IMG/VR virus record: IMGVR_UViG_3300021197_001752
Location: 64,001-128,000 of that record
Length of the DNA stretch: 64,000 nucleotides
Source of the DNA: a virus
Strand: one strand, 5' to 3'
How positions within the stretch are numbered: the stretch's first letter is position 1; every line of letters begins with the position of its first letter. Below, piece by piece: positions 1-64,000 of this stretch. Under the pieces are notes generated by a model, which worked only from the letters and a program-made list of their open reading frames with translations, made no database searches and was not told where the DNA came from. Made by a program: the position numbers and the translations under genes.

Positions 1-307
1 GATCGGATTCAATACCTGCTGTGACACCAATATTCTTGGTTGCATACTTTTTAAACTCAGGTGGTATTGTAACTTGAATAGACAAATCGAATGGACCGTT
101 GAACTGCTGCTTTTTCTTGGCTAAGAAGTCATAATATTTTCTTCTATGGTCGAAGTCAGTAATCCATGGAGTATTACCCCAGTTGATAGGCTCAAGATAT
201 AAATCAAATAGTTCTGGCCTAGTAGACAATGCATCCACTATCATTCTAGCATGTTCGCCATAACCACTTCTCGTCAGTACTGGTGCTCTAACAAATACTT
301 TTTTCAC
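1..307 (-). CDS. Glycosyltransferase, N-terminal part (runs off window)
   Basis: Hand translation from GTG at 307, overlapping the upstream stop (GTGA): MKKVFVRAPVLTRSGYGEHARMIVDAL...SIQVTIP...NIGVTAGIESD, a GT-B N-terminus with SGYG motif. Confidence 0.75.
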   Translation of the reverse strand, partial: MKKVFVRAPVLTRSGYGEHARMIVDALSTRPELFDLYLEPINWGNTPWITDFDHRRKYYDFLAKKKQQFNGPFDLSIQVTIPPEFKKYATKNIGVTAGIESD

Positions 308-1560
308 AGGTCTATAACCTCCCAGGCTTTATATCCTTTTCTTGTGTCCCACGAACCATGCCTTTCATGTACATCCAACAAAAGGTCAACCCATCGTTTT
401 TGGAACTTATCAAATCCATAATTATTTTTCACATGTGCTGCACCCTTTTTACCCATCTCATGGCGCTCTTCAGGGGTCATATTATACATTTTCTCAAGTG
501 CATCTACAAAATCATCTTTACTTACTCTATCCTCATAGATCCAAGGAACTTGAGGTGATCCAATAACAGCTTTGGACGCTGGTTCAATACCGACGCCGAA
601 CCACTCCTTACCATCTGTAACTTGCTCTTGTAAGCCGCCTGTCATGTTGACTATGATAGGTGTCTCACAGGACAAAGCCTCTAGTGTCCCCAAGCCGAAA
701 CCCTCAGCATCAGATATATTGACTACAACATCTGACATATTATAAATGGTTGACAAATGCTCGGATGCAACCTTTTGTGTCGAAAACATAACCTGACCTT
801 GATCAAGACCAAGGTGACCTGCTAGTACATCTAGTGGCTGACCATGTTGATCTCTTAGGTCTGTGTGCATTACTAGCACTGCTTTATCGTGCCCGATACG
901 ATCACAGAAGTCTTTCCACCAAAACAATAGCGTCCCGCTCTGCTTTCTTCTAGCATTTCTATTAACCCAGCCCACTATAAACTTATCTTTAGCCTTTGGG
1001 TTGTTGCCTTTCACTGTCTGAATTTGTTCTTCTGTCAGTCTCTTAAAAATATTCTCATCTACAGCATGTGGGATATAATGCTCCTCAACATCTGGTGCTA
1101 CATTTTGGACGATATCACTGGTTACTTTTGAGATAGAAGCTATTACATCTGTAGATTCATACCACCTCTTATTGAAGGTTGGATATGGTTTATTATCCCA
1201 AACATGGTAATATACCATAGGTACCAATGGGCGGACCTCATCTTCCATTTCCCATAACCAGCCATAAAAGCGTGGATCTGTCATGAAATAAATCATATCG
1301 ATTTTTTCGTTATGTAGAATACTTCTAATATAATCAGGAGTACCATAACCATCTACTGGGATGATAACCCAATCATCGCCATATTTATCTGTTTTAGTAG
1401 GTTCATAATTATTATGCTTTACGGCACCGCCGAGGGATAATACTTGAAACTTGCCAGAGTCCAGTAATCCCTCAATGACATATTTCGTCTGTGTACCTAC
1501 TCCTGATGGTAAAAGCGGATGATCGCTTAAAGTCAGTATTTTAATTTTCTTATCTGCCAA
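304..1560 (-). CDS. Glycosyltransferase family 4 (GT-B)
   Basis: SGVG N-terminal motif, RNARRK, SDAEGFGLGTLEALSC (EX7E motif). Confidence 0.9.
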   Translation of the reverse strand: MADKKIKILTLSDHPLLPSGVGTQTKYVIEGLLDSGKFQVLSLGGAVKHNNYEPTKTDKYGDDWVIIPVDGYGTPDYIRSILHNEKIDMIYFMTDPRFYGWLWEMEDEVRPLVPMVYYHVWDNKPYPTFNKRWYESTDVIASISKVTSDIVQNVAPDVEEHYIPHAVDENIFKRLTEEQIQTVKGNNPKAKDKFIVGWVNRNARRKQSGTLLFWWKDFCDRIGHDKAVLVMHTDLRDQHGQPLDVLAGHLGLDQGQVMFSTQKVASEHLSTIYNMSDVVVNISDAEGFGLGTLEALSCETPIIVNMTGGLQEQVTDGKEWFGVGIEPASKAVIGSPQVPWIYEDRVSKDDFVDALEKMYNMTPEERHEMGKKGAAHVKNNYGFDKFQKRWVDLLLDVHERHGSWDTRKGYKAWEVIDL

Positions 1561-1573
1561 GTTTTATTCCCTC

Positions 1574-2404
1574 CTATGGACAATACTCTGTATTGTGAAA
1601 CGTGCAGCTTCCAAACCTTTTTTGACAGTTTGTGCAATTCAGTTTATTTTTGATATAGTTCCCTTTGTCTATATTATAGATTGCTTTTTTCAAAGTGTTA
1701 AGGGCATTTTCTATTCTTTTAGGCCCAGTGGTAACTCTAACAAATTCCACCTTTTTGCCAGCCTTAGCAGTTCTCTTGAGCAATACAAAGTATGTTTCCA
1801 CATCTTTCATATCTACCTCATATTTCTGTGAATAAAAATACTTGTAAAATGCTAGCTGGTATGCAAGTGTGGAGTCTGATTTCTTCTTACTGTTCCAACC
1901 CCATGAAGTTGTCTTCCAGTCAATCAGATATATTTTTTCATCGTGCTTGTTATATACTACCAGATCAATAAAGCCTTTAAACTTCTTCTTGGTATCAAAA
2001 TAGTTTACATCTTCGTATAGTTTCTCTTCGGCTGCCAGGACTTCCCAACCTACACCATAGTCTCCAAACCTTTCAGTCAGGGCAGAGTATACTTCTTTTA
2101 CAATCTCTGTGCCCTGTTCTAACCAGGCTTTGATATCAAAATCCGTTAGGATGCGTCTCTTTTCTACTTCTGGTAAACTTTTTATCTCTTTCTTGAGGAT
2201 TGATTGAAAGTTTGCAATCATCTCATCGATGTTACCTACCTTCTTCTTTGTAATATCCACTTCGATTGTTTCATGAAGTGCTTTACCAAAGGCTGTATAT
2301 ATGTTGCCCTCAAAGCCCTTAAGCTTATCAATGTGTACTAACTTATGATAGTAAGGACAGATGGACCAGTCCTTCCACTCCGAATAAGAAATATGTTTTT
2401 TCAA
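1574..2404 (-). CDS. PD-(D/E)XK Cas4/RecB-like exonuclease
   Basis: ISYS..CP, FGKALHE, GFIDLV...IDWKT, QLAFY, C-terminal CxxC-x6-C...CP cysteines. Confidence 0.85.
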   Translation of the reverse strand: MKKHISYSEWKDWSICPYYHKLVHIDKLKGFEGNIYTAFGKALHETIEVDITKKKVGNIDEMIANFQSILKKEIKSLPEVEKRRILTDFDIKAWLEQGTEIVKEVYSALTERFGDYGVGWEVLAAEEKLYEDVNYFDTKKKFKGFIDLVVYNKHDEKIYLIDWKTTSWGWNSKKKSDSTLAYQLAFYKYFYSQKYEVDMKDVETYFVLLKRTAKAGKKVEFVRVTTGPKRIENALNTLKKAIYNIDKGNYIKNKLNCTNCQKRFGSCTFHNTEYCP

Positions 2405-3097
2405 TTATCTGCTTTCTTTTCTTGCTTCTAGATCAAGTTCTTCTAGTCTCTTATATAACACAGGACAGTCACGATGTAAAGTTTTATGATTGCCAAGATA
2501 ATATTGTTCAAAGCCAACTGCGAAGTATTCACGTAGTGACATTGCTTGATATGGTCTGATAAACATACCAGCAGTCATCATTTTAATCTTTTCTTTACCA
2601 ATCCTTTTATATAGAAATGTGTCAAACTCTGGATCATAAGCCACATCCTTGAAATCAAATTGTGTGTAATCATACCCATCGGCGGCGACTTCAAAACGTA
2701 GCTCCATTCGCTTCAGGTGAAATTCATCTCTGATTGCGTTATCGCCATATATAAAATCGTCATACAGAAATTCAGCATGGTGACCTATCTCGTGGATCAA
2801 ATCATCTAGCATGTCGGCATTGCTATCTTGTCGCTGTGCACTAACATATAAGATGTGATCATCTGACGAATACTTTGCGCTAATGTTTCTTTCCTCGAAC
2901 TCTTCTAGATCCAATACCTTGATACCATTAAGCTTCTTAAAATATGCACTTGGCACGGAGCCTTTGAGGGTGATTAGTACTTTAGATAGATTTATATCCT
3001 CTGGCATGTCTGAGGTGATTTCAATACCTACTTGGTTAATAGACATGTTTTCTCTGATAACGTTAGACGTTTTACGAATGTAACTTTCTGCGCTCAT
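2405..3097 (-). CDS. Putative zincin metallopeptidase
   Basis: HEIGH (HExxH) plus downstream REYFAVGFE. Confidence 0.55.
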   Translation of the reverse strand: MSAESYIRKTSNVIRENMSINQVGIEITSDMPEDINLSKVLITLKGSVPSAYFKKLNGIKVLDLEEFEERNISAKYSSDDHILYVSAQRQDSNADMLDDLIHEIGHHAEFLYDDFIYGDNAIRDEFHLKRMELRFEVAADGYDYTQFDFKDVAYDPEFDTFLYKRIGKEKIKMMTAGMFIRPYQAMSLREYFAVGFEQYYLGNHKTLHRDCPVLYKRLEELDLEARKESR

Positions 3098-4398
3098 TAT
3101 AGTATTTCCGCTGCTATACCTGCTAGCCTGCTTCTTTCTCCTTTTTTCAAAGTAACGTGTCCTGCAATATTATAGTCCTTAAACTTCTCTACTGCGTGTG
3201 TCAGACCGTTGGATACTGAATCAACATAGGAATTATCTATTTGCTCTACATCTCCCGTCAACACCAATTTAGTACCATCTCCAACTCTTGTTATTATAGT
3301 CTTTAATTCATGAGATGTTAAATTTTGTGCTTCATCTACTATTATAAAGGCGTTGGCAATAGATCGACCACGGATGTATGTCATTGCTTCAATTTCTACT
3401 GTTCCTTGTTCCATCTGTTCTTCTAGAGCCATGCGATTACCAAATAAGTATTCTAGATTATCTTTCAGTGGGGCAATCCATGGCATCATCTTTTCTTCCA
3501 ACGTTCCTGGGAGAAAACCAATATCTCTTCCCATAGGCTGTACAGGCCTAGTAACGATCAATCGGTCATAACCACCATTAGCTGCTGTGCTGTTGAGAAC
3601 TTGTTCTAGCCCACACGCTGCTGCTATAAGAGTTTTACCTGTACCCGCTTTTCCCGTCAATGATATTATATCAATGTTTCTGTCAAAAAGCAAGTCCATT
3701 GCAAACTTTTGTTCAGTATTTCTTGGTGACATTCCCCAAATCCTTTTATAGGTATTGATTTTTTGTAAGGGGGTGTGCTCATCCATATATCTTGTTATCG
3801 CAGATTTACTTTCGTCGTCATGCGCTTTGAGAGTAACAAACTGATTGGGATATAATTTATATCCTTCTGGTGCCTCTACTTCACCCTGTTGATAAAACTT
3901 ATCAATAGTTTCTGGTGGTACTTCTATTGTCACCTTGCCGTTATATAATCTATCAACTGATTCCACCACTTGAGCAGGCTGGTAATCATATGCCGCTACT
4001 CCGAATGCATCACACTTAACACGCATGTTGACATCACGAGATACTACCGCTACCTCACGACCTTCCATCTTGAGCCTAAGAGCAGTACAAATTATTTTAT
4101 TATCTGAGTCATCAGGGTTCATACCAACTGGCATATACCTTGGGTCATATTGCGCAGCGAACACTTTACCTAAGTTCTCAGATATTTCCACTCCTACAAA
4201 TAAGCTGCCCTTAGCTCTGAGTGAATCTAAGATTCTGTTCATAGTTCTAGCATTTAGACCTGCATTATCTTGCCTATGCTTATGCTTATCTATTTCATCT
4301 AAGACTATGGTTGGGATTGCAATGTTGTGTTTGCCAAATGAATATAGGGCTTTCACATCGGTGAGATACACGTTGGTATCGATAACTATAGTTTTCAT
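3097..4398 (-). CDS. phoH: PhoH-family ATPase with N-terminal PIN domain (PhoH2-like)
   Basis: PIN motifs IDTNV, DNKII, SRDVNMRVK; Walker A GKAGTGKT; GFLPG, YIRGRS, DEAQN, GDVEQID. Confidence 0.95.
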   Translation of the reverse strand: MKTIVIDTNVYLTDVKALYSFGKHNIAIPTIVLDEIDKHKHRQDNAGLNARTMNRILDSLRAKGSLFVGVEISENLGKVFAAQYDPRYMPVGMNPDDSDNKIICTALRLKMEGREVAVVSRDVNMRVKCDAFGVAAYDYQPAQVVESVDRLYNGKVTIEVPPETIDKFYQQGEVEAPEGYKLYPNQFVTLKAHDDESKSAITRYMDEHTPLQKINTYKRIWGMSPRNTEQKFAMDLLFDRNIDIISLTGKAGTGKTLIAAACGLEQVLNSTAANGGYDRLIVTRPVQPMGRDIGFLPGTLEEKMMPWIAPLKDNLEYLFGNRMALEEQMEQGTVEIEAMTYIRGRSIANAFIIVDEAQNLTSHELKTIITRVGDGTKLVLTGDVEQIDNSYVDSVSNGLTHAVEKFKDYNIAGHVTLKKGERSRLAGIAAEIL

Positions 4399-4416
4399 AT
4401 AAACCTCTTCTCGTTA

Positions 4417-4424
4417 TAAGTAGT
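4417..4424 (-). promoter_or_regulatory. Putative late-promoter motif ACTACTTA upstream of phoH
   Basis: Member of the recurring intergenic CTAYTTA motif. Confidence 0.5.
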
Positions 4425-4435
4425 AATACAAAGAC

Positions 4436-4455
4436 AAAAGCCGCCCGAAGGCGGC
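4436..4455 (-). terminator. Intrinsic terminator after tmRNA
   Basis: GCCGCC-TTCG-GGCGGC stem-loop followed by TTTT. Confidence 0.85.
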
Positions 4456-4780
4456 TGGTGGAGGTAGGGGGAATCGAACCCCCGTCTTGTCTAGTTCCAC
4501 AGAAAGGTCATTCACAAGGTTAGGTCTGTTTTTATCGTCAGACAGCCCACTTGACTAGATCATTTTATTATGGCTAAGATGATCAAAAGCACTTATAGGA
4601 CAAAAATACGGCTTTCTGTTTCTTGGCTGCCGTCGCCTCAAGTTAAGTCAGGTTATTAAGCTGCTAATGCTAGTTGAAAATCGTCGTTTGCGATTAAAAG
4701 TTTAAGCGTTTTTAGTGAGCCACGCTTCCCTCACCCTTGCACCTTTTCTACTTCCCCATCAGTCGATACCGTTTACCCCC
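4456..4780 (-). ncRNA. ssrA: tmRNA; tag peptide ANDDFQLALAA encoded at 4691..4656
   Basis: 5' GGGGGTAAACGGTATCGAC, 3' GACGGGGGTTCGATTCCCCCTACCTCCACCA (Ala-type acceptor with G3:U, T-arm, CCA); internal ORF GCA AAC GAC GAT TTT CAA CTA GCA TTA GCA GCT TAA TAA. Confidence 0.95.
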
Positions 4781-4791
4781 ATCACATTAAT

Positions 4792-4820
4792 AGTATATAC
4801 TTAAATTTAAGTTTTGTAAA
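4792..4820 (-). promoter_or_regulatory. Sigma70-type promoter for ssrA
   Basis: TTTACA-N17-TATACT ending 11 bp upstream of the tmRNA 5' end. Confidence 0.65.
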
Positions 4821-4897
4821 GGCAATAAGCTTTTTTTATAAGTTTAAAGGCTAAGTAGGCTCATTATACCTGAGGCTGAAGAAGTGTTAAATTTATT

Positions 4898-5701
4898 TTA
4901 CGCTGGAGGTGGTTCTTCCTCTGGCTCTTCATCTTCTATCTCTTCGCCTTCGGAGTCATCGGCTGGGCTTGTTTCAGAATCTGCATCAGCTTTTTCTTTT
5001 TCGTATTCATCAGTTGTCTCTTCACCTGGGTCAACTGCTAGTGAATCTTCAAACTTGTCAAAATACAACATGAGGTTAGTCAGCAAGTACTCTCTGAAAA
5101 CTGATTTATCTTCAGCATCAGCTAGCATTTCATAGTGATCAACAATCTGCGTTTCAATTCTTTCAAAAGTTTTCTGTGCAAAGTTTCTTCCCGTAGCATC
5201 TTCGCCTGAGATTCCGAAATCATCCAGCACGTCTTCTTCAGCAGGCTCGATATCAATAAAGTCACCAGTAATCTGCTCACTTTCTTCATCGCTATCATCA
5301 CCATCAATTGACACTTGAACTTTTTCAAGAAGCTGTGTGAGGTCATATTCTATATTTTCATTTGCTGCTTCTTTGCTAGCATCAACAGGTACTAGGCTAT
5401 TTTTAGCGGCCGCTATAATATGGTTCCGAAAAGAGTTTCTTTGCTCAGTACTTGTTGTGAGCATCATATAAGAATCCTCTAAAATAGGAACAATCCTCTT
5501 CAGCAAATCAGCCAGTACATTGATACCAGTAGATCTAGTAGAGGTTTCATCTGTTTCTATTTCAGATAACAATTTCTGAACTATAGAACGGAATTTGTTC
5601 TCTTGCTCAGTTAGTCTATTTCTTTTTTCAATGAGTTTCTTACGAATATGCTTGCGTAATACTTGCTCACCAATTAATTTATTTCTGTCAACATAAGTCA
5701 T
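4898..5701 (-). CDS. Acidic hypothetical protein (possible virion/head protein)
   Basis: Long ORF; start moved to ATG 5701 (GGAG upstream) to avoid overlap. Confidence 0.7.
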   Translation of the reverse strand: MTYVDRNKLIGEQVLRKHIRKKLIEKRNRLTEQENKFRSIVQKLLSEIETDETSTRSTGINVLADLLKRIVPILEDSYMMLTTSTEQRNSFRNHIIAAAKNSLVPVDASKEAANENIEYDLTQLLEKVQVSIDGDDSDEESEQITGDFIDIEPAEEDVLDDFGISGEDATGRNFAQKTFERIETQIVDHYEMLADAEDKSVFREYLLTNLMLYFDKFEDSLAVDPGEETTDEYEKEKADADSETSPADDSEGEEIEDEEPEEEPPPA

Positions 5702-5708
5702 ACTATAA

Positions 5709-7724
5709 CTATCTCCGTTTTGATTTAGTTGTCTTTTTCTTCTTTTTTCTTTTAGAATCTTTACTGCTAGTATATATGCCCAAAGGAGCCCCATATCCAC
5801 CAACAGCATGTGCGCCTGCCATTTCATCGATAACATCATCGATCATTTGCAACTCGTTTACACCAGTAGCTATGGTCCAAGCTTGATCTGCCAGATCATC
5901 ATTCTTACGGATAAAATCTGGTAAGTGTTTTTTGAATTCTTTTTCATTATTAGCTAATACTAACTCCCGCATCTGAGTGCCTGATACGCCGCTTGCATAC
6001 ATCTTTGTCTTAACATATTCGACATTAACACCAGGATTTTTCCGCTCTGCAAATGAAGCTAATCTTTCAGCAGCCGACCCACTTTCTTTTTCACCTTGAC
6101 CAAGCACCAAGGAATCGCCAGGCTTGAATTGTTTTTTATCTTCAATCATATCGTATACATATCTGACTGGGGATGCGGGTGGAACAATTAGACTTATCTT
6201 TTTTACACTTTTATCAGGGTCATTCTTTATATATAATTCCCAGATTCTCTTAGATTGATTTACGGTGATTCCATCACGAGTACCAGGTGAAATAAGAACC
6301 CTAACCTCATCGATGTCTTCCATCTCGGCAAATGATCTAGCACCAAGGTAGTGACCAGCATGGGGAGGTTTGAAGGCTCCTGGGACGAATGCTACTCTTT
6401 TACCGTTAGGATCTGCCTCATTAACAGTTTCGATAGCTTCAGTTATAATACTATCAAATCTTCTAAGGATATTTTCTTTTGCAACATTTGTTTTGATCCT
6501 ACCGTACTTCAGTATCCCTAATACTTGGTTGATAGGAGCAAAGTTACCAGTAAACTTATAGAGCATACCATCCACTACAAATACCATGCCCTCAGCACTA
6601 GTAGTCACACGATCTAAACCACCAATTTTCCGAAGCTGGATTCTAACAGCGTCCATCTCTTCTGCCGAAATGGAACCATCGGTAGCCATAGCTTCAAGAT
6701 CAGTCACAGTTTTAGATAAGGTTGATCGTAATCTATCAACTTCTTTTCGGGGATCTAAGACAAAAACACTCTGAACAGTTTTTAATACTTCCACAGCAAA
6801 TTCATGGATAGCTAGTTCAATAGGCTGGATAGCGTTAGCCATCATTTGTTTGACAATGACTGGTTCGGACATTTGACTAACAGTCTCTTTTTGTTCTGGT
6901 GTCAACCCCTTCTTAATTTTAGTTAGATTAGGGAAGCCTTCCAGACGCAGAATACGAGCAACCATCCCAGCCCTTTTTTCTTCTGGCAATTCTTTAACCT
7001 GATCATCTAAGGTAAGGGTTAACCTTTTTTTAAGGTAGTCCTCAACTGTAGCATTACTTTGTAGGCCTATCGATGCAACAGCATTATTAATAGCGGTCTT
7101 GGTATCTGTGGCGGACTTATCGTCCGATAACGCTTTTAGCTTCAGAGTTGCCTTTCTAGCTATTTCAAATTCTTTGCCCTTTGCAGCATCTTGCATTTTC
7201 TTTAGGTTGTTATCTAATACCTGAAGAGAGCCATCACTATTAGCATCATAATTTTGTGGTGCTTTATTATCATCTAAGATCTTGTGACCATCTGAGTGGA
7301 TCTTTAAAATCTTTTTATCATAAAGGATTACATTGGGATTCTCTGGGGACATAACTTCTATGTTGTACCATTTGGTGGCGTCTTGCCCAAAGATTTTAAC
7401 TCTGTCCTCTGGGCTGATTGCTTTGACCGCAGCATCAAAGGTATTGAAGGCTTCATTGTACGTTTTTTCGATAGCACCACGACCTGCGAACTTGGCAGCT
7501 AAGCCAGCAGCATCCATTCCGCCCTGTTTGAGGTTTCCTTTATTTCTGGCAGCCAAAGAGGCTTGTCGTTCTTCAGACCAGGAAATAAATAAATTTTGAC
7601 CATCTACTTTTTCTTCTGCTTGGAGCTTACCACGGCTTGCAGAATCGATGATATCCATCATCTTATCAAAGGTCATGCTTCTGTCATCATAAAGATGATT
7701 TAAGTGTCCGCCTACACCACCCAT
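5709..7724 (-). CDS. Fusion of ligase-like N-terminal domain and HIGH-family (cytidylyltransferase-like) nucleotidyltransferase
   Basis: EKVDGQN (KxDG), EGMVF..YKF; C-terminal PGAFKPPHAGH and SGTQMR. Confidence 0.7.
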   Translation of the reverse strand: MGGVGGHLNHLYDDRSMTFDKMMDIIDSASRGKLQAEEKVDGQNLFISWSEERQASLAARNKGNLKQGGMDAAGLAAKFAGRGAIEKTYNEAFNTFDAAVKAISPEDRVKIFGQDATKWYNIEVMSPENPNVILYDKKILKIHSDGHKILDDNKAPQNYDANSDGSLQVLDNNLKKMQDAAKGKEFEIARKATLKLKALSDDKSATDTKTAINNAVASIGLQSNATVEDYLKKRLTLTLDDQVKELPEEKRAGMVARILRLEGFPNLTKIKKGLTPEQKETVSQMSEPVIVKQMMANAIQPIELAIHEFAVEVLKTVQSVFVLDPRKEVDRLRSTLSKTVTDLEAMATDGSISAEEMDAVRIQLRKIGGLDRVTTSAEGMVFVVDGMLYKFTGNFAPINQVLGILKYGRIKTNVAKENILRRFDSIITEAIETVNEADPNGKRVAFVPGAFKPPHAGHYLGARSFAEMEDIDEVRVLISPGTRDGITVNQSKRIWELYIKNDPDKSVKKISLIVPPASPVRYVYDMIEDKKQFKPGDSLVLGQGEKESGSAAERLASFAERKNPGVNVEYVKTKMYASGVSGTQMRELVLANNEKEFKKHLPDFIRKNDDLADQAWTIATGVNELQMIDDVIDEMAGAHAVGGYGAPLGIYTSSKDSKRKKKKKTTKSKRR

Positions 7725-7981
7725 TACTTATCTCCCGAATCCTCGTTTAAAACCTGAAGCTGCTCTTCTAAGTGGGTAATTTTCTCTTCAAGCTTACGGA
7801 GGTGTGACTTCATCTTCCTAGTCTGCTCCAATGCTAAAGAGATACGATTCTTATCTTTTTTAGAGGAAACCTTGACAGATCTCAAATTATCCTCAATAGC
7901 TTGCAGCGAATAAGAGTAGCCACTAGCACTAAATTCTTCATTTAGCAAGAAACTTTTAGTTATTTTGTTTAATAGGCTCAT
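7724..7981 (-). CDS. Hypothetical coiled-coil protein
   Basis: ORF from ATG 7981, coupled to the next gene. Confidence 0.6.
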   Translation of the reverse strand: MSLLNKITKSFLLNEEFSASGYSYSLQAIEDNLRSVKVSSKKDKNRISLALEQTRKMKSHLRKLEEKITHLEEQLQVLNEDSGDK

Positions 7982-8216
7982 TTTTCTTCCTGCTCCTAGG
8001 TTTGGTATTAGACGTTTTTTTTGGAGTTTTGTTCGTTCTTTTTGGTTTTCTGTTTTCAAGTTCAATCTTAGCGTTTGCAACGGTTTCCTCGTACAAAGCG
8101 CCAGGATTGCCTTCTTCATTCTTAGGAAAAATCTTCTTGCAATAATCAATTACTTCTTGATTGTTATTGATTATTGCCTCTACTAATCTATCCTGCCATT
8201 TTACAAAGCTACCCAT
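7956..8216 (-). CDS. Hypothetical protein with basic C-terminus
   Basis: AGGAG RBS upstream; in operon. Confidence 0.55.
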   Translation of the reverse strand: MGSFVKWQDRLVEAIINNNQEVIDYCKKIFPKNEEGNPGALYEETVANAKIELENRKPKRTNKTPKKTSNTKPRSRKKNEPIKQNN

Positions 8217-8226
8217 ATCATTCTCC

Positions 8227-9297
8227 TTATTTTAGCTTACTAACTCTGTCGATATAGAACGACCACAGTGAGTCATCCTCGATAGTGGAAATCATTTTTA
8301 CAATACCTACTTCATTTGGTCCGAGCTTTAGGTCCTCTACCCCTACTATTTTAGGAGCTTGTTTATTTGTTACCACATTGCCATAGCCATAGTATACCAC
8401 CATATCAGCAAAAGGTCTATAGACTTTTCTACTTTTATTAGTAACATAAAGAGTATATTCTTGACCTTCTCTTAAATTAGTTATTTGTAAGTTGATGCCA
8501 GCGTAGGGGTTTTTACTATTTGGCTTGATGTCAACATGAGCGTTGCTATAACCACCCTGAGTGCTCCATAAGATATTAGAAAATTGCTGCTTGTTTCTCA
8601 CAAGCTCAGATGATACTAGCCTGATGAAACCTCTGCCTGAATATGAAATAGTGATTGTCTTACCAGTTGAACTGAGTTCTATATTCTCGCCGCCAGATAT
8701 CTTCTTATATAAAGCAGTGCGTCCATTGACAGCAGAAAATATCCCTTCGCCTATAGATCCTAGATTAGCAGCAGAATCAATTTGGTTCGCTAAAGAGATC
8801 TGTATATTATCTGGGCCTTCCGACACATTGATACCATCTTTTGCTGTAATGGTTTTTAGCTTCCTGCCGTCATCAGTAGATAAGCTAGTTCCCTTACCAT
8901 TAGATTCTAATATCGTAATACAGTCAGATAGAACCACGACAGCATCATCTAATCTTTTATAGTGTAGGTTTCCGCCCATGTCAAATAGGTAACCATTTTT
9001 AAATGTTCTGCCTGCTGGTATTTCACTAACAGGGGATAGAGAGATACAGCCGTCTACGTGCAGTTTTGAATGCCCATCAGCAAAACCCGTATCGTCACAT
9101 ATCGATATAGATTTTGTAGTCATCCTACTGGTTGCAATTACTGTTTCGCCACAAACCGAATCGGCTGCTAAAGAGGTTGCTTTTACATTCTTTAGTTCAG
9201 CGTCGTTGGCTTCTAAATTACCATTGATCTCCGCATCGCCGTCGTGCGGAAAAGGTGGTGGATAGTTAAATACAATTTGATGTTTCTTTTTAGCCAT
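8227..9297 (-). CDS. Putative tail-fibre-like virion protein
   Basis: Gly/Ser/Thr beta-rich; N-terminal FPHDGDAEINGNLE shared with the 14190..15053 product. Confidence 0.6.
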   Translation of the reverse strand: MAKKKHQIVFNYPPPFPHDGDAEINGNLEANDAELKNVKATSLAADSVCGETVIATSRMTTKSISICDDTGFADGHSKLHVDGCISLSPVSEIPAGRTFKNGYLFDMGGNLHYKRLDDAVVVLSDCITILESNGKGTSLSTDDGRKLKTITAKDGINVSEGPDNIQISLANQIDSAANLGSIGEGIFSAVNGRTALYKKISGGENIELSSTGKTITISYSGRGFIRLVSSELVRNKQQFSNILWSTQGGYSNAHVDIKPNSKNPYAGINLQITNLREGQEYTLYVTNKSRKVYRPFADMVVYYGYGNVVTNKQAPKIVGVEDLKLGPNEVGIVKMISTIEDDSLWSFYIDRVSKLK

Positions 9298-9338
9298 AGT
9301 CGTTATTAAATAGTCTCCATAAAATATGTTGTATGTTT

Positions 9339-10286
9339 TTATACTTCAGCGGTGGATAATAAAGCGTATTTACAAAATAGATATTTCAGTACGCTCCCAA
9401 TCTGCGTTCCATCATGACAGTTGTTGTAAATAATAATTTCAGCAACTTGCGGGCTTGTTATAAATTGTCCATCTGTAACTGGTATTATAGCGAAATCGTC
9501 ACCTTGATCAGTTTCACTAGAAACTAAGTTAGAAGTAAAAGATCCGATATCATTTGATGTTGCCCTATAGAAAGATACATTGTCGTCAATTTTAATAGCA
9601 TAAGCACAAAACTTATCCTTTATGATATTGTTATATGTTGAGCTAGCTGATACAGCCATACTATGAGAATCTACATCACCAAAGTCATTAACATCAGGTG
9701 AGTCTTCCATATCATCAACAGAATATTTCATAACAATATAAAGTGATTTATGCTTTAGGGATTTCAAAGCATCAGGCGGCGAGTTGCATTCAAAATATGC
9801 TCGCTCATCATCAAATTCTATTGTTGAAAATCCGTTCAGTAAATGCTTATTATAATTTGGACTTGCATCTACATCTGGCGCTTTGATATTTTCACATTGA
9901 CCGCTGCTATCAGCCCACGAAACCGTAATCGGAGATTCGTCTGTTACGTCAAAACTAAGATCCTCAGCAATCAAGTGTAATAGTTTCTCGTTTGGCATTG
10001 GTGCAGGACCACCAGTAAATCTTCTTACCTTATTCTCTCTGACTTCTTCAACACCAGAGGGCACAATACCCCCTTCTTGTACTACATAAGCTGTACTTCT
10101 AGGAGGCTGTTTTAAACTTCCTGCCCCGAAGGCTGTGACACGAGTTGGTATAGGCCCACATACACCTTCATCAAATTCTTCTCTAATATCTTGTATTCTG
10201 GTTATTACTCCGCTGCCATTCATCATCCCGATAGCTCTGGGCAGGCTACCACTAGCTATCAGACTATTGATTAAATCAGTTGACAT
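9339..10286 (-). CDS. Hypothetical virion protein (lectin-like beta-sandwich features)
   Basis: WADSSG...LNGFSTIEFD...AEIIIYN...KY pattern. Confidence 0.45.
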   Translation of the reverse strand: MSTDLINSLIASGSLPRAIGMMNGSGVITRIQDIREEFDEGVCGPIPTRVTAFGAGSLKQPPRSTAYVVQEGGIVPSGVEEVRENKVRRFTGGPAPMPNEKLLHLIAEDLSFDVTDESPITVSWADSSGQCENIKAPDVDASPNYNKHLLNGFSTIEFDDERAYFECNSPPDALKSLKHKSLYIVMKYSVDDMEDSPDVNDFGDVDSHSMAVSASSTYNNIIKDKFCAYAIKIDDNVSFYRATSNDIGSFTSNLVSSETDQGDDFAIIPVTDGQFITSPQVAEIIIYNNCHDGTQIGSVLKYLFCKYALLSTAEV

Positions 10287-10296
10287 TGCGATCCCC

Positions 10297-11415
10297 CTAT
10301 TTTACCTGGTACCAGGCTTTATGAGAACCTTCGCTAATCCAAACAAAGGTTAAAGCTGATATACCACCTGCATCAGTTAGCTGACTATAGGACCCGCTGA
10401 TTAGTCCTGCTGGTAAAATCATAGTGTTATTTGTTGAACCATTTTGGGCTATGATAGTAAGACGCTGACCAGAATTAGTGGCAACTGGAAAGTTTAAAGC
10501 GTGCACTTCCTGACCACCCATTTCACTGCCGTTGATGGAGTCTGCGTCTAATAATATAATACCTGAAGTTGTAGAAAGAGTACTGCTAGTTCCACTACCA
10601 AGATCTTGTGTTGTTACATCGGTTGCAAAAAAATCTGATTTAGTTGTGCCTATTACTTCCAAGTCTGTAGATGGAGTGCTTGTATGAATGCCGACATAGC
10701 CGTTAGTTCCCTCAATAGTAATCCGAGCTTTGTGTCCGTTGTTTGATGAATCATTGGCAAGCTGAATGGGTCTAAGGTTTGAATTGGCGTGGTTTGGGCA
10801 AAATGCGTCAAGAAAATATGCACCAGCCAAAGAGTCAGTATATGTGGTTCCTGCGGTACCCTCCAGAGCCATGGAGGCAAGGCGATTGCCTCGCCCAGTG
10901 GCATCCGTCAGACTATCTGAATAGTAGTCAATAAAGGGATTATCTGCTTCGCCAGTGGTGTTAGCAGTATCAGCGATTAGTTTAATCCCCACATCTCTCT
11001 TGCTTCTTAATCTAATAATAGCATCAGCCTCATGACCCGTAATAGCATCAAACGGATCTGTGATGTCTAAGACTGTTTGAGGCGAATTATTTCCAATACC
11101 AATTCGGTTAGTGCCGCCATCAATATAGAACATATGAGTATTATGATTACTTTCTACTCGGAAATCTTTGTCTGCTGAACCTTCGTTAAATACAGCAGCG
11201 CCTTCTACCTTTAAAGTTCCAGTCACCTGATGCACATCACTTGAGTTATCACCTATGGTAATACCACCAGGCTCAATGGAAAGATTAGTTGCATCGTTGA
11301 CCACAAAATTAATTTGATCTACTTCAAAATCTATTTTTGTATGATCGTCGATATCACCAGAAAATGTAATATCTCCCATTTCGCTCTTGCCGCTATGACG
11401 TCCACTGTATCCCAT
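10297..11415 (-). CDS. Tail-fibre-like protein
   Basis: RIGIGNNSP, GYVGIHTSTP..LEV fibre repeats, DFRVESN; start at ATG 11415 (AGAGG RBS). Confidence 0.7.
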   Translation of the reverse strand: MGYSGRHSGKSEMGDITFSGDIDDHTKIDFEVDQINFVVNDATNLSIEPGGITIGDNSSDVHQVTGTLKVEGAAVFNEGSADKDFRVESNHNTHMFYIDGGTNRIGIGNNSPQTVLDITDPFDAITGHEADAIIRLRSKRDVGIKLIADTANTTGEADNPFIDYYSDSLTDATGRGNRLASMALEGTAGTTYTDSLAGAYFLDAFCPNHANSNLRPIQLANDSSNNGHKARITIEGTNGYVGIHTSTPSTDLEVIGTTKSDFFATDVTTQDLGSGTSSTLSTTSGIILLDADSINGSEMGGQEVHALNFPVATNSGQRLTIIAQNGSTNNTMILPAGLISGSYSQLTDAGGISALTFVWISEGSHKAWYQVK

Positions 11416-11450
11416 ATTATAACCCTCTGCCTTATAAGTAGTTTTATATA

Positions 11451-11481
11451 AAACAAAGGGGACACCGAAGTGTCCCCTTTG
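11451..11481 (-). terminator. Intrinsic terminator
   Basis: AAAGGGGACAC-TTCG-GTGTCCCCTTT followed by GTTTT. Confidence 0.9.
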
Positions 11482-11516
11482 AGGTAGCAAACTTTATATA
11501 ACCTATCTACAAAATA

Positions 11517-14045
11517 CTAGTAGATGTCGTATCCCGTACCGTTCCACATCAAGTTGACAGCAGCCATTGGTGAGGACATGGTAAGCGCAGCAAGACCGTC
11601 AAAGGTCATGTTGCTAGCACCAGAGCCTGTTAGGACGACAGCGCCGTCCGATAGACTTTGGTACTTGATAGTAAGCATCTTGCCAGCTTCACTTGCAGCG
11701 TGTACAGGCAAGAAGAGTTTAATATCTTCCGAACCTGATGGTGCGACTGCAAGGTAAGATGGGAAGTTAGCTGCACTAACACTACCCGACACAATGTGTA
11801 TTCTTGAACTGGAAACCAGACCGCCGATCAGATCGACGTTTGCTGGGTACTGAAGTGAGCCGCCCGCCAAGAATGACGATGAATGACCCAAGATCAATGA
11901 ACCAGATGTTCGCACGGTGCCACCAAGAACTTGGTGACCTGCTGACATGTTGGATGATACAGAATCACCCGCTGATGTAATACCACCAGCAGCCTGTACA
12001 ACACCTGCTGCACTAACAGTTAAGGCAGCAGTACCGCCCGAACCACCGACTGCAAGAGTGTCCATACCCACGTCACCGAAAGCACCTGAAGCAAACATTG
12101 ACATGCCAGTTCCTTGGACGTTGCGGAAACCAGAAATATCACTATCACTGTTTACAACAACAGCCTTAGATGCTGCAACTGAGCCAGCAGTAATATCATC
12201 AAGCTGCTCAAGGTCAGCTTCGTTGATCACAGCACTACCGATAGTAAAACCAGCAGCAGTGACAACACCTGAAGCACCAAGCGATGTTACACCAGTAACA
12301 GCACCACCAGCATTAACACCAACAGCGACAACTGCACCAGCAGCAGTAACTGTGAAGGCATCGTCAACATTAAGTCCGCCGTCAAAGGTACCAAGACCAC
12401 TAGCAGCAACTGTGGTTGCACCAGCAATGGCACCAGCAGCACTAATGCCACCACCTTGAAGTGCCAAGCTTGTACCACCTAGTGCATCAAATGTACCAGC
12501 AGCACCAGACAATGCACCTTCGACTGTACCATCACCCTGAACAGTAAGATCACCACCAGAGTCAATCTTCATTGCTTCACTACCAGAGAAAGCAAAGATC
12601 AATTCATCTTCAGCAGCATCATTGAAAGCAATTTCTGCAATTGATTTACCAGCGCCTGGACTTCCGAAGAAGATACCGCCGCCGTCTAGCTGCGAAGCAC
12701 CTGCTGAACCACTACCAATGATGATGCGAACATCTTCAACAGCCAATTCTGTTGCATTGGTGGTGACACGGTTGAAGGCACCTTGGATATCCACGTCACC
12801 CTTAATGGTGAGCTTGCCATCAGCCAATGTCAACAAATCAGCATCATCTGCATGACCGATTTGTACAGCGGTGATGTTACGGAAACCACCCGCATCCTTG
12901 TTAGCATCTACAACGACAGCCTTGTTAGCTGCAACTGTACCATTAGTGATACCGTCAAGCTTCTCAAGGTCAGCTTCGTTGAGATCAGCACTACCAATGA
13001 TAATGCTTGTACCAGCAGTAACGCTACCATCAAAAGCAGCATTGCCTAAGAACGTAGCATTGCCAGAACCTGAGACGGTTCTGCCGCTAATATCACGGGC
13101 ACCTGCGATATCGAGCGAGGCATCTAGGACCATTGCTTTACCAGCAGCGGCTGTACCATCAGTGATACCATCCAACTTCTCAAGGTCAGCTTCGCTCATG
13201 ACAGCACTACCAACGGTAAGACCGCCAGCAGTGAGAACACCTGCAACATTTGCAGTAGACTCAATGTCTAGAGTAAGACCAGAGACGGCCGCCGAAGCAG
13301 ATAGACCTGTTGCAACAACGTGAGTTGCACCAATCGTACCAGTGACGTTAACATTAGCATTGTGAGTAGCAACACCATGAGCGGTATTAGCAGCATGACT
13401 AATCAAGTTGCCTTTAACCTCTAGATCATCACCAACAAAAAGATCGGTGATTGAACCTGATGGTGAGCTAACGCTGACCGAACCAGTAACAGCAACAGCA
13501 GTTAAGCTGTTGAAGCTAGTAGCATCTTTAGTAGCATTTACAACGACCGCCTTAGAGGCTGCAACTGTACCAGCAGTAATACCATCAAGCTGCTCAAGGT
13601 CAGCTTCGCTCATGACAGCACTACCGATAGTAAAGCTGGTAGCAGCCGCAATTGTACCATTAACCGTTAGAGCACCATCTGCTAATTCTAACAAGTCGTT
13701 ATCGGCATTGACACCAATCTTGACCGCTTGGATCATTGATGCACCGAATGCACCAGTAACAGCAGTAACACCTGACATGTAAGTGCCAAGCTGTGCTAGA
13801 GATAGAACTTTATTGCTATCACTATCACTGTCATCCATAAGGATGAGTTCATCAGTGTGCGCTAGAGCACCGTCAGCACCGCCGCCTAGATTGTAGTTTG
13901 TACCAGCAGCTAGGTTTAGATCTGCAACATCGATTGACTTGTCGGCGAATTCAATACCACCTGAAAGTTGTAACTTATCATTAGCACCATCAAGAGCGAT
14001 AGTACCGTTGAGTCTCGCAAGACCCGATTGAAATTTATAAGCCAT
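11517..14045 (-). CDS. Long Gly/Ala-rich fibre protein with internal repeats
   Basis: 842 aa; four copies of GSAxxxEADLE(Q/K)LDxITxG..A.KA.V; strong GAGGA RBS. Confidence 0.8.
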   Translation of the reverse strand: MAYKFQSGLARLNGTIALDGANDKLQLSGGIEFADKSIDVADLNLAAGTNYNLGGGADGALAHTDELILMDDSDSDSNKVLSLAQLGTYMSGVTAVTGAFGASMIQAVKIGVNADNDLLELADGALTVNGTIAAATSFTIGSAVMSEADLEQLDGITAGTVAASKAVVVNATKDATSFNSLTAVAVTGSVSVSSPSGSITDLFVGDDLEVKGNLISHAANTAHGVATHNANVNVTGTIGATHVVATGLSASAAVSGLTLDIESTANVAGVLTAGGLTVGSAVMSEADLEKLDGITDGTAAAGKAMVLDASLDIAGARDISGRTVSGSGNATFLGNAAFDGSVTAGTSIIIGSADLNEADLEKLDGITNGTVAANKAVVVDANKDAGGFRNITAVQIGHADDADLLTLADGKLTIKGDVDIQGAFNRVTTNATELAVEDVRIIIGSGSAGASQLDGGGIFFGSPGAGKSIAEIAFNDAAEDELIFAFSGSEAMKIDSGGDLTVQGDGTVEGALSGAAGTFDALGGTSLALQGGGISAAGAIAGATTVAASGLGTFDGGLNVDDAFTVTAAGAVVAVGVNAGGAVTGVTSLGASGVVTAAGFTIGSAVINEADLEQLDDITAGSVAASKAVVVNSDSDISGFRNVQGTGMSMFASGAFGDVGMDTLAVGGSGGTAALTVSAAGVVQAAGGITSAGDSVSSNMSAGHQVLGGTVRTSGSLILGHSSSFLAGGSLQYPANVDLIGGLVSSSRIHIVSGSVSAANFPSYLAVAPSGSEDIKLFLPVHAASEAGKMLTIKYQSLSDGAVVLTGSGASNMTFDGLAALTMSSPMAAVNLMWNGTGYDIY
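12170..13630. repeat. Four dispersed ~90-bp intragenic repeats
   Basis: Core CTCAAGGTCAGCTTCG recurs near 12207, 12963, 13178 and 13593. Confidence 0.8.
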
Positions 14046-14189
14046 ATTTATTTTCCTCCTAAATATGAGAAAAACTTATTATCTAAATAACATTTTATAA
14101 ACTAATTTATTAGCGTTGTTTGGGTACGCCAATCAGTTCATGGAACCATGATAACCTATAATGTGTTGTATTTTCGGAACCTATTTTGG

Positions 14190-15053
14190 TTAGTAAACGA
14201 AATAACCATTGCTACCATTTGTATATAGGCTGATCGCAGCAAAAGGGGAGCGTAAAAGAATAAAACCTGCACCATCAATTGTTTGTACGCCTGAGGCGGA
14301 AATAGCGATATTATGCGTGTGTGAGTTCCCAAGCTCATCCTTTAACACGAGAGTTTGACCCTCAGTTAAGCTGGATGCGTCTGGGAGTCTAATATCTAAA
14401 TCATCAGTAGCTCTGATAGCAAGATAATAATCTGTTTGAGAAGCAGTAACAGTAGAAGTAACTGCCCTTCTATTCAAAACCAATCCAGCGTTGACAACTA
14501 GCTTGTTACCATCAAAAGTTAGATTAGCTTCACCATTGATTGATCCATCACCACCAGCAGTGGTGAGTCTGTTATTGGAATCATTACTTATCGTTACAGA
14601 ACCGCCACCTGTTGTTAGAACCATTTTATTATTTGCATCTAATGCTAAGAAGCTTCCAGGTCCAGCGACTGACCCTGTTGTTACATCGTCGGATACTAAA
14701 ATGTTACCTGATACATTTAGAGCGCCTGTAAGTTCTAAATCAGTACCATCAAAGGTTAGGTTTGCTTCGCCATTGAAAGAATCTGAATCAACTGAAGTGA
14801 TAAGCCTATTGTCAGAAGCATTGGCAACATTTGGCCCTGAGCTTGACATGTTTACTAGAGTACTATCTGAGAACTTTGCAAACATCTGATTGCCAGACAT
14901 AAACATCTTTACAGTACCCGCAGCAGGTGCACCAGGCACACTAGTAACCTCAGAGAGATTCAGTACTCCGCTTACTTCTAAGTTACCTGTTACGGCAGCA
15001 TCACCGTTGAAGGGAAATAAGTCTACATTTCCGATAACTAATTTAGCAGTCAT
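14190..15053 (-). CDS. Fibre-like virion protein
   Basis: Two NRL.T...NGEANLTFDG repeats; C-terminal domain paralogous to that of 11517..14045. Confidence 0.7.
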   Translation of the reverse strand: MTAKLVIGNVDLFPFNGDAAVTGNLEVSGVLNLSEVTSVPGAPAAGTVKMFMSGNQMFAKFSDSTLVNMSSSGPNVANASDNRLITSVDSDSFNGEANLTFDGTDLELTGALNVSGNILVSDDVTTGSVAGPGSFLALDANNKMVLTTGGGSVTISNDSNNRLTTAGGDGSINGEANLTFDGNKLVVNAGLVLNRRAVTSTVTASQTDYYLAIRATDDLDIRLPDASSLTEGQTLVLKDELGNSHTHNIAISASGVQTIDGAGFILLRSPFAAISLYTNGSNGYFVY

Positions 15054-15112
15054 ATAAAGAGATCCTGTATTATTATATTAGGCATACAAAATAAATAGAT
15101 TGTATATAAAAC

Positions 15113-15136
15113 AAAAAAGCCCCCTTTCGGGAGCTT
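15113..15136 (-). terminator. Intrinsic terminator after tRNA cluster
   Basis: AAGCTCCC-GAAA-GGGGGCTT followed by T-run. Confidence 0.75.
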
Positions 15137-15144
15137 ATTGTGTT

Positions 15145-15220
15145 TGGTGCCCAAAGTAGGACTTGAACCTACAACCTTCGGTTTACAAAACCGCTGCTCT
15201 ACCAGTTGAGCCATTCGGGC
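15145..15220 (-). tRNA. tRNA-Thr(TGT)
   Basis: Cloverleaf GCCCGAA...TTTGGGC-ACCA, anticodon loop TTTGTAA, GTTCAAGTC T-loop. Confidence 0.9.
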
Positions 15221-15221
15221 A

Positions 15222-15298
15222 TGGTAGTCCACCGAGGAATCGAACCTCGAACCTACTGATTATGAGTCAGTTGCTCTAACCAATTGAGCTAGTGGACC
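15222..15298 (-). tRNA. tRNA with CAT anticodon, most likely tRNA-Ile2 (lysidine substrate)
   Basis: GGTCCAC...GTGGACT-ACCA, loop CTCATAA; C4-G69 and C5-G68 pairs; adjacent to tilS. Confidence 0.85.
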
Positions 15299-15307
15299 AC
15301 AGTTCTG

Positions 15308-15910
15308 TTAGTTGTTATTATACCTGCTTTCTACAATTTTTTTAAATGTTTTTTGGATACCTGGGTTAATTTCTTTTGCAACGGGCATCATGTCATGTCT
15401 AATAATACTTCTCATAAACTTTCTATTATTATTGCCAGGGTCAGTTAGGAAAGGAACATTCTTCCGTGTGCACCAGTCAACTAAGTTTTGTTTTGAGGTA
15501 GATAAGAAAGGACGGATAACATTTTTATTTTGATAAGGGATAAACTTTCCTTTACCATGTACAGATGAAAATAGAAACCACTCAATAACGTCGTCTAAAT
15601 TATGTCCAGTTACAATGGGTAGTTTATAGTCATGAAATCGCTTGTAGCGTTCATCCCGCCAGTGCTCCTCAAGTGACTTGCCGCTTGGACGAGATTCTGA
15701 TAAAACGCTGGTTACAAATGGGATTTTCTTACCTGCGCAATAGCTTCTAAGAAAGTGATAAGCTTCGTCGCCAAAGGTTGTACCATGATCAAAATAGTAT
15801 GCTGTAACATTATGATTATTATTAAGGAAATCTAAGATAGCCATAGAATCAGGACCACCACTAACGGCGACTACTAACTCCCTGGGTAACTTCCCTAAAA
15901 CTTTCAGCAT
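15308..15910 (-). CDS. tilS: tRNA(Ile)-lysidine synthetase, catalytic domain only
   Basis: PP-loop AVSGGPDS, DHG, E...R..RY, TGHNLDD..E, IRPF, DPGN...R..IR. Confidence 0.92.
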   Translation of the reverse strand: MLKVLGKLPRELVVAVSGGPDSMAILDFLNNNHNVTAYYFDHGTTFGDEAYHFLRSYCAGKKIPFVTSVLSESRPSGKSLEEHWRDERYKRFHDYKLPIVTGHNLDDVIEWFLFSSVHGKGKFIPYQNKNVIRPFLSTSKQNLVDWCTRKNVPFLTDPGNNNRKFMRSIIRHDMMPVAKEINPGIQKTFKKIVESRYNNN

Positions 15911-15922
15911 CTCGAAACTCCT

Positions 15923-15999
15923 TGGTGATCCAGGCAGGATTTGAACCTGCGACCCACGGTTTAGAAGACCGTTGCTCTATCCAACTGAGCTACTGGACC
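15923..15999 (-). tRNA. tRNA-Arg(TCT)
   Basis: GGTCCAG...CTGGATC-ACCA, ACGGT-CTTCTAA-ACCGT anticodon arm. Confidence 0.95.
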
Positions 16000-16004
16000 A
16001 TATG

Positions 16005-16079
16005 TGGAGCGGATGGTAGGACTCTCACCTACGTCTTTTGAATGGTATCCAAACGCTTTGATCCCTAAGCTACATCCGC
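16005..16079 (-). tRNA. Non-canonical tRNA-Gly(ACC)
   Basis: GCGGATG/CATCCGC acceptor, T73-CCA, TTTGG-ATACCAT-TCAAA arm; aberrant T-loop TGAGAGT. Confidence 0.7.
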
Positions 16080-16279
16080 AAAAGTGAAGAGTTTTCGCCC
16101 AAGTACGCTTAGGGCTCCTGTCCATATTTGTATCTAACCCTACAAACCGTTTTCCACACGCAACTCTTCAAAGGTATGTGGTTACTGAAGGTAGGGACGC
16201 TGGCTCTTTATGCTTCCTGCCAGATCGGTTCGGGTTTAGCCCTGACACTTATCTTCGTCTTGTGTATTTATTTTTCATT

Positions 16280-16498
16280 TTATTCTTCCTCGTCTGGGAC
16301 CCAATTACCAAAGCCAACACCGCCATGCCAGAAATCAATAGCACTTTCTGGTGCTGCTGTCCCTGTGTCTGGGATGACATCAACCCAATCAGTAACAAAC
16401 TTATCTACAGAAGCGTTGAAATCGTCAAGGGATGCCCCTTCTCTGCTGATGATCTCGATTGTAAAATTACACTTCCACTGTTTTTTATTTTCAGGCAT
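16280..16498 (-). CDS. Hypothetical protein
   Basis: AGGAG RBS, fits operon. Confidence 0.6.
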   Translation of the reverse strand: MPENKKQWKCNFTIEIISREGASLDDFNASVDKFVTDWVDVIPDTGTAAPESAIDFWHGGVGFGNWVPDEEE

Positions 16499-16508
16499 TA
16501 CGATCTCC

Positions 16509-16778
16509 TTAAAAGGTTAGCCAGTAAATAGGTTGTTCTAAATTCAAAAGTGCTCCACCAATCATACCAACACTGATTCCTGCCAGAAACATTAGTGGCT
16601 GCATCCATCGTGATCTGTAAGCCCGACCAGCGTCAATAGAAGCATCAATGATGAACTTAGGTGATACACCCCAATCAGGAGTCATCATTTCTTCTGGTGT
16701 CAATCTACCACTCTCAAGACACTTGAGAAGAAACTCATACATATCATCTGTATTATCAAACTCTTTTAAGTGACTCAT
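16509..16778 (-). CDS. Hypothetical membrane protein
   Basis: AGGAG RBS; C-terminal hydrophobic helix. Confidence 0.6.
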   Translation of the reverse strand: MSHLKEFDNTDDMYEFLLKCLESGRLTPEEMMTPDWGVSPKFIIDASIDAGRAYRSRWMQPLMFLAGISVGMIGGALLNLEQPIYWLTF

Positions 16779-16786
16779 ACTGTCTC

Positions 16787-17101
16787 CTAGATTCCGTAGA
16801 CGCCGATGACGTCTTTTGCTTTGTCTTCAAGAATGTTTCCACGAGAGAAGTTCCGAGCAGGAGACTTCCAAGAAGCAGGCTTCCAAATCAAGCCATCCTC
16901 TTTACTGACGAAGAACCAAACGTGCTGGTTGTATTCGCCCTGTGACTTGATGACTTTGTAATACTTGCCGCCCTCTTTGACTTTGACTTTGGGAACCTCC
17001 AAGTTTGGCAACTTAGAACTGTAGTGTTCACTGACAATCTCAACACACTGACCAATGAAGTCTTGCAGATGAAACTCAACTTCGGGATTTGCAATAGCCA
17101 T
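16787..17101 (-). CDS. Phage hypothetical protein
   Basis: GKYYKV...G.IWKPASWKSPA...RGNI motif. Confidence 0.7.
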   Translation of the reverse strand: MAIANPEVEFHLQDFIGQCVEIVSEHYSSKLPNLEVPKVKVKEGGKYYKVIKSQGEYNQHVWFFVSKEDGLIWKPASWKSPARNFSRGNILEDKAKDVIGVYGI

Positions 17102-17292
17102 TATGCTTCCTTTCGTAATGCTTCTGCGTGGTGATGTTGGATGGGGTACATACTTTTTTTATTTACACCCCAATCCACAACGACCATCTGGTGACCATCA
17201 AACTGGTGACCCTCAAGGCTAATAACTTTACCAATACTATTATGGTAAAGCGGGTGAAAACGGTGACTAACTTTGGAACCTACTTGAATCAT
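17101..17292 (-). CDS. Small KOW/SH3-like protein (putative early gene)
   Basis: IQVGSKV...IGKV...VVVDW; directly after promoter cassette. Confidence 0.6.
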   Translation of the reverse strand: MIQVGSKVSHRFHPLYHNSIGKVISLEGHQFDGHQMVVVDWGVNKKSMYPIQHHHAEALRKEA

Positions 17293-17294
17293 TT

Positions 17295-17341
17295 CTCTCT
17301 CCCTTACAATTTATAATACCACACTATATCAAAGTGTCAAG
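17295..17341 (-). promoter_or_regulatory. Early-type promoter/RBS cassette 1
   Basis: TTGACA-N16(ending TGG)-TATTAT-AAATTGTAAGGGAGAG. Confidence 0.85.
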
Positions 17342-17348
17342 CAAATAT

Positions 17349-17624
17349 TTAAACTTTTTCTAGATTACATGCGTAGTCAACAAACAATCCGATATTAGAC
17401 TCTTTAACACCTACTGGTTGCAGCCGAAACATCAGATGATCCTCAGCACCTTCGTAGGCCCGATCAAAAGCATCGTCGTTAGCTGATGACAAACTTTCCA
17501 CCAAGCACATAACAGGAACTGCTTTGTTACCTGCATCGTCAAAGTTGCCACCTGCCATCACAAGATCCCCAAGCTTGATGGGGCATCGTGCTTTGATTTC
17601 TTCTAAGATTTCTTTGCTTCTCAT
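17349..17624 (-). CDS. Small KOW/SH3-like protein
   Basis: IKLGDLV motif. Confidence 0.55.
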   Translation of the reverse strand: MRSKEILEEIKARCPIKLGDLVMAGGNFDDAGNKAVPVMCLVESLSSANDDAFDRAYEGAEDHLMFRLQPVGVKESNIGLFVDYACNLEKV

Positions 17625-18080
17625 TTATGCCGCCAACTCTAAATCACGCTCGGAGTAGAAAGGATTGTAACTGTCTTCACTACCTGGGTACTGAACCTTG
17701 TAGTTACCGCCAGACTCAGCTTGGATCACCAAGGCAACCTTGCCTGCCAGCTTCCAACGCTGATTACGCTTACTGTTCTTGAACTGAACAAGTGAACCGA
17801 CTTCGTACTTCGGAGGCAGCGGAGCCAGCGAATCAAGTGCTTGCTTGAGATTATCAAGATGATAACCAGCGAAGTAATCAACCATAGCATCACTATGGTC
17901 ATTATAGCGACGCACATGGGGGTTACTGATGTGACCATCACTATTGACCCAAAATGAAATCTCACTCAAAGCACCCTCAAAGCGAACGTAAACTTTGCGA
18001 TCACTCTGGTCGATTTCAACCTCACGACCAACGATGCTGGCACGCTTCTGGATTCTCTTGATAGCATTCTCTAACTTCAT
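17625..18080 (-). CDS. Hypothetical protein with C-terminal KOW/SH3-like domain (putative early gene)
   Basis: KYEVGSLV...YKV...SERDLE. Confidence 0.65.
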   Translation of the reverse strand: MKLENAIKRIQKRASIVGREVEIDQSDRKVYVRFEGALSEISFWVNSDGHISNPHVRRYNDHSDAMVDYFAGYHLDNLKQALDSLAPLPPKYEVGSLVQFKNSKRNQRWKLAGKVALVIQAESGGNYKVQYPGSEDSYNPFYSERDLELAA

Positions 18081-18087
18081 AACTCTA

Positions 18088-18134
18088 TCTCCCTTACAAT
18101 TTATAATACCATAGCACGGCTATATGTCAAGGAA
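18088..18134 (-). promoter_or_regulatory. Early-type promoter/RBS cassette 2
   Basis: TTCCTTGACA-N16-TATTAT-AAATTGTAAGGGAGA, T-rich UP-like region. Confidence 0.85.
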
Positions 18135-18152
18135 ATCAAAATAAAAAAAGAT

Positions 18153-18184
18153 AAAAAAAAGACACCCCCGAAGGAGTGCCTTTC
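18153..18184 (-). terminator. Intrinsic terminator
   Basis: AAAGGCACTCC-TTCG-GGGGTGTCTTT followed by T-run. Confidence 0.85.
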
Positions 18185-18210
18185 TCTTAGCCAAAGCTGT
18201 AGATTACCTA

Positions 18211-18693
18211 TTAGGCACCGACAACAGTAGGCTCGAATCCAAACCATTGGGTTGCATCGGCTGCGATACAAACCAACATTGCATTTGCAGCAACAGTAAT
18301 TGCAGCATTATCAGACCCAGGTGAAACCTTATCACCCGTTGAAGGAAATACCTCTAAGGTGCTACCTGAGGAGTTCTGGATGAAATAAATATTCCCAGCC
18401 CCAACATCAGCTAAAGCGGGCAATTTAACACCTTTGGTGTTATCTCCACCAGTAACTACAACCATTGCACCACCTGTGGCACTAATAGCTGTCACATCGC
18501 CCTGGTTAGACCCTGCTGCTGTAACAGCCTGCGCTCCGACTGATAAACCTCCACCAAAAAGTGGTGTTGATTGTACCGAAACTGCACCCGTCATCCCGAC
18601 TTGACCCGTCACAGAGAGTGAATTTTGAATTGTAACCCCAGATCCAGCACTTTGTACCAAACCCTTTCCATCACTAAATACCGATTGTACCAT
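18211..18693 (-). CDS. Putative virion structural/decoration protein
   Basis: Gly/Ala/Thr-rich, GVKLP..GNIYFIQN...VFP motif; perfect AGGAGG RBS, own promoter motif and terminator. Confidence 0.65.
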   Translation of the reverse strand: MVQSVFSDGKGLVQSAGSGVTIQNSLSVTGQVGMTGAVSVQSTPLFGGGLSVGAQAVTAAGSNQGDVTAISATGGAMVVVTGGDNTKGVKLPALADVGAGNIYFIQNSSGSTLEVFPSTGDKVSPGSDNAAITVAANAMLVCIAADATQWFGFEPTVVGA

Positions 18694-18800
18694 AATATCC
18701 TCCTATCTTACATGCTTCCGACACGAGGCGTAAGTTCCCTCAATTATGGTCGTGTGTCGGGCTTATAATAAATAGCACGTTACTTGTGCAAATGTTAAAT

Positions 18801-19271
18801 TTATTTACCCCAGTTAGGGAATCTTTTTTTATAATATATTCTTAGTCGGTTGACCTTGTTGGCGTAAGCTAATATTTTATCTTTGTTCTTTGAAACTTTC
18901 CACCCTGGTCCGCCATTATAGCAGGCAGGAAGATTTAGTCCTTGGCATGTTTTATACCTTCTCATTTCTTTCAGGACAACCATCGCTGCAACCGTTGCAT
19001 GGTAAGGATTAGACATGTCTTTATAAAATGTTTTTCTGTCTTTATATTCCCACTCTCTGCCCCAGAAAGACCAGTTGATTTGAAATAGACCATAGTCATT
19101 AGTTTTAGATATACTGAATGGATTTAGTCTAGATTCTACCCACGCTATTGAAACCAGTAGGTATGGGTCTTCTCCAACGGGTCTAGCCTTTTCAATTATT
19201 GTATGAGCCATAGACGTCTGTTGTACCGTGAAGTACGACGGGAAACTTAAAGATAATAATAACCACAACAT
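18801..19271 (-). CDS. Lytic transglycosylase (SLT domain) with N-terminal signal/anchor
   Basis: IAWVESR, DYGLFQIN, CYNGG. Confidence 0.85.
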   Translation of the reverse strand: MLWLLLSLSFPSYFTVQQTSMAHTIIEKARPVGEDPYLLVSIAWVESRLNPFSISKTNDYGLFQINWSFWGREWEYKDRKTFYKDMSNPYHATVAAMVVLKEMRRYKTCQGLNLPACYNGGPGWKVSKNKDKILAYANKVNRLRIYYKKRFPNWGK

Positions 19272-19690
19272 AATGATCTAACTAGAAGCCACAGCATTCA
19301 TCGGGAAACATATTATTTGAAACTCCCGACTGATTAAAACTAGCAGCATCCTTTGGCACCTCATAAAACTCCATGTCGATCATGAAGGTTTCTAGGGCAT
19401 CCTGAATGGTGGGTGCCCAGATTGTAAAGGTCATACCACGGACTTCGATTTGAAAGCAGTTCATTTGTTATCCTTTCGAGAACGCTTATTACGCATATAC
19501 CGATATTGTTCCCTCTGCAATCTTTGCAGAGTTAATATTCTTTCTTCTTTTATCCTCTTCAACAATTCTCTCTGCTTCTCTGCGTGCTTTGATTTCAGCC
19601 AGGCGATGAACATTATAGTTCCACCAGGCAAAAGCAGGGCTAACAGAATACCAGCCAGTAGAGTAATCGATGGAAACACTCATAACATCC

Positions 19691-20011
19691 TTATACGTCT
19701 TCAAACAAAAATGGCTCACCATCTTCGTCAAACTGGACAATCAAAGAGAAGTCGTTTTCAATAGTTGTTTTAAACATTTTACTTTTCTTTCCGCTTGATT
19801 TTCCATTGTTGAGCCAGTAAACCATGTAACTACATGTTTTTTCACCAGCAAGATTCTCGTTTGTTACGTCATGGGCCTCTGTCACCACACCCCAAAGAGA
19901 AGGATCTTTATAATGTTTTACCCAAGTACCATACGGCAGAGCGTGCTCTGGACGGTCCTCTTTGAGTTTATCGATAATATCACCTAGAATCTCTTTGAAG
20001 TGATCAGACAT
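19691..20011 (-). CDS. Small SH3-like hypothetical protein
   Basis: YGTWV...WGVVTE...YMVYW. Confidence 0.55.
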   Translation of the reverse strand: MSDHFKEILGDIIDKLKEDRPEHALPYGTWVKHYKDPSLWGVVTEAHDVTNENLAGEKTCSYMVYWLNNGKSSGKKSKMFKTTIENDFSLIVQFDEDGEPFLFEDV

Positions 20012-20485
20012 CTACGCCTTCTTTCTGCTTCTTTTGGTAGACCGCTTTTTAGTTGTTGCCTTAGTAGCGGTCTTACTAGCAGTTCTTGTTTTAGTTACAG
20101 TCTTTGCTTTAGGTTCAGTAGTCGTCTTTTTGACAACTGGGGTGGTTGTAACTTCTGTCGTCACCTTAGTAGTCTTAGCAGTCACTGGCGTGGTCGTAGT
20201 GGTCGTCGCAGCAGTCGTTTCAACTTCCACTGGAGTTGCTTTGGCTTTAACTTCTACAGGGGTAGACGTGGTTGTGGCGCTACCACCAAAAAGTGTTTCC
20301 TGAAATACCTTATGGTGTTCTTCCTTATCATAACGTGCTTCTGCATCAGCTTTACGAAGAGCCTTCTTTACCTCAACTTCCGTTAGTACTTTAGCACGCT
20401 CTAGTGGCAGGGTGGGATCATCCTGCATCATTTCCCTCATACGATTTATGAATGCCAATCGTCTTCTTTTTCTTCTCTTAGCCAT
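20012..20485 (-). CDS. Basic Thr/Lys-rich low-complexity protein (histone-like)
   Basis: AAGGAGG RBS; Arg-rich N-terminus, T/K-rich tail; late motif at 20513. Confidence 0.65.
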   Translation of the reverse strand: MAKRRKRRRLAFINRMREMMQDDPTLPLERAKVLTEVEVKKALRKADAEARYDKEEHHKVFQETLFGGSATTTSTPVEVKAKATPVEVETTAATTTTTTPVTAKTTKVTTEVTTTPVVKKTTTEPKAKTVTKTRTASKTATKATTKKRSTKRSRKKA

Positions 20486-20521
20486 TTTATGTAACCTCCT
20501 TATTGGTTTTATTAAATAGTT

Positions 20522-20713
20522 CTAATCAATAATCACGCCACCAGTCATGTCTTCGTTCATATCAATAATACAAATGCCACGATCAGAACCTGTAGGTGCT
20601 GTGGTAGACTCTTCATATATTTCATTATGCTGTGGTACTGGTAACTCTAATTCCTGTTCTTTGTAACGTTCCTTACGGCGTCGTTTGTCGGGCAAGTATG
20701 GATAAATTTTCAT
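20522..20713 (-). CDS. Hypothetical protein
   Basis: GAGGA RBS. Confidence 0.55.
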   Translation of the reverse strand: MKIYPYLPDKRRRKERYKEQELELPVPQHNEIYEESTTAPTGSDRGICIIDMNEDMTGGVIID

Positions 20714-20763
20714 GATGGAATATCCTCATGTTAAAGTTTATGACCCCTTATAATAGTTATACC

Positions 20764-21183
20764 TTAAAAATCATTATTGTCAAGAGAATAAAAACTTTGA
20801 TATGTCACAGATGACTCATGTTTAGTATTTCTTTTATACCAGCCAGTGCTCTGAACATAATAATCACCACGACCTAAAGCCTGACCATACTGACCACAGC
20901 AGAACTTGATAGTGACTTCATAGTTATGTTTTTCAGACATCCTCTCATTGATCAGGTCAAGTTGCAAATTGGTTCCCGCTAAATTTTTTAGATAGTCATA
21001 TTCAAATCGCATAGCCGCAAAATGATTCATACCGCTTTGTGCAGCCATCGCCGCTTGGTTATGCCTACGTTTATTACCAGCGATCATCATTTCTAAATTG
21101 GTGGATTGGAAAAGCATGATTGCTAATCCAGTAAGCAGCATACCCATAGTAACAGCTACAATTAGTGCGAACCCTTTCCTCAA
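20764..21183 (-). CDS. PilX-like minor pilin / pilus assembly protein
   Basis: MRKG|FALIVAV hydrophobic helix followed by STNLEMMIAGN...QAAMAAQSG. Confidence 0.7.
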   Translation of the reverse strand: MRKGFALIVAVTMGMLLTGLAIMLFQSTNLEMMIAGNKRRHNQAAMAAQSGMNHFAAMRFEYDYLKNLAGTNLQLDLINERMSEKHNYEVTIKFCCGQYGQALGRGDYYVQSTGWYKRNTKHESSVTYQSFYSLDNNDF

Positions 21184-21536
21184 TATACTACCCTAATATT
21201 CCTAGGCATCGATCGGTTCGGCGGAGGGGCTACTCCACCTGCCTCAACCCAGTTGCGGGGCAGCGCCAGATTTTGTGCAACCCAAGCAGCAGTTGCTTCC
21301 TTACACCGCTCCCTAGCCTGCCGAGTGAAAGCCCTCTCTAGACAGTTGCGCTCTTCTGTCATCACTCTATTACAAAAGCAAGCTACACGTTGCAGTAGCT
21401 CATCCTCTTGTGAAAGGTTGACGCCCGCAGGTAACGGGGTCTCACTACCAGGCAGAACTCGTGGGCAATCGATTTGCGGGCTAGCAAGTAAAATATTAAT
21501 TATCAATAAAGTCATCATAATACTCCGAGTAGTCAT
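21180..21536 (-). CDS. Putative secreted Cys-containing protein
   Basis: Hydrophobic N-terminal signal; several Cys. Confidence 0.5.
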   Translation of the reverse strand: MTTRSIMMTLLIINILLASPQIDCPRVLPGSETPLPAGVNLSQEDELLQRVACFCNRVMTEERNCLERAFTRQARERCKEATAAWVAQNLALPRNWVEAGGVAPPPNRSMPRNIRVVY

Positions 21537-21753
21537 CGACAATCACTTTGATCGAGCCCTCAAGATTTCCAGTGCCGAGGTACCACTCAAGGTTGTACTC
21601 AGTCAGCACGTCCAATACAATATCTCGCATGGCGCTACTATGACCAGTGACGACCTCAAGAATACTCGCTCGCCGCAGATTTTTTTCGATAAAGCTCGCC
21701 GTTAAATTTTTTGCCTCATCATGAGGTGCGCCATGTAAGTCTAGCTTGTTCAC
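21496..21753 (-). CDS. Stand-alone Smr/MutS2-domain protein
   Basis: LDLHG...EA...F...LEVVTGHS...N.GSI.V. Confidence 0.85.
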   Translation of the reverse strand: MNKLDLHGAPHDEAKNLTASFIEKNLRRASILEVVTGHSSAMRDIVLDVLTEYNLEWYLGTGNLEGSIKVIVDDYSEYYDDFIDN

Positions 21754-21886
21754 TAGTTCTTCTCCTTTTTGTTTGGCAGTCCAAAGAAAGCCGATGCAAT
21801 AACAAATGTAATTACCGTACTAAAACCAACCCAGGCTATAAATGCAAATAGTCCCATTACAATCGATTCAGTCATATAGTTCTCTC

Positions 21887-22135
21887 CTAACTTGATGATA
21901 CCACAATTAGTTCATTATGATAATGATATTTTTTAAAATCATCAAGATCGCTAGCGGGCGCTAAAACATAACAAAATGTATAATGCTCTGCCCTATGGTC
22001 ATTTAGTTCGTACGGGCTCATAGGCTCCAAACCTACCACAATATAAAGGTCTTCTTGTTCATCAAAGTCGGCGTAGTGCTTAATGCGAACCAGAGAGCCG
22101 AGTGGTATTTTCTTTATTCTTGGAGACAATCTCAT
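21887..22135 (-). CDS. Small KOW/SH3-like protein
   Basis: IPLGSLV...LYIVV...ELIVVS; GAGGA RBS before ATG 22135. Confidence 0.55.
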   Translation of the reverse strand: MRLSPRIKKIPLGSLVRIKHYADFDEQEDLYIVVGLEPMSPYELNDHRAEHYTFCYVLAPASDLDDFKKYHYHNELIVVSSS

Positions 22136-22529
22136 ATTCCTCAGGGAAGATCCACCACTTAGGTCCTTTGGGCAGCCAGTGCACATGTACATTAAATGAT
22201 GACATGTCCACTACGATCCCCAGGGTACCCCTTTCGATACTAACGCTTGACCCGCCGTAAATTTCATCCAGCATGTCGGCGTAAATTTTTGGTGAACTCG
22301 TGCCGATGCCTTGCTTCCCAGCACTACTGCACCCTGGCCCAGAACCATAAGAAGCTTCATAACCGTCCATCGTAAACGCAGGTCCATAAATAACAAACTT
22401 TGATTCCACCAAATCGCCAATAGAAGTTTCCGTAATTTTTTTTATAAGCCGCTGTCTTAAAGGCGGCGCAAGTTTTTCGTAGGCTAGCTGCGCCCTAAGG
22501 GCGTCTGATCCGCTGTGGTTTCCTTCCAT
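22080..22529 (-). CDS. KOW/SH3-like hypothetical protein (start uncertain)
   Basis: IGDLV...GTLGIVV...VHW...EYEIVS. Confidence 0.5.
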   Translation of the reverse strand: MEGNHSGSDALRAQLAYEKLAPPLRQRLIKKITETSIGDLVESKFVIYGPAFTMDGYEASYGSGPGCSSAGKQGIGTSSPKIYADMLDEIYGGSSVSIERGTLGIVVDMSSFNVHVHWLPKGPKWWIFPEEYEIVSKNKENTTRLSGSH

Positions 22530-22692
22530 ATAGTAGGTAGGCTACCGCAGACTCCTTGGTCACTTCTTTTTTTCTTATAGTTTCCGCTTAAATGGCTAGC
22601 TTTGGTAAACAACATGCTTTACAGACACATAGGTAGGGCTACCGTAGGCTAAAGGTTTTTTTATTGCAGAAACGCAAAAAGTGTTTTCAAGT

Positions 22693-22908
22693 TTAAGGCG
22701 CAGTCGAGAACAATATAAAGTCGTCCTCGTGATAAAGCATTGCCTCCGTATTGCCGTAGTGCGATGGGTGTGCATTATGTACGTACACAAAGCCCCCTTT
22801 GTGCTGCCTTACGACAATGTAGAGATTACCCCCAACACCACCCAGTAGATGATTAGGCGGAAACTTTACAAGGTCACCTATTTTGAACTTGTCGCCTTGA
22901 GCGGGCAC
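22693..22908 (-). CDS. Small KOW/SH3-like protein
   Basis: KFKIGDLV...LYIVV. Confidence 0.6.
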   Translation of the reverse strand: MPAQGDKFKIGDLVKFPPNHLLGGVGGNLYIVVRQHKGGFVYVHNAHPSHYGNTEAMLYHEDDFILFSTAP

Positions 22909-23257
22909 TGGCTAGTCTCCTTAGATCTTCCCACATGGCTTCTTCAGTGGGATCACTTGCATCGTAGTCCTTAAGGACAACATTTTTTTTCCTAAGGACC
23001 CCAAGCGTAAACTGGATTTTTGGTAGGGACTCTACTGGAATAGGGGAATCCTCCTCGTGCGCAAGGCGGCAGGTCCCGCCACCCATGGCTTCATACGACG
23101 CCTTGAACTGCTCAACGCTGTCACACGCTTGCCAAAGCTGGATGAAACTCTCATGGGTCAGCTTAGCTAAGTAAAAGTAATGCTCTTCCCCGATTTTTGC
23201 TACATGCTTGTAGTCCCAACCAGGGTTCTCTAAAGTTACAATATTCTCTTGGCTCAT
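22874..23257 (-). CDS. Hypothetical protein
   Basis: AGGAGG RBS; ATGA overlap. Confidence 0.6.
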   Translation of the reverse strand: MSQENIVTLENPGWDYKHVAKIGEEHYFYLAKLTHESFIQLWQACDSVEQFKASYEAMGGGTCRLAHEEDSPIPVESLPKIQFTLGVLRKKNVVLKDYDASDPTEEAMWEDLRRLASARSRRQVQNR

Positions 23258-23454
23258 TTAGCCTCCTTTAAATCATGTTGATAATACCAAAGCTTCTTAC
23301 CTCGGTCTGGTCCTTTGAACCAGTCCACTTTGTACTGCGGTAGTGCGCCTGGTTCTTTAAGTTCATTTACAATCAAACCTAAAGTCGATGAGACGACTTG
23401 GCCGCTATGGAGCCCACCACGGATTGCTTGTTGTACTAAGGAACCGATGCCCAT
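23254..23454 (-). CDS. Small KOW/SH3-like protein
   Basis: IGSLV...LGLIV...YKVDW...DLK. Confidence 0.55.
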   Translation of the reverse strand: MGIGSLVQQAIRGGLHSGQVVSSTLGLIVNELKEPGALPQYKVDWFKGPDRGKKLWYYQHDLKEAK

Positions 23455-23456
23455 TC

Positions 23457-23654
23457 TTAGCTCACCAATTTTAAGTCTGTTAGCATACAATATTCTCTAC
23501 CCCCGCCATTTAGCAGCACCGTGCAAATGTACTTGCCGATGTTGCCTTCCCAAGCCATCGGTTGAATCACTTCTACAATGCCCACTAGATCTGGTACATC
23601 GCCTGCCTCCTGGGGTACGCATATTTGCACCATGCTGCCCAACTGGATATTCAT
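23457..23654 (-). CDS. Small KOW/SH3-like protein
   Basis: IQLGSMV...VGIV...DLKLVS. Confidence 0.55.
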   Translation of the reverse strand: MNIQLGSMVQICVPQEAGDVPDLVGIVEVIQPMAWEGNIGKYICTVLLNGGGREYCMLTDLKLVS

Positions 23655-23818
23655 TCCTCAATGGTGCCTTCCTTGAGCATTAGATAAGCTCGTCGCCCAT
23701 AGTGCCCTTGAAGTTCCCACACGATGCCTGTCTCATAAAGCTCTTGGTACAACTCAACCACTTGGCTGTCGTCAAGAGCGTTTTTCTCATAGGCGCTAAT
23801 CTTCTCTGCTAAGTCCAT
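23651..23818 (-). CDS. Small phage protein, 55 aa (not in ORF track)
   Basis: Hand translation MDLAEKISAYE...LYQELYETGIVWELQGHYGRRA; AAGGAGG RBS; ATGA overlap. Confidence 0.7.
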   Translation of the reverse strand: MDLAEKISAYEKNALDDSQVVELYQELYETGIVWELQGHYGRRAYLMLKEGTIEE

Positions 23819-24009
23819 GGTAGCCTCCTTATTGTAAGGTATCCGATTTTATAATACTTTTCTCTATTAGTTCAGCCTTTTCTTCTAACAAAACCACTCT
23901 TTCTTTAATATCGGTTGTCAGAGAGTACAGGGCTGTTACTGCACGTTCTAATGTTAGGAACGCTCTTACGAATTGTTCTAGTTCTAAGTTAGTCAATTTA
24001 TTCTTTTCC

Positions 24010-24200
24010 AAAAAAGTCTCATTTTTTTAATTTACAATTTTTCAAGTTTTCTAAATTCTACAGAAATTTCATACACATCGTTAATGTCCTTAGGCGGCTT
24101 ATATACCCTCCCTGCCCCCTAGGGACATACTTCCCGTAGGGAGAGGGCCCATGGGTACCCCAGGGGGGTGGGGGCCCCTAGTGTATCACAGTTGGCTACA
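24010..24200. other. Non-coding element: phased T-tracts followed by extreme G/C-run palindromic segment
   Basis: Directly visible composition anomaly; function inferred only. Confidence 0.55.
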
Positions 24201-24451
24201 GCAGGCTGTCAGGCGTTGCCTAGCCTATGCCAGGTGGGCAGTCTGCTGAACTCATTGTGTGTAGGGTATTCCCAGTAGGCATCGTTAGCCATTAGGTAAC
24301 CGTAGGCTTTGTCAATGTCCTCTGGTATACTACTCCACCAGTGTTCGGTCACTAGGATACTATCCTCTAGGTTAATAATGTTTACTCTCTGCCGCCCGAA
24401 GGGTGAATGCATAGCGTCAAACTCCTGTCGCTTTTTTTCAAGGGGTGTCAA

Positions 24452-25690
24452 TTAGTCTACAGCGATCACTCGCTCATTGGTTTGGAAGTAGGGACGGCTA
24501 GCACCACGGCTGTCCGTTAGCCACAGGCGTTGCGCCTTGCAGGCTTTAGGCTTGGGTGCCTCCATGTCCGTAAGGATAATGATACCATCCACGCTGTTGT
24601 TGTTAGCCCAGTCGGTAGGAGCATCGAAGCAGGTACCGCCACACATAACACGCTCAGCCTTTTGGCTCTTGCCCTTCTTCCAGACGTAGACCTTATCAGC
24701 ATCGACCTGGGTATCGAAGGGTACCACGGTAAACTCAGCGAGCTTAGCCAGGTTATTCAACTCAGCGAAGAAGGCTTCTAGCATCTCATCACTGACACTA
24801 CCAGACTGGTCAATGGCAATAGCAATCTTAGCTTGCCGCCGTACCTTCTTGCCTGGGTGGATGTAGGGGTAACGCTTATCAATACGCTTTACCGTGCTGC
24901 TCTTGCTGGCACGCTGGCTGGTCTTGATGAAGTACCTGAGTACCTTGCGCCAGTCTACCTTGGTCTCAAGGCGCTTCATGATCTCTTTGCGTACCCCACC
25001 TGACACTGAGCCCCAGCCACTGGAAGACTGAGCAGCCTCTTGCGCAGCTTCCTTGATGGCGTTCTTGAGTCGCTCCTTAGCCATCTGGGCTACCTCACTA
25101 CTGGCAGCTTCTTCCCAGCCAGAGTGATCATCAAAGTTACCAGGGCTTCCAGAGCCATTACTATTATTTTCTTCTTGCCCGCCAGAGTCGTCACCGCCAG
25201 ATGACTCACCCTCACCGTCGCCCTCTCCATCACCGTCTTGGCTCTCGCCCTCACCCTCGGACTCTTGGTCTTCAGGCATGTTGGCTAAGTACCACTCAGC
25301 AGACTCACCCTTGGGCATGTCTTCAAAGGGAGCGACACCAGGCATACAGCAGTTGTCAGGTAGCTCACCAACCAAGTGGCTATTGATAGCCAGGTCAGCA
25401 GCGATGTTCCACTTCTGATGAGGGACACCTTCAGGCTTACGGCTGGTAACATGATCAAAGATCAAGTGGTAGAACTCATGTTTGAGTACCCCAGCTTTCT
25501 CTACATCACTCAGGCTTTCAAAGAAGTCTGGGTTGTAAGCCATCTCAAAGTGACCATTCTCTGGATTGACTCTGACACCCGCAGTAGGGATACCATAGTT
25601 TTCCTTCTTTTCAATCTTACGACTTAGTGCAGCAAAGAAAGGCTCTTTGAGCAGCAAGCGATAAGCATGTAGTCTTAGATCAAAACTCAT
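24452..25690 (-). CDS. vWA-domain protein with N-terminal HExxH metallopeptidase (DUF2201-like)
   Basis: LKHEFYH, NIAADLAIN, MIDAS DQSGS, GGT.F, LTD. Confidence 0.9.
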   Translation of the reverse strand: MSFDLRLHAYRLLLKEPFFAALSRKIEKKENYGIPTAGVRVNPENGHFEMAYNPDFFESLSDVEKAGVLKHEFYHLIFDHVTSRKPEGVPHQKWNIAADLAINSHLVGELPDNCCMPGVAPFEDMPKGESAEWYLANMPEDQESEGEGESQDGDGEGDGEGESSGGDDSGGQEENNSNGSGSPGNFDDHSGWEEAASSEVAQMAKERLKNAIKEAAQEAAQSSSGWGSVSGGVRKEIMKRLETKVDWRKVLRYFIKTSQRASKSSTVKRIDKRYPYIHPGKKVRRQAKIAIAIDQSGSVSDEMLEAFFAELNNLAKLAEFTVVPFDTQVDADKVYVWKKGKSQKAERVMCGGTCFDAPTDWANNNSVDGIIILTDMEAPKPKACKAQRLWLTDSRGASRPYFQTNERVIAVD

Positions 25691-25695
25691 TTCAT

Positions 25696-25740
25696 CTCTT
25701 CCTTACAATTTATAGTACCACACTATGGCTACCTGTCAAG
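25696..25740 (-). promoter_or_regulatory. Early-type promoter/RBS cassette 3
   Basis: TTGACA-N16-TACTAT-AAATTGTAAGGAAGAG. Confidence 0.85.
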
Positions 25741-25772
25741 TAAACTACTATATTTATTTGCCCTTTAAAAGC

Positions 25773-25798
25773 AAAAGCCCACCATTACTTCGGTGGGC
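25773..25798 (-). terminator. Intrinsic terminator after AAA+ gene
   Basis: GCCCACC...GGTGGGC followed by TTTT. Confidence 0.7.
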
Positions 25799-25841
25799 CC
25801 TGCCGATCTCAAGGGAACCTTAGTTTGTGTAAGGTAGAGAA

Positions 25842-26894
25842 TCAGGCTCCCAAGATCTTTGCCAGGTACCCAGCGACGGAATCACCGCCAGCAAGCTCAG
25901 CAGCATGAAACAGCTTCACTTTGGGTTGTGGCATCCGAGCGACAACTTGCCACAGCTTCATGGCAGCTTCGCTAGGAAGGGTAACGAAGTACTTAGCCAG
26001 GTTCACAACCTGTTCTTCACTAAGGTCTTCTTCATTGAGTTTTCCAGAAGCGTCAAGCTTCTCAATCAAAGCACAGTTATCATTCAAGGAGAACCCAGCA
26101 AGGGCTTCCGAACGCTCACCGTTGAGCAACTGATCAACCGTAACCTGCCGCTCGTAGTTGGCAGCGAAGTCGTTGAAGGAAACAGCAGCTTCAAAGCCCA
26201 CGAAGGACTGAGCAAGGGCGAACATCTGGGGACCTGGGGACTCCAGAAGCTCAGCTTTAGCCAGCACTTGGTTCAACCGATCCCAGCTACGACGGCTAGG
26301 GTACCGCTTGTTAGGCTCGATGTCACCATTATGCTCAAGGTGATCACGATTCTGGTTGATGAAGTCCCAAACCAGGGAGTCAACATTGTCTTTTGCCCAA
26401 GACAACCAGTCCTCTACCGTGGGCTCAATGTCCCAAACCGACCAACGGTCAAGTTCAGCAGGGTCCATCTCATTGACTTGGTACTGCTCACCGTGCTCAC
26501 CGCCATTGATGGCAGCAAATACGATCGTATCAGCATGAAGGTAGTGCCCGTTGAGCTTTCGGCTGTCCGTCAACTCAAAGATACCCTGGCGAACTTCCAA
26601 GGTGGCACGGTCAACTTCGTCCAAGAAGAGAACAACGGGCTCTTCACAAGCCTGCTTGAACCAATCTGGGGGATTGAAGCTGGTACGGTTGCCTTCAATG
26701 CTAGGCAAGCCAACCAAGTCACCCTCGGTCATCTGGCTGGCACGACGCTCCACTACTGGAAGCTCCATGCCCTTAGCAATCTGGTAAACAACTTGGCTCT
26801 TACCCACACCGTGGCGACCACGAAGCAGGACAGGCAGGCGAGCGGCAGATACCGCAGGCGCTAAGTTCACAAAGGTTTTGAAGTCTACACTCAT
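25842..26894 (-). CDS. MoxR-like AAA+ ATPase
   Basis: Walker A GRHGVGKS, DLVGLP, Walker B LFLDEVDR, AAIN, DPAELDRW, PSRRSW. Confidence 0.92.
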   Translation of the reverse strand: MSVDFKTFVNLAPAVSAARLPVLLRGRHGVGKSQVVYQIAKGMELPVVERRASQMTEGDLVGLPSIEGNRTSFNPPDWFKQACEEPVVLFLDEVDRATLEVRQGIFELTDSRKLNGHYLHADTIVFAAINGGEHGEQYQVNEMDPAELDRWSVWDIEPTVEDWLSWAKDNVDSLVWDFINQNRDHLEHNGDIEPNKRYPSRRSWDRLNQVLAKAELLESPGPQMFALAQSFVGFEAAVSFNDFAANYERQVTVDQLLNGERSEALAGFSLNDNCALIEKLDASGKLNEEDLSEEQVVNLAKYFVTLPSEAAMKLWQVVARMPQPKVKLFHAAELAGGDSVAGYLAKILGA

Positions 26895-26899
26895 ATCAA

Positions 26900-26950
26900 T
26901 CTCTCTCCCTTACATCTTATAGTACCATGTATACGCTGGGAGTCAAGGAA
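26900..26950 (-). promoter_or_regulatory. Early-type promoter/RBS cassette 4
   Basis: TTCCTTGACT-N16-TACTAT-AAGATGTAAGGGAGAG. Confidence 0.85.
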
Positions 26951-27132
26951 ACTGCTAAACTTTTTTCACTTTATTTCTCCCTGCGAAAACTGTTTAACAA
27001 CCATTAGTATATGGTGTATAATGAGAGTTTATTCCCCTTAGCCTGCTAAATAATCCGCTTGACGCCTTTACATCATCTATGTATTAGGTCCCTCCGCACT
27101 TCAAGGCAGACCAGACATTGGTGTCATACCAC

Positions 27133-27284
27133 TGCCTATTTTATAATCAAAACCTTATTTTTGCACAATTAATAAGCAAACCTCCTGCATAAAAAGTAGG
27201 CACCCCTATGACTTTGCTGTCAACTTGAAAAAAAGCGCCCATTTATTGTCACTCCTAAACACAACTATGCACAAATATTAGGCA
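27133..27284. repeat. Cluster of four 17-bp TGC-N11-GCA boxes in a non-coding region
   Basis: 27162 TGCACAATTAATAAGCA, 27186 TGCATAAAAAGTAGGCA, 27268 TGCACAAATATTAGGCA, inverted degenerate copy at 27133 TGCCTATTTTATAATCA. Confidence 0.6.
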
Positions 27285-27292
27285 AAGCTTCT

Positions 27293-27700
27293 TTAAACAC
27301 GAGAGGCCTCAACGGCGGCGACCCTGGCGGCTCTTCTTCTCTTGTTCCGTCGTATCCTCAATTGGCTAATCGACACATCGGTCACTCCGTACTCACCCTT
27401 GGCAGCAAGTCCTTCTCTGCCATGCCACATTCGGCTGAAAGCACTACCACTGTACTCATTACCTACTTCATCATAAAAGCCTAACTTATATAACTCTCTT
27501 GTAACATGACTATAGAAGTTTCTGTGTGTAGTAATCAACTTAACCCAACCTTCGATATCCTCCATAGAAGCAAACCAGTTACCTGGGGTTCTCCATTCTG
27601 TCTCTCCATTAGGATCATCTATGTTCTTCTGGATGTACTCATCTGCAATCCTATAGATGTGTTCAATCATTTCTTCACTAGGGTCTTCTAATTCAAACAT
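27293..27700 (-). CDS. Hypothetical protein
   Basis: 135-aa ORF on the coding strand. Confidence 0.6.
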   Translation of the reverse strand: MFELEDPSEEMIEHIYRIADEYIQKNIDDPNGETEWRTPGNWFASMEDIEGWVKLITTHRNFYSHVTRELYKLGFYDEVGNEYSGSAFSRMWHGREGLAAKGEYGVTDVSISQLRIRRNKRRRAARVAAVEASRV

Positions 27701-27725
27701 TATTATTTGTCGCCCGCTGCTTATA

Positions 27726-27914
27726 TTATAGGATCAAACTTAGCAGCACCAAAAGGCTTAGGATACCTAGCTTCATTTGGGTGCGCTTGTGGTTCTGCTC
27801 TAACAACTCGACCTTGGATTCTGCATTGATTACTCTTGTATACAATCCCTCTACGTCGTTAGCGAAAATAGAGATTGTCTTGTTGAGCTTCTGCTCTATG
27901 TGATAGTTTGCCAT
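27726..27914 (-). CDS. Small coiled-coil membrane protein
   Basis: C-terminal hydrophobic helix. Confidence 0.5.
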   Translation of the reverse strand: MANYHIEQKLNKTISIFANDVEGLYTRVINAESKVELLEQNHKRTQMKLGILSLLVLLSLIL

Positions 27915-28420
27915 TGTTCTTATGTTCCTTTGCTAGTAGATCTTTGGCTCGAAATAGGAAGCGGGCGCTCTGTTGTACCACTCCTCTTCTGTTTGTTCTT
28001 GTGTGGCTCGTTTGTATAATCTCATATACTCTTTGGTCCAAGACTTGCCTCTGTTGCTCCATCTCTTATGTTCTGCTAGGGCGTCGGTCCATGCTGGGTA
28101 TCTATCATATCGCTTATGCATTAGTGTCTGTCCCTGTCATCATCAAAGCTTTCCATTAGATCTAAGAACCAATCAAAGAACTTATAGAGGTATCTGTTTA
28201 TTACGATGCCTGCTGCAAATGCTACAATCATTGTCGCTACTACTTTTAACGTATACAACTTATAAGTCCTCTAGTATTGATTCTTTTATTTTTGTTACGT
28301 CGCCCAATGTTGCTCCGCCTTGGCTGATAAGCAGGTCGAGTAGAACAAGGGCAGCTTCTGCGCCTGGATGCTCGTCGCTATTCAACTGGTAGCGGATCAA
28401 CCTGATTACCTCTGCTCTCT

Positions 28421-29122
28421 TCATCGCTTCAATTGGGCAATGCCACTGGGGGAGTCTAAGCTAATCGGTGACTTACCCTTGAACTTTAGTCGTGCCTGGG
28501 CCCGCAACAAACCGCTGACTCGCCGAACGCCTGCGGCGTTTAGTGTAGAGCCACTGCGCCCCGCTCGTAACTCAATGTCAATCTCGCCTTCGAGCTTGGG
28601 TACGGGTAGGTTCGCTGGGTTCTCACCCAAATAGAATAAGCCTGCTCCACCAATCTGCATATAGTGGATGCCCTTCTTCTTGTAGTGGTCAATAATAAAA
28701 GAAGCGTCCTCTTTGATTTTAGCGTTGATAGGTTTTAATAATCCTTTTTGCTTTGCTGCCGTCCAAGTGTACTTGTCGCAAGTGGTAGGGAACTTCTCTC
28801 CACCAATGGCTGAGAGTAGTCGCTCAATAGCATCTACCTTTTGACCTAGTGCTGTGATGATTAGCTCTGCTGTGTTGCCATCTACGGCTTCACTTACCAT
28901 CTCAAAGCCACCATTATCGTAGCGTACAGAGGTGCCTCCCATTTGTGCGTGGGAGTCCTGCTTCACTTCTAATAAATATTTTTTACCGCCGACAAAAAAA
29001 TCTGCGTCGGCAAGTGTTGCCGATGCGCCTGCCCCCTCCTGAATATCGCCTGCGACCCCTGCCGCTTTCAAAGCTTCAATGACCGTTGTCTCGTAAGCAA
29101 ACCCTTGTTCGTTATTACTCAT
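28421..29122 (-). CDS. Putative PD-(D/E)XK restriction-endonuclease-like protein
   Basis: GFAYE...ADADF...LLEVKQ. Confidence 0.65.
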   Translation of the reverse strand: MSNNEQGFAYETTVIEALKAAGVAGDIQEGAGASATLADADFFVGGKKYLLEVKQDSHAQMGGTSVRYDNGGFEMVSEAVDGNTAELIITALGQKVDAIERLLSAIGGEKFPTTCDKYTWTAAKQKGLLKPINAKIKEDASFIIDHYKKKGIHYMQIGGAGLFYLGENPANLPVPKLEGEIDIELRAGRSGSTLNAAGVRRVSGLLRAQARLKFKGKSPISLDSPSGIAQLKR

Positions 29123-31095
29123 TGTGCTTCCATTTCTTCCTTTGAGTTATTCATCTCAACTAACTTCAATCGCTCTTCCTTGAGCTTGCGCTCTCTTGGA
29201 TTCCTACACTCGTTACAGTCCGATTTAACACCATCTAAATGTGACTTAGTGTTGTCTAAGGCATACTCACTCCATGGTATCATTTCGCCTGGCTTGCACT
29301 TGCTACATTCCTTACCCGCAAAACTAAGCTCTCGATCGGTTAAGAAAAACAAGCGGTTTTCGTACAAATGCTCAAGAAGCAATGCCTTGCCTTCTTTGGG
29401 GTATACTTTCTCCCAATACTCAAACCAATCAGTTGTTTGTCGTGAATTATTATCTTTAGCTAATACAAGCCAGAAGTTACTCTGATCATCACGACCGCCT
29501 CTAGCAAGGGGGATGTAGTGATCGACCTCACAGCGACCTTCCTCTACATCCTCAAGCTCTACGTTTGGAGCGCAAACGCCAGCATCAAATAACTCCATAT
29601 GATCCTGCATACTGCTAGCGGCAGTTCGCCTGCACTTGATAGCTTGACTAGCTAACCACTGTGTTTCCCTCTTAGCGTCGTCAGCTTGTAAATAATCAAG
29701 CATATATTCAAGGCGCTTATTCATGCCCTTGATACGCCAGGCTGATTTCTTACTGTGTGCCCAAGAATAGATTTTTGGATTCTTTAGTTTTTTAGCCTTT
29801 TTCTCAGCAGCGTCTGCTGCTTTATCCCACTGCCTCACCCTGGTCTCTGAGAATGTGTATTTCTTATCCATCCGATCCTGCATTTTCTCATACATGGACC
29901 AGAAAGCCGAGGCGTCGTTTAGTTCAAAGCCCTGCTTATCAAATGCAACAAGTAAGCTCAAGATATCTGAACGATCGCTTTGATCCATATCACCAATAGG
30001 TTCACCATCAGTTTTGACGTTTGCATTCCAGATCTTAACAAATTGAGCCCACACAGTGTTAGAAAACCTAGGGTAGTAGTGAACCACATCAGCAGACCTA
30101 ATGTACATGTCTTTAAGCCTGTGCTTATTGTTAATAGTGCTAGGTGTCTGCACCTTACCACCAGTAATCTCTCCAGAAACTCTTGCTTCGTGGTATTTCT
30201 CATACTGCTGATAATCAGCGTACATACTGAATGCACAAGCAATCAACTCATCGTTGGAGTAACGATAGCAATTTGGATAAATGTCTTTATCCTTACTGCT
30301 GACCTTGAAGTACCTCACTGGTGCTGGGGCGTTATGTTCCGCCTTGTATGCCTTCCAAGTATTATATTCTTCTGCTGCATCGTCACGGGCCAGTATGCAA
30401 ATCTGTGTATTTGACGCATTGCGATCTTCGGCATCATTTGTGGTCCCTGTAGAGTGCCAGCGACCGAAAGTCATGTAAATCTCTGGATTGGTGTAGCCAG
30501 CGAAAACATCGACCGAAAAGGTGAAGTTATTAAGGTAATTCCTATGGTCAATCGTAAGTTCTGAGTAAAGAGCACCGTCAGGATACAGCTTTTTATGCTC
30601 GGGGTCGGTTGGATACCACTTAAATTCATCAGCGACGTATGCTGCGCCTGTCTCTACTCTGTTGTTACAGTCAAAAGACATCAACTCAAAAAGATCTTTA
30701 ATTTTTTGATCAAGCTCCCCTCTGTCTTCGCCCTGGATCAAGTAGGCCCCATTAGCGTCTTTTGCCTGAAACTGTAACACCAGACTAACCAAAGTAAACG
30801 GCTGCAAGGGGATGCCACGCATTACCGAATCCATGTAAAAGCTCCGAGTTGCCTTATCCCAAAATCCTCGTCGCTGAAATCCCAAGTTCAGCCAGATCTT
30901 TTTATAGATCGGCTCGACAGCAGGAACTATTACGCCTGATGGCAACGTCTCGGCAGGGGAACCGATAAACACCTGCCTAAAGGTCGGTCGATAAGTGGTT
31001 TGATGCCTGACCTGCCCACTCGATAGTGTAGCGATCTGGGCGTGATGCGTTGGTTTGATACCTTCATCCCATGTTGGTCTTACTGTGTTTGACAA
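29119..31095 (-). CDS. DUF262 (GmrSD/ParB-like) + HNH endonuclease + C-terminal Zn finger
   Basis: FQRRGFW...YMDSVMRGIP, DCNNR (variant of DGQQR), VDHYIPLARGG..D.SN...DN, CSKC...CNEC. Confidence 0.75.
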   Translation of the reverse strand: MSNTVRPTWDEGIKPTHHAQIATLSSGQVRHQTTYRPTFRQVFIGSPAETLPSGVIVPAVEPIYKKIWLNLGFQRRGFWDKATRSFYMDSVMRGIPLQPFTLVSLVLQFQAKDANGAYLIQGEDRGELDQKIKDLFELMSFDCNNRVETGAAYVADEFKWYPTDPEHKKLYPDGALYSELTIDHRNYLNNFTFSVDVFAGYTNPEIYMTFGRWHSTGTTNDAEDRNASNTQICILARDDAAEEYNTWKAYKAEHNAPAPVRYFKVSSKDKDIYPNCYRYSNDELIACAFSMYADYQQYEKYHEARVSGEITGGKVQTPSTINNKHRLKDMYIRSADVVHYYPRFSNTVWAQFVKIWNANVKTDGEPIGDMDQSDRSDILSLLVAFDKQGFELNDASAFWSMYEKMQDRMDKKYTFSETRVRQWDKAADAAEKKAKKLKNPKIYSWAHSKKSAWRIKGMNKRLEYMLDYLQADDAKRETQWLASQAIKCRRTAASSMQDHMELFDAGVCAPNVELEDVEEGRCEVDHYIPLARGGRDDQSNFWLVLAKDNNSRQTTDWFEYWEKVYPKEGKALLLEHLYENRLFFLTDRELSFAGKECSKCKPGEMIPWSEYALDNTKSHLDGVKSDCNECRNPRERKLKEERLKLVEMNNSKEEMEAQ

Positions 31096-31167
31096 GCGTA
31101 ATACCTCCTCTGTATTTCTATTGTAAGATTATATTATATTATTTTTTGATATGCGTTAAGGTTTTAT

Positions 31168-31614
31168 TTAAAACTCTTCGCAATGAATTTCTGCTGGGTC
31201 GCAGTCTAACTTTAGCCGCCAGCCTTTCTCGACTGGGTTATCGACAACATAGCTGCGAACTTTATAATAATGCTGCTCGTCTGAAACTGAGATCAAGTCT
31301 TGGTCCGTCTCTACATTGAAAACAAATTTGCAAACTCGAACAGCTTCTTGCGCACCTTTACGCACGCCAGAGCCAACCGCCTTGATGTTCTCACTGTTGG
31401 CTAAGAATACCGCAACCTTGCAGTATCGACCAAACTTGTCCATCTCTTTAGTATGCAGGTTGACTCTTTCGCAACACTTGCGAATATCTGCTGGTGATTT
31501 CTTATAGAATTTCATAGAGCAGCCGCTCATAGCTCCGAAGACTAACAGCAAGCTAGCTAGGATTCCTAAGTAAGTAACCACGTCAATGGTACTAAGATTC
31601 TTTAACTTCTTCAT
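31168..31614 (-). CDS. Putative Cys-rich lipoprotein
   Basis: Hydrophobic helix ending in MSGC lipobox-like site. Confidence 0.55.
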   Translation of the reverse strand: MKKLKNLSTIDVVTYLGILASLLLVFGAMSGCSMKFYKKSPADIRKCCERVNLHTKEMDKFGRYCKVAVFLANSENIKAVGSGVRKGAQEAVRVCKFVFNVETDQDLISVSDEQHYYKVRSYVVDNPVEKGWRLKLDCDPAEIHCEEF

Positions 31615-31792
31615 CCTGTTTTTCGCTTTCTAATTCTAGTTTGTGTCCGCAAAGGGGACAATTCCAATTACCAACTTCTCTAAATGCATATCGGAAGCCG
31701 CAAGCCTCAAGTAGCTTGTTGTTGCGACCAGGCCCCGAAGGGCAAGCATAAAGATAAGTCTTTTTATTTATCTTTGTTCGCACCGAATTCAT
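31592..31792 (-). CDS. Small zinc-ribbon protein
   Basis: CP...CG...CPLCG. Confidence 0.6.
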   Translation of the reverse strand: MNSVRTKINKKTYLYACPSGPGRNNKLLEACGFRYAFREVGNWNCPLCGHKLELESEKQDEEVKES

Positions 31793-32286
31793 ATCCTATC
31801 CAAAAGGTAACAACCATACATGCCAATACAAGTCCAACTTGTGCCATGTCATGAACGCTCATAATCTTTTATTAACTTTGTTTTTATACAGCCTGTTACC
31901 AATTGATTGGTGCAGCTTATCAAGCAATAACACGGTCATTACACTGGTGCCGACGGCGAGTGTGGCAAATCCAAGTCCAGTCCAGCTAGTCACGCTTTCT
32001 CACTCCAATTTTGATAAGCACTAAGATACCCTTGTTCTGGAACCATTGTCCAGCAAGGTGACCACGAGATAACAAAACCCTCGCTAACCAGAAGTATAAT
32101 CTTGCTAGTAGTGGTTTCATTTCTTGCGGCTCCTTTTCTTCTTAGCTTTCTTGACTTGCACGATATCTGACTTGATCGTGGCGATCTCTGCCTCTAAGCT
32201 GTCAAGTCTGAGGTTTGTCGTATAATAAAATCCCACCAGTGGGATCAACAAGGTAGCAATCGTAACGATTACTTTGACGTCAATCT

Positions 32287-32463
32287 TCATTCTTTATTCA
32301 AAGTTTCTTTGACAAGTCCTGAAGTTAGTGTCTTGAGCCTGCGAAGTTCTTTGCGTACACGAACGCCAGCAGCCTTGTTGCCACTTGCGGACTTGCCCAT
32401 ATCTACTTCCAGCATATCAATAAGATTTTTGATTTCAGCCCAGTTATTTAAAATGTTATTCAT
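32287..32463 (-). CDS. Histone H1-like nucleoid protein (Hc1 family), 58 aa, not in ORF track
   Basis: Hand translation ...KSASGNKAAGVRVRKELRRLK...; AGGAGG RBS; ATGA coupling. Confidence 0.85.
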   Translation of the reverse strand: MNNILNNWAEIKNLIDMLEVDMGKSASGNKAAGVRVRKELRRLKTLTSGLVKETLNKE

Positions 32464-32544
32464 TATCGTAACCTCCTAATGGTTATTCTTTATCTAATAT
32501 ATACTATGTTCAAGCAAGTGTTTAGCTATTTTATTGTAAAAAAC

Positions 32545-32775
32545 TCAATCACCAAACATATCTTTAGCTAAATCATTAGATGCTTTCTCGACTACGCTCT
32601 TCAAAGCTTCTAGTGCAGCATGAGCCTTGTACATATCAACATAGCTAGTGCAGCCACTGTCATACTCATGTGCATAGTCCATAGCCTTCTCGGCCCAATC
32701 CATGGCATCTTGAATCCTGCCTGCTGTCTCTTCAAAGCTTGTAATTGTTTTATCAATTTTAGTTGCCCAACCCAT
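32545..32775 (-). CDS. Hypothetical helical protein
   Basis: AAGGA RBS; follows zinc-knuckle gene. Confidence 0.6.
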   Translation of the reverse strand: MGWATKIDKTITSFEETAGRIQDAMDWAEKAMDYAHEYDSGCTSYVDMYKAHAALEALKSVVEKASNDLAKDMFGD

Positions 32776-32790
32776 GTAGATTCCTTTCTC

Positions 32791-33702
32791 TTAGTCTTGC
32801 GACCAGTTGCTGACCTGGCTGATAAGCTGATTGATCTCTGGCTCAAGGCTAGCGTCAACAAGCCGCTCTCCCGAGTCGTCATCTTTGGTAACGACCCAGT
32901 GATAAACACCAGAGCATTCGGGACTGATAAGGGTCACATTGTCACCCTTCCATCCGCTGTCCTTATTGACAGGACCGCCAACATAACCGCTGACCAAGCC
33001 GTGCCCGTCTGGCTCTTTCGCATAGTAGCGGTAGTGGCTTTGCTGCTTGAGGTCCTGAGGAATCCGAAGCATACCCTCTTGACCGTCAGGCTTGCGAACC
33101 TTGATGATGGCTCCCTTGAACCAGTCGTTGAAATCACGTGGAATGCCCGACTCGTCGTCATAATTAGGCTGGGCAACCGCTTCCCAGTTGACACCCGTGA
33201 CCATGCACATCACATTTTCATAGTCTTCAATCTTCCAGTTGTACTCTCTGAGCCGCATCAAAGCGCCTGGGACGACGCCAGCATTACTCAAGCAGGCAGC
33301 GAGAACTCGATGAGCCAGACCTTGCATAGCGTCAGCATCAAGACGATGCTGCTTCTTGGCTGGGCAGGTACGAGCATTGTGTCCATGCTCACCGCAGAAG
33401 CCACACTGGCGACCACGAGCATTCTTCTTGACCTGAGCAATCTTGCGCTCTTCAATCTCTTCCCAGAGCCAGCGGTCACGCCAGGAGATTTCGTCCTCAT
33501 CGGCGTCTTGAATCTTAGCAGCCTCGTTGATCCTGCTGATCCAAGAGGTGGAAGCATAAGCAAGCTCATCTTCCGAGCGGTAAACGCCATACTTCTCAGC
33601 AAGTCTTTCAACTCTGGCGTGTGCTTCTTTGATTTGCGGGCAACCACGACGGTTGTGTCCGTATTGACCACAGTGTTGACATTGATTGGAACGATAGCCC
33701 AT
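32791..33702 (-). CDS. Protein with two CCHC zinc knuckles (putative early gene)
   Basis: CQHCGQYGHNRRGC and CGFCGEHGHNARTC. Confidence 0.8.
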   Translation of the reverse strand: MGYRSNQCQHCGQYGHNRRGCPQIKEAHARVERLAEKYGVYRSEDELAYASTSWISRINEAAKIQDADEDEISWRDRWLWEEIEERKIAQVKKNARGRQCGFCGEHGHNARTCPAKKQHRLDADAMQGLAHRVLAACLSNAGVVPGALMRLREYNWKIEDYENVMCMVTGVNWEAVAQPNYDDESGIPRDFNDWFKGAIIKVRKPDGQEGMLRIPQDLKQQSHYRYYAKEPDGHGLVSGYVGGPVNKDSGWKGDNVTLISPECSGVYHWVVTKDDDSGERLVDASLEPEINQLISQVSNWSQD

Positions 33703-33707
33703 ATCTG

Positions 33708-33756
33708 TATCTCCCTTACAATTTATATTACCACGGATAGGGGATACGTCAAGGAA
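33708..33756 (-). promoter_or_regulatory. Early-type promoter/RBS cassette 5
   Basis: TTCCTTGACG-N15-TAATAT-AAATTGTAAGGGAGA. Confidence 0.8.
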
Positions 33757-33782
33757 ACTGGCAAATATATTTTATTATTATT

Positions 33783-34367
33783 TTACCTGTCGCCCGTTGA
33801 GCCTAGTGCACCATCGCCTCTGCTTGTGTCGTCGTCATAAATATTATCTGATTCTACCAGGCTGATATTTGTTTCAACCTTTACGAAGACCGCCTGGGCA
33901 ATCTTGTCGCCGTCGTGGAGAGTCTGGTTGCGGTGGGTAACGTTGTGAAGGTTCACGAAGATCTCACCAGTATACCCTCGGTCAACAACACAAGCACCCA
34001 CAAGCAAGCCACGCTTACTAGCAATACCTGACTTGTTCTTGATCTCCAGCATGTAACCCTCAGGAACTTCGATCCTTAACCCAGTTGGGATTACGGATGA
34101 ACCAAACGGTAGCACGGTTTCAATCTGAGAATCTAGCTCGGGCTTTGGCGTCGGGCAAAAGAACAAGTCCATACCCGCATCAGTGCTGTGGGCCCTCACT
34201 GGCATCTTAGCATTTTCATGAACTCGCTGTACTCTTACTTGCATATTCTTTTTCTCTACTTTCATTTTATTCCCTGGTCGGTCTGCGCAGGCTGGCTTCA
34301 AGTCACACCCGCAGTCATAACATTCATCACTAACATTAAATAAATTACTTTGGTCACTGACTGACAA
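33783..34367 (-). CDS. dut: Trimeric dUTPase
   Basis: AGMDL, KSG, VDRGYTGEI, GDKIAQ, RGDGALGSTG. Confidence 0.95.
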   Translation of the reverse strand: MSVSDQSNLFNVSDECYDCGCDLKPACADRPGNKMKVEKKNMQVRVQRVHENAKMPVRAHSTDAGMDLFFCPTPKPELDSQIETVLPFGSSVIPTGLRIEVPEGYMLEIKNKSGIASKRGLLVGACVVDRGYTGEIFVNLHNVTHRNQTLHDGDKIAQAVFVKVETNISLVESDNIYDDDTSRGDGALGSTGDR

Positions 34368-34923
34368 AATCTAACTCCACATCTGCTTCAACTTCATTGC
34401 CATGCACGTCCCAGCCATCGGCGGCGGTTCTGGCAAACATTTCTAACTTGGCTTGTTCTGGGAACATCTCTTCAATTCTCTTTCTTACTTCCTCTGGCTT
34501 GGCGCTGTGTTTCCCTCTCATCACTGAGACCATCTGCCGAATGTTGCGGGCACCTCGTGGTTTTGGGATCTTGCCTCGCTTGCCAATCAAACAAAGCTCG
34601 ACTTGGCTCATGGTATAAAACCCTGGGTTGACCTTTTGCTTATCCCAGACAAACCCCACAGTTGCCCAGGAGAACCCCCAGGCCTTCAATAGTTCAATCG
34701 CTTGATCAAGGTGCGGACTCGTTGCCCACATAAACATCAAGCAGTCGTCGTCGCACAAACTTGGTACATCTAACTTCTTTAGATCCTTGAGCTTCATACA
34801 GCCGTAGTGCTTGGTTGCGCCGCCGCTGTCGCTACCACCCTGACCCGTATGCTGAAGCTGCCCCTTATAATCCCAAGGCGGATCTGCATAGATAATCTGA
34901 TATTTCTTTACTTCGTCTTGCAT
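34354..34923 (-). CDS. MT-A70 family adenine methyltransferase
   Basis: IYADPPW, FMWAT, WGF, VWDK, HSAKP, LEMFAR, GWDVHGNE. Confidence 0.92.
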   Translation of the reverse strand: MQDEVKKYQIIYADPPWDYKGQLQHTGQGGSDSGGATKHYGCMKLKDLKKLDVPSLCDDDCLMFMWATSPHLDQAIELLKAWGFSWATVGFVWDKQKVNPGFYTMSQVELCLIGKRGKIPKPRGARNIRQMVSVMRGKHSAKPEEVRKRIEEMFPEQAKLEMFARTAADGWDVHGNEVEADVELDFVSQ

Positions 34924-35651
34924 AGAACCTCTAACCTTTCGAGGGATTTATTAATATACTCTTCATCAAATTCACAGCCCCTAAACGATCGACCTGTATT
35001 TGAACAGGCAATCATCGTTGATCCTGAGCCGCTAAAACAGTCTACCACAGTATCGCCAGGTTGTGTATGAGCTTTTATGATTCTCTCTAGCAATGAGATG
35101 GGTTTCTGGGTAGTGTGCCAGCCTGCATATTCCTTGCTTGTGGTGTGGTTGTTCTTAGTCCAAACATCAGTCGGTATCTTGCCCAGCGGATTGTTGCTGG
35201 CAGTGGCACGAACATTCTTCTTCATCTTGTAGGGCACTCGGATATCATCAGCATGAAATGGAAACTCTTTACCTTTGGAATACATTAATATATCTTCATG
35301 CTTACGGGGAAACTTCTTCTTTGTTCTGCCGCCCCAGTCGTAAGCCCAAATAATCCAGTTTTGATAATGGGCGTCTGGTATCTCGTTGAGAACGTTCAGT
35401 TTATACCTTAGGAACGTGTCTGTCTTCGTTGTGCCCCAAACATAAAAGCAGGCACCTGGCTTCATGATACGGAAACATTCCTCAGTCCAAACCTTGCACC
35501 AATCTAGATACTCTTGCTCAGAGTCCCACTGGTTATCCCAAGCATCTTTGACAATCTCAAAGTAGGGCGGATCAACCACAACAAGGTCGGCTGATTCATC
35601 ATCAAGGGTGCGAAGATATTCCAAACAATCTGCGTGCTTCAAATCAATCAT
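34908..35651 (-). CDS. N4/N6 DNA methyltransferase (beta class)
   Basis: DPPY, TDVW, HTTQKP, VDCFSGSGST. Confidence 0.93.
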   Translation of the reverse strand: MIDLKHADCLEYLRTLDDESADLVVVDPPYFEIVKDAWDNQWDSEQEYLDWCKVWTEECFRIMKPGACFYVWGTTKTDTFLRYKLNVLNEIPDAHYQNWIIWAYDWGGRTKKKFPRKHEDILMYSKGKEFPFHADDIRVPYKMKKNVRATASNNPLGKIPTDVWTKNNHTTSKEYAGWHTTQKPISLLERIIKAHTQPGDTVVDCFSGSGSTMIACSNTGRSFRGCEFDEEYINKSLERLEVLCKTK

Positions 35652-35658
35652 ATTTTCT

Positions 35659-36129
35659 CTACCTCGTGAACATGTCTGCTATGTCTGCTGCCCAGGCGTT
35701 CGGCTTACAGATAGGCTCAAAGCCCATGCCCTGGATCATACCTTCAACAGTTGCAAGCATTTTATTACTTTCGGTTTCATCTTTGACATTGACATCTGCG
35801 TGTACCAACGGAGATCTACCAGTGATGTCTTCTATCATTTGCGCCACTGCGATTGATTCCGTTGTCTCAAATAAAAGTCTCTCTGCTAGTGACTTAAAAT
35901 TGTCAACCTTTACTCTTCGATAGGCCACCAAAACCCCTGAGCCCTTTTGTCGCAGGCATATAGCCGTGCTAACAATTGTATAATCTGTAAACGGCTTACT
36001 GTCGGTACCAACATGGAACGTATACTTATCAGTTGCGCTGGTCTTCTCCAGGGTTGTCTTCAGACAAGGCACAAGCCTACCGCCAAGGAACCTCCACTTA
36101 CCACCAGTAGGTAATCGTTTACTCCCCAT
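35659..36129 (-). CDS. RNase H-like YkuK/DUF458 protein
   Basis: VGTDS, ERL..ET..SI, HADV, KPNAWAA..AD. Confidence 0.8.
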   Translation of the reverse strand: MGSKRLPTGGKWRFLGGRLVPCLKTTLEKTSATDKYTFHVGTDSKPFTDYTIVSTAICLRQKGSGVLVAYRRVKVDNFKSLAERLLFETTESIAVAQMIEDITGRSPLVHADVNVKDETESNKMLATVEGMIQGMGFEPICKPNAWAADIADMFTR

Positions 36130-36376
36130 CGTGAACCACTAGCTCTACATCAGTATTTTCTGTGTCTGTCTCGACCCAAACACGAGCACCACAGCTTAGT
36201 GGCTTGTGTGGGCTGTATACAACCCTGGCTAGTTCTACACCCTCTTTGGTCATGATGATGGCTTCATGGGCATAGTTGTTCTCTTTGTATGTCTTTACTG
36301 TTAAGACTGGCTCAAAGGTTTTGTTCTTTGTGTTCCTTCGGATGACGTGTTGGTTGACATGAATTATCTTTTTCAT
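36119..36376 (-). CDS. Phage hypothetical protein
   Basis: IHVNQHVI...VYSPHKPLSCGARVWVET motif. Confidence 0.75.
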   Translation of the reverse strand: MKKIIHVNQHVIRRNTKNKTFEPVLTVKTYKENNYAHEAIIMTKEGVELARVVYSPHKPLSCGARVWVETDTENTDVELVVHDGE

Positions 36377-36633
36377 TGTTCCTCTTCTTCTACGAAAGGA
36401 TTGATCACTGGTGATCGAAGACCGCCACGAGTAAGATCCATAATGATGCCTCTATACAAGATGTCTCTTGCCCCCAGGGCGATTTCTTCGTGGGTAACCA
36501 TATCGCTGCTAGTGAACAATGTCTCTACGATACAATCAATTGCTGTCTGATCAAGAGACACTGTGAACTTCATTGTTCCTGATAGGCCACTGTACTCAAC
36601 GTCACCGATCTCTACTTTTAGTTTACTACTCAT
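36373..36633 (-). CDS. Hypothetical protein
   Basis: Coupled ORF. Confidence 0.55.
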   Translation of the reverse strand: MSSKLKVEIGDVEYSGLSGTMKFTVSLDQTAIDCIVETLFTSSDMVTHEEIALGARDILYRGIIMDLTRGGLRSPVINPFVEEEEQ

Positions 36634-36643
36634 CCTAAATCCT

Positions 36644-36928
36644 TTACTTTACTTTGGGAATTCCACCGAAGTCGTACATCATATCAAGATACCAGTCATT
36701 AAAAGAACTAGCCTTGGGTCGCTTACGTTTCTTAGCTGGCTTGACTGGAGCCCACTTCATCTGGCGGAGAACCTCACGTAAAACTCGTGGGTCTGTCCGC
36801 TTCAGGTAATTCGTTATTTGATTAGCATGGCGCTGCACCTGGGGCTTGTCCATGTAAGGGCGCTTGTTGCCATGGCTTGGCGCTGCCAAGGTTGTGACTA
36901 AAGCAGTTGCTAAGATAATCTTAATCAT
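36644..36928 (-). CDS. Putative secreted protein
   Basis: Signal-peptide-like N-terminus. Confidence 0.5.
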   Translation of the reverse strand: MIKIILATALVTTLAAPSHGNKRPYMDKPQVQRHANQITNYLKRTDPRVLREVLRQMKWAPVKPAKKRKRPKASSFNDWYLDMMYDFGGIPKVK

Positions 36929-37235
36929 ATTTCACTTTCTTTGGGTCCATGTTTTCAATCTCTTCGTCAGAAACATCTTCGTCAATAAGGTCGTAAATAG
37001 AAACTTTATCCTCTTTCTTGTGCATCTTCCCAGTTAGTATCCCGTGTACTAGCGATGGGCTGATCTTAATTTGATAGTGATTCTTCTTAGCGAACCACTT
37101 GGCTATCTCTCTCACGCTCATCTTACCTTTTTGCGATCTAATCATTTCTACCTGGCGCTCGGTCAGCTTATGCGAACCCTTCTTAGCTCGCAGTCGATTC
37201 TTCCTCGGTGGTGTCTTTTTATTTTCTTCGCTCAT
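36921..37235 (-). CDS. HTH DNA-binding protein
   Basis: KLTERQV..IR...SVREIA..F...ISPSLVHGILTG. Confidence 0.7.
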   Translation of the reverse strand: MSEENKKTPPRKNRLRAKKGSHKLTERQVEMIRSQKGKMSVREIAKWFAKKNHYQIKISPSLVHGILTGKMHKKEDKVSIYDLIDEDVSDEEIENMDPKKVKYD

Positions 37236-37283
37236 GATACTATTAATAACACACTTTCCTGATGCCGTAAAGCTATTTATAAT

Positions 37284-37952
37284 ATGAGTAATATTAATAA
37301 AAGATCTAAGATGAAAAACAAAAGACTCAGATCGAAGTACGGGTGGGTTAAAAGCGAAGAGGAGTATACAAGTGACTGCTGCGCTGAAGGCGATAGAGAT
37401 ATGAAATCTTCAGATCTTTGGCGTAAGCTTATGGAGTCACGAGGCATATACAGTGGGTATGGTCCTGGGGAGGAGGAGGGCGATGAGCCTGGTGGTCCTA
37501 TTTCAACAGAGGTCAACGATGATGCTAACATATTTGATACCCCAGAAGACCTAGGCCATAACGATGACCCAGATGATGGCGAGGATGTTGAAGCCAGTAA
37601 ATCAGCCAAAGACCCCAACGCAAAAAAGCTTTTTAGGAAACTGATAGAAAAAACACACCCAGATAAAACCAACTCAAATGATAACGTAGAAGACTTCTTC
37701 AAAGCTAGAGAAGCATATGAAAACAGCAACCTAGCTGAACTTGTAGCTTTGTGCATGAAGTATAACATTGAAGTGCCTGAGTACTTAGTGGAAGCCGAGA
37801 ACATATCTTTGGAGCAATCTATTAAAGAGATGGAGCAATCTATCAACAGCAAACAGAGTACGCTTGGTTATCTATGGTTCATGGCGAATAGCGACGAGGA
37901 AAAGCAAAGACTACTAGATATGGTGATGGCTCAGTACGGTGACCGCTTCTAG
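37284..37952 (+). CDS. J-domain (DnaJ-like) protein; only convincing plus-strand gene
   Basis: KKLFRKLIEKTHPDK...FFKAREAYE; GCTATTTA motif at 37272. Confidence 0.8.
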   Translation: MSNINKRSKMKNKRLRSKYGWVKSEEEYTSDCCAEGDRDMKSSDLWRKLMESRGIYSGYGPGEEEGDEPGGPISTEVNDDANIFDTPEDLGHNDDPDDGEDVEASKSAKDPNAKKLFRKLIEKTHPDKTNSNDNVEDFFKAREAYENSNLAELVALCMKYNIEVPEYLVEAENISLEQSIKEMEQSINSKQSTLGYLWFMANSDEEKQRLLDMVMAQYGDRF

Positions 37953-38285
37953 GGGGTCAGTCGTCATATGCCGATGAAGCACATAGTCTTGTGCGATATA
38001 CTTTGTACCCTCGATAAAAATCTCATATATTCCTTTTGAATCCTTACCTTTCGGCGCTTTGGCTCTAGTAATTATCCCTGAGGTGCCATGGTAGTGCTTG
38101 TAATTATGCAACACAGGATCAACAATGCTCTTTAGCGATTTAAGTTCTGGTTGAAGAAAGGGGTGATTCGATGTCTGGCTAACCCAGTGGTCTGGTCCAT
38201 AAGAGCACATGACAAACCTCTCCTCTTCAGAGGGTTGGTCTGCACAAAACACTAGGTCACCTACAGCAAACTGCATTCTAGACAT
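37914..38285 (-). CDS. KOW/SH3-like hypothetical protein
   Basis: FAVGDLV...GII...YEI. Confidence 0.55.
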   Translation of the reverse strand: MSRMQFAVGDLVFCADQPSEEERFVMCSYGPDHWVSQTSNHPFLQPELKSLKSIVDPVLHNYKHYHGTSGIITRAKAPKGKDSKGIYEIFIEGTKYIAQDYVLHRHMTTDPLEAVTVLSHHHI

Positions 38286-38557
38286 TACTTTGTTTCGTTG
38301 AAGCTGTTGATACGGTTCCTGACCTGATCAATATCTTCAGCCGCATCTTTGATCTGAGCCAGAGAATCTAAGAGAAGGTCTGTGCAGATGTCTTTATCCA
38401 AAAGGATGTGATCCTTAAACTGTGTTGCACAGGTCTCGATCAGGTCACTCACTAATGATCTCTGTTCCAGTGGTAAGTCCCAGTATCGATCTGCCAACCC
38501 AGCAGCATCTTTAATATGAGACGATAAGTTGTAGTAAATTTGCTCGTCAGATAGCAT
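38285..38557 (-). CDS. Hypothetical protein
   Basis: Coupled ORF. Confidence 0.55.
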   Translation of the reverse strand: MLSDEQIYYNLSSHIKDAAGLADRYWDLPLEQRSLVSDLIETCATQFKDHILLDKDICTDLLLDSLAQIKDAAEDIDQVRNRINSFNETK

Positions 38558-39005
38558 CATTTTTTTCCTCAGTTAGAAGTTGGTGTAGTTTACTTGGAGA
38601 TAAGTCAGACAATTCATATACTGGTCCGATAATATTGGTTAGCCTTAGTGCATATATGATCCACTCTGAGCAGTACCACTTGCTCACGCATTTTACAAAG
38701 TAATTCGGTAACGCTTGGCTTACCAACATTCCAACCCAGTCATATTTTTGTCCTTTGGTTTTGCTATAAAATCTTAAGAATATCTTTTTTTGCTCTTCTG
38801 TTATGTGGAATGAAATAAAATCCCATTCACTTTCAACATAATTGCATTTAGTTTTTCTAACGCCTTCAACTATAAACGGCTCTATTGTGTAACATTCTTC
38901 ATCTATTACTAGTTCAGCGTGTGAATACTTGCTCCTGGTCCAATACCTTATGAAGCGATTATGCCATCGACCTTTTCCTTTATAGAAAGCGACCTTGGCT
39001 TCCAC
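38547..39005 (-). CDS. Permuted papain-like (NlpC/P60, YiiX-type) enzyme
   Basis: SKYSHAEL, GQKYDW, WYCSE, LSPSKL. Confidence 0.8.
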   Translation of the reverse strand: MEAKVAFYKGKGRWHNRFIRYWTRSKYSHAELVIDEECYTIEPFIVEGVRKTKCNYVESEWDFISFHITEEQKKIFLRFYSKTKGQKYDWVGMLVSQALPNYFVKCVSKWYCSEWIIYALRLTNIIGPVYELSDLSPSKLHQLLTEEKNDAI

Positions 39006-39015
39006 TGAACCCCCT

Positions 39016-39228
39016 TCAGGTTCCTATGAAATATCCCATAAGAGCCCCGCCTAAGAAAAATATTGGGTTTAGATAGCGATGCATTTCCCGTTGCTGGTGG
39101 CATTGGGCTAACTGAACCGCTAAAGAACCTACTAATTTATCTATGTCTGTCCTAGAGTTTTTAATCAGCAATTGTCCTACAAATGCGATATCATCCTTAG
39201 ATATATTGGGTTTGAAGGGATTATTCAT
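39016..39228 (-). CDS. Small membrane protein
   Basis: C-terminal hydrophobic helix. Confidence 0.5.
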   Translation of the reverse strand: MNNPFKPNISKDDIAFVGQLLIKNSRTDIDKLVGSLAVQLAQCHQQREMHRYLNPIFFLGGALMGYFIGT

Positions 39229-39580
39229 CTTTATGGAGCCACTTTGGGTTAGAAACCCTTGCCTTGTGCATAACGATACGTAGATGCTTAGCGATAGGCA
39301 ATGCTTGCCAAGCCTCTACGGTAAAACACCCTTCAGTTTCGCCATCCTGCGTCACCTCACAACCGAACTTATCGATGAGGCGCTTCTTAAGGTATGTGTA
39401 CTGTGTTTTTGTTTCTCTCTGCACATAGATACCAACGATGCCTTTTCCAAAACCGTCAAAGAACTGATCGTTCTTCCACTTCCCAGAAGACACAGCAACT
39501 GCATGTGAATCCTCTGCTAGCCGATAACGAAGACGATTGCTTTCGCAAAACGTTTTAAACCAAGACTTTTCCTCATTCAT
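39221..39580 (-). CDS. Hypothetical protein
   Basis: In-operon ORF, QDGETEG motif. Confidence 0.6.
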   Translation of the reverse strand: MNEEKSWFKTFCESNRLRYRLAEDSHAVAVSSGKWKNDQFFDGFGKGIVGIYVQRETKTQYTYLKKRLIDKFGCEVTQDGETEGCFTVEAWQALPIAKHLRIVMHKARVSNPKWLHKDE

Positions 39581-39583
39581 ACT

Positions 39584-39832
39584 CTAACCTTTCATCCTTC
39601 TATGGATGTTACTGATTACGTCGATCATGGACATACGGCCCGTTACAACACTATTTACGTACATTCTATTATCCTGCAACATGGGTATATAAAGATTCTT
39701 CCACAAATCTATAGTTGGTGGTGATATCTCGGTCAGACCCAATCGAGCAACGTTAGCTTTTGATTGCTCTACACTATCGCCGCCCATCATACTTCTAAGG
39801 AAAACTAATTCTGCTTTAGTATGCAAGCTCAA
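39584..39832 (-). CDS. Hypothetical protein
   Basis: In-operon ORF. Confidence 0.5.
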   Translation of the reverse strand: MSLHTKAELVFLRSMMGGDSVEQSKANVARLGLTEISPPTIDLWKNLYIPMLQDNRMYVNSVVTGRMSMIDVISNIHRRMKG

Positions 39833-39951
39833 TTCTACCTATCTCCAATTCGTTCAGCGACCAGTATGACTGCTATCACTCCCAAGAACGCAAAGCCCAA
39901 TGCTGCGTTGACTATGGTATGTCTATATTCTATTACATTTTGCAGCATTTG

Positions 39952-40293
39952 TTAATGCTCTTTGAAAGAAATATGATATTTTTTTAGAGTTATTAACCTG
40001 TCGTTGACCATCTCACTATGAAGCTTCATGGTATCGACCTCTTCTGTGGATACTGGTACCACGCCATCTTTTGGTCTTCTCATTATCAATTCCTCCATCA
40101 CCCAATCAATTTGCCCTGTGACTGTACTGACAAACGCACAAAGATCCCTGAGCATCTCTTTGGTATAGAACTCTTCGTCTTCTTCAAAATTTAGTAGAAT
40201 AGATTCTGCATAATTTCTTATCTGCATCAAGTATTCGACGGTAGAGATAACAGTATTTACTTTTATCCCGTAGGTCTTTTTATCGTCAGCCAA
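39952..40293 (-). CDS. Hypothetical protein
   Basis: In-operon ORF. Confidence 0.55.
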   Translation of the reverse strand: MADDKKTYGIKVNTVISTVEYLMQIRNYAESILLNFEEDEEFYTKEMLRDLCAFVSTVTGQIDWVMEELIMRRPKDGVVPVSTEEVDTMKLHSEMVNDRLITLKKYHISFKEH

Positions 40294-40294
40294 A

Positions 40295-40549
40295 TCATCC
40301 CCTTAGCAGCGTCTTACCCGTCTTGAGATGCTCTCGAAGATCAGTGTAACCACCGATAAACCTAGTTCCACTTGGGGTTACTTCGGTTATGATGGGAACA
40401 GTCTGCCAATTATAATTAGACTTCATTTCCTGTAAAAGTTCAGGGTTGCTATCAACTGACGTCACCTGATAGGCTAAGCCACTCTCTCTCAATAGTTCAA
40501 TTGCCGATACGCAATAAGGACATGTTGTCCTGGCTACTACATTATACAT
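40295..40549 (-). CDS. Glutaredoxin
   Basis: CPYC, TVP, FIGGYTDL. Confidence 0.95.
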   Translation of the reverse strand: MYNVVARTTCPYCVSAIELLRESGLAYQVTSVDSNPELLQEMKSNYNWQTVPIITEVTPSGTRFIGGYTDLREHLKTGKTLLRG

Positions 40550-41501
40550 TATTTCTAACTACCTCCAATTGTACGGGATGAATATCCTCGTATACTAAAT
40601 CACCAAATTTCACGGTGTATGATTCTTGCCCATTAGATAGAAAGTGGCTTGGCACTGGATCTTTTCTAAGAACAAGCCCCAATGGAAAAATACAATCTTT
40701 ACTATCTCTACACCAGTTTACAAATTCCACATAAGCTGGTTCTTGATTCTCCGAGATGCCATGAAAAGAAGAGGAGCCTTTTAGAAACTTTAATAACTTC
40801 ACTCTCCTTGGGTGCAACTCTTCGTACTCCAATTTATCACAATATTTCTCAGCCATAGTGATCAAAAGATTTTTTCGATATTTGAAATCAGGTGCGAATA
40901 GTCCCATCCTAACTTCCACTAAAGATCCAACCTTTATTTGTGCGTCATCCTGCACTCGCCTAATGAAGTCGCTTTCTGTCTCGCCAGTCTCGCTAGTCTG
41001 GTACATTAGACTGAGACATCTATTAGCCCCAAAAGGGTTACCAAAGCAAGAAAAGGCTAATCTATGACTAAGCATAAAGAAGTGATGATTTGGGTTGATA
41101 TACTGATCATCCTCTAGGAACAGCGTGTGCTTCTCACTAACCATAAATCTTTTTGACTCGCCATGTAGGTTGAATGACAACATCCTACCCTGCGAAGGAC
41201 GGACCCCTTCGTATTTTATATTATAGGCCCAGACTGGTCTGCCGTCTTTGTGGCAGAGTCTTTTATATCCTGGCTCGTCATGCAGGAGCGTCCTTAGGAA
41301 TACAAGCCGCACTCTGTTAGGGTCCTTCTTGCCAGAAGATACCTGATTAAATCTACGATTAGTTATAGGCTCATAGAATGGATTGTTATATGGTCCCCCA
41401 GGCTGATCTGAATCGTACCAAAAGTCAATAGGGATCAGGTGGTTGGTAGCATAAAAATCATATAGATTCAGCCAGGTGTTTGGCTTAGTAATCCTCATGT
41501 C
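40542..41501 (-). CDS. Hypothetical protein with KOW/SH3-like segments
   Basis: IKVGSLV...LGLV...YTVKF...LEVV. Confidence 0.6.
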   Translation of the reverse strand, partial: DMRITKPNTWLNLYDFYATNHLIPIDFWYDSDQPGGPYNNPFYEPITNRRFNQVSSGKKDPNRVRLVFLRTLLHDEPGYKRLCHKDGRPVWAYNIKYEGVRPSQGRMLSFNLHGESKRFMVSEKHTLFLEDDQYINPNHHFFMLSHRLAFSCFGNPFGANRCLSLMYQTSETGETESDFIRRVQDDAQIKVGSLVEVRMGLFAPDFKYRKNLLITMAEKYCDKLEYEELHPRRVKLLKFLKGSSSFHGISENQEPAYVEFVNWCRDSKDCIFPLGLVLRKDPVPSHFLSNGQESYTVKFGDLVYEDIHPVQLEVVRNNV

Positions 41502-41725
41502 ATGAAACAGCTTTCTTCCTGAACGCACCAAAGTTCTCCTTCATACAAAATCTCTACCCTGCCACGCCCAAGACCACGATTGTAGACAACATCTCTCGGC
41601 TCTTTTGTGTAGCAAATAGTATTTGCCACGCCTGCCGAATCATATTTTGTTAGCGATGTTTTAGCTGGCAAATAAACCAAGTCACCTTGAGCCAGGAAAC
41701 TACTGATATTAGACTTCCCCATCAT
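41495..41725 (-). CDS. Small KOW/SH3-like protein
   Basis: LAQGDLVYLP. Confidence 0.5.
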   Translation of the reverse strand: MMGKSNISSFLAQGDLVYLPAKTSLTKYDSAGVANTICYTKEPRDVVYNRGLGRGRVEILYEGELWCVQEESCFMT

Positions 41726-42110
41726 CAGGATTCTCCTCGGGCTCTTCTACCACTTGGTCTGAGATCTTCTCTAGGAAGCTATTGAACCTCTCAGCTTCAA
41801 CCAGGCGGCTCTCGATACTTGATTTGAGCCTCGTTGCCTCAACCTCAGCATCGGTCTCTTCACGGTTATGATAGCCATTAAGAATATTGCCAGCTTGGGC
41901 TAGCATCATGTCAACGTCTGCCAGGTGCTCCCGAAGTTCATCAAGGTTACCTAAAACTTCTCCTAGTCTGTCTTCGTCAAGTGGGGTCATAATACTTTCG
42001 TTGTACCCCTTGATCATGTCAAGCAACCGCTGACCCTCGTTTGCTAATAGAGATCTAGATAATGATCTTACCTGATCAATATGGATATTCAAATTGATAT
42101 TTGCACGCAT
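41709..42110 (-). CDS. Hypothetical helical protein
   Basis: In-operon ORF. Confidence 0.6.
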   Translation of the reverse strand: MRANINLNIHIDQVRSLSRSLLANEGQRLLDMIKGYNESIMTPLDEDRLGEVLGNLDELREHLADVDMMLAQAGNILNGYHNREETDAEVEATRLKSSIESRLVEAERFNSFLEKISDQVVEEPEENPDDGEV

Positions 42111-42112
42111 AC

Positions 42113-42889
42113 TTATTTTCTCCCTTTGCTGTATACAGATTTTATAATCTCAACCGTTTCCTGCGGTCCAGATACTTCGTGATATGTTTTACACAAAACA
42201 GCTATGTCGCTGTCATTTCCGTTCCCGTCGATGCGATCGCCAAAGAACACACACTCCTCTGGTTTCTCATGCATGTTCCTGAAAGCGTAGGACTTATCCC
42301 AGCCCTTGCGGGTGATGTCGATAGAGATCTGTCCGCCCTTCCTGAAGGATAGTCCCCAGCCCTGGAAGGTCTTCTCAAGTTGCTCAATCGCTTTATCTCT
42401 TTCACCTGATTTACTGTCCCACTTGGCGTAATCATCTCGCTGCTCAAGAGTACAGTTCCTGCCAATCAGAGAGAAGTTGATCAGGGGATCTCGCCACTCG
42501 ACAAACGTACCCGTTTTAAATTTCGTATGATTATCAGCCGCCAGTTTAAGCAGGGTGCTGGTAATATGATTTAGGTCAGCCTGGGAGTAATGATCTGTTA
42601 GGCTGACCTTGTGAATCAGTTCAGGCACAGGTGGCAAGTTTTCGTCATCCATGTCTAAATTACAGTTCCAGACTCTAGTCCCGTTACATGCATAGATGCG
42701 CTCGAATGTGCTCAAGATAAAATCATTATCAAGCTGTTCCGCAACCTTGCCAAGGTCAGATCCCGTAACTAAATACAGCTTAGCTGGCACTAGGCTCTTG
42801 ATCGCCTTAGCTGTTGTGTCCATGATATGACGACGGGACTCAGTTAAGGTCCCGTCCATGTCAAATATGTATGCTTTTGCTTTGTTCAA
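42113..42889 (-). CDS. HAD-IIB phosphomannomutase (eukaryote-type PMM family)
   Basis: FDMDGTLT, VTGSD, GTFVEWR..INFS.IGRNC..EQR, GGQISID, GWDK, FFGD...GND. Confidence 0.9.
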   Translation of the reverse strand: MNKAKAYIFDMDGTLTESRRHIMDTTAKAIKSLVPAKLYLVTGSDLGKVAEQLDNDFILSTFERIYACNGTRVWNCNLDMDDENLPPVPELIHKVSLTDHYSQADLNHITSTLLKLAADNHTKFKTGTFVEWRDPLINFSLIGRNCTLEQRDDYAKWDSKSGERDKAIEQLEKTFQGWGLSFRKGGQISIDITRKGWDKSYAFRNMHEKPEECVFFGDRIDGNGNDSDIAVLCKTYHEVSGPQETVEIIKSVYSKGRK

Positions 42890-42960
42890 ATCAGCAACCT
42901 CTTCAGTATTATGTATCTTCTTTTACCACATTATTACCCTGACTGTATAATTTATTATTA

Positions 42961-43584
42961 CTATTTGGCAACCTTTAGACAACGGTCTTCAAGTTTGACC
43001 TTGTGACCATTCACCAGCACGGTCGATTTAGCGTGGAGTCCGATCGGATGGTTAGCCAAAACAAGCGCAACTTGGTTATGTAAGTCACGCTGCGGCACCA
43101 AGTTAGCGTTAGCACGGATCTTACAGAGCGCACCGATAGGGAAGGCGGCTGGCTCAGTCGCAGTAGCAATAACCTTCTGGGCGTACTTGTTTTTGGTCAT
43201 GGCAACAAACTGACGCTCAGTAGGAATAAACTCCTCGTCTAAGAGAATCTTGCTGGCAAGATCTCGGAAGTACTGAGTGGTGCGATAGTAGCGAGCCACG
43301 ATGATAGCGGTCTCACGGTGGTCAGACTTGTAGGACTGAGCCCACTGCTCACGCCTCAACACAGACTCGTCAGAGTAGCGTTGTTCCATACGTTCAATAC
43401 ACTCAATCTGCTTGGCGCTCAAATCGCCTTTGTCCTCAAACTGCTTCTTGAGAGACTCAGCGAACCTACGGTCCCCCTCCGATAACTTCTTAGCCATCAG
43501 GGACTCAAAGCGAGCATCGCCGTTCTGAACTTCAAGGCGCTCTGCTCGTTGAGGGCGGCGGTACATCTGGGACCAGTAACTCAT
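42961..43584 (-). CDS. Hypothetical protein (putative early gene)
   Basis: FAESL..QF...G.LS.KQ motif; C-terminal SH3-like part; directly after promoter cassette. Confidence 0.7.
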   Translation of the reverse strand: MSYWSQMYRRPQRAERLEVQNGDARFESLMAKKLSEGDRRFAESLKKQFEDKGDLSAKQIECIERMEQRYSDESVLRREQWAQSYKSDHRETAIIVARYYRTTQYFRDLASKILLDEEFIPTERQFVAMTKNKYAQKVIATATEPAAFPIGALCKIRANANLVPQRDLHNQVALVLANHPIGLHAKSTVLVNGHKVKLEDRCLKVAK

Positions 43585-43589
43585 ATCTA

Positions 43590-43638
43590 TTCTTCCTTAC
43601 AATTTATAATACCACATATTAGGTATTGGTCAAGGAAA
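43590..43638 (-). promoter_or_regulatory. Early-type promoter/RBS cassette 6
   Basis: TTCCTTGACC-N16-TATTAT-AAATTGTAAGGAAGA. Confidence 0.85.
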
Positions 43639-43712
43639 TATTATAAATAAATTACACCACCGAGCATAGCAAGAGCCAGCAGTATTAAAATTTCAATTGC
43701 GTTTAGTCGCAC

Positions 43713-44054
43713 TTAGATATCCCGTCCTTCGTTTGCGCCTGGCAATGCCTTTTCGATCTTTAGTTTATAGAGATCAGTGTTAGGGATAACAAGCTTCCTA
43801 TCGGTGTCTAATAAGTGGAAGACAGTTTTGACTGGTGTTTGGCGCATGATCCTTGCTTTCTTTTTGCCATCAATCCACACTAAGTCGTCAACATCAAAGT
43901 CGGACCCAAACATAAATCTAAGACCTGCTGCAAAGTTCGTAACAAAGTCTCTGAACATGAAAGTAAGAAACGCCGCTACAAACAAAATACCATAGCCGCC
44001 AACTAGGTGTTCTGCTAACTTAACTAATTCATCTGCTAGGCCTTGGTGATTCAT
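43713..44054 (-). CDS. Truncated MscS (small mechanosensitive channel)-like protein
   Basis: TM helix, RDFVTNFAAGL..F...FDVDDLV.IDG...IPN. Confidence 0.65.
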   Translation of the reverse strand: MNHQGLADELVKLAEHLVGGYGILFVAAFLTFMFRDFVTNFAAGLRFMFGSDFDVDDLVWIDGKKKARIMRQTPVKTVFHLLDTDRKLVIPNTDLYKLKIEKALPGANEGRDI

Positions 44055-44380
44055 TTAAGGTACTCCTTAGCGTAGCCTTCTTGAATGAGCCAGCCATTTA
44101 TGTTTTCATCATCAATAAAAACTTCGCCGAGCCAACGACCATACTTACCTTTCTTATCCTTAAACGTCCTAATGACTACTACCTTATTTAATATTCTTTT
44201 ACGTAAAGCATCTCGGGACTTGATGCCTTCAGGCTTGCTCTTGCCTCTGACCTCTGGAGTGTTGATGCCGAGGAGCCTTATCTTCTGAGACTTTATTATA
44301 ATCCCGAAGCCAAGGTGGAAGTCTACCGTGATGGTGTCGCCGTCATATACTTTTGTGACCATGGCTTTGTACTCATACAT
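44051..44380 (-). CDS. Thermonuclease (SNase-like)
   Basis: VYDGDTI, IRLLGINTPE, KYGRWL, EGYA. Confidence 0.93.
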   Translation of the reverse strand: MYEYKAMVTKVYDGDTITVDFHLGFGIIIKSQKIRLLGINTPEVRGKSKPEGIKSRDALRKRILNKVVVIRTFKDKKGKYGRWLGEVFIDDENINGWLIQEGYAKEYLK

Positions 44381-44732
44381 TGTAATTATATATCCACTGA
44401 TATCTCTTTCTTTTCTCTAAGTAACTTGATTTAAAATCTCTGCCATACGCCTCTTGCTCTGCTCTAATGCGACGGTAAGCCTTTGCACCATCTCTGTACT
44501 TGATGTAACCCCAAGCATAATCCCAAAGATACAATAGCAAGAAGCCGATGACCAGAGTCTCCAGCATTTGCTGGAAGTGGATAGTTTCGTGCCGTTGGGT
44601 TCTTTTATTTATTTCTCCACGGCTAAACACCAGAAAGAAAAGTGTTATGGCACCAATGTTGATCGGAGCAAGGTATGATAACCAGACAGGTATTTTACTG
44701 TTCTCTATAAAAATTGGTTTCCAATTCTTCAT
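44373..44732 (-). CDS. HExxH-containing membrane-associated protein
   Basis: RHETIH..Q, AY..I..EQEAY. Confidence 0.6.
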   Translation of the reverse strand: MKNWKPIFIENSKIPVWLSYLAPINIGAITLFFLVFSRGEINKRTQRHETIHFQQMLETLVIGFLLLYLWDYAWGYIKYRDGAKAYRRIRAEQEAYGRDFKSSYLEKRKRYQWIYNYNV

Positions 44733-44870
44733 TTTATTCTCCCCAGTCTTGCCATTGCCAGCGGGTTTCCATATGCTGGCTGAGCTTCTTCTCTGCTTGC
44801 CTTAGTTTGATACGATAATAAACAGTAGGGATTGAAAACACAATTGCTATTATTATAATTGTGGCAAGTA

Positions 44871-45329
44871 TCATCTCATCATCAGGTCGGCTAAGTTCTT
44901 GACCCACAAGCCGCCTGCTGCGGTTGCAAGGAGCCAGATAACTTTCTGCATCCCATCTCTCCAGTCTTGAAGCTTAGATACTTCAAGGTGTAGACGCTCG
45001 ACCTCTTCAAGATCTTTGTCTGCTCTAACTTTCCAAACTTGAAGCTCTTTAGCAAATTCAAGTGCTGGTTTTGAATCCTTAACATACTGAAGACGGCTCT
45101 TGGATTCTGTTTCTAATTGCTTTATGCGACTGTACAAACCAGAGTCTGGCTCATAAAGACTTTGCTTGATACCACGGACGGAATCTAGTATTTCAGTCTG
45201 GGCCTGTTTGATGTGATCTACCTCGGACAGTAGCTTATCAAAGCCGCCATTCATCGCAGGAGAGTTAACTACTTTGTGTTCAACCTTTTCTAACTTCTCT
45301 AATAAAAGTTTAAGTATTTCATCACTCAT
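44871..45329 (-). CDS. Coiled-coil protein with C-terminal TM helix
   Basis: GLYSRIKQLE; hydrophobic C-terminus. Confidence 0.6.
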   Translation of the reverse strand: MSDEILKLLLEKLEKVEHKVVNSPAMNGGFDKLLSEVDHIKQAQTEILDSVRGIKQSLYEPDSGLYSRIKQLETESKSRLQYVKDSKPALEFAKELQVWKVRADKDLEEVERLHLEVSKLQDWRDGMQKVIWLLATAAGGLWVKNLADLMMR

Positions 45330-45346
45330 TATTTTTCACCTCGTAG

Positions 45347-45380
45347 AAAAAAATAAAGCCCAGGCAAATGCTGGGCTTTA
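45347..45380 (-). terminator. Intrinsic terminator after groEL
   Basis: TAAAGCCCAG...CTGGGCTTTA followed by T-run. Confidence 0.85.
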
Positions 45381-45422
45381 TAGTTTTATGGAACTATCAG
45401 TAAATAGTTTTCAGGTTGTCTT

Positions 45423-47006
45423 TTATTCCACTTGTTCCCGTAAAACCGAGCAGTTTGTAGTAATTAAAATACCCGCTGCTGAGGAAGCGTTTGTAACTGC
45501 TGATTTTGTTACTTTCACTGGGTCTATAACACCCACCTCGATCAAGTCCTCGAAGCGACCTGAGCGGACATTGAAACCTATCAACTCAGTGCCCTCCTCT
45601 GTAGGGATCGAGTTGATAACAACGTCACTAGAGATGCCAGCATTATCTAAGATCTGTCGTAGCGGTGAGTAGCAAGCTGTGATCAAGGTTTGATACCCAA
45701 GCAACTCACCCCGAGTCTCAAAGTTTCTCTCTGGTAAAGCCATTGCCGCTCTGATCAGACTGATGCCGCCGCCTGGTACTACACCTTCTTCTTGGGCGCT
45801 GCGCACAGCCTCAAGCGCATCTTCAAATCGATGCTTCTTCTCTTCGACCTCTACCTCTGTTGCACCGCCGACCTGTAGCAGAGACACCCCTGATGCAAGA
45901 CGGGTGATCCTTTCCTGTATCTTACCTGCCTGATGAAGATCTTCCGTAGCCTCAACTTCGTTCTTCAAGGTCTCCACTAAAGAATCCATCTCCTCAAAGT
46001 TGGTGTTGCCGCCAACAAAGGTTGTCCTAACCTTAAGGATCTCTACACTCTTACATGTACCTAAGTGCTCTAACTTGATATCGCTTAGACGGATGCCACT
46101 GTCACGACTGATAAATGTGCCTCCTGTTGTCGTAGCAATATCAGATAAGATAGCTCGGCGCTCCTCGCCGTATTCAGGTACCTTGATTGCAGCGATCTTC
46201 ATTCCGTTACGCATACGGTTGATAATCAAGGCTGCCAGCAATTGACCAGAGATCTCTTCGGCGGCAATGATACAAGGCCTTCCATCTCTAGCGATGACCT
46301 CAAGTACTGGTAGCATCTCCTCCAGTGAATCAAGCTCGTGATCTGTTGTCAGCACTAAAGCATTATTATATTCTACTGCATTTCTTCTGTGGTCAGTAAC
46401 AAACTTAGCTGAAACATAACCTGCTGCAACTTTGAAACCCTCAATGACGTCTAGCTTGGTCTCTAACGACCTGCTCTCTTCAATCTTAACTGCTCCGTCC
46501 TTACCTGCTGCAACTACCGCTGATGCGACTAGCTTACCAATAGTGCTGTCCCCATTCGCTGAGACTGTGGCAACATGCTGGATGTCTTCCTCTGACGAAA
46601 TAGGACTAGACATAGTATCTAGCGTACTCAGGATATCCTCAGTAGCCATGTCAATGCCACGTTTCATCTCAACGCCTGAAACACCTACCGCTAATTGTTT
46701 CTGAGCTTCCTTGAGCAAGTCACGGGCAATCACGACAGTCGTAGTCGTGCCATCGCCACTAGCCTTCTCCGTTTCCATGCTAGCCTGGCGAACCACGTCA
46801 ATCCCTGCCTGCTCAAAGTCATCCTCCACTTGCACTACTCGTGCGACACTGACGCCATCCTTAGTTACAATGGGTGGTGCCCCTCGTTGATACAGGATAA
46901 CATTCTGTCCTGCTGGTCCGAGCGTTGAGCTAACAGCGTTTGCTAGCTTGTTCACCCCTGCCAATAATTTGTTCTGTGTCTCTGCGCCAAATAATATATT
47001 TGCCAT
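45423..47006 (-). CDS. groEL: Chaperonin GroEL
   Basis: TLGPAG, TKDGVSVA, GDGTTT, GVVPGGG, VIDPVKV. Confidence 0.97.
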   Translation of the reverse strand: MANILFGAETQNKLLAGVNKLANAVSSTLGPAGQNVILYQRGAPPIVTKDGVSVARVVQVEDDFEQAGIDVVRQASMETEKASGDGTTTTVVIARDLLKEAQKQLAVGVSGVEMKRGIDMATEDILSTLDTMSSPISSEEDIQHVATVSANGDSTIGKLVASAVVAAGKDGAVKIEESRSLETKLDVIEGFKVAAGYVSAKFVTDHRRNAVEYNNALVLTTDHELDSLEEMLPVLEVIARDGRPCIIAAEEISGQLLAALIINRMRNGMKIAAIKVPEYGEERRAILSDIATTTGGTFISRDSGIRLSDIKLEHLGTCKSVEILKVRTTFVGGNTNFEEMDSLVETLKNEVEATEDLHQAGKIQERITRLASGVSLLQVGGATEVEVEEKKHRFEDALEAVRSAQEEGVVPGGGISLIRAAMALPERNFETRGELLGYQTLITACYSPLRQILDNAGISSDVVINSIPTEEGTELIGFNVRSGRFEDLIEVGVIDPVKVTKSAVTNASSAAGILITTNCSVLREQVE

Positions 47007-47012
47007 CTTACT

Positions 47013-48032
47013 CTACTCCCCACGTTCTTTCGGATAGGACAAGCCTACCTTTTTTGGATTATTATCATTGAACAACTTGTATAGTTGTTTTGTTTCTTTC
47101 TTTGTTCTGCCTAAGATAAAACAGTACTTGTGCTTCGGTGGCACGACACGCCACTCACAGCTTTCTCGGTACTGTTTCTCTTTGGCTTTGAGCTTGTCTT
47201 TCAAGCCAGGGGTAGTAACTTCCATTTCTTTCCATTTGGGAGTATACTTACCCATGTATTTCTTCCATTCGCTAGCACCTATGCCTAATGACTCAGCATA
47301 GCGTTTATATTTAGATTTCTTGCGAAAATCTCTATCACTAAACCAACCTCGGGCTTTGTCCTTAGGATCACGATATACTTTCGCTGTGCCCGACGTTTGA
47401 CCAAGGTAGGTCCAGTTGAGTGCCTGGTAGATTGTCCCTAACTCTTTAGCAAGAGGATCACTGTAGGCTTCAAACGCTCTGAACCTTGTGTTCTGAACCA
47501 TCCACTTACACGATCTGGATACAATCCAAGATCCCAAATTCTTAGGAGCCCAACTGATAGACGCACCTCGTGATACTAGCTTGACCATGTTCTTGTTATC
47601 TTTACCGATCAGGTGGCTGAAGGTATTAGGAACTGCCATAACCACAACGCCTGCTAACTCGCCTGTCTTTTTCATCCTAGCTGTGAACCTGTGGGTTGGT
47701 CGATTAGGGAGACAACCTAGGAACTCGTGGCGAATAATAAAGTCTCTGACCTCATCGCATTGTTCTTTGTACTTCTTGACGTCGGCTCTGTATTCCTTAT
47801 GTTTCTTCTTATACACTTTTTCAGTATAACAATGTGGCAGCATCAGCTTAGCGGGTTCCGCAACAGCCACAAAGTCAAAGTCAGTAGTGCGTAGAGACTC
47901 AGCCCATGCCAAGTCCTTACCTATCTCTTGTAGGTCTTCTTGCATGTTGCGAAGCCTAACTTCGTATTGCCAACAATGCTCTGCTTCTAAATCTTTGAAT
48001 CGCTCAAAGGGGTCAGCTTTCTTAGCTTTCAC
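47013..48032 (-). CDS. Mom-like (GNAT-fold) DNA modification protein
   Basis: FII.HE.LG, AYSDP...GTIYQALNWTYLG, KHKY. Confidence 0.7.
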   Translation of the reverse strand: MKAKKADPFERFKDLEAEHCWQYEVRLRNMQEDLQEIGKDLAWAESLRTTDFDFVAVAEPAKLMLPHCYTEKVYKKKHKEYRADVKKYKEQCDEVRDFIIRHEFLGCLPNRPTHRFTARMKKTGELAGVVVMAVPNTFSHLIGKDNKNMVKLVSRGASISWAPKNLGSWIVSRSCKWMVQNTRFRAFEAYSDPLAKELGTIYQALNWTYLGQTSGTAKVYRDPKDKARGWFSDRDFRKKSKYKRYAESLGIGASEWKKYMGKYTPKWKEMEVTTPGLKDKLKAKEKQYRESCEWRVVPPKHKYCFILGRTKKETKQLYKLFNDNNPKKVGLSYPKERGE

Positions 48033-48045
48033 CGAGCCTCACTTT

Positions 48046-50037
48046 CTATGGGATCTTAATTGTCATCTTACCTTTGTTGCCAGTAGCAAAGTAGTTCTTG
48101 CCACCGTCAACTCGGATCTCGCCATCAAACTTAGCTGGGTAGATAATATCTAATGGTCCCGACTTTATGCCTGTATCACCCTCTGCCACATAAGCTCCCC
48201 TCTTTGCGTAGATCTGTACTAAAGGTAATCTATTATACATCGCTTTAGCAAAGTTTGTAAAGATCTTTTCTCCATTTTTATCTTGCGCATTATTGACTGT
48301 CTGTTGTGCAAGTTTTGCCATGCCAGCAATAATATGGAGCGCCTCGCTATAATCAGACTTGCCTGTGTTGGGATTGAAGAGTGCCTTGAACTTATCAAGT
48401 TTGGCTTTTATATTTTTGTCTGCTACTGGTGCCATCTCTCTAGGCCATCTCTTAGCTTTTTCAGCCTTCATCAACTCTCTAATTTGGTTGTACTGATCCC
48501 CTGTCAGATTGTAGTCGCCTGCTATTTCAACATGCATCCGTATAACTAAATCCCACCAACTATATCTTTTGTCAGCCATCATATCCACAATGCCTGGGTC
48601 TTCTGTATTGCCAGTGTATAAGTTTATCCCTGAAGGGTTGCCTGGTCCATACAATTCTATTAGCTGCTGCTTCTCTTCCTGCTCTATATCCGCCAACTCT
48701 GCATAGAGTTCTGCCACGCTTGGGTTAGCACCTTTCCCAGCCTTTGAACTAACCATGATATCTTGCTTATCACCAAAGTGAACATAGCTATCTTTTAGCT
48801 TTTCGTTCTTAGACATGGGCCATGATACACCGTCGCTCTCAGTCCAGTTGTTAACGCCTCGTGGCTTGAGTAAATTCTCTAGGGCACTGTCGAGTACAGC
48901 GTCGTTACCCAAGTATGTCTTGTTGCCTGCGGCTAAGAATATTGGACCTGTGACTTCGCTTAGGTATTTGAAAATTGATGGTAAGTACTGATCTCTGTTT
49001 TCCTCTGACTCGAATTGCAGAACAGGTAAGGCTTGCCCAGCCACTGCTGCTTTGAGATAAGCAGGAAGACTTCTTGCTAAAGCGGTGTCTATCTTGCTCA
49101 ACACGGACTCATCAAGTGAGCCTGGAACTGAATCAAGAGCCATCTTTTGATCACGGCTGCCGCCCAGTAAACTAGGACCTACCTCTTGAATCTCTTTGCC
49201 AGCCTGTGTGGTCTTAGAGCCGAAGCCTGTCTGTTGTCGAAATTGTGTTTGCTGCCATGGTGGTCCTGGGCTTGTCTGCCCGCTGCCATATTTTATAAAA
49301 GCGTACACCTCTTTTCCCAGAGCCTTTCCTTTATCTGCCTTAGCAAAGAGAATCTGGACTGACTTAACTCTGGAGGGTAATTTATCCTCTTGCCCTTCGG
49401 CGCTGTTATACAGGACAAGCTTACTGAGCTTGCTGTTAGACAGGGCTGACTTCAAGTCGTTGGGGGTGGGAATTTTATTTTGCTTGGCTATAAGTTGATA
49501 AACAGCTAGAGCGAGTTGCGCTTGATTTGTTATTGTTTCGGGCTCGCCTATCTTAATAAACTGTTGCCCGACTGTCTCAATCGCTTGACCTTCCTTGTTG
49601 GTAAGCTTAAGTCCAACGGTGTCTGGGTGCATCACACCCCTGCCTTCTTGAATAATCTCGTTAATACATTGCTCTATGAGAAATTCTAGCCCCATCTCTA
49701 TGGTTCTTGTTTGCGTCTCTCTCATGCTATGTTGGGTATCTTTTATCCCAGCCATCAGAGTGGGGCAAGTTTGACGTAGGTCATCTACCATATCAGGGCA
49801 GTCACAATTATTATGACCAAACTCAACATAATCATCGATACTGTCGGCTTGCTCAGGGCTGACAAATAACCCCATAGTAAATATATAACGCTGCTTATCG
49901 TTCATGGCGTCAAAGTCTCGATCGTAATTATATCCATTGACGTTTAGTCGCTGGTTCAATTGGTTGATCTTATTCTTGTATTCCATCGCCACGTTAGGAT
50001 CTGACGCTAGAGATTGGTAGGGATTGTGCCCTGGCAT
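48046..50037 (-). CDS. Large hypothetical protein, possible nuclease-like domain
   Basis: 663-aa ORF; WP..NE.L.DS...VSSK motif; internal INEIIQE segment. Confidence 0.6.
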   Translation of the reverse strand: MPGHNPYQSLASDPNVAMEYKNKINQLNQRLNVNGYNYDRDFDAMNDKQRYIFTMGLFVSPEQADSIDDYVEFGHNNCDCPDMVDDLRQTCPTLMAGIKDTQHSMRETQTRTIEMGLEFLIEQCINEIIQEGRGVMHPDTVGLKLTNKEGQAIETVGQQFIKIGEPETITNQAQLALAVYQLIAKQNKIPTPNDLKSALSNSKLSKLVLYNSAEGQEDKLPSRVKSVQILFAKADKGKALGKEVYAFIKYGSGQTSPGPPWQQTQFRQQTGFGSKTTQAGKEIQEVGPSLLGGSRDQKMALDSVPGSLDESVLSKIDTALARSLPAYLKAAVAGQALPVLQFESEENRDQYLPSIFKYLSEVTGPIFLAAGNKTYLGNDAVLDSALENLLKPRGVNNWTESDGVSWPMSKNEKLKDSYVHFGDKQDIMVSSKAGKGANPSVAELYAELADIEQEEKQQLIELYGPGNPSGINLYTGNTEDPGIVDMMADKRYSWWDLVIRMHVEIAGDYNLTGDQYNQIRELMKAEKAKRWPREMAPVADKNIKAKLDKFKALFNPNTGKSDYSEALHIIAGMAKLAQQTVNNAQDKNGEKIFTNFAKAMYNRLPLVQIYAKRGAYVAEGDTGIKSGPLDIIYPAKFDGEIRVDGGKNYFATGNKGKMTIKIP

Positions 50038-50038
50038 G

Positions 50039-50323
50039 TTATTCTCCGCTTAAGGCTGCTAATATTTCCTGTCGGATCATAGCTTCAAGTTCCAAACTTT
50101 CGTTCTTCTCTTCTTCTTCCTCATCGGCGTCACCGCCTTCTTTATCAATGATAGCTTTCTGAAGACCGTCGGGTAACTCGTCTTGATCACCCTTGAGTTT
50201 AGGATTATCGTCATACTTCTTAGTTGATTTTTCTTCTAAGCCCTGGCTCTCTTCATCGAGCTTCTGCTGCTCCTCTTTGATGATTTCCTTAAGCCTAGCC
50301 TTAGTAATTTGAAATGTGTTCAT
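50039..50323 (-). CDS. Acidic protein with ITKARLKEIIKEE leader
   Basis: Shares leader with the 55-58 kb array; late motif at 50348. Confidence 0.7.
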   Translation of the reverse strand: MNTFQITKARLKEIIKEEQQKLDEESQGLEEKSTKKYDDNPKLKGDQDELPDGLQKAIIDKEGGDADEEEEEKNESLELEAMIRQEILAALSGE

Positions 50324-50358
50324 GGTAAAAAAGTACTCCTCAATGTATAAATAGTTTT

Positions 50359-50970
50359 CTAACTGGCAAAATCCCGCTCTTCAAACAGAGTATAGGTAAA
50401 TGAATTACCAAATGCTTTAGCCGAGTTGTTGCAAATCTCAATAAATGTATTATAATCATCCACCTTTTGGAACACCTGGCAGCCAGCCGACCACCTCTCA
50501 ACTAAGTAAGATTGTGTCCTAGGGTTGCTCCTATGAATGTTGATTCCGAATAGGCCTTCTTGTGTTTCTTCGCAGCCATAATCCAAGATGTCATCCTTGT
50601 TGTTATCTCGCCAAACACGAACTGGCTTTCTCTGGCATAGAGCTTCGTATTTACCCTGGTGCTTAGCTAGCTTCCAAGTCGAACGATATTGACCTGGGAT
50701 GAGAATAGCTGTGCCCTTTGGGCTCAATGGGTTTTCTAACCAGTGCTTGCCTGGGTCTGTAGTCGCACTCCAGACATGGTGTCTCCACTCTCCATTCTCT
50801 CGGTAGACGGCACAGATGTAGTCATCGAAACGATTACTCTCTGGGTTGTCTACTCTGACTCCAAAGATATTGACATTATAATCTTTATTGCCGTCAAAAA
50901 ACATATAGCCTTTTTTCTCGTAAGCAGCAACGACCGCATCTTTGTCAGCAATAATTTCTTCTAAGTTCAT
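50359..50970 (-). CDS. Putative peptidoglycan-active protein (L,D-transpeptidase-like His/Cys motif)
   Basis: NIFGVR, FDD, TTDPG, PGQY, GINIH...WSAGCQV. Confidence 0.6.
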   Translation of the reverse strand: MNLEEIIADKDAVVAAYEKKGYMFFDGNKDYNVNIFGVRVDNPESNRFDDYICAVYRENGEWRHHVWSATTDPGKHWLENPLSPKGTAILIPGQYRSTWKLAKHQGKYEALCQRKPVRVWRDNNKDDILDYGCEETQEGLFGINIHRSNPRTQSYLVERWSAGCQVFQKVDDYNTFIEICNNSAKAFGNSFTYTLFEERDFAS

Positions 50971-50986
50971 CACTTCTATCTCCTGC

Positions 50987-51739
50987 TTATTCTGGGACAT
51001 CCCAGAAAGACTGGTCGAGGATTCTGTCGGCAATACCATACTCAATAGCTTGTTTAGCATTAATATAAACATTTGTTTTCCGCTCCATCATCTTCTTGAT
51101 CATTCTCTTATTCATGTTGGTGACACTAGCTAAAGCCTCTACGTATTGATCTTGTAACCACTTTGTTTCTTCATACTCAGTTTCAAGCTCGTGCATAGCA
51201 CCATGGTGACCTGCTCGTAGAGAATGGATCATCACTCTGGTATTCTTGCCAATGAACCTACAGCCTTCCGCACCTGATGCTAACAGTAGAACACCTGCTG
51301 ACATAACCTTGCCGAGCCCTACTGTTTCGATAGGCGTTGATGATCTCATCGATAACATCAAATCATGGATACCAAACATGTCGGCAGCGTTACCGCCAAA
51401 GGTTGAAATATAAAACTGCATTGGCTTGACTGCCATGTACTGTTTTGTTTTTTCTGTATTTATTAGAACAAGACTATTGTTGTAGTTGTGATAAATCAAT
51501 GCTGAGATAATAGCAGATGCTGACTCCTCATCAAGATTACCACAAAAGTTAATTGCTCGTGGAGTACGTTTCTCGGTGGGCACCTCAACCAAGGTTGGCA
51601 CCACTTCTCTTATCTCGTCTTCGGTCATGTCTTCAATAGAGACAACCTCTAAAGCAATGTCAAGGTCAGCTTCGGTTTCTGGTACCAGAACCTCGACCTC
51701 TTCTTTGCTACTCTTCCTCTTCGTCTTCTTCGTTGGCAT
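50987..51739 (-). CDS. clpP: ClpP protease subunit
   Basis: YISTFGG, G.VMSAG, RVMIH, A.QAIEYGIAD; position of the catalytic Asp reads ERKTNVY. Confidence 0.9.
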   Translation of the reverse strand: MPTKKTKRKSSKEEVEVLVPETEADLDIALEVVSIEDMTEDEIREVVPTLVEVPTEKRTPRAINFCGNLDEESASAIISALIYHNYNNSLVLINTEKTKQYMAVKPMQFYISTFGGNAADMFGIHDLMLSMRSSTPIETVGLGKVMSAGVLLLASGAEGCRFIGKNTRVMIHSLRAGHHGAMHELETEYEETKWLQDQYVEALASVTNMNKRMIKKMMERKTNVYINAKQAIEYGIADRILDQSFWDVPE

Positions 51740-52091
51740 AAGTATTTCTTCCTTCTTCGGGTAATAGGTCTTTCATAAGATCGCTTTGCCTAAATTGGCT
51801 AGCGTACTTACTGTATATAGATTGCTCCTGGCGTGTAAAGTATACCTTATCTTCACCAGTTTGTTCATCAAATTCAAATCTAAATTCAAGTTGATCATCT
51901 CGATACTCGATCAATGCTTGAATATATTGGGTTAGATCCCCTACTTGCATAGCACCTTTCTCAATCTGGTCATATGCAAAGTTGAGTACTCTGCTGGCAA
52001 CAAAAAGCTTTTCAGCAGAGACTACCTTATCATCGTCACTAACTTTAGTAAACTTTAGCAGCGTTAGAATATCTTTTACTCTCGCTCTCAT
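51708..52091 (-). CDS. Hypothetical protein
   Basis: AGGA RBS. Confidence 0.6.
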   Translation of the reverse strand: MRARVKDILTLLKFTKVSDDDKVVSAEKLFVASRVLNFAYDQIEKGAMQVGDLTQYIQALIEYRDDQLEFRFEFDEQTGEDKVYFTRQEQSIYSKYASQFRQSDLMKDLLPEEGRNTYANEEDEEEE

Positions 52092-52117
52092 AACTTCCTA
52101 ATTCTTTAGGGCTAAAT

Positions 52118-52156
52118 AAAAAAAGATGTAGACCAAGTTGCCCTGGCCTACATCTT
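52118..52156 (-). terminator. Intrinsic terminator
   Basis: AAGATGTAGGCCA...TGGTCTACATCTT followed by T-run. Confidence 0.85.
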
Positions 52157-52187
52157 ACTTTATAAATGACAAAGTGTAAAGCTTTCT

Positions 52188-52772
52188 TTACTTCTTGTTA
52201 AGGATGCGCTCAAGAACTCTCTTGAGTACGGCTTCTGTTAAAGCCTCTTCATCTACAACCTCTACGACGGTATCGTCTTTGCGGTTATAGTGATCGCCCA
52301 TGCCATGATCCATTGCTGGATCTGCCATTGCTGGGTCTTCGTGTGCCATGGCAGCATCCCCTTCATCACCAGCTTCCATTTCTGGCATTGGTGACTCTTC
52401 CCCTTCATCATCTTCCTCAGTCTCAACACCGAATGGCTCAAGAGCTTTTAAGATAGCTTGGACAACATCCATGCCGTCGGCATCGGATGCTCCGTCCTCT
52501 TCCATCTCGACTTCCATATCACCTTCTTCCTCGCCCTCTTCGTGAGCCTCTTCTTCGATGGCGTTTTCCCCAGTAGCGGCTTCCAATTCGGTTACCGTTT
52601 CTGTTTCGGTCTCATCTTCATCAGTTTCGTCTGTCTTGGAGTTCTCCGTGACAGTCTCCTCTGTTACTTCTTCTTCTTCTGTGAAGAATGTTTCGCTGAT
52701 GACGCTAACGTCAGCTAACTTAGCCCATCTGCGGATGGTCTGTTCATTTAGTAGTTTATCTTGCTTTGTCAT
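52188..52772 (-). CDS. Highly acidic protein (scaffold/internal-head-like)
   Basis: LLNEQTIRRWAKLA N-terminus, E/D-rich; AAGGAG RBS, late motif at 52830, own terminator. Confidence 0.65.
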   Translation of the reverse strand: MTKQDKLLNEQTIRRWAKLADVSVISETFFTEEEEVTEETVTENSKTDETDEDETETETVTELEAATGENAIEEEAHEEGEEEGDMEVEMEEDGASDADGMDVVQAILKALEPFGVETEEDDEGEESPMPEMEAGDEGDAAMAHEDPAMADPAMDHGMGDHYNRKDDTVVEVVDEEALTEAVLKRVLERILNKK

Positions 52773-52850
52773 TTATTCAACTCCTTAAAAATCAGATATA
52801 CTTAGATGACGTCATTCGTCAACTGTTAGTAAATAGTTGTGTAAAAAGTA

Positions 52851-53117
52851 TTATTCCTCCATGAAATCAAAAAGTCCTCTTTTACCTGCTTTTTCCATCG
52901 CTTTATCTTGAATTTGTTTGACTCTAGGGAAGCTAATCTGCAATCGATCTGCCACATCTCGCAAGCTAAGACCACCTGGATTTTTATTCGCACAAACGAC
53001 AGAGCAGTTGCTATCACCCTCATAATCAATCCAGTGCCTACACTCTTGCTTATCACAAGATTTACTGAGCCTGTCAAAGAAGTCAAAGCAAATGCTACCG
53101 TTTTCTAATTTATACAA
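52851..53117 (-). CDS. Cys-rich Zn-binding + sigma70 region-4-like HTH protein
   Basis: C...C..ECRHW...NC..C; LSLRDVADRLQISFPRVKQIQDKAM. Confidence 0.75.
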   Translation of the reverse strand: MYKLENGSICFDFFDRLSKSCDKQECRHWIDYEGDSNCSVVCANKNPGGLSLRDVADRLQISFPRVKQIQDKAMEKAGKRGLFDFMEE

Positions 53118-53118
53118 T

Positions 53119-54165
53119 TTATTTTCTCCGACCGTTTTGTGCAGTCATGATATGTGTTCCACTTTCCATTAGTCCAGCAGAAGTTTGACGGGCCCATTCT
53201 ACTTTGTGTTGCAACTCGGCAACAGTGCGTGCACCAGAGTAAGATAAGCCACTCCTGATGCCACCGTCAAGATCCTTAAGAATGTCAACAGCACTACCCT
53301 TGAATGGGATATAAGAAGCAACACCCTCTGGCGTGGATGATTTGCTGCGCCAGTCCATCTGGGCATCCTTAGAAGCCATGCCACGGTATTCCTTCACTCG
53401 ACTATTATCAGGCAGAGTAATAATATCCCCTGGACTTTCCGTGGTGCCCGCTAACATAGAGCCACACATCACAAAGTCAGCGCCTGCGGCTAAAGCCTTG
53501 ACCATATCGCCAGAGTTCTTGAGTCCACCGTCAGCGATGATGGCAACGTCTCTATCAGTTCTAGCACAATCAAAAATAGTTTGTAGTCCTGGGAGTCCAT
53601 GACCAGTCACTAACCGAGTGCTACAGATGGAGCCGCCGCCAATGTTGCAGCGAACTGCATTAGCGCCCCAGTCGGCTAAGTCGTTGATGCCCTCAAGCGT
53701 GCAGACATTGCCTGCTATGATATAAACATGATTTCCATATTCTTCCCGCAGAGTCGTAAGAGCATTCTTCATCAGGGAGTGGTGACCGTGGGCTACGTCT
53801 ACACAAAGGATATCTACCCCAGAAGCGATTAGAGCTTCTGAGCGTTCTAGGTAATCTCCCGTCACACCAATCGCAGCAGCGAGTTTCTTCTCGACCCATT
53901 CAATAGAGTTGGCTGCTTCGATCGCCATCTTCTGCTGCTCTGCAATAGAGTTATAACGATGGAGCACAGCTAAGCCACCAGCCTTACTCATGGTAACCGC
54001 CATCTGTGCTTCAGACACTGTGTCCATTGGCGATGCTATGATAGGCAGAGTGAACTCCCTGTGTCCTAGGTAGCTCGTTGCATCCACCTCGCTTCTGCTT
54101 TCGATGTCGCTATATTGCGGCACGATTAGCATGTCGTCATAAGTGACAGCTTCTTTAAACTTCAC
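53119..54165 (-). CDS. IMP dehydrogenase / GMP reductase family (no CBS domains)
   Basis: [39 protein letters not shown]. Confidence 0.92.
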
Positions 54166-54433
54166 CTTCTTCTCCTACTAGTTGATTAACTTTATCTTGG
54201 CATTCTGGGCAGAACAAGCGAACCATTTCGTTCTTAGCTCTAACCACGACTTTCCAACTCATGTGTGCCTCCCTTGTCTTAGGAAATTCTATACTACAAG
54301 TAGAACATGTTTTGGGTAGTTTGTCAAACAAATTAATTTGTTTTTGCATACGTTGCTGGGCTTCGTCTGACGCCTGCTTTTGTTTTTTGGTTTTAGCCTT
54401 ACGCTTAAGGCGCTTCTTCTGCTTCTTGTCCAT
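54155..54433 (-). CDS. Basic zinc-finger protein
   Basis: CSTC...FCPEC. Confidence 0.65.
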   Translation of the reverse strand: MDKKQKKRLKRKAKTKKQKQASDEAQQRMQKQINLFDKLPKTCSTCSIEFPKTREAHMSWKVVVRAKNEMVRLFCPECQDKVNQLVGEEGEV

Positions 54434-54487
54434 TGCATCCCCTTCTCTATAAGGATACCATACCTACACTATTTGTAAAGGATTTAT

Positions 54488-55405
54488 TTATTCTTCTTCT
54501 GAAGATTCTTCTGAAGGTGCATCACCTGAAGTGTCCTTAGCAGCAAGCTGTACGTTCATCCAAGATTGACCCAATGGGTTTTCAACTGGGGCTTCGGCGA
54601 ATCTCTGCACTGATCTTGTCGATTCCTTGGTTGGTGGTACTGGCTCGTTGTTGACAACGATTGTAAAGTTATTGGCACCAAATAACTCTTGATAGTTTTC
54701 TTTATTGTCCTGAACTTGTTGCCACATCTTCTCTACTTCTTCAGGGTCTAGCTTTCTTTCTCTCTTGGCATTTTGTTTTAGTGCACGTTCAAGCGAGGTG
54801 TCCACAAAGATCATGTAGGTGTCGTAGCCAAGATCAATTAGGCGTTGGCGCTTTTTCACCATCTTGCTATAATCTTTACCAGTGCCGTCAATCAGCATCC
54901 CCAGGCGACCTGCGGCATAATAGCCCTGAAGCTTTGCTAACTTACCTTTAGCGACGGCTCGGGTAGAATCGCTTCGGTCGCCCAATAGGCCGATCTGGGC
55001 TGCAAGTTCTGCTGCATCCTGACCTTTATACTCGCCTGCTTCTTTAGCAAGCTGAGAGATGGCACCCAAGTCAGCAAGTGGGATACCCATCTTCTTTAGC
55101 CCGATCTCGAATAGGTTATCACTGTTAACATATTTAAGCCCATAGCGACCCACGAAAGAAGAAGCGTCGAAGGTCTTAGCCTGACCAGCTTCTCGGGCAT
55201 CAAACATTACATCAGCCACATAAGACTTGCCACTGCCTGGTCCGCCCGCCGTAAATACAGCTTTGAGAATGCCCTTATCGTAGACACCCTCATCCAGTAG
55301 TTCTTCGTTGACTACCCCAGGATGATCAAGTAAATAACTTTGACGCTCCTGTAGCATCTCGCCCTGTGCTTCTTTGATTAGTTGCTTAAGTTGTTTGATA
55401 TCCAT
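54488..55405 (-). CDS. P-loop kinase (AAA_33/zeta-toxin-like) with IKQLKQLIKE leader
   Basis: GGPGSGKS, VNSD, IDGTG, ALKQNAKRER. Confidence 0.85.
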   Translation of the reverse strand: MDIKQLKQLIKEAQGEMLQERQSYLLDHPGVVNEELLDEGVYDKGILKAVFTAGGPGSGKSYVADVMFDAREAGQAKTFDASSFVGRYGLKYVNSDNLFEIGLKKMGIPLADLGAISQLAKEAGEYKGQDAAELAAQIGLLGDRSDSTRAVAKGKLAKLQGYYAAGRLGMLIDGTGKDYSKMVKKRQRLIDLGYDTYMIFVDTSLERALKQNAKRERKLDPEEVEKMWQQVQDNKENYQELFGANNFTIVVNNEPVPPTKESTRSVQRFAEAPVENPLGQSWMNVQLAAKDTSGDAPSEESSEEE

Positions 55406-55410
55406 GCTAC

Positions 55411-56337
55411 TTATTTACTTCCCATTTCTAACAAGACATTCCTAAATTCTTCTTGAATGATTTTGTTTAGAGCACTGTTTGTCATTTTGATATGACGTTG
55501 CTTGCTTTCGCCAAATGGTAGCTCGCCCTGACCTTCTGGCTCGGCTGCCAAACCTTTGGTCTGACTCTTATAAAGGCTGCCGCCTTGCGCCAATAGATTC
55601 AACACACCCTTTACGCTGCCGATGTTTCCATGACCACCTCTTAGTTTCTTGAGGGCATCATATTTCTCGTCTTCGAGCTTATCATCACCAAAGGGGAACT
55701 GTACACTAAGGTTGAATGCGGTTTTAGATGTGTCGCCTCGGTTTGGAATAGCCTTGAGTTCTATCTCAATATGCTCTGGGTAGAATATATCATACCTCAA
55801 AACACCTGTGGTGATTGACTCTATGTGAGCAATTGGCTTGTTCTTCATATCTGGAATAATATTTGCCAGCACTTTAGCTAAGTGATCTTCATACTCTACA
55901 GCAGCTTTGACCAATGCATCATAAAGGTCGTTGTCTCTACCACGATCTAGCAAGCCAGCGTGGATGGCCTTGTTCGTCGCCGCCAGGTTCATCTCGCCTT
56001 GGGTTTCTTCTGCTAGCTCTTGTCTAATAATATTTTGTAGTTGTTGTTTTGTGATTTTCATTTTATTCTCCCTTTCATCTAGACCGCCATACATTGTGAC
56101 TATCTGTACCGCAGCCTTGTTTACGAGGTCAAAAGGTATCTTATCAAATCTACTCTGGAGATTTTTGATAGTGTATTGTATCTTTTCTTCTTTGTTGTTG
56201 CCTTTGGTAAACTTCTTAATTTTGTCAACACCACCAAATTGCTTAATATAAACGTCAACCATTTTCTGCACGTCCGCTTCGTCGGTGCTGAGCGCCTCTC
56301 TAATCATTTGACGTATTTGATCTTTGGTAATCTTCAT
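55411..56337 (-). CDS. MKITK-leader protein with three leader copies
   Basis: MKITKDQIRQMIRE, internal MKITKQQLQNIIRQE, C-terminal IKMTNSALNKIIQEE. Confidence 0.75.
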   Translation of the reverse strand: MKITKDQIRQMIREALSTDEADVQKMVDVYIKQFGGVDKIKKFTKGNNKEEKIQYTIKNLQSRFDKIPFDLVNKAAVQIVTMYGGLDERENKMKITKQQLQNIIRQELAEETQGEMNLAATNKAIHAGLLDRGRDNDLYDALVKAAVEYEDHLAKVLANIIPDMKNKPIAHIESITTGVLRYDIFYPEHIEIELKAIPNRGDTSKTAFNLSVQFPFGDDKLEDEKYDALKKLRGGHGNIGSVKGVLNLLAQGGSLYKSQTKGLAAEPEGQGELPFGESKQRHIKMTNSALNKIIQEEFRNVLLEMGSK

Positions 56338-56341
56338 TTTG

Positions 56342-56515
56342 CTATCCTTCGCTATCTACCAGTCTGTCTAGGATAGCTTGCAGTCTTTCATATTGGGACT
56401 TATGTGCCTGCACGGCTTTCTTAAGCTCTGCTATAACATCATTCATCGTGTCTTTGTCACTATCTGAGATTTCTTCCCTAATAATCTTTCTTAGCTCGCC
56501 TTTGCTAATCTTCAT
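56342..56515 (-). CDS. MKITK-leader protein, 57 aa (not in ORF track)
   Basis: Hand translation MKISKGELRKIIREEISDSDK...; TAATG coupling. Confidence 0.75.
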   Translation of the reverse strand: MKISKGELRKIIREEISDSDKDTMNDVIAELKKAVQAHKSQYERLQAILDRLVDSEG

Positions 56516-56763
56516 TAGTTCTTGCCGTCTTCATTTGCTATTGCTTGCATTATCATACGCAGTGAATCGGCGTCCTCCTGAAGCGGGTGATAATCGCCTT
56601 CTTGGTTTTCAATATACTCCGTAAGAGCATTATAGCCGTCTTCCAGAAGATCAAGGGCTCTGGCGAGAGGACCGCCGTAGGAGTCATAAGGGGCATCACC
56701 CTCAAACTCTTTGAGTAACTCTTCTTTAATAATCTTTTGTAGTTCTTGTTTGGTGATTTTCAT
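56515..56763 (-). CDS. MKITK-leader protein
   Basis: MKITKQELQKIIKEE. Confidence 0.75.
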   Translation of the reverse strand: MKITKQELQKIIKEELLKEFEGDAPYDSYGGPLARALDLLEDGYNALTEYIENQEGDYHPLQEDADSLRMIMQAIANEDGKN

Positions 56764-56951
56764 TTTCTATCTGCTCCCCTGGATAAGGTGTTTAGAGCAT
56801 TATAAATTTCTTTCATCCGAGAATCCTCAAAACTAAGTTCGTTACTTGTGTCATCCACAATGTCTTGTAAAGCGCCCTGTGCGCTGGCTAGCACCTGTGA
56901 AGTATACGCTTCTTTGATTATGCTTCGTAGCTCTTCTTTAGTGATTTTCAT
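56760..56951 (-). CDS. MKITK-leader protein
   Basis: MKITKEELRSIIKEA. Confidence 0.75.
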   Translation of the reverse strand: MKITKEELRSIIKEAYTSQVLASAQGALQDIVDDTSNELSFEDSRMKEIYNALNTLSRGADRK

Positions 56952-56954
56952 TTC

Positions 56955-57326
56955 TTAGCCCCAGTCGTCTTCGTCTGGTAGACGGCGACCTGACTCTTTG
57001 GTTAGCATCTGAGCGGCTTCCACAGCTATTTGCTCGTCTGCGCCTTGGTCCTCTAGTTCCTTCTTGAACTCCATAAACACACCAGTGGTTGCTTTAAAAC
57101 GTTCATCGCTCAGCATCGCCTTTTGACCGTCGCTGAGAGTCTTGCCTAGAGCCACAGCCCTAAGGACATAAGTGTATTGGTATGTCTCTTTGTCAGTCAT
57201 TTCTTCCTTATCCAAGCCAAGCTCCTTGAGGATTGCTTTGACAACCTCGTCTCGACGCTCAAGCTGGTTACCTTTATATGTGACTTCTGTAATATACTTG
57301 CGCCACTCTGATAATAATTCTTTCAT
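56955..57326 (-). CDS. Protein with MKELLSEWRKYITE leader
   Basis: Second leader type, ending in Glu. Confidence 0.7.
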   Translation of the reverse strand: MKELLSEWRKYITEVTYKGNQLERRDEVVKAILKELGLDKEEMTDKETYQYTYVLRAVALGKTLSDGQKAMLSDERFKATTGVFMEFKKELEDQGADEQIAVEAAQMLTKESGRRLPDEDDWG

Positions 57327-57427
57327 CAACATGCCCCTTCGCAGCTAGCGCAAGCGCAACAGCCGCAGCAGCAGCAACAGTGGCTGCTATTGAATAGATT
57401 AACTAATTTGTGTAATAGGTTTTTCAT
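57326..57427 (-). CDS. 33-aa peptide with 10 Cys (metallothionein-like), not in ORF track
   Basis: MKNLLHKLVNLFNSSHCCCCCGCCACASCEGAC; ATGA overlap upstream and TGATG overlap downstream. Confidence 0.7.
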   Translation of the reverse strand: MKNLLHKLVNLFNSSHCCCCCGCCACASCEGAC

Positions 57428-57693
57428 GAGTCCATCTCCAAGGCTAACATGATCTCGTCCATTGCCTTAGAGATGCTCCTAGCAGCATCATCAAGATAAC
57501 TCTGCGCATCTTGGATTGGAACACTGCCACCCATCTTATCAACAAGGTCGTTTGAAAGTGAACCGATCTTTTGACGCATCTCCATTAAAGCTGCAACATG
57601 TGGCTGGTCTGCGTGAGGGTTTTTACCAAGGTCAGCGTAGCGCCCGACCTCTTCTTTGATAATCTGCCTTAGCTTTGCTTTGGTGATCTTCAT
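57424..57693 (-). CDS. MKITK-leader protein
   Basis: MKITKAKLRQIIKEE. Confidence 0.75.
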   Translation of the reverse strand: MKITKAKLRQIIKEEVGRYADLGKNPHADQPHVAALMEMRQKIGSLSNDLVDKMGGSVPIQDAQSYLDDAARSISKAMDEIMLALEMDS

Positions 57694-57694
57694 T

Positions 57695-57934
57695 CTAGAC
57701 GTCCATCTTGCTCATATCGATATCGCCAGCAGGCTCACCGCTTGGCTTCGTTCCGCCATGGCGATTCTGCATAGCCAGAAGATCATCCATAATCTCTGGT
57801 GTTCCGCCCATCTCTTGGGCTACTCGCATAAGCTCTTGGAACAGCACTTCCATTTGTGTGCTGTACTCTTCGTTGAGTTCTTTAGCAACTTCTTCTTTAA
57901 TGATTTCTTTGAGTTGTTCTTTAGTAATCTTCAT
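57695..57934 (-). CDS. MKITK-leader protein
   Basis: MKITKEQLKEIIKEE. Confidence 0.75.
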   Translation of the reverse strand: MKITKEQLKEIIKEEVAKELNEEYSTQMEVLFQELMRVAQEMGGTPEIMDDLLAMQNRHGGTKPSGEPAGDIDMSKMDV

Positions 57935-57979
57935 TTAGTAAATCCCCTTTGGGCACCATGTGGGTGCGGTAATACAATA

Positions 57980-57987
57980 TAAATAGT
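57980..57987 (-). promoter_or_regulatory. Putative late-promoter motif ACTATTTA heading the MKITK array
   Basis: Same motif at 9307, 20513, 45401, 50348 and 52830; variants at 4417, 11435, 15092, 18769, 37272(+). Confidence 0.6.
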
Positions 57988-57996
57988 TGCTATATG

Positions 57997-60900
57997 TTAT
58001 AAAAGCCTAAGATTATGCTTGATACTATAGGTACTAAATCCCCATCGTGGTTCGTGCTTGAGCTTGCCAACGTAAATACGATTAGTTTTAATGATGTCCG
58101 TGTCTTTCACACCCCAGCATTTGATCTGCTCATCCGCCCCGTTGTGATCGGTGACTGACACAATATAATATTTCTTACCGTGCTTTGTCTTCTTGACTTT
58201 AATCTCTCTTGGGATGAACCAACAAAGAATCAATTCTGGATCATACTCGGAAATCGGTGGGCAGCCTTTGTTCATAAGAGACTCCCGTGTAAAGTCATCC
58301 ATGATAAGGTCAATAGGATAGATACCTGTTAGAGTCGTTAGATGCTCTATCTTTTCTTCCTTTGTGAAGCTACCTTCATCTTTATATGTTTCGATATTTT
58401 CATTTAGGTTCTTCTCCTTGCGTGGACGATCGACAGCCACAGAAGACCAAAAGTGCTTCATGCCTGTGAAGCGATCATCCATCAACTCATTGAGCGCCTG
58501 GCTGCGCACTAGGACGTCCAACGCCTTCTTGTTGAGCTTGGAGTACGTAATGTCTTCATTGAAAATAAACTCTTCAATCTTGTTGAAGGGTCGATTATCT
58601 AGGATCTGCTGAATGGCTGTTGAGCCCAAGCCCTTGATCGCAGTCAATGGTTGGATCAAGTTCTTGCCGTCGGCGTCAATCTCCCAAACCATCCCTGACT
58701 TGTTGATGCTAGCAGGAACAATATTGAACCCAAACTTCTTAGCTGTGTTGATTGCTGCCATCTTGCGCTTTTCTGGTTCTTTATCTAAGAACGCTGCGAT
58801 CCACTCGGTCGGATAGTAATGTGCCAACCAAGCGCACTGGAACGACACTGCCCCATACGAAACTGCGTGTGACAGGTTGAAGCCATAGCCTGAGAAGAAT
58901 ACCATCTTTGCCCAAAGGTCTTTAGCAACCTGCTCCGATAGTCCCTTATCATTACAACCTTTGAGGAACTTAGCATAGATCTTCTCTCTTACACTGTCCT
59001 TGCCCGTACCACGCTTAGTAAGAACTTTGCGGAGGAGGTTCCCTTCGTCTAGTGTGATGTTGTCTCCCAGCTTGTGAGCCAGCATAGCCAACTGCTCTTG
59101 GAACACTAACAGTCCGTATGTATCCCCTAGCACTTCTTCAATAAGCGGGTGCTTATATACTACCTGATCTGGATTACTCTTGTTGGCGATATACATCTGA
59201 TCTGCTTTTGCCGACAAAGGTCCTGGTCTAAAGATCGCCGTGATGGCTGCAAAGTCCATAAGTGACTCTGGCTTGGCTTCTTGACAGAAGGCCTGTGCAG
59301 GTCCACTAGTCATTTGAAAGACGCCTGCCCACTTGCCCTTATGGAAGATGTTCTCCCAGACTGCCTGGTCATCAAAGTCAATCACATTAGGATGAAGTTG
59401 CTCGTCGTAGAAGGCACGTACCTGCTCAAACGTTGGATCTTCAATACCGTGGTGGCGCTTCAAGACGTGGCGAATTGCTCCCGAGATCATGCGGAGAGTT
59501 GATAGCCCAAGCAAGTCAAACTTAATAAACCCTAGCGGTTCCAAGTGTCGAACGTTCTGACCCTCGCTCCATGGAGTCTGCATCACGCCACCTGAGTTGA
59601 TCAATGGCATATGCTTATCTAGATTCTCTGCCACTACGATACCGCCTGCGTGCCTACTAACACTGCGGACATTACCAAACAGGTTATCAACATGTGTAGC
59701 AATATGCGGATACTTATCAAAGAACTCCTGAAGCGTTTCGCTATATTCTTTTACCTCATCAAACGTTGGAACATAAACGCCCGCTGTTTGTCCGTGCGCT
59801 GCCTTAGCCTTGGGGGTAGCCTCGCTCATCATGACGCCCGTAACTTTATTCACCTCTGCAAAGGGGACGCCATAGAACTTGCCAATGTCCTTGATAAGTG
59901 AGCGCAACTGTAGTGTATTGAAGTTGCTAATTGGTACGACGTTGACGCCGAGCTTGCCCCACTCTTCTGCTAGCTGCTCCTTGAGTTGCATTGGCTCCTC
60001 AACATCGAAATCAATATCGGGATAGCCTTTGCCGCCCTTGGTCAAGAACCTCTCGAACTGAAGGCTGTACTTGATCGGATCAACCTGGGTAATGTCTAGG
60101 ACGTAGGATAGCAACGATCCTGCTGCCGAGCCTCGCCCGAGACCAACAAGCATCTCCTCTTGTGCCCTATCGCTAATAGCCTTCATAGTCAAAAAGTATT
60201 GGGCGAAGCCACGGTCCTTGATGACAGACAACTCATACTTGAGCCGCTCGACATACTCTGGATCTTTTAGGTCTTTCTCCTTTAGTCCCTTCAAAGCCTG
60301 CCTTGTTAGTGTTTCCATCGCTGTCGTGCCCTCTGGAACAACAAAGTCTGGCAACCGCACCTGACTATCTGGAAGGAAGTCTTCAATCCGATCGTATGCA
60401 ATATGATGTGTGCGCTCGATGCTGGCACGGACAAAGCTGTCATCATACTCAATCTTAGATCGCCCTGCATATTTCTCATATGCCTCCCACATCTGATCAC
60501 CGTTGCGAGGATACAACTCGTAGCCGATCTCCTCTACCGATTCTGGTAGTCGATGGGCGTCCTGATCTTCATAAGGAGCTTTACCTCCCCACCCAATGCG
60601 GCGATACATCTCACGGTCCTTCCACAACTCTGGTCGTGGGTAGTGACTGTCGGATGTACTGATAACCTCTGCGCCCATCTCTGTGCAAGCTTGGATGATT
60701 AGATCGTTGACAATGTGCTGCTCGGAAATATCGTTCCACTGGATCTCCCCATAGAACCTATCACCAAAGATGTCTTGAAACTCACCGATCGTCTGGCGCA
60801 TCGATGCTAAAACCATATCTGCGTCGTACTCGTGTGTGACTGGATCACGGTGTTTCCAAAAGTCCCCAAAGAGCGGTCCCGACATGCAAGCACTGCTGAC

Positions 60901-61425
60901 GATCAACCCCTCATTATGCTTGTCCAACATCTCAAAGTCAATGCGGGGGTAACGGTAAAAATTCTCGGGACGGTAACTGTCCGATACAAGCTTGAATAGA
61001 TTATTCAAACCGACTTGGTTCTGCGCTAGGATGACCAAGTGCCTGCGGATGTTGAGGGGGTTGAACTTCTTTTGCCTGTTCTCATCCTCGACAACCATAG
61101 CAAACTCTTCTTTCTTCTGGCGCTTGCTGTTGGCTTTATGTTCTTCGTACTGCTGCCGCCACTTCTTATGCGACTTAATAAAGTAAGCCTCGCAACCGTA
61201 GATGGCTTTGAACTCCTTACCTTCCTCACGCATCTTCTTAAGATGCTCAACCTGAAATGATAGCCCGTTCATATGACCATGGTCTGTGAGCGAGTGGGCG
61301 TTCATCCCATTCTCAAAGGCGAAGTCCATATGTTCGCCTGGCATACCTAAGCCATCAAACGGGGAAAGTCCTGAGTGGGCGTGGAGTCCCACAAAAGGAA
61401 TCTTGCTCTCGATTCGTTTTGTCAT
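57997..61425 (-). CDS. dnaE: DNA polymerase III alpha subunit (family C)
   Basis: PHP HAHS, TDHG, SDSHY; GRGSAAGS, FERFL, PDIDFD, HAGG, KFDLLGL, FQEQ, YGFNLSHA. Confidence 0.97.
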   Translation of the reverse strand: MTKRIESKIPFVGLHAHSGLSPFDGLGMPGEHMDFAFENGMNAHSLTDHGHMNGLSFQVEHLKKMREEGKEFKAIYGCEAYFIKSHKKWRQQYEEHKANSKRQKKEEFAMVVEDENRQKKFNPLNIRRHLVILAQNQVGLNNLFKLVSDSYRPENFYRYPRIDFEMLDKHNEGLIVSSACMSGPLFGDFWKHRDPVTHEYDADMVLASMRQTIGEFQDIFGDRFYGEIQWNDISEQHIVNDLIIQACTEMGAEVISTSDSHYPRPELWKDREMYRRIGWGGKAPYEDQDAHRLPESVEEIGYELYPRNGDQMWEAYEKYAGRSKIEYDDSFVRASIERTHHIAYDRIEDFLPDSQVRLPDFVVPEGTTAMETLTRQALKGLKEKDLKDPEYVERLKYELSVIKDRGFAQYFLTMKAISDRAQEEMLVGLGRGSAAGSLLSYVLDITQVDPIKYSLQFERFLTKGGKGYPDIDFDVEEPMQLKEQLAEEWGKLGVNVVPISNFNTLQLRSLIKDIGKFYGVPFAEVNKVTGVMMSEATPKAKAAHGQTAGVYVPTFDEVKEYSETLQEFFDKYPHIATHVDNLFGNVRSVSRHAGGIVVAENLDKHMPLINSGGVMQTPWSEGQNVRHLEPLGFIKFDLLGLSTLRMISGAIRHVLKRHHGIEDPTFEQVRAFYDEQLHPNVIDFDDQAVWENIFHKGKWAGVFQMTSGPAQAFCQEAKPESLMDFAAITAIFRPGPLSAKADQMYIANKSNPDQVVYKHPLIEEVLGDTYGLLVFQEQLAMLAHKLGDNITLDEGNLLRKVLTKRGTGKDSVREKIYAKFLKGCNDKGLSEQVAKDLWAKMVFFSGYGFNLSHAVSYGAVSFQCAWLAHYYPTEWIAAFLDKEPEKRKMAAINTAKKFGFNIVPASINKSGMVWEIDADGKNLIQPLTAIKGLGSTAIQQILDNRPFNKIEEFIFNEDITYSKLNKKALDVLVRSQALNELMDDRFTGMKHFWSSVAVDRPRKEKNLNENIETYKDEGSFTKEEKIEHLTTLTGIYPIDLIMDDFTRESLMNKGCPPISEYDPELILCWFIPREIKVKKTKHGKKYYIVSVTDHNGADEQIKCWGVKDTDIIKTNRIYVGKLKHEPRWGFSTYSIKHNLRLL

Positions 61426-61451
61426 GTGCAACCTTTACTTTGCTTTTTTAT

Positions 61452-61480
61452 ATTATACTATTCTTCTTCGGATTTGTCAA
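61452..61480 (-). promoter_or_regulatory. Perfect-consensus sigma70 promoter for dnaE
   Basis: TTGACA-N17-TATAAT, overlapping the end of the upstream gene. Confidence 0.85.
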
Positions 61481-61835
61481 GCTCTTCTTTTTTACCGAAG
61501 ACTTCTTTGGTGCCATCTTGATATGTGATGATCGTCTGATTGGCTGGATGTGGTTCAATGTGAACCTTCACGAAGTCGCTCATACTATCAAAGATAGCGA
61601 TACCGCCACGGGGTGGAGGATAAAGCCAATGGACAACACATTGACCTGTTGCCATCTTCACTCCCTCGATTACCACGCCTTCGCCTGAGACTCCTGTTTC
61701 GTCTGCCTGGCGATATACTGTGAAACTAGTAATCCCTCTAGGTGCCAACTTTGAAGGTGGCTTAGGAATTAAGTCATCTGGCAATTCTTCGTCCGATACT
61801 TTATTTTCTTCATCTGACATTTTCATTTCCTCCAT
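61458..61835 (-). CDS. Phage hypothetical protein
   Basis: R..DETGVSGEGVV.EGV...G..V.HW motif. Confidence 0.75.
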   Translation of the reverse strand: MEEMKMSDEENKVSDEELPDDLIPKPPSKLAPRGITSFTVYRQADETGVSGEGVVIEGVKMATGQCVVHWLYPPPRGGIAIFDSMSDFVKVHIEPHPANQTIITYQDGTKEVFGKKEELDKSEEE

Positions 61836-61839
61836 GGGT

Positions 61840-62076
61840 CTACAACAAAGCAGCAGTAACGATTTTGTTTAATCTGTTCTTGCAAACTGTTCTGACCTCA
61901 TCTCCTCGGTAAATTTCTTTCCTGTGTTCGGGCTGATTCCAATACTCATACATATCGTCTTCCACCCAATCTATCCTAAGGCTAGACCATGAGTCATCGC
62001 CCTCTGCAATACTTTTAATTATGCCGAGTCTCAATAAACCGTTATGGTCTTGCCAAACAACGTCGCCGATGTTCAT
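61840..62076 (-). CDS. Small KOW/SH3-like protein
   Basis: MNIGDVV...LGII...IDW. Confidence 0.6.
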   Translation of the reverse strand: MNIGDVVWQDHNGLLRLGIIKSIAEGDDSWSSLRIDWVEDDMYEYWNQPEHRKEIYRGDEVRTVCKNRLNKIVTAALL

Positions 62077-62077
62077 G

Positions 62078-62878
62078 TTATCCGATCAACCTTCCTATGT
62101 CCGAAGTGATTGCTAATGCCATTATTCCTACCACAAATGCTAAACCGACATAGGACAACCAAGTACGAGTTTTGTACTTGACCTTTCGCCCCATGACTGC
62201 CTCTGTTATAGAGAATACCACATGTCCGCCATCTAGTAAAGGGATTGGTAACAAATTAATTAAACCTAAGTTAATACTCAAGAAAGCTATCCACTGATAT
62301 ATAAAGCCATTGTCTTTAGTTTGGGTTGATCTTGCCTGTGCCTGCTCTGTGATCTCATAGATAGCTACGGGTCCGCCAACGTCTTTTACTGACACCCCTC
62401 TTTCCTTGATCACATCTATTGCCTTGTATATAGTATAATACATCTTGTGTGTTGTGTCAACACTTGCTTTCCAAGCGTATGGCGCACTAACCGTGCCCAC
62501 GTTTGAACCATCTGGTGCCTTCACATCTGGCCAAGGCATTCCCCAAAGGTACAAAAAGAATATAGCATAAGGTAGGGCGAGGTTAGTGACGGGTCCTGCT
62601 AAAGCAGTTATCATTCTTTTAAGTGGGTGTACCGCCCAAAAGGATCTAGGATTCCTTGTTGCATTATTATAATCCTCTTCTCCCTCGAACTTAACATAGC
62701 CGCCAAGAGGCAATATACCAAGAGACCACTTGTTGCCAAATGCATTGAATGAAAAAATTTTCGGTCCAAAGCCCACTGAGAACTCTTTGATGCCGATGCC
62801 GCATAATCGACCGACAACATAATGCCCCAACTCATGAATGAAAACTAATGATAATATTATTACTAATAAGAGAAGCAT
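62078..62878 (-). CDS. Site-2 (M50) intramembrane zinc protease, RseP-like, no PDZ
   Basis: HELGH, FSVGFGP, PLGGYV, AGPVTN, GPVAI, NLLPIPLLDGGH. Confidence 0.93.
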   Translation of the reverse strand: MLLLLVIILSLVFIHELGHYVVGRLCGIGIKEFSVGFGPKIFSFNAFGNKWSLGILPLGGYVKFEGEEDYNNATRNPRSFWAVHPLKRMITALAGPVTNLALPYAIFFLYLWGMPWPDVKAPDGSNVGTVSAPYAWKASVDTTHKMYYTIYKAIDVIKERGVSVKDVGGPVAIYEITEQAQARSTQTKDNGFIYQWIAFLSINLGLINLLPIPLLDGGHVVFSITEAVMGRKVKYKTRTWLSYVGLAFVVGIMALAITSDIGRLIG

Positions 62879-63345
62879 TGAAAGTCACCATACCTTTGTA
62901 TTTTATTTTTGTCATCTTTTCGCACAGGTATTTCGGGTAGCCCGTAACCTGGTATTATCCATCTTTCTTTTGGCTTACATTCAATTGGCTGCCAAAACTT
63001 CAGATGATTATGAATTTTCTTATTCTCTTCTTTTAGTTTATTTATATCATTGCTCTGCTGAGTGATTACTCTCTCCAGATTAAGCACTGCGTGGCTTGCA
63101 GCTTTATGCAAATTCTCTTCTAAATTTATCTGATTATAAAGATAAAGCAAGAATCCCATAAAAACAGCACAAACTATTATGGCTACTACTGATGTCCACA
63201 TAGCCGCAGAAAGATAGTTTGGCTTTGATACTGGCTCTGGTGTGACGTCATAAAACTGTGGCTCTTGATCTTGAACAGAAGCATAAGCGTTCTCTTTCAT
63301 CCTTCTGTAAGCTTCCCGTTCTCTATCGTTCATGGGCGGCATCAC
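62863..63345 (-). CDS. Single-pass membrane protein with coiled coil
   Basis: One TM helix; lies between the two protease genes. Confidence 0.6.
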   Translation of the reverse strand: MMPPMNDREREAYRRMKENAYASVQDQEPQFYDVTPEPVSKPNYLSAAMWTSVVAIIVCAVFMGFLLYLYNQINLEENLHKAASHAVLNLERVITQQSNDINKLKEENKKIHNHLKFWQPIECKPKERWIIPGYGLPEIPVRKDDKNKIQRYGDFQCFSY

Positions 63346-64000
63346 GGTCTCGGGGGCTCAATGGTTTTTATTTCTGTAGAGTCCAAGCTCATGTTCTTTC
63401 TTGCCCACAGGTCCATTTCCGAAGAGACTACTGTATCAATCACAAATGTACGTATTGAATTCAGGTTCGATCCTAGACCTACACTCTCCATAGCTGGGAA
63501 GCCTGCAAAGATCATTGACACCAATTCACCCTTTGCATTAAGGATAGGTGACCCACTAGACCCTGGCTTTGTGGGTAATGTGAAAAACATATAACTTTTG
63601 TATCCTACGCCAGCATAATAGCCATCGAACATAAGCAGCATCCCTGGTCCAAATATGCCCCTTGGTGCTGCTGGGTTGTATACCTTCTCGCCCATTCTTG
63701 GCATCTTCTTAGAGATTGGTATTACCCTAGGGCGATGGCGAGCCTTGTAACCAGTAACCTTCAGCACGCATACATCAGCGGTCATATCATATGCAACAAT
63801 CTCTGCCCCCTTTAGAACACCCCGATAAGATAGTGTAACGTATGTACTAGCCACTGTAGTCAAGGAGAAGCCATCAATTTTCTTATCTTTTATTTTCTTC
63901 TGACAAGAGTGACCCGCTGTCAAAGCATACGCTATCGTAGGGTCTACATCACTATGACCTATGATAGCCCCTGAGGAAGTATATCTAACAGCACCGACTG
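63342..64000 (-). CDS. Trypsin-like serine protease (5' end off window)
   Basis: LTAGH, D, PGSSGSP triad motifs; frame open to window edge. Confidence 0.9.
   Translation of the reverse strand, partial: VGAVRYTSSGAIIGHSDVDPTIAYALTAGHSCQKKIKDKKIDGFSLTTVASTYVTLSYRGVLKGAEIVAYDMTADVCVLKVTGYKARHRPRVIPISKKMPRMGEKVYNPAAPRGIFGPGMLLMFDGYYAGVGYKSYMFFTLPTKPGSSGSPILNAKGELVSMIFAGFPAMESVGLGSNLNSIRTFVIDTVVSSEMDLWARKNMSLDSTEIKTIEPPRP

Follow-up and report, generated by a model that had tools for sequence, protein, structure and literature searches.

A Short N-Terminal Leader Shared by Otherwise Dissimilar Phage Proteins: A Candidate Capsid-Targeting Propeptide

Introduction

In phage T4, the core proteins gp67 and gp68 and the scaffold protein gp22 are cut to small peptides by the protease gp21. 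This prohead protease also removes a capsid-targeting sequence (CTS) from the internal proteins IPI, IPII and IPIII and from Alt (Mullaney and Black 1996 as reviewed in PMC9026906, PMC3012670). Residues 4 and 7 of the CTS govern targeting, residues 8 and 10 govern processing, and the internal proteins are otherwise unrelated (PMC9026906, PMC3012670). We confirmed the 10-residue CTS, MKTYQEFIAE, in NC_000866. In the giant phages phiKZ, 201phi2-1 and SPN3US, ejection or inner-body proteins bear propeptides with cleavage after Glu at A/S/G-x-E; a gp21-related protease processes many of the head proteins, and redundant cut sites occur within the propeptides (PMC5694885).

The present study concerns an operon in a stretch of 64,000 nucleotides from the IMG/VR record of an uncultured marine T4-type phage, referred to as the window throughout. 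An initial annotation, made from the letters alone, had suggested that the proteins of this operon share a modular address tag which loads a variable set of effectors, including a kinase, into the phage head.

The Leader Motif and Its Distribution

The leader MKITKxxLxxIIKEE is established here as a sequence motif that is placed N-terminally and is under selection at the protein level. The genome-wide HMM scan proposed in the initial annotation was carried out with 15 columns and yielded 14 places in the 146.7-kb genome, 12 of which are starts of open reading frames (ORFs) and 9 of which lie within the window; the five further copies are found at genome positions 2165, 9907, 10296, 10562 and 11331. 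Leader copies score between 12.8 and 28.5 bits, while the next-best six-frame match genome-wide reaches 7.3, and 20 residue shuffles produced no match of 12.8 bits or more (shuffle maximum 10.8). M1, K2, I3, T4, L8, I11, I12 and E14 are near-invariant, with Thr or Ser at position 4 almost without exception. I12 and E14 are conserved to 97% and 98%, respectively; the residue following the presumed cut is Glu in 84%. Identical residues across leader copies are encoded by different codons in 42%, and mean nucleotide identity between copies is 65%. Since synonymous codons differ between copies, selection acts on the leader peptide and not on the DNA.

Other leader-bearing loci were collected by a degenerate DNA pattern scan of IMG/VR, with leader matches on at least 119 DNA stretches. 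Across 80 other IMG/VR loci, 218 of 220 leader matches start at a start codon. The same leader heads proteins of 33 to 375 residues, and a sample of 196 leader proteins from other phages falls into 155 body clusters. Searches of deposited phages gave no match, neither for the region (blastn) nor for the 20-residue leader (tblastn), the latter probably owing to query length and the low-complexity filter.

The interspersed second leader type that had been described initially is real and more widespread than the window reveals: MKxLLxEWRKYLxE heads ten ORFs of the genome, one in the window (57332) and nine elsewhere. Both leader types have [LIM]-x-E at residues 12-14. Among the 188 predicted genes of the genome, 19 show [LIMV]12-x-E14, and 16 of these 19 come from the two leader families.

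Organization of the Leader Operon

All features described in the following are located on the minus strand. The operon lies behind a late-promoter-like motif ACTATTTA (57980..57987), which is separated from the first leader gene by 53 bases, and its genes are as tightly coupled as initially stated, with gaps or overlaps of at most 5 bases. Leaders on distinct ORFs at 57934, 57693, 56951, 56763, 56515 and 56337 were confirmed at all of these coordinates.

The first leader-bearing gene of the operon in all relatives encodes a 79-aa protein with an acidic body (57695..57934), starting with MKITKEQLKEIIKEE. Its AF2 model consists of three helices, the leader helix extending into residues 16-23, and is of low confidence (pLDDT 68), such that packing of the leader against the body is not decidable from it. 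It is followed by an 89-aa leader protein (57424..57693; start MKITKAKLRQIIKEE) with orthologues only in the related loci L004 and L005, and by a 33-aa Cys-rich peptide without leader (57326..57427), which lies inside the operon and is kept in L004-L008 at varying operon positions. The next protein, of 123 aa (56955..57326), carries the type-2 leader MKELLSEWRKYITE common to the ten genome ORFs and has orthologues in all relatives. Three small leader proteins follow: one of 63 aa (56760..56951; start MKITKEELRSIIKEA) with a body homologue only in L008, one of 82 aa (56515..56763; start MKITKQELQKIIKEE) detected by the leader HMM, and one of 57 aa (56342..56515; start MKISKGELRKIIREE) detected by the leader HMM and compared among relatives, of which L006 and L008 carry its body as the C-terminal module of a larger protein, with VKE↓E at the joint (the arrow denotes the presumed cut).

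The 308-aa ORF (55411..56337; start MKITKDQIRQMIREA) is a fusion of two leader-bearing modules, with the N-terminal leader at 56293-56337. In agreement with the initial description, further copies occur internally and C-terminally: MKITKQQLQNIIRQE at the joint of the two modules (56017..56061; 22.9 bits) and the leader-like IKMTNSALNKIIQEE near the C-terminus (55447..55491; 21.2 bits). As AGGGAG precedes the copy at 56061, translation could also start internally. The C-terminal copy is kept in L004, and in L005 it is internal, ahead of a further module. Relatives encode the two halves as separate genes, and in a library of 1.84 billion proteins the halves fall into distinct clusters; an ESM Atlas search returned no usable structure match for the 215-aa module.

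The operon closes with a 305-aa P-loop kinase (AAA_33/Zeta_toxin; 54488..55405), identified by profile matches, AF2 and Foldseek. The leader variant that had been assigned to it, MDIKQLKQLIKEA, is present but degenerate and weak (5.3 bits); in L006-L008, a protein of 465-534 aa headed by a full leader has the kinase as its final module, and the kinase of phage HTVC008M has no leader. The AF2 model comprises an N-terminal helix (3-27), a linker with pLDDT below 50 (20-39) and a core from about residue 45. Foldseek returned generic adenylate-kinase, PNK and zeta folds, and a sequence search against PDB gave no match. The assignment as a P-loop kinase was upheld by a Pfam-type profile, the kinase being a generic one.

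Apart from the operon, a leader was reported for the distant gene at 50323. It is indeed found there, but after five extra residues: the very acidic 94-aa protein (50039..50323) starts with MNTFQ-ITKARLKEIIKEE. The gene is translationally coupled to that of a 663-aa protein, for which a PDB sequence search gave no match, and a second copy of ACTATTTA (50348..50355) lies 32 bases upstream.

The bodies of the window proteins are acidic helical ORFans of 43-109 residues (pI 4.1-4.7). The initial claim that they are alike only in the leader was borne out: full-length homology was looked for by BLAST and not found, body-to-body similarity being nowhere significant outside low-complexity stretches. 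In Pfam, PHROGs and NCBIfam, the small proteins of the window match nothing above noise. No effector or anti-restriction domains were recognised among them, and the designation as effectors is not supported. In other phages, 2 of 100 representative leader proteins have a Pfam match (pentapeptide-repeat and FliG_C). A basic leader protein of the other leader cluster of the genome has homologues annotated as 'structural protein' in two cyanophage records, by annotation only; its homologue in P-RSM4 lacks the leader.

Turnover of Modules in Related Loci

Modular turnover is observed. Between a fixed DnaE gene and the fixed kinase gene, relatives carry 5-10 leader genes, and modules fuse or split at the leader. 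Fused joints retain VKE↓E or VKE↓A; just the KE↓E end of the leader is kept. The gene set is variable, as was suspected, in that leader genes turn over, fuse and split as modules between conserved flanks. The operon adjoins replication genes and lies outside the head module. The kinase is the closing gene in six of six related loci, a co-occurrence that is biased because these loci were collected via the kinase; the other leader cluster of the genome has no adjoining kinase.

Head Type of the Lineage and Predicted Cut Site

The record is an 81%-complete fragment without head genes, and hence the head type was read from a relative, G001, whose kinase is 92% identical and whose layout is syntenic. 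G001 encodes Portal_T4 (PF07230), Peptidase_S77 (PF03420; L011:13928-14524) and Gp23 (PF07068), as well as a scaffold-like protein (L011:15671-16687). The motif LLKE↓A in its capsid protein aligns with the T4 gp23 cut site FLTE↓A, and phage immuto, whose S77 protease is gp070, shows IVSE↓A in the corresponding position. At the level of sequence, a T4-type head with a matching predicted capsid cut site is established for the lineage. Since Glu usually follows the presumed leader cut and Ala the aligned capsid sites, the exact scissile bond is uncertain. A ClpP-like gene near 50323 was considered as head protease and rejected, as the head module of the lineage has a true S77 protease.

S77 (PF03420) occurs in 16 of 18 leader-bearing contigs longer than 100 kb, including all six that are at least 90% complete. 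Because S77 belongs to the core genes of every T4-like phage, its co-occurrence with the leader is mainly a marker of the clade; S77 without the leader is found in HTVC008M and P-RSM4. The Flavobacterium phage immuto carries four proteins with leader variants as well as two additional N-terminal families, with N-termini such as MKKSQL..., MENFDLKKFLVENKLT and MKKQILSEQF...IITE. The gene of immuto gp072, with a leader-like N-terminus, sits between portal and protease, and in G001 a 123-aa gene with a leader-like N-terminus comes after the protease.

Intergenic gaps show an excess of the motif ACTATTTA. In G001 it stands ahead of the scaffold-like/MCP operon, of the tail sheath gene (phrog_23) and of the orthologous leader operon, and it precedes an adaptor gene as well. 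The late-promoter-like motif is thus shared at the level of sequence, and the initial placement of the operon behind a late motif holds in so far as ACTATTTA is common to the leader operon and to head and tail genes. Its promoter function and late timing are putative.

Interpretation and Alternative Explanations

By analogy with T4, the leader is probably a capsid-targeting propeptide that is cut by the S77 prohead protease. It would fold as an amphipathic N-terminal helix and dock late-made proteins onto the scaffolding core of the forming prohead; during maturation, the T4-type protease would clip it after Glu14, at I-K-E followed by E or A. The type-2 leader may work likewise, as suggested by [LIM]-x-E in the same register, and fused forms may be cleaved into their parts at copies or remnants of the leader. 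The capsid-loading part of the initial proposal is retained on the grounds of the T4-type head with S77, the leader ending in [L/I]-x-E, the capsid site LLKE↓A, the promoter-like motif shared with head and tail genes, the modular turnover between conserved flanks and the leader-like N-termini on head-module genes, but without the effectors. The acidity of the window bodies and the position of the cluster beside replication genes speak against this reading. Core binding, cleavage, retention in the virion, packaging, injection and a role after injection are what we infer. The small acidic proteins of the window could equally be accessories of core or scaffold that leave the head, and not injected cargo.

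The leader could alternatively act as a degron or docking helix for a different common partner, in the first place the late-expressed ClpP-like protease of the phage (window 50987-51739) acting with a host unfoldase in timed turnover. The ClpP-like gene is flanked by two ACTATTTA motifs, at a distance of 1.4 kb from the gene of the 94-aa leader protein; 14 of the 18 large leader-bearing contigs have it, as do all six near-complete ones; HTVC008M and P-RSM4 have neither this gene nor the leader. We nevertheless consider such a role unlikely, given that immuto has leader variants and lacks a ClpP-like gene (PF00574), that no ClpX-like unfoldase is among the annotated window ORFs, and that near-invariant I12 and E14 match the S77 rule of cutting after Glu. 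This pattern is not known to fit ClpP preferences. A comparable, low probability is assigned to paralogues or recombination cassettes that diverge quickly and whose N-terminal helix is structural or oligomerising in the cytoplasm, independent of proteolysis and packaging. Small helical proteins in tandem arrays, with bodies that can diverge past the reach of BLAST, and the continuity of leader helix and residues 16-23 in the low-confidence 79-aa model speak for it. Simple paralogy was rejected, as leader proteins show no full-length similarity, and the occurrence of one leader on 155 body clusters and on a P-loop kinase polyprotein argues against diverged paralogues. A structural helix is disfavoured by the common [LIM]-x-E register of two unrelated leaders, by fused joints keeping KE↓E only, and by the kinase, whose leader is parted from the core by the low-confidence linker and is missing in HTVC008M.

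An even smaller chance is left to a recognition or acceptor tag, similar to RiPP leaders, for the P-loop kinase of the operon or some other modifying enzyme. Nearly invariant Thr/Ser at position 4 would offer a candidate acceptor (e.g., Thr4), the Cys-rich peptide within the operon was counted for modification, and the kinase closes the operon in the six related loci, subject to the bias mentioned above. Recognition by the kinase was rejected because only 5 of the 18 large leader-bearing contigs contain the kinase profile, and two genomes rated 100% complete lack it. Furthermore, the other leader cluster lacks a neighbouring kinase, the fold is of the small-molecule or polynucleotide kinase type, and no radical-SAM or similar gene is among the annotated ORFs flanking the cluster. 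Least credible of all is a nucleic-acid-level signal without peptide function, be it an enhancer of translation initiation or recent gene conversion. The codons at the start are rich in A (ATG AAR ATH ACN AAA), as is common with efficient initiation, but the codon differences between copies and their limited nucleotide identity largely refute this idea, conservation reaches residues 8, 11, 12 and 14, and internal and C-terminal leaders do not fit an initiation signal.

Returning to the capsid-targeting propeptide, a broader statement is quite possible, if not quite probable: that far-T4 phages, a broad marine and freshwater clade, use a small set of interchangeable N-terminal address tags, such as the two leaders described here and those of immuto, each ending in a head-protease cut site, to route dozens of ORFans per genome into the prohead, including kinase-bearing polyproteins cut at remnants of the leader. 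In that case, packaged virion proteins could be recognised straight from sequence in hundreds of uncultured phages. As a packaging and cleavage tag, the 15-residue motif would mark capsid-loaded proteins in the at least 119 IMG/VR stretches and would give a first functional handle on a large block of viral dark matter, represented by the 155 body families among 196 sampled proteins. The T4 internal-protein principle would then be widespread, scaled up and multi-tagged far beyond the T-even phages, and natural tags would be at hand with which to bring foreign proteins into the capsids of non-coli phages. As immuto is cultured and carries leader variants, the idea is directly testable.

Comparison with Known Systems

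The leader and the T4 CTS MKTYQEFIAE share only the M-K start and the [I]-x-E end; their likeness, as far as the sequences tell, is an analogy of design and not detectable homology. Both are short N-terminal propeptides (presumed in our case) on otherwise unrelated proteins, with an M-K start and an [I/L]-x-E end. The lineage has homologues of gp20, gp21 and gp23; as with the CTS, the set of tagged genes differs between close relatives, and the genes lie away from the head module. In contrast to T4, the leader comprises 14-15 residues instead of 10, at least two leader families per genome head about 24 ORFs compared to about four in T4, and fused multi-module forms occur, their joints bearing copies or remnants of the leader. 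The window bodies are acidic, whereas T4 internal proteins are basic, and Glu is usual after the presumed cut.

The T4 core and scaffold proteins gp67, gp68 and gp22 are likewise small, acidic, helical late proteins. T4 gp67 contains DLIKEE and ends in an acidic tail, as does the 94-aa protein at 50323, and leader-like genes adjoin the protease gene in immuto and G001. Most leader genes of the window, however, lie outside the head module, and leader genes vary among relatives, which is unexpected for essential core proteins. With the giant phages, the system shares predicted processing after Glu, redundant sites and paralogues with identical N-termini. Their propeptides are mostly longer than 100 residues, with a small residue at P3 in place of I/L here, and their processing has been proven by mass spectrometry, while in the leader-bearing phages it is predicted from sequence.

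Common leaders of the operon proteins

The leader operon comprises nine ORFs on the minus strand, running from 57934 to 54488 with gaps or overlaps of at most five bases, and closes with a P-loop kinase gene (54488-55405). Six of the nine ORFs start with MK[IL][TS]KxxLxx[IM]I[KR]E[EA], the type-1 leader. A 15-column profile of this leader, constructed from ten copies, was run in all six frames across the genome (146,705 bases, with the window as bases 64001-128000) and, as the initial annotation had proposed, applied to relatives. Fourteen genomic matches of 12.8 to 28.5 bits were found, all on the coding strand and 12 of them at ORF starts. The best match below these reached 7.3 bits, and 20 residue shuffles gave none of at least 12.8 bits. 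Nine copies are located on the minus strand of the window, at 57934, 57693, 56951, 56763, 56515, 56337, 56061, 55491 and 50308; those at 56061 (internal) and 55491 (C-terminal) lie within the 308-aa protein. Five further type-1 copies are included in a second leader cluster at genome 2-11 kb. Thus, the coupled operon, the common leader and its repeated use in the 308-aa protein are all as the initial annotation had described them.

The second leader type it had noted is real as well: MK[KE]LL[TS]EWRK[YF][LI]xE heads ten ORFs, one in the window (57332) and the other nine at genome 5.8-9.6 kb. Both types end alike at the same residues, type 1 with I-K-E|E/A and type 2 with [LIM]-x-E. Among 188 predicted genes, 19 combine [LIMV] at position 12 with Glu at position 14, and 16 of these are members of the two leader families. 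Outside the window, a 354-aa ORF (L001, at about 4856 of the genome) behind a ACTATTTA motif starts with MKKFRVRIIKE|D, which may represent a third, shorter leader type. The type-2 protein at 56955-57326 (minus strand) shows a sub-threshold match to the NCBIfam 'QWxxN domain' NF033898 at residues 4-52 (3.9e-5, 24 bits against a cut-off of 55).

Turnover of leader modules

Five relatives (L004-L008) were fully compared. Their flanks are syntenic: DnaE lies upstream, while downstream come the kinase, a zinc-ribbon gene and a GMP-reductase-like gene. Between these flanks stand 5 to 10 leader ORFs with differing sets of bodies. A 33-aa peptide, MKNLLHKLVNLFNSSHCCCCCGCCACASCEGAC (57326-57427, minus strand), is conserved inside the operon of all five at varying positions, being first in L006 and L008.

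Leaders mark the points where modules fuse or split. The 308-aa ORF consists of two joined modules which are separate genes elsewhere. In a library of 1.84 billion proteins, where only 10 representative clusters were retrieved, the two again form separate clusters. The body of the 57-aa protein recurs at the C-terminal end of a 121-132-aa protein, as a module joined at ...GVKE|EISD in L006 and ...SVKE|EISD in L008. The kinase of L006-L008 forms the final module of a 465-534-aa protein with a full leader at its N-terminus and joints KVKE|A and MKVQGLKDLIKKQIQE|L. The GVKE/SVKE|EISD and KVKE|A joints have lost the proposed targeting half of the leader and retain just its KE|E or KE|A end, as would be expected of a cut site under selection.

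Leader proteins, kinase and the ClpP block

The predicted mature parts of the small leader proteins in the window comprise 43-109 residues with a pI of 4.1-4.7. The 308-aa fusion is near-neutral, unlike these acidic proteins, and the other leader cluster of the genome encodes very basic proteins. Of 100 representative leader proteins from other phages, only two match any Pfam family. The earlier label of 'effectors' is not supported for the small, acidic bodies of the window.

The kinase named among the putative cargo is a P-loop kinase at the domain level (AAA_33/Zeta_toxin type), of a generic kind: Foldseek returned adenylate kinases, polynucleotide kinase and zeta toxin at similar scores. 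The AF2 model predicts a helix at residues 3-27 on a low-confidence linker, with the core from about residue 45. Of the 3,122 members of the kinase family, 120 were listed, and almost every one of these begins with a similar helix, xxDLRxL[VI]xE[VA]. This helix is wholly absent from gp129 of the T4-like phage HTVC008M (NC_020484), a bare kinase domain of 220 aa. The same domain lies inside the 778-aa multidomain protein gp053 of Agrobacterium phage Atu_ph07 (NC_042013).

A further block (48046-52837, minus strand) starts with a ACTATTTA motif, followed by genes for a very acidic 194-aa protein, a 127-aa ORF, a ClpP-like protease (250 aa, 50987-51739, PF00574) and a 237-aa phrog_3000 protein. 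The block closes with a second such motif, the gene for a 94-aa leader protein and that for a 663-aa protein. At residues 120-135 the 663-aa protein has an invariant group of [LI]-x-E sites, LIEQxINE..QE[GA]RGV, which may be the boundary of a propeptide.

Phage lineage and head module

The source record is a linear fragment, rated 81% complete, in which neither Peptidase_S77 nor Gp23 was matched. Its larger ORFs, scanned against PHROGs, include genes for replication, nucleotide metabolism and accessory functions, and none for the head. A kinase search of IMG/VR led to six related loci. One of them lies on G001 (174.6-kb contig, 95% complete) and carries a kinase 92% identical to that of the window. 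Its head module reads: terminase, Portal_T4 portal, Peptidase_S77 protease (2e-27), a 123-aa protein starting with MKKSQLKELIKE, a ribosomal protein S21 homologue (L011:14893-15186, PF01165, 9e-8) between the protease and a scaffold-like gene, the acidic scaffold-like protein itself, and a Gp23-type capsid protein (1e-74). The nearest cultured capsid proteins are those of Flavobacterium phage immuto (45% identity), Microcystis phage Mel-JY01 and Rhodothermus phage RM378. Because of this T4-type module and these capsid relatives the phage is, judged from sequence, a member of a distant ('far') T4-type lineage with DnaE polymerase. The ClpP-like gene was rejected as head protease, being an extra protease beside the S77 enzyme of the lineage.

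Upstream motifs

Intergenic gaps are enriched in two motifs, ACTATTTA(Y) and GTGGTATTATAAATTGTAAGGGAG. In G001, ACTATTTA(Y) lies upstream of the scaffold-like gene (directly followed by the capsid gene), a head-tail adaptor-like gene, the tail sheath (phrog_23, 1e-64) and the leader operon. Its copies in the window precede the leader operon (57980-57987), the 194-aa acidic protein (near 52837) and the 94-aa leader protein (50348-50355). Its association with head and tail genes thus supports the putative late motif, a predicted promoter. GAC-N14/15-GTGGTATTATAAATTGTAAGGGAG is conserved 21-23 bases before start codons (window 43606, 33725, 25712, 18103 and 17313, minus strand). No structural gene is among the annotated ORFs that follow it, so that it probably combines an early or middle promoter with a ribosome-binding site. 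An 88-aa protein (52851-53117, minus strand), conserved in relatives, has a weak Sigma70_r4 match just under the Pfam cut-off (3.6e-5) and could be a small phage transcription factor.

Leaders in other phages and alternative readings

At least 119 stretches of IMG/VR were matched by a degenerate DNA pattern written for the exact leader. Eighty loci fetched from the matches listed contain 220 profile matches, 218 of them on a start codon, in proteins of 33 to 375 residues. Both leader types recur in two other complete genomes, G002 (13 of type 1 and 6 of type 2) and G013 (6 and 2). The cultured phage immuto (NC_055915) has four leader variants, MKKSQLRQIIKEA, MKKSQLREIIRKE, MKKSELVKLIKEE and MKKSQIVKAVQEV, on the four genes of its MKKSQL... 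family. Two further common N-terminal families, each with a hydrophobic-x-Glu motif, bring it to at least three: MENFDLKKFLVENKLT (4 genes, one annotated as PduO-type adenosyltransferase) and MKKQILSEQFxRMQxLAGIITE (2 genes). Mel-JY01 has N-terminal families of its own, MIKLKSLLQEIISDRVWH and MNTEEIDFKFN (3 genes each).

Simple paralogy, which the initial annotation had named as the finding that would speak against it, was rejected: BLAST revealed no likeness between the post-leader parts, and 196 distinct leader proteins from the fetched loci fall into 155 body clusters. A DNA-level signal was rejected likewise. Leader copies use different codons at 42% of identical residues and share a mean nucleotide identity of 65%, so it is the peptide that is conserved. 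If the leader were a tag for the operon kinase, the kinase should accompany it; its profile occurs in only 5 of 18 leader-bearing contigs and is absent from two leader-bearing genomes rated 100% complete. A link to ClpP became a serious rival, as a ClpP-like gene is present in 14 of the 18 contigs and all six near-complete ones, and missing from the leaderless T4-like phages HTVC008M and P-RSM4. Immuto, however, is S77-positive and ClpP-negative and yet has common leaders; ClpP is therefore not required for them. S77 itself was found in 16 of 18 leader-bearing contigs above 100 kb, including 6/6 of those at least 90% complete.

Comparison with T4 head maturation

On balance, the leader is probably a T4-like capsid-targeting and cleavage propeptide. 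Its ends match the rule of the gp21-family protease, a cut after Glu, at a predicted site. When the capsid protein of G001 is aligned with T4 gp23 (NC_000866), LLKE|A shares columns with the maturation site FLTE|A, and immuto has IVSE|A at this position. Together with the head module of G001, these matches fit the capsid loading proposed earlier, though not its 'effector' cargo. In immuto, MKKSQIVKAVQEV heads gp072, located between portal and protease, the interval occupied in T4 by gp67 and gp68. MKTYQEFIAE starts two ORFs of the T4 record NC_000866, which we take to be IPII and IPIII. The capsid targeting sequence (CTS) of T4 has 10-20 residues, of which 4 and 7 are needed for targeting and 8 and 10 for processing, and is the sole common part of the internal proteins (PMC9026906, PMC5694885, PMC3012670). 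Compared with the T4 CTS, the leader described here is longer, comes in several types and is carried by far more proteins, some of them polyprotein-like.

What the first reader, a model, noticed from the sequence alone, without database searches (positions are those of the whole stretch)
57326..57427. Hidden 33-aa peptide with 10 cysteines in its last 17 residues
Seen: MKNLLHKLVNLFNSSH-CCCCCGCCACASCEGAC. It is below the ORF-track cut-off but fills the gap exactly, with ATGA and TGATG start/stop overlaps on the two sides, which argues for real translation. Inference: an amphipathic leader plus a Cys-dense core fits a phage metallothionein-like metal or redox sink co-expressed with putative head cargo. 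It could also be a RiPP-like precursor, but no modifying enzyme is visible in the window.
Basis: partly seen in the sequence, partly recalled or inferred. Interest (0 to 1): 0.72.

Follow-up and report, generated by a model that had tools for sequence, protein, structure and literature searches.

The report
Conserved ten-cysteine phage micro-protein family
The 33-residue cysteine-packed peptide is a real, strongly conserved gene of a previously unannotated family found only in large marine phages, most likely a tiny metal-binding protein that works alongside the phage's leader-tagged small proteins.

Summary
It belongs to an unannotated family found only in phages. I recovered 136 distinct peptides from marine viral and metagenome contigs, one copy per phage record (11 of 11).

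Consensus: MKxFLH(K/R)LxNLFNxxH-CCCCCGCCxC, then a short tail.
- Exactly 10 Cys in 128 of 136 peptides, and exactly 2 His in 130 of 136, even though the tail has different layouts.
- His6, which no search pattern required, is invariant (100 of 100).
- Each Cys codon is a roughly 50:50 TGC/TGT mix, so this is not a microsatellite.
- 137 of 140 upstream regions carry a Shine-Dalgarno-like site.

No Pfam, PDB or Atlas relative was found. YcaO and radical-SAM enzymes are absent from all 11 peptide-bearing phage records, so a RiPP reading is unlikely.

The gene sits inside arrays of small proteins with shared N-terminal tags that resemble the T4 capsid-targeting sequence. The next gene downstream is tagged in 31 of 70 loci by a strict pattern, about 47 by eye. 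One lineage also places it beside IscU, IscA, a CysK-like gene and a thioredoxin-like gene.

Best reading (about 0.5): an amphipathic docking helix plus a Cys10His2 metal-thiolate cluster. This is metallothionein-like in chemistry but not in ancestry. Metal binding and virion location are untested. The scan had already noted the tagged arrays, on this genome and on one other.

The parts
57326..57427 (-). 33-aa Cys10His2 micro-protein gene: leader residues 1-16 (amphipathic helix, invariant His6 and His16), invariant block CCCCCGCCxC (residues 17-26), tail ASCEGAC (class I tail, Cys29 and Cys33)
57436..57439 (-). GGAG Shine-Dalgarno-like site 8 nt upstream of the peptide's ATG, inside the end of the upstream gene
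   Evidence: An SD-like motif lies at -16..-5 in 137 of 140 distinct family upstream regions.
57424..57693 (-). upstream 89-aa gene with the tag1 leader (MKITKxxLxxIIKEE); its TGA overlaps the peptide's ATG
56955..57326 (-). downstream 123-aa gene with the tag2 leader (MKELLSEWRKYITE). Relatives fix the start at 57326; the ORF listing offers an earlier ATG at 57332.
57695..57934 (-). 79-aa tag1 gene, first of the array after the DnaE-type polymerase gene
55411..56951 (-). four further tag1 genes of the array (63, 82, 57 and 308 aa). The 308-aa product repeats the tag internally.

Best explanation
This is a real, translated, single-copy gene for a 33-residue micro-protein of a new family found only in phages.

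Shown: residues 1-16 form a conserved amphipathic segment with a hydrophobic face (positions 4, 5, 8, 11, 12) and invariant His6 and His16. Residues 17-26 are an almost invariant CCCCCGCCxC block. A short variable tail always adds exactly two more Cys, giving a fixed Cys10His2 ligand set.

Inferred: the Cys/His set wraps a defined polynuclear metal-thiolate cluster. This is metallothionein-like chemistry, for example a four-metal Zn/Cd-type cluster, a larger Cu(I) cluster or Fe-S. The N-terminal helix docks the peptide to a partner or to copies of itself.

Shown: the gene is embedded in, and usually translationally coupled to, arrays of small proteins that share N-terminal tags, in phages that carry a T4 gp21-type head protease.

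Inferred: it acts together with that T4-internal-protein-like set, possibly inside the prohead or virion. In one lineage it is tied to Fe-S and cysteine supply.
For: Real gene:
- Close relatives show 3 variable amino-acid sites against many synonymous changes, the stop codons TGA, TAG and TAA at the same position, and 3 different flanks.
- In leader codons 2-15, which no search pattern required, pS is 0.80 and pN 0.28. His6 is invariant in 100 of 100 distinct sequences. Each Cys codon is a TGC/TGT mix.
- The leader-only scan found CCCCCGCCxC in 55 of 59 distinct family peptides, with no length polymorphism of the run.
- SD-like sites occur in 137 of 140 upstream regions.
- There is one copy per record in 11 of 11 records.

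Fixed stoichiometry: exactly 10 Cys in 128 of 136 peptides and exactly 2 His in 130 of 136, across tail classes with different Cys spacing.

Helix: muH is 0.59, reached by 2% of shuffles. AF2 gives a helix at residues 2-11 at low confidence.

Context:
- 7 of 10 tagged ORFs of this genome lie within 3 kb of the peptide; the figures are 3 of 8 in G004 and 1 of 1 in G002.
- The next gene downstream is tagged in 31 of 70 loci by a strict regex, and in about 16 more by eye.
- The S77 head protease is present in 7 of 11 records and in 3 of 3 near-complete ones.
- T4 internal proteins share only a capsid-targeting sequence (PMC3012670, passages read).
- 11 of 136 peptides carry an RGRP AT-hook-like basic tail.
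- IscU, IscA, a CysK-like gene, a thioredoxin-like gene or a cupin gene lies within 5 kb in 16 of 119 loci.
- IscU lies within 2.5 kb of the peptide in 4 of the 5 records that hold both.
Against: - There are no data on metal binding, and no sequence match to any metallothionein family, PDB chain or Atlas cluster.
- Five adjacent Cys are geometrically awkward ligands and are unusual for metallothioneins.
- The AF2 model has low confidence (pLDDT 67.7).
- The peptide's leader is not statistically similar to either cargo tag: 23% and 31% of MK-starting ORFs score as high. It is never found on another protein (185 of 185 hits are followed by HCC). It lacks the Glu that ends those tags. Loading into the capsid is therefore only guilt by association.
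- The Fe-S link is largely confined to one lineage. It is absent from this genome and from two near-complete records, and in G002 IscU is 30 kb away.
- Most family members were retrieved with patterns that fix 8 of the 10 Cys. Only the leader, the tail and the leader-only scan are unbiased.
Confidence: 0.5

Rival explanations
1. Intracellular helper of sulfur and Fe-S economy. The peptide acts in the infected cell as a carrier or buffer for Fe-S clusters, persulfide sulfur or cysteine, working with phage or host IscU/IscA/CysK rather than with head cargo.
For: IscU and IscA lie 1-2.5 kb from the peptide in L075, L078, L082, L110 and others. A CysK-like gene starts a few bases after the peptide's stop in L084 (best match cysKM, E 2.9e-76, below the curated cut-off). 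A thioredoxin-like gene lies nearby in L081 and L084. A cupin gene that PHROGs labels cysteine dioxygenase lies upstream in 4 loci. In all, 16 of 119 loci have at least one such gene. The peptide and IscU lie within 2.5 kb in 4 of the 5 records that hold both.
Against: 14 of the 16 loci are from the one lineage with class II tails, so there are few independent events. IscU is absent from G000 (81% complete), G004 (100%) and G006 (95%), and lies 30 kb away in G002. The cupin's PHROG label is not backed by Pfam, which gives only generic cupin matches.
Confidence: 0.2
2. Metal-free thiol and disulfide redox peptide. The ten thiols act as a sacrificial reductant or form intermolecular disulfide cross-links (protamine-like when fused to the basic tail), for example to protect or condense DNA.
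For: Extreme thiol density; thioredoxin-like neighbours in L081 and L084; basic AT-hook-like tails in 11-12 of 136 peptides.
Against: A mere thiol reservoir would not need an invariant order CCCCCGCCxC, an exact count of ten, or two invariant His.
Confidence: 0.12
3. RiPP precursor. A leader peptide is recognised by a modifying enzyme that converts the Cys-rich core, for example to thiazoles as in streptolysin-S-type linear azole peptides, or to thioether or sactionine links by radical SAM enzymes.
For: The form fits: a short conserved leader followed by a Cys-rich core. From memory, streptolysin S-type precursors also have a run of consecutive Cys.
Against: YcaO is found in 0 of 11 and radical SAM in 0 of 11 peptide-bearing phage records, three of them at least 95% complete. 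The Pfam scan of 141 ORFs of this genome found no YcaO, nitroreductase, LanC or DUF692. No conserved enzyme gene neighbours the peptide in 119 loci. The core is the most conserved part, the opposite of the usual RiPP pattern.
Confidence: 0.07
4. Cysteine-sensing leader peptide. Ribosomes stall at the ten Cys codons when Cys-tRNA is scarce, and this sets translation of the coupled downstream gene. From memory, polycysteine uORFs work this way in mycobacteria.
For: Start and stop overlaps couple the ORF to its neighbours. In L084 the next gene is CysK-like.
Against: Non-Cys residues are strongly conserved, with His6 invariant in 100 of 100 and pN/pS 0.35 in the leader. The ORF has its own SD in 137 of 140 upstream regions. 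The downstream gene varies. No terminator-like site lies on the coding strand near it, and an overlap leaves no room for one.
Confidence: 0.05

Closest known systems
Metallothioneins (bacterial SmtA/BmtA type with a Zn4Cys9His2 cluster; yeast Cup1 copper thionein; details recalled, not from a call)
   Same: A very small, Cys-dense peptide with a fixed number of Cys (and His) ligands, and no other obvious fold determinant in the Cys part.
   Different: No match to any Pfam metallothionein family even at E up to 10, nor to any PDB chain. It has five consecutive Cys, a conserved amphipathic N-terminal helix and aromatic residues. It is found only in phages: of the genomes of 185,579 species, only 2 showed family matches, both in MAGs that also carry the phage head protease, and one on the same contig as that protease.
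Phage T4 internal proteins and other capsid-targeting-sequence cargo (PMC3012670, passages read)
   Same: The gene is encoded inside arrays of unrelated small proteins that share N-terminal tags, in phages with a gp21-type (S77) head protease. Some members carry DNA-binding-type basic tails.
   Different: Its own leader is unique to it, is not significantly similar to the tags and has no terminal Glu motif. Presence in virions has not been shown.
Streptolysin S-type linear azole peptide precursors (recalled)
   Same: A short leader followed by a run of consecutive Cys.
   Different: No cyclodehydratase in 11 phage records. The Cys block is invariant rather than variable. No toxin role is indicated.
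Polycysteine uORF attenuators of mycobacteria (recalled; PMC9031893 and PMC7790235 seen only in the listing)
   Same: A short ORF with a Cys-codon run, sometimes directly upstream of a cysteine-synthase-like gene (L084).
   Different: The peptide sequence outside the Cys is conserved, the ORF has its own SD, the downstream genes vary and there is no terminator.

Membership tests
Metallothionein families (Pfam) | Sequence match to a metallothionein family profile | tested here: not met
   hmmscan of 18 members at E up to 10 found no metallothionein family, only SPC22, DUF2477 and AT_hook at E of 0.18 or worse. The PDB profile search gave 0 hits.
Metallothionein families (Pfam) | Binds several metal ions in thiolate clusters through all of its Cys | not testable with these tools
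   Only indirect: exactly 10 Cys in 128 of 136 and exactly 2 His in 130 of 136 peptides. Complex prediction with Zn was not available.
LAP/TOMM RiPP precursors (streptolysin S-like) | YcaO cyclodehydratase encoded with the precursor | tested here: not met
   PF02624 in 0 of 11 peptide-bearing phage records, while the control rings in 5 of 14 genomes. None in 141 ORFs of G000.
LAP/TOMM RiPP precursors (streptolysin S-like) | Conserved leader with a variable core | tested here: not met
   The core block CCCCCGCCxC is the most conserved part, present in 55 of 59 peptides in the leader-only scan.
Radical-SAM-modified Cys-rich peptides (SCIFF/ranthipeptide, sactipeptide) | Radical SAM maturase encoded with the precursor | tested here: not met
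   PF04055 in 0 of 11 records, while the control rings in 14 of 14 genomes.
T4-type capsid-targeting-sequence cargo | N-terminal tag shared with other, unrelated cargo proteins | tested here: not met
   Leader regex over 1.77 Mb gave 185 hits, all followed by HCC. PSSM scores against tag1 and tag2 are no better than 31% and 23% of MK-starting ORFs.
T4-type capsid-targeting-sequence cargo | Leader ends in the head protease's (L/I)-x-E cutting motif (motif recalled) | tested here: not met
   In one search, Glu is not among the five commonest residues at any of positions 2-15. Positions 13-15 are mostly N/D, S and K/N, and position 16 is His.
T4-type capsid-targeting-sequence cargo | Encoded among tagged cargo genes in a phage with a gp21-type protease | tested here: met
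   for the arrays. S77 is present in 7 of 11 records and 3 of 3 near-complete ones, including G006, which is 95% identical in DnaE. It was not found in G000 itself, which is 81% complete.
T4-type capsid-targeting-sequence cargo | Protein present inside the virion | not testable with these tools
   Needs virion proteomics.
Polycysteine leader-peptide attenuators | Only the Cys codons are conserved, and a regulatory RNA structure lies between the uORF and the gene | tested here: not met
   His6 is invariant and the leader is under purifying selection. There is a 1-nt overlap with the next gene and no terminator-like site on the coding strand near it.

The most novel reading that the evidence does not exclude
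The peptide is a packaged 'metallo-cargo'. A Cys10His2 metal-thiolate micro-protein is loaded into the prohead together with the leader-tagged internal proteins. It is carried on the DNA (hence the AT-hook-tailed variants) and is injected into the host with the genome. There it delivers or sequesters a metal or Fe-S cluster, or shields the DNA from oxidation, at the first moment of infection. A virion-borne metal-cluster peptide has, to my knowledge, not been described. Literature searches found nothing of the kind.
Probability: 0.25. Interest if true: 0.85.

Novelty: new variant of a known kind. Interest (0 to 1): 0.74.

Why it matters
Gene callers and family databases miss this gene almost completely. 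A profile search of 1.84 billion representative proteins found only 7 members, none annotated. Yet it is a single-copy, strongly constrained gene in many large marine phages with T4-type heads. This phage's DNA is held in seawater and marine metagenomes of several studies.

A 31-34 residue peptide with a fixed Cys10His2 set is a compact, easily synthesised object. Its metal chemistry can be tested directly.

If it binds metal, phages would carry their own metallothionein-like module. That bears on trace-metal (Zn, Cu, Fe) and reduced-sulfur economy during infection in the ocean. If it travels in the virion with the tagged cargo, it would add a new kind of injected phage component.

It also shows that sub-40-residue ORFs wedged between overlapping genes can be core phage genes.

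Tried and rejected
- Cultured relatives: blastn of 4 kb around the ORF and tblastn of the peptide against 50,697 phage records found no match. BLAST's low-complexity filter and the short query make the tblastn blank uninformative, so cultured phages with the gene are not excluded. DnaE and a 1047-aa neighbour have no close cultured relative.
A natural 49-aa family member gave 1 hit.
- The ESM Atlas gave no usable hit.
- Literature searches gave nothing relevant: polycysteine + phage; the core motif as letters; metallothionein + bacteriophage + auxiliary metabolic.
- Complex prediction (two copies plus four Zn) never ran: the queue was full and the tool was then declared unavailable. Self-association and metal binding therefore remain untested.
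- The AF2 monomer has low confidence and was not used for a fold search.
- Sequencing runs: an RNA-library contig covers only 57411-57663, which is the upstream gene plus the first 17 bases of the ORF. Contigs cannot show transcription, so there is no expression evidence either way.
- The T4 late-promoter motif TATAAATA occurs in 1 of 140 upstream regions, which is not informative.
- The idea that the Cys leader is a diverged copy of tag1 or tag2 was rejected on PSSM scores.
- Microsatellite reading: rejected.
- Genome-contig scan: 18 of 20 pattern hits are off-frame matches in GC-rich genomes without the leader, and were dropped. About 18 of the 145 pattern matches pooled from the window, viral, genome and metagenome loci were dropped likewise.

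Full report
**1.

The minus strand of 57326-57427 encodes MKNLLHKLVNLFNSSHCCCCCGCCACASCEGAC, 33 aa with 10 Cys in the last 17 residues.
- Its ATG overlaps the TGA of the upstream 89-aa gene (ATGA).
- Its TGA overlaps by one base the ATG at 57326-57324 of the downstream gene (TGATG). Relatives show this to be the real start of that gene.
- A GGAG lies 8 nt before the start.

The window is bases 64001-128000 of a 146.7-kb IMG/VR virus record (G000), estimated 81% complete. All long ORFs lie on the minus strand. The ORF lies about 570 bases downstream of a DnaE-type polymerase gene.

**2. It is a translated gene under selection, not a microsatellite**

Five close relatives, 89-95% identical in DnaE, were among the 67 loci fetched with DnaE. 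They carry the same 33-codon ORF.
- Only three amino-acid positions vary (L/F4, N/S10, A/T27).
- There are many synonymous changes.
- TGA, TAG and TAA each serve as the stop, at the same position.
- The flanks come in three different arrangements. Where there is no overlap, the ORF has its own AGGAG or AGGAA.

A back-translated HCCCCCGCCAC pattern found 22 viral contigs, and all 22 have the ORF.

After dropping matches without the leader (about 18 of 145, mostly GC-rich off-frame runs), I had 124 family loci, 119 of them non-identical. In all there were 136 distinct peptides.

Because these patterns fix eight Cys, I looked at what they do not fix.
- In leader codons 2-15, synonymous sites are near saturation (pS 0.80) while pN is 0.28.
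- His6 is invariant in 100 of 100 distinct nucleotide sequences (CAC 70, CAT 30).
- Every Cys codon is a roughly even TGC/TGT mix.

A second scan required only His6...His16-Cys-Cys. It found 69 viral contigs, 67 of them family.
- Of 59 distinct family peptides, 55 have CCCCCGCCxC exactly.
- The four exceptions are G22D, G22Y, one reshuffled CCCCGTCSCSCC, and C26H.
- The run never varies in length.

SD-like motifs lie at -16..-5 in 137 of 140 distinct upstream regions. There is one copy per phage record in 11 of 11 records.

**3. Anatomy of the family**

The consensus is MKxFLH(K/R)LxNLFNxxH-CCCCCGCCxC-tail.

The leader is amphipathic: muH is 0.59, reached by 2% of shuffles. AF2 gives a helix at residues 2-11 at low confidence, pLDDT 67.7.

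The tails fall into classes:

| Class | Layout | Peptides |
|---|---|---|
| I | xxCxxxC, as in the window | 62 |
| II | ends in CC | 57 |
| III | class I plus a basic extension | 12 |
| other | | 5 |

Eleven peptides contain RGRP. One class III member gives a weak AT_hook match at E 0.18.

The most telling number is the ligand count. Whatever the tail layout, 128 of 136 peptides have exactly ten Cys and 130 of 136 exactly two His. A fixed count with an invariant order argues for a defined structure in which each Cys and His has a role. The obvious candidate is a polynuclear metal-thiolate cluster. That step is inference; nothing here measures metal.

**4. It belongs to no known family and occurs only in phages**

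- Pfam at E up to 10 shows no metallothionein or other family.
- The PDB profile search found nothing, and the ESM Atlas gave nothing usable.
- A profile search of 1.84 billion representative proteins gave 8 hits. Seven are unannotated family members, and some show variants such as a Ser inside the run.
- Across the genomes of 185,579 species, the core pattern gave 20 hits. Only 2 carry the leader, and both are in MAGs.
- One of those two lies on the same contig as a T4-type head protease. The other MAG holds such a protease on another contig. Both contigs carry phage-like genes.
- I found no paper on such a peptide. Subscription journals are not covered.

**5. Context 1: arrays of leader-tagged small proteins**

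In the window the gene sits in the run tag1-tag1-PEPTIDE-tag2-tag1-tag1-tag1-tag1. Here tag1 is MKITKxxLxxIIKEE and tag2 is MKxLLxxWRKYIxE.

| Record | Tagged ORFs within 3 kb of the peptide |
|---|---|
| G000 | 7 of 10 |
| G004 (complete) | 3 of 8 |
| G002 (complete) | 1 of 1 |

In all three records the next gene downstream is tagged. Over 119 loci, many of them short:
- 58 have a tagged ORF within 2.5 kb;
- 43 have one starting next to the peptide, between 700 nt upstream and 200 nt downstream of its His16 codon.

Over 70 distinct loci with at least 350 nt of downstream flank, the next ORF is strictly tag1 in 26, strictly tag2 in 5, other in 36, and absent in 3. By eye, about 16 of the 36 'other' ORFs are tagged with a shifted start.

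A gp21-type (S77) head protease is present in 7 of 11 peptide-bearing records and in all 3 that are at least 95% complete. That includes G006, the close relative of this phage. It was not found in G000 itself, which is incomplete.

In T4 the internal proteins are diverse and share only a capsid-targeting sequence (PMC3012670, passages). Two earlier notes of this scan read the tags the same way. I treat that reading as a lead.

The peptide's own leader is a different matter.
- It is never found on another protein (185 of 185 hits).
- It does not score as tag1 or tag2.
- It has no terminal Glu.

So the peptide is a constant companion of the tagged genes but is not itself a tagged cargo by the sequence criteria.

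**6. Context 2: sulfur and Fe-S genes**

In 16 of 119 loci, at least one sulfur- or Fe-S-related gene lies within 5 kb:
- IscU, above the NCBIfam cut-off;
- IscA;
- a CysK-like PLP enzyme (best match cysKM, E 2.9e-76, below the cut-off);
- a thioredoxin-like protein;
- a cupin that PHROGs labels cysteine dioxygenase.

In L084 the CysK-like gene starts a few bases after the peptide's stop.

Of 13 records searched, 5 hold IscU. It is within 2.5 kb of the peptide in 4 of them and 30 kb away in the fifth. This genome and two near-complete records have none.

Fourteen of the 16 loci belong to the class II tail lineage, so there are few independent events. I read this as real but lineage-limited support for a sulfur or metal role.

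**7. Rivals**

- RiPP precursor. YcaO is found in 0 of 11 and radical SAM in 0 of 11 records, with positive controls. No candidate enzyme appears in 141 ORFs of G000 or among the conserved neighbours. The core is more conserved than the leader. This is unlikely.
- Cys-sensing leader peptide. Conserved non-Cys residues, an own SD, variable downstream genes and the absence of a terminator speak against it.
- Metal-free redox sink. This is possible but does not explain the invariant order and the two His.
- Intracellular Fe-S or sulfur helper. This stays open, and it differs from the main reading mostly in place and partner.

**8. What could not be done**

- Public runs show the phage's DNA in seawater and marine metagenomes of several studies. 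The only RNA-library contig stops 17 bases into the ORF, and contigs cannot prove transcription.
- Cultured-phage genomes could not be scanned by pattern. The BLAST blanks do not exclude members there.

**9. Verdict**

The gene is real with high confidence (about 0.95). It founds a new, phage-only micro-protein family with a fixed Cys10His2 set.

The most likely mechanism, at about 0.5, is a metal-thiolate cluster peptide with an amphipathic docking helix, acting with the tagged T4-internal-protein-like set. It is like a metallothionein in chemistry but is not a member of that family.

The boldest reading still open is that it is itself carried in the virion and injected (about 0.25).

Noticed in passing
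window 55411-57934 (-); also G000 bases 8982, 10296 and 11331: Ten ORFs of this genome start with one of two shared leaders: tag1 MKITKxxLxxIIKEE (8 ORFs) and tag2 MKxLLxxWRKYIxE (2 ORFs). The 308-aa product (55411-56337) repeats tag1 internally. In the 1.77 Mb of related loci there are 150 distinct tag1 and 27 distinct tag2 N-termini.
   Followed up: partly
L078 3500-6750; L075, L082, L110, L121, L142, L084: A 'sulfur island' in related marine phages with T4-type heads: cupin, Cys peptide, small ORFs, IscU, IscA and a CysK-like PLP enzyme, with a thioredoxin-like gene nearby in L081 and L084. Phage-borne cysteine synthase next to Fe-S scaffold genes deserves its own look.
   Followed up: partly
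L079 3956-4105, L149, L144, L182, L257, L274, L284; P0001, P0003: A sub-family of the peptide carries a C-terminal basic extension with an RGRP core (AT-hook-like). In L110 a basic stretch is inserted before the final Cys pair instead.
   Followed up: partly
G004 bases 101514-102270: In the complete record G004, a 79-aa tag1 ORF starts at 102031, directly after the S77 head protease gene. This ties the tag to the head module.
   Followed up: no
L070 29-5064: In one T4-like contig the peptide lies between the gp20-type portal gene and the S77 prohead protease gene. From memory, T4 has its small prohead-core genes at that place.
   Followed up: no
window 45423-47006, 15308-15910, 47013-48032, 24452-26894; G000 bases 130321-130638 and 136934-137353: The phage encodes GroEL and GroES homologues, a TilS-like PP-loop enzyme, a Mom-like protein, a MoxR-type AAA protein plus a DUF2201 VWA/metallopeptidase pair, and a SlyD/FKBP-type isomerase without a metal-binding tail.
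   Followed up: no
window 62078-62878 (-): An RseP-type M50 membrane protease (TIGR00054, E 2.3e-55) lacking most of the length of cellular RseP. Another report of this scan has already followed it up.
   Followed up: no
P0005 (114 aa), P0006 (155 aa): Two database proteins carry the peptide fused to unrelated sequence: one at the C-terminus of an unrelated 79-aa N-terminal stretch that I did not identify, and one at the N-terminus of low-complexity sequence. These are probably gene-calling or assembly artefacts. I did not check them.
   Followed up: no
window 57347-57379, run X9 record 8: A 382-base metagenome contig matches only the 33-base Cys-run region (3 differences) and has unrelated flanks. 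This is probably another family member from a different phage in the same sample. Assemblies also tend to break at the start of the ORF (X5 contigs end at 57420 and start at 57426).
   Followed up: no
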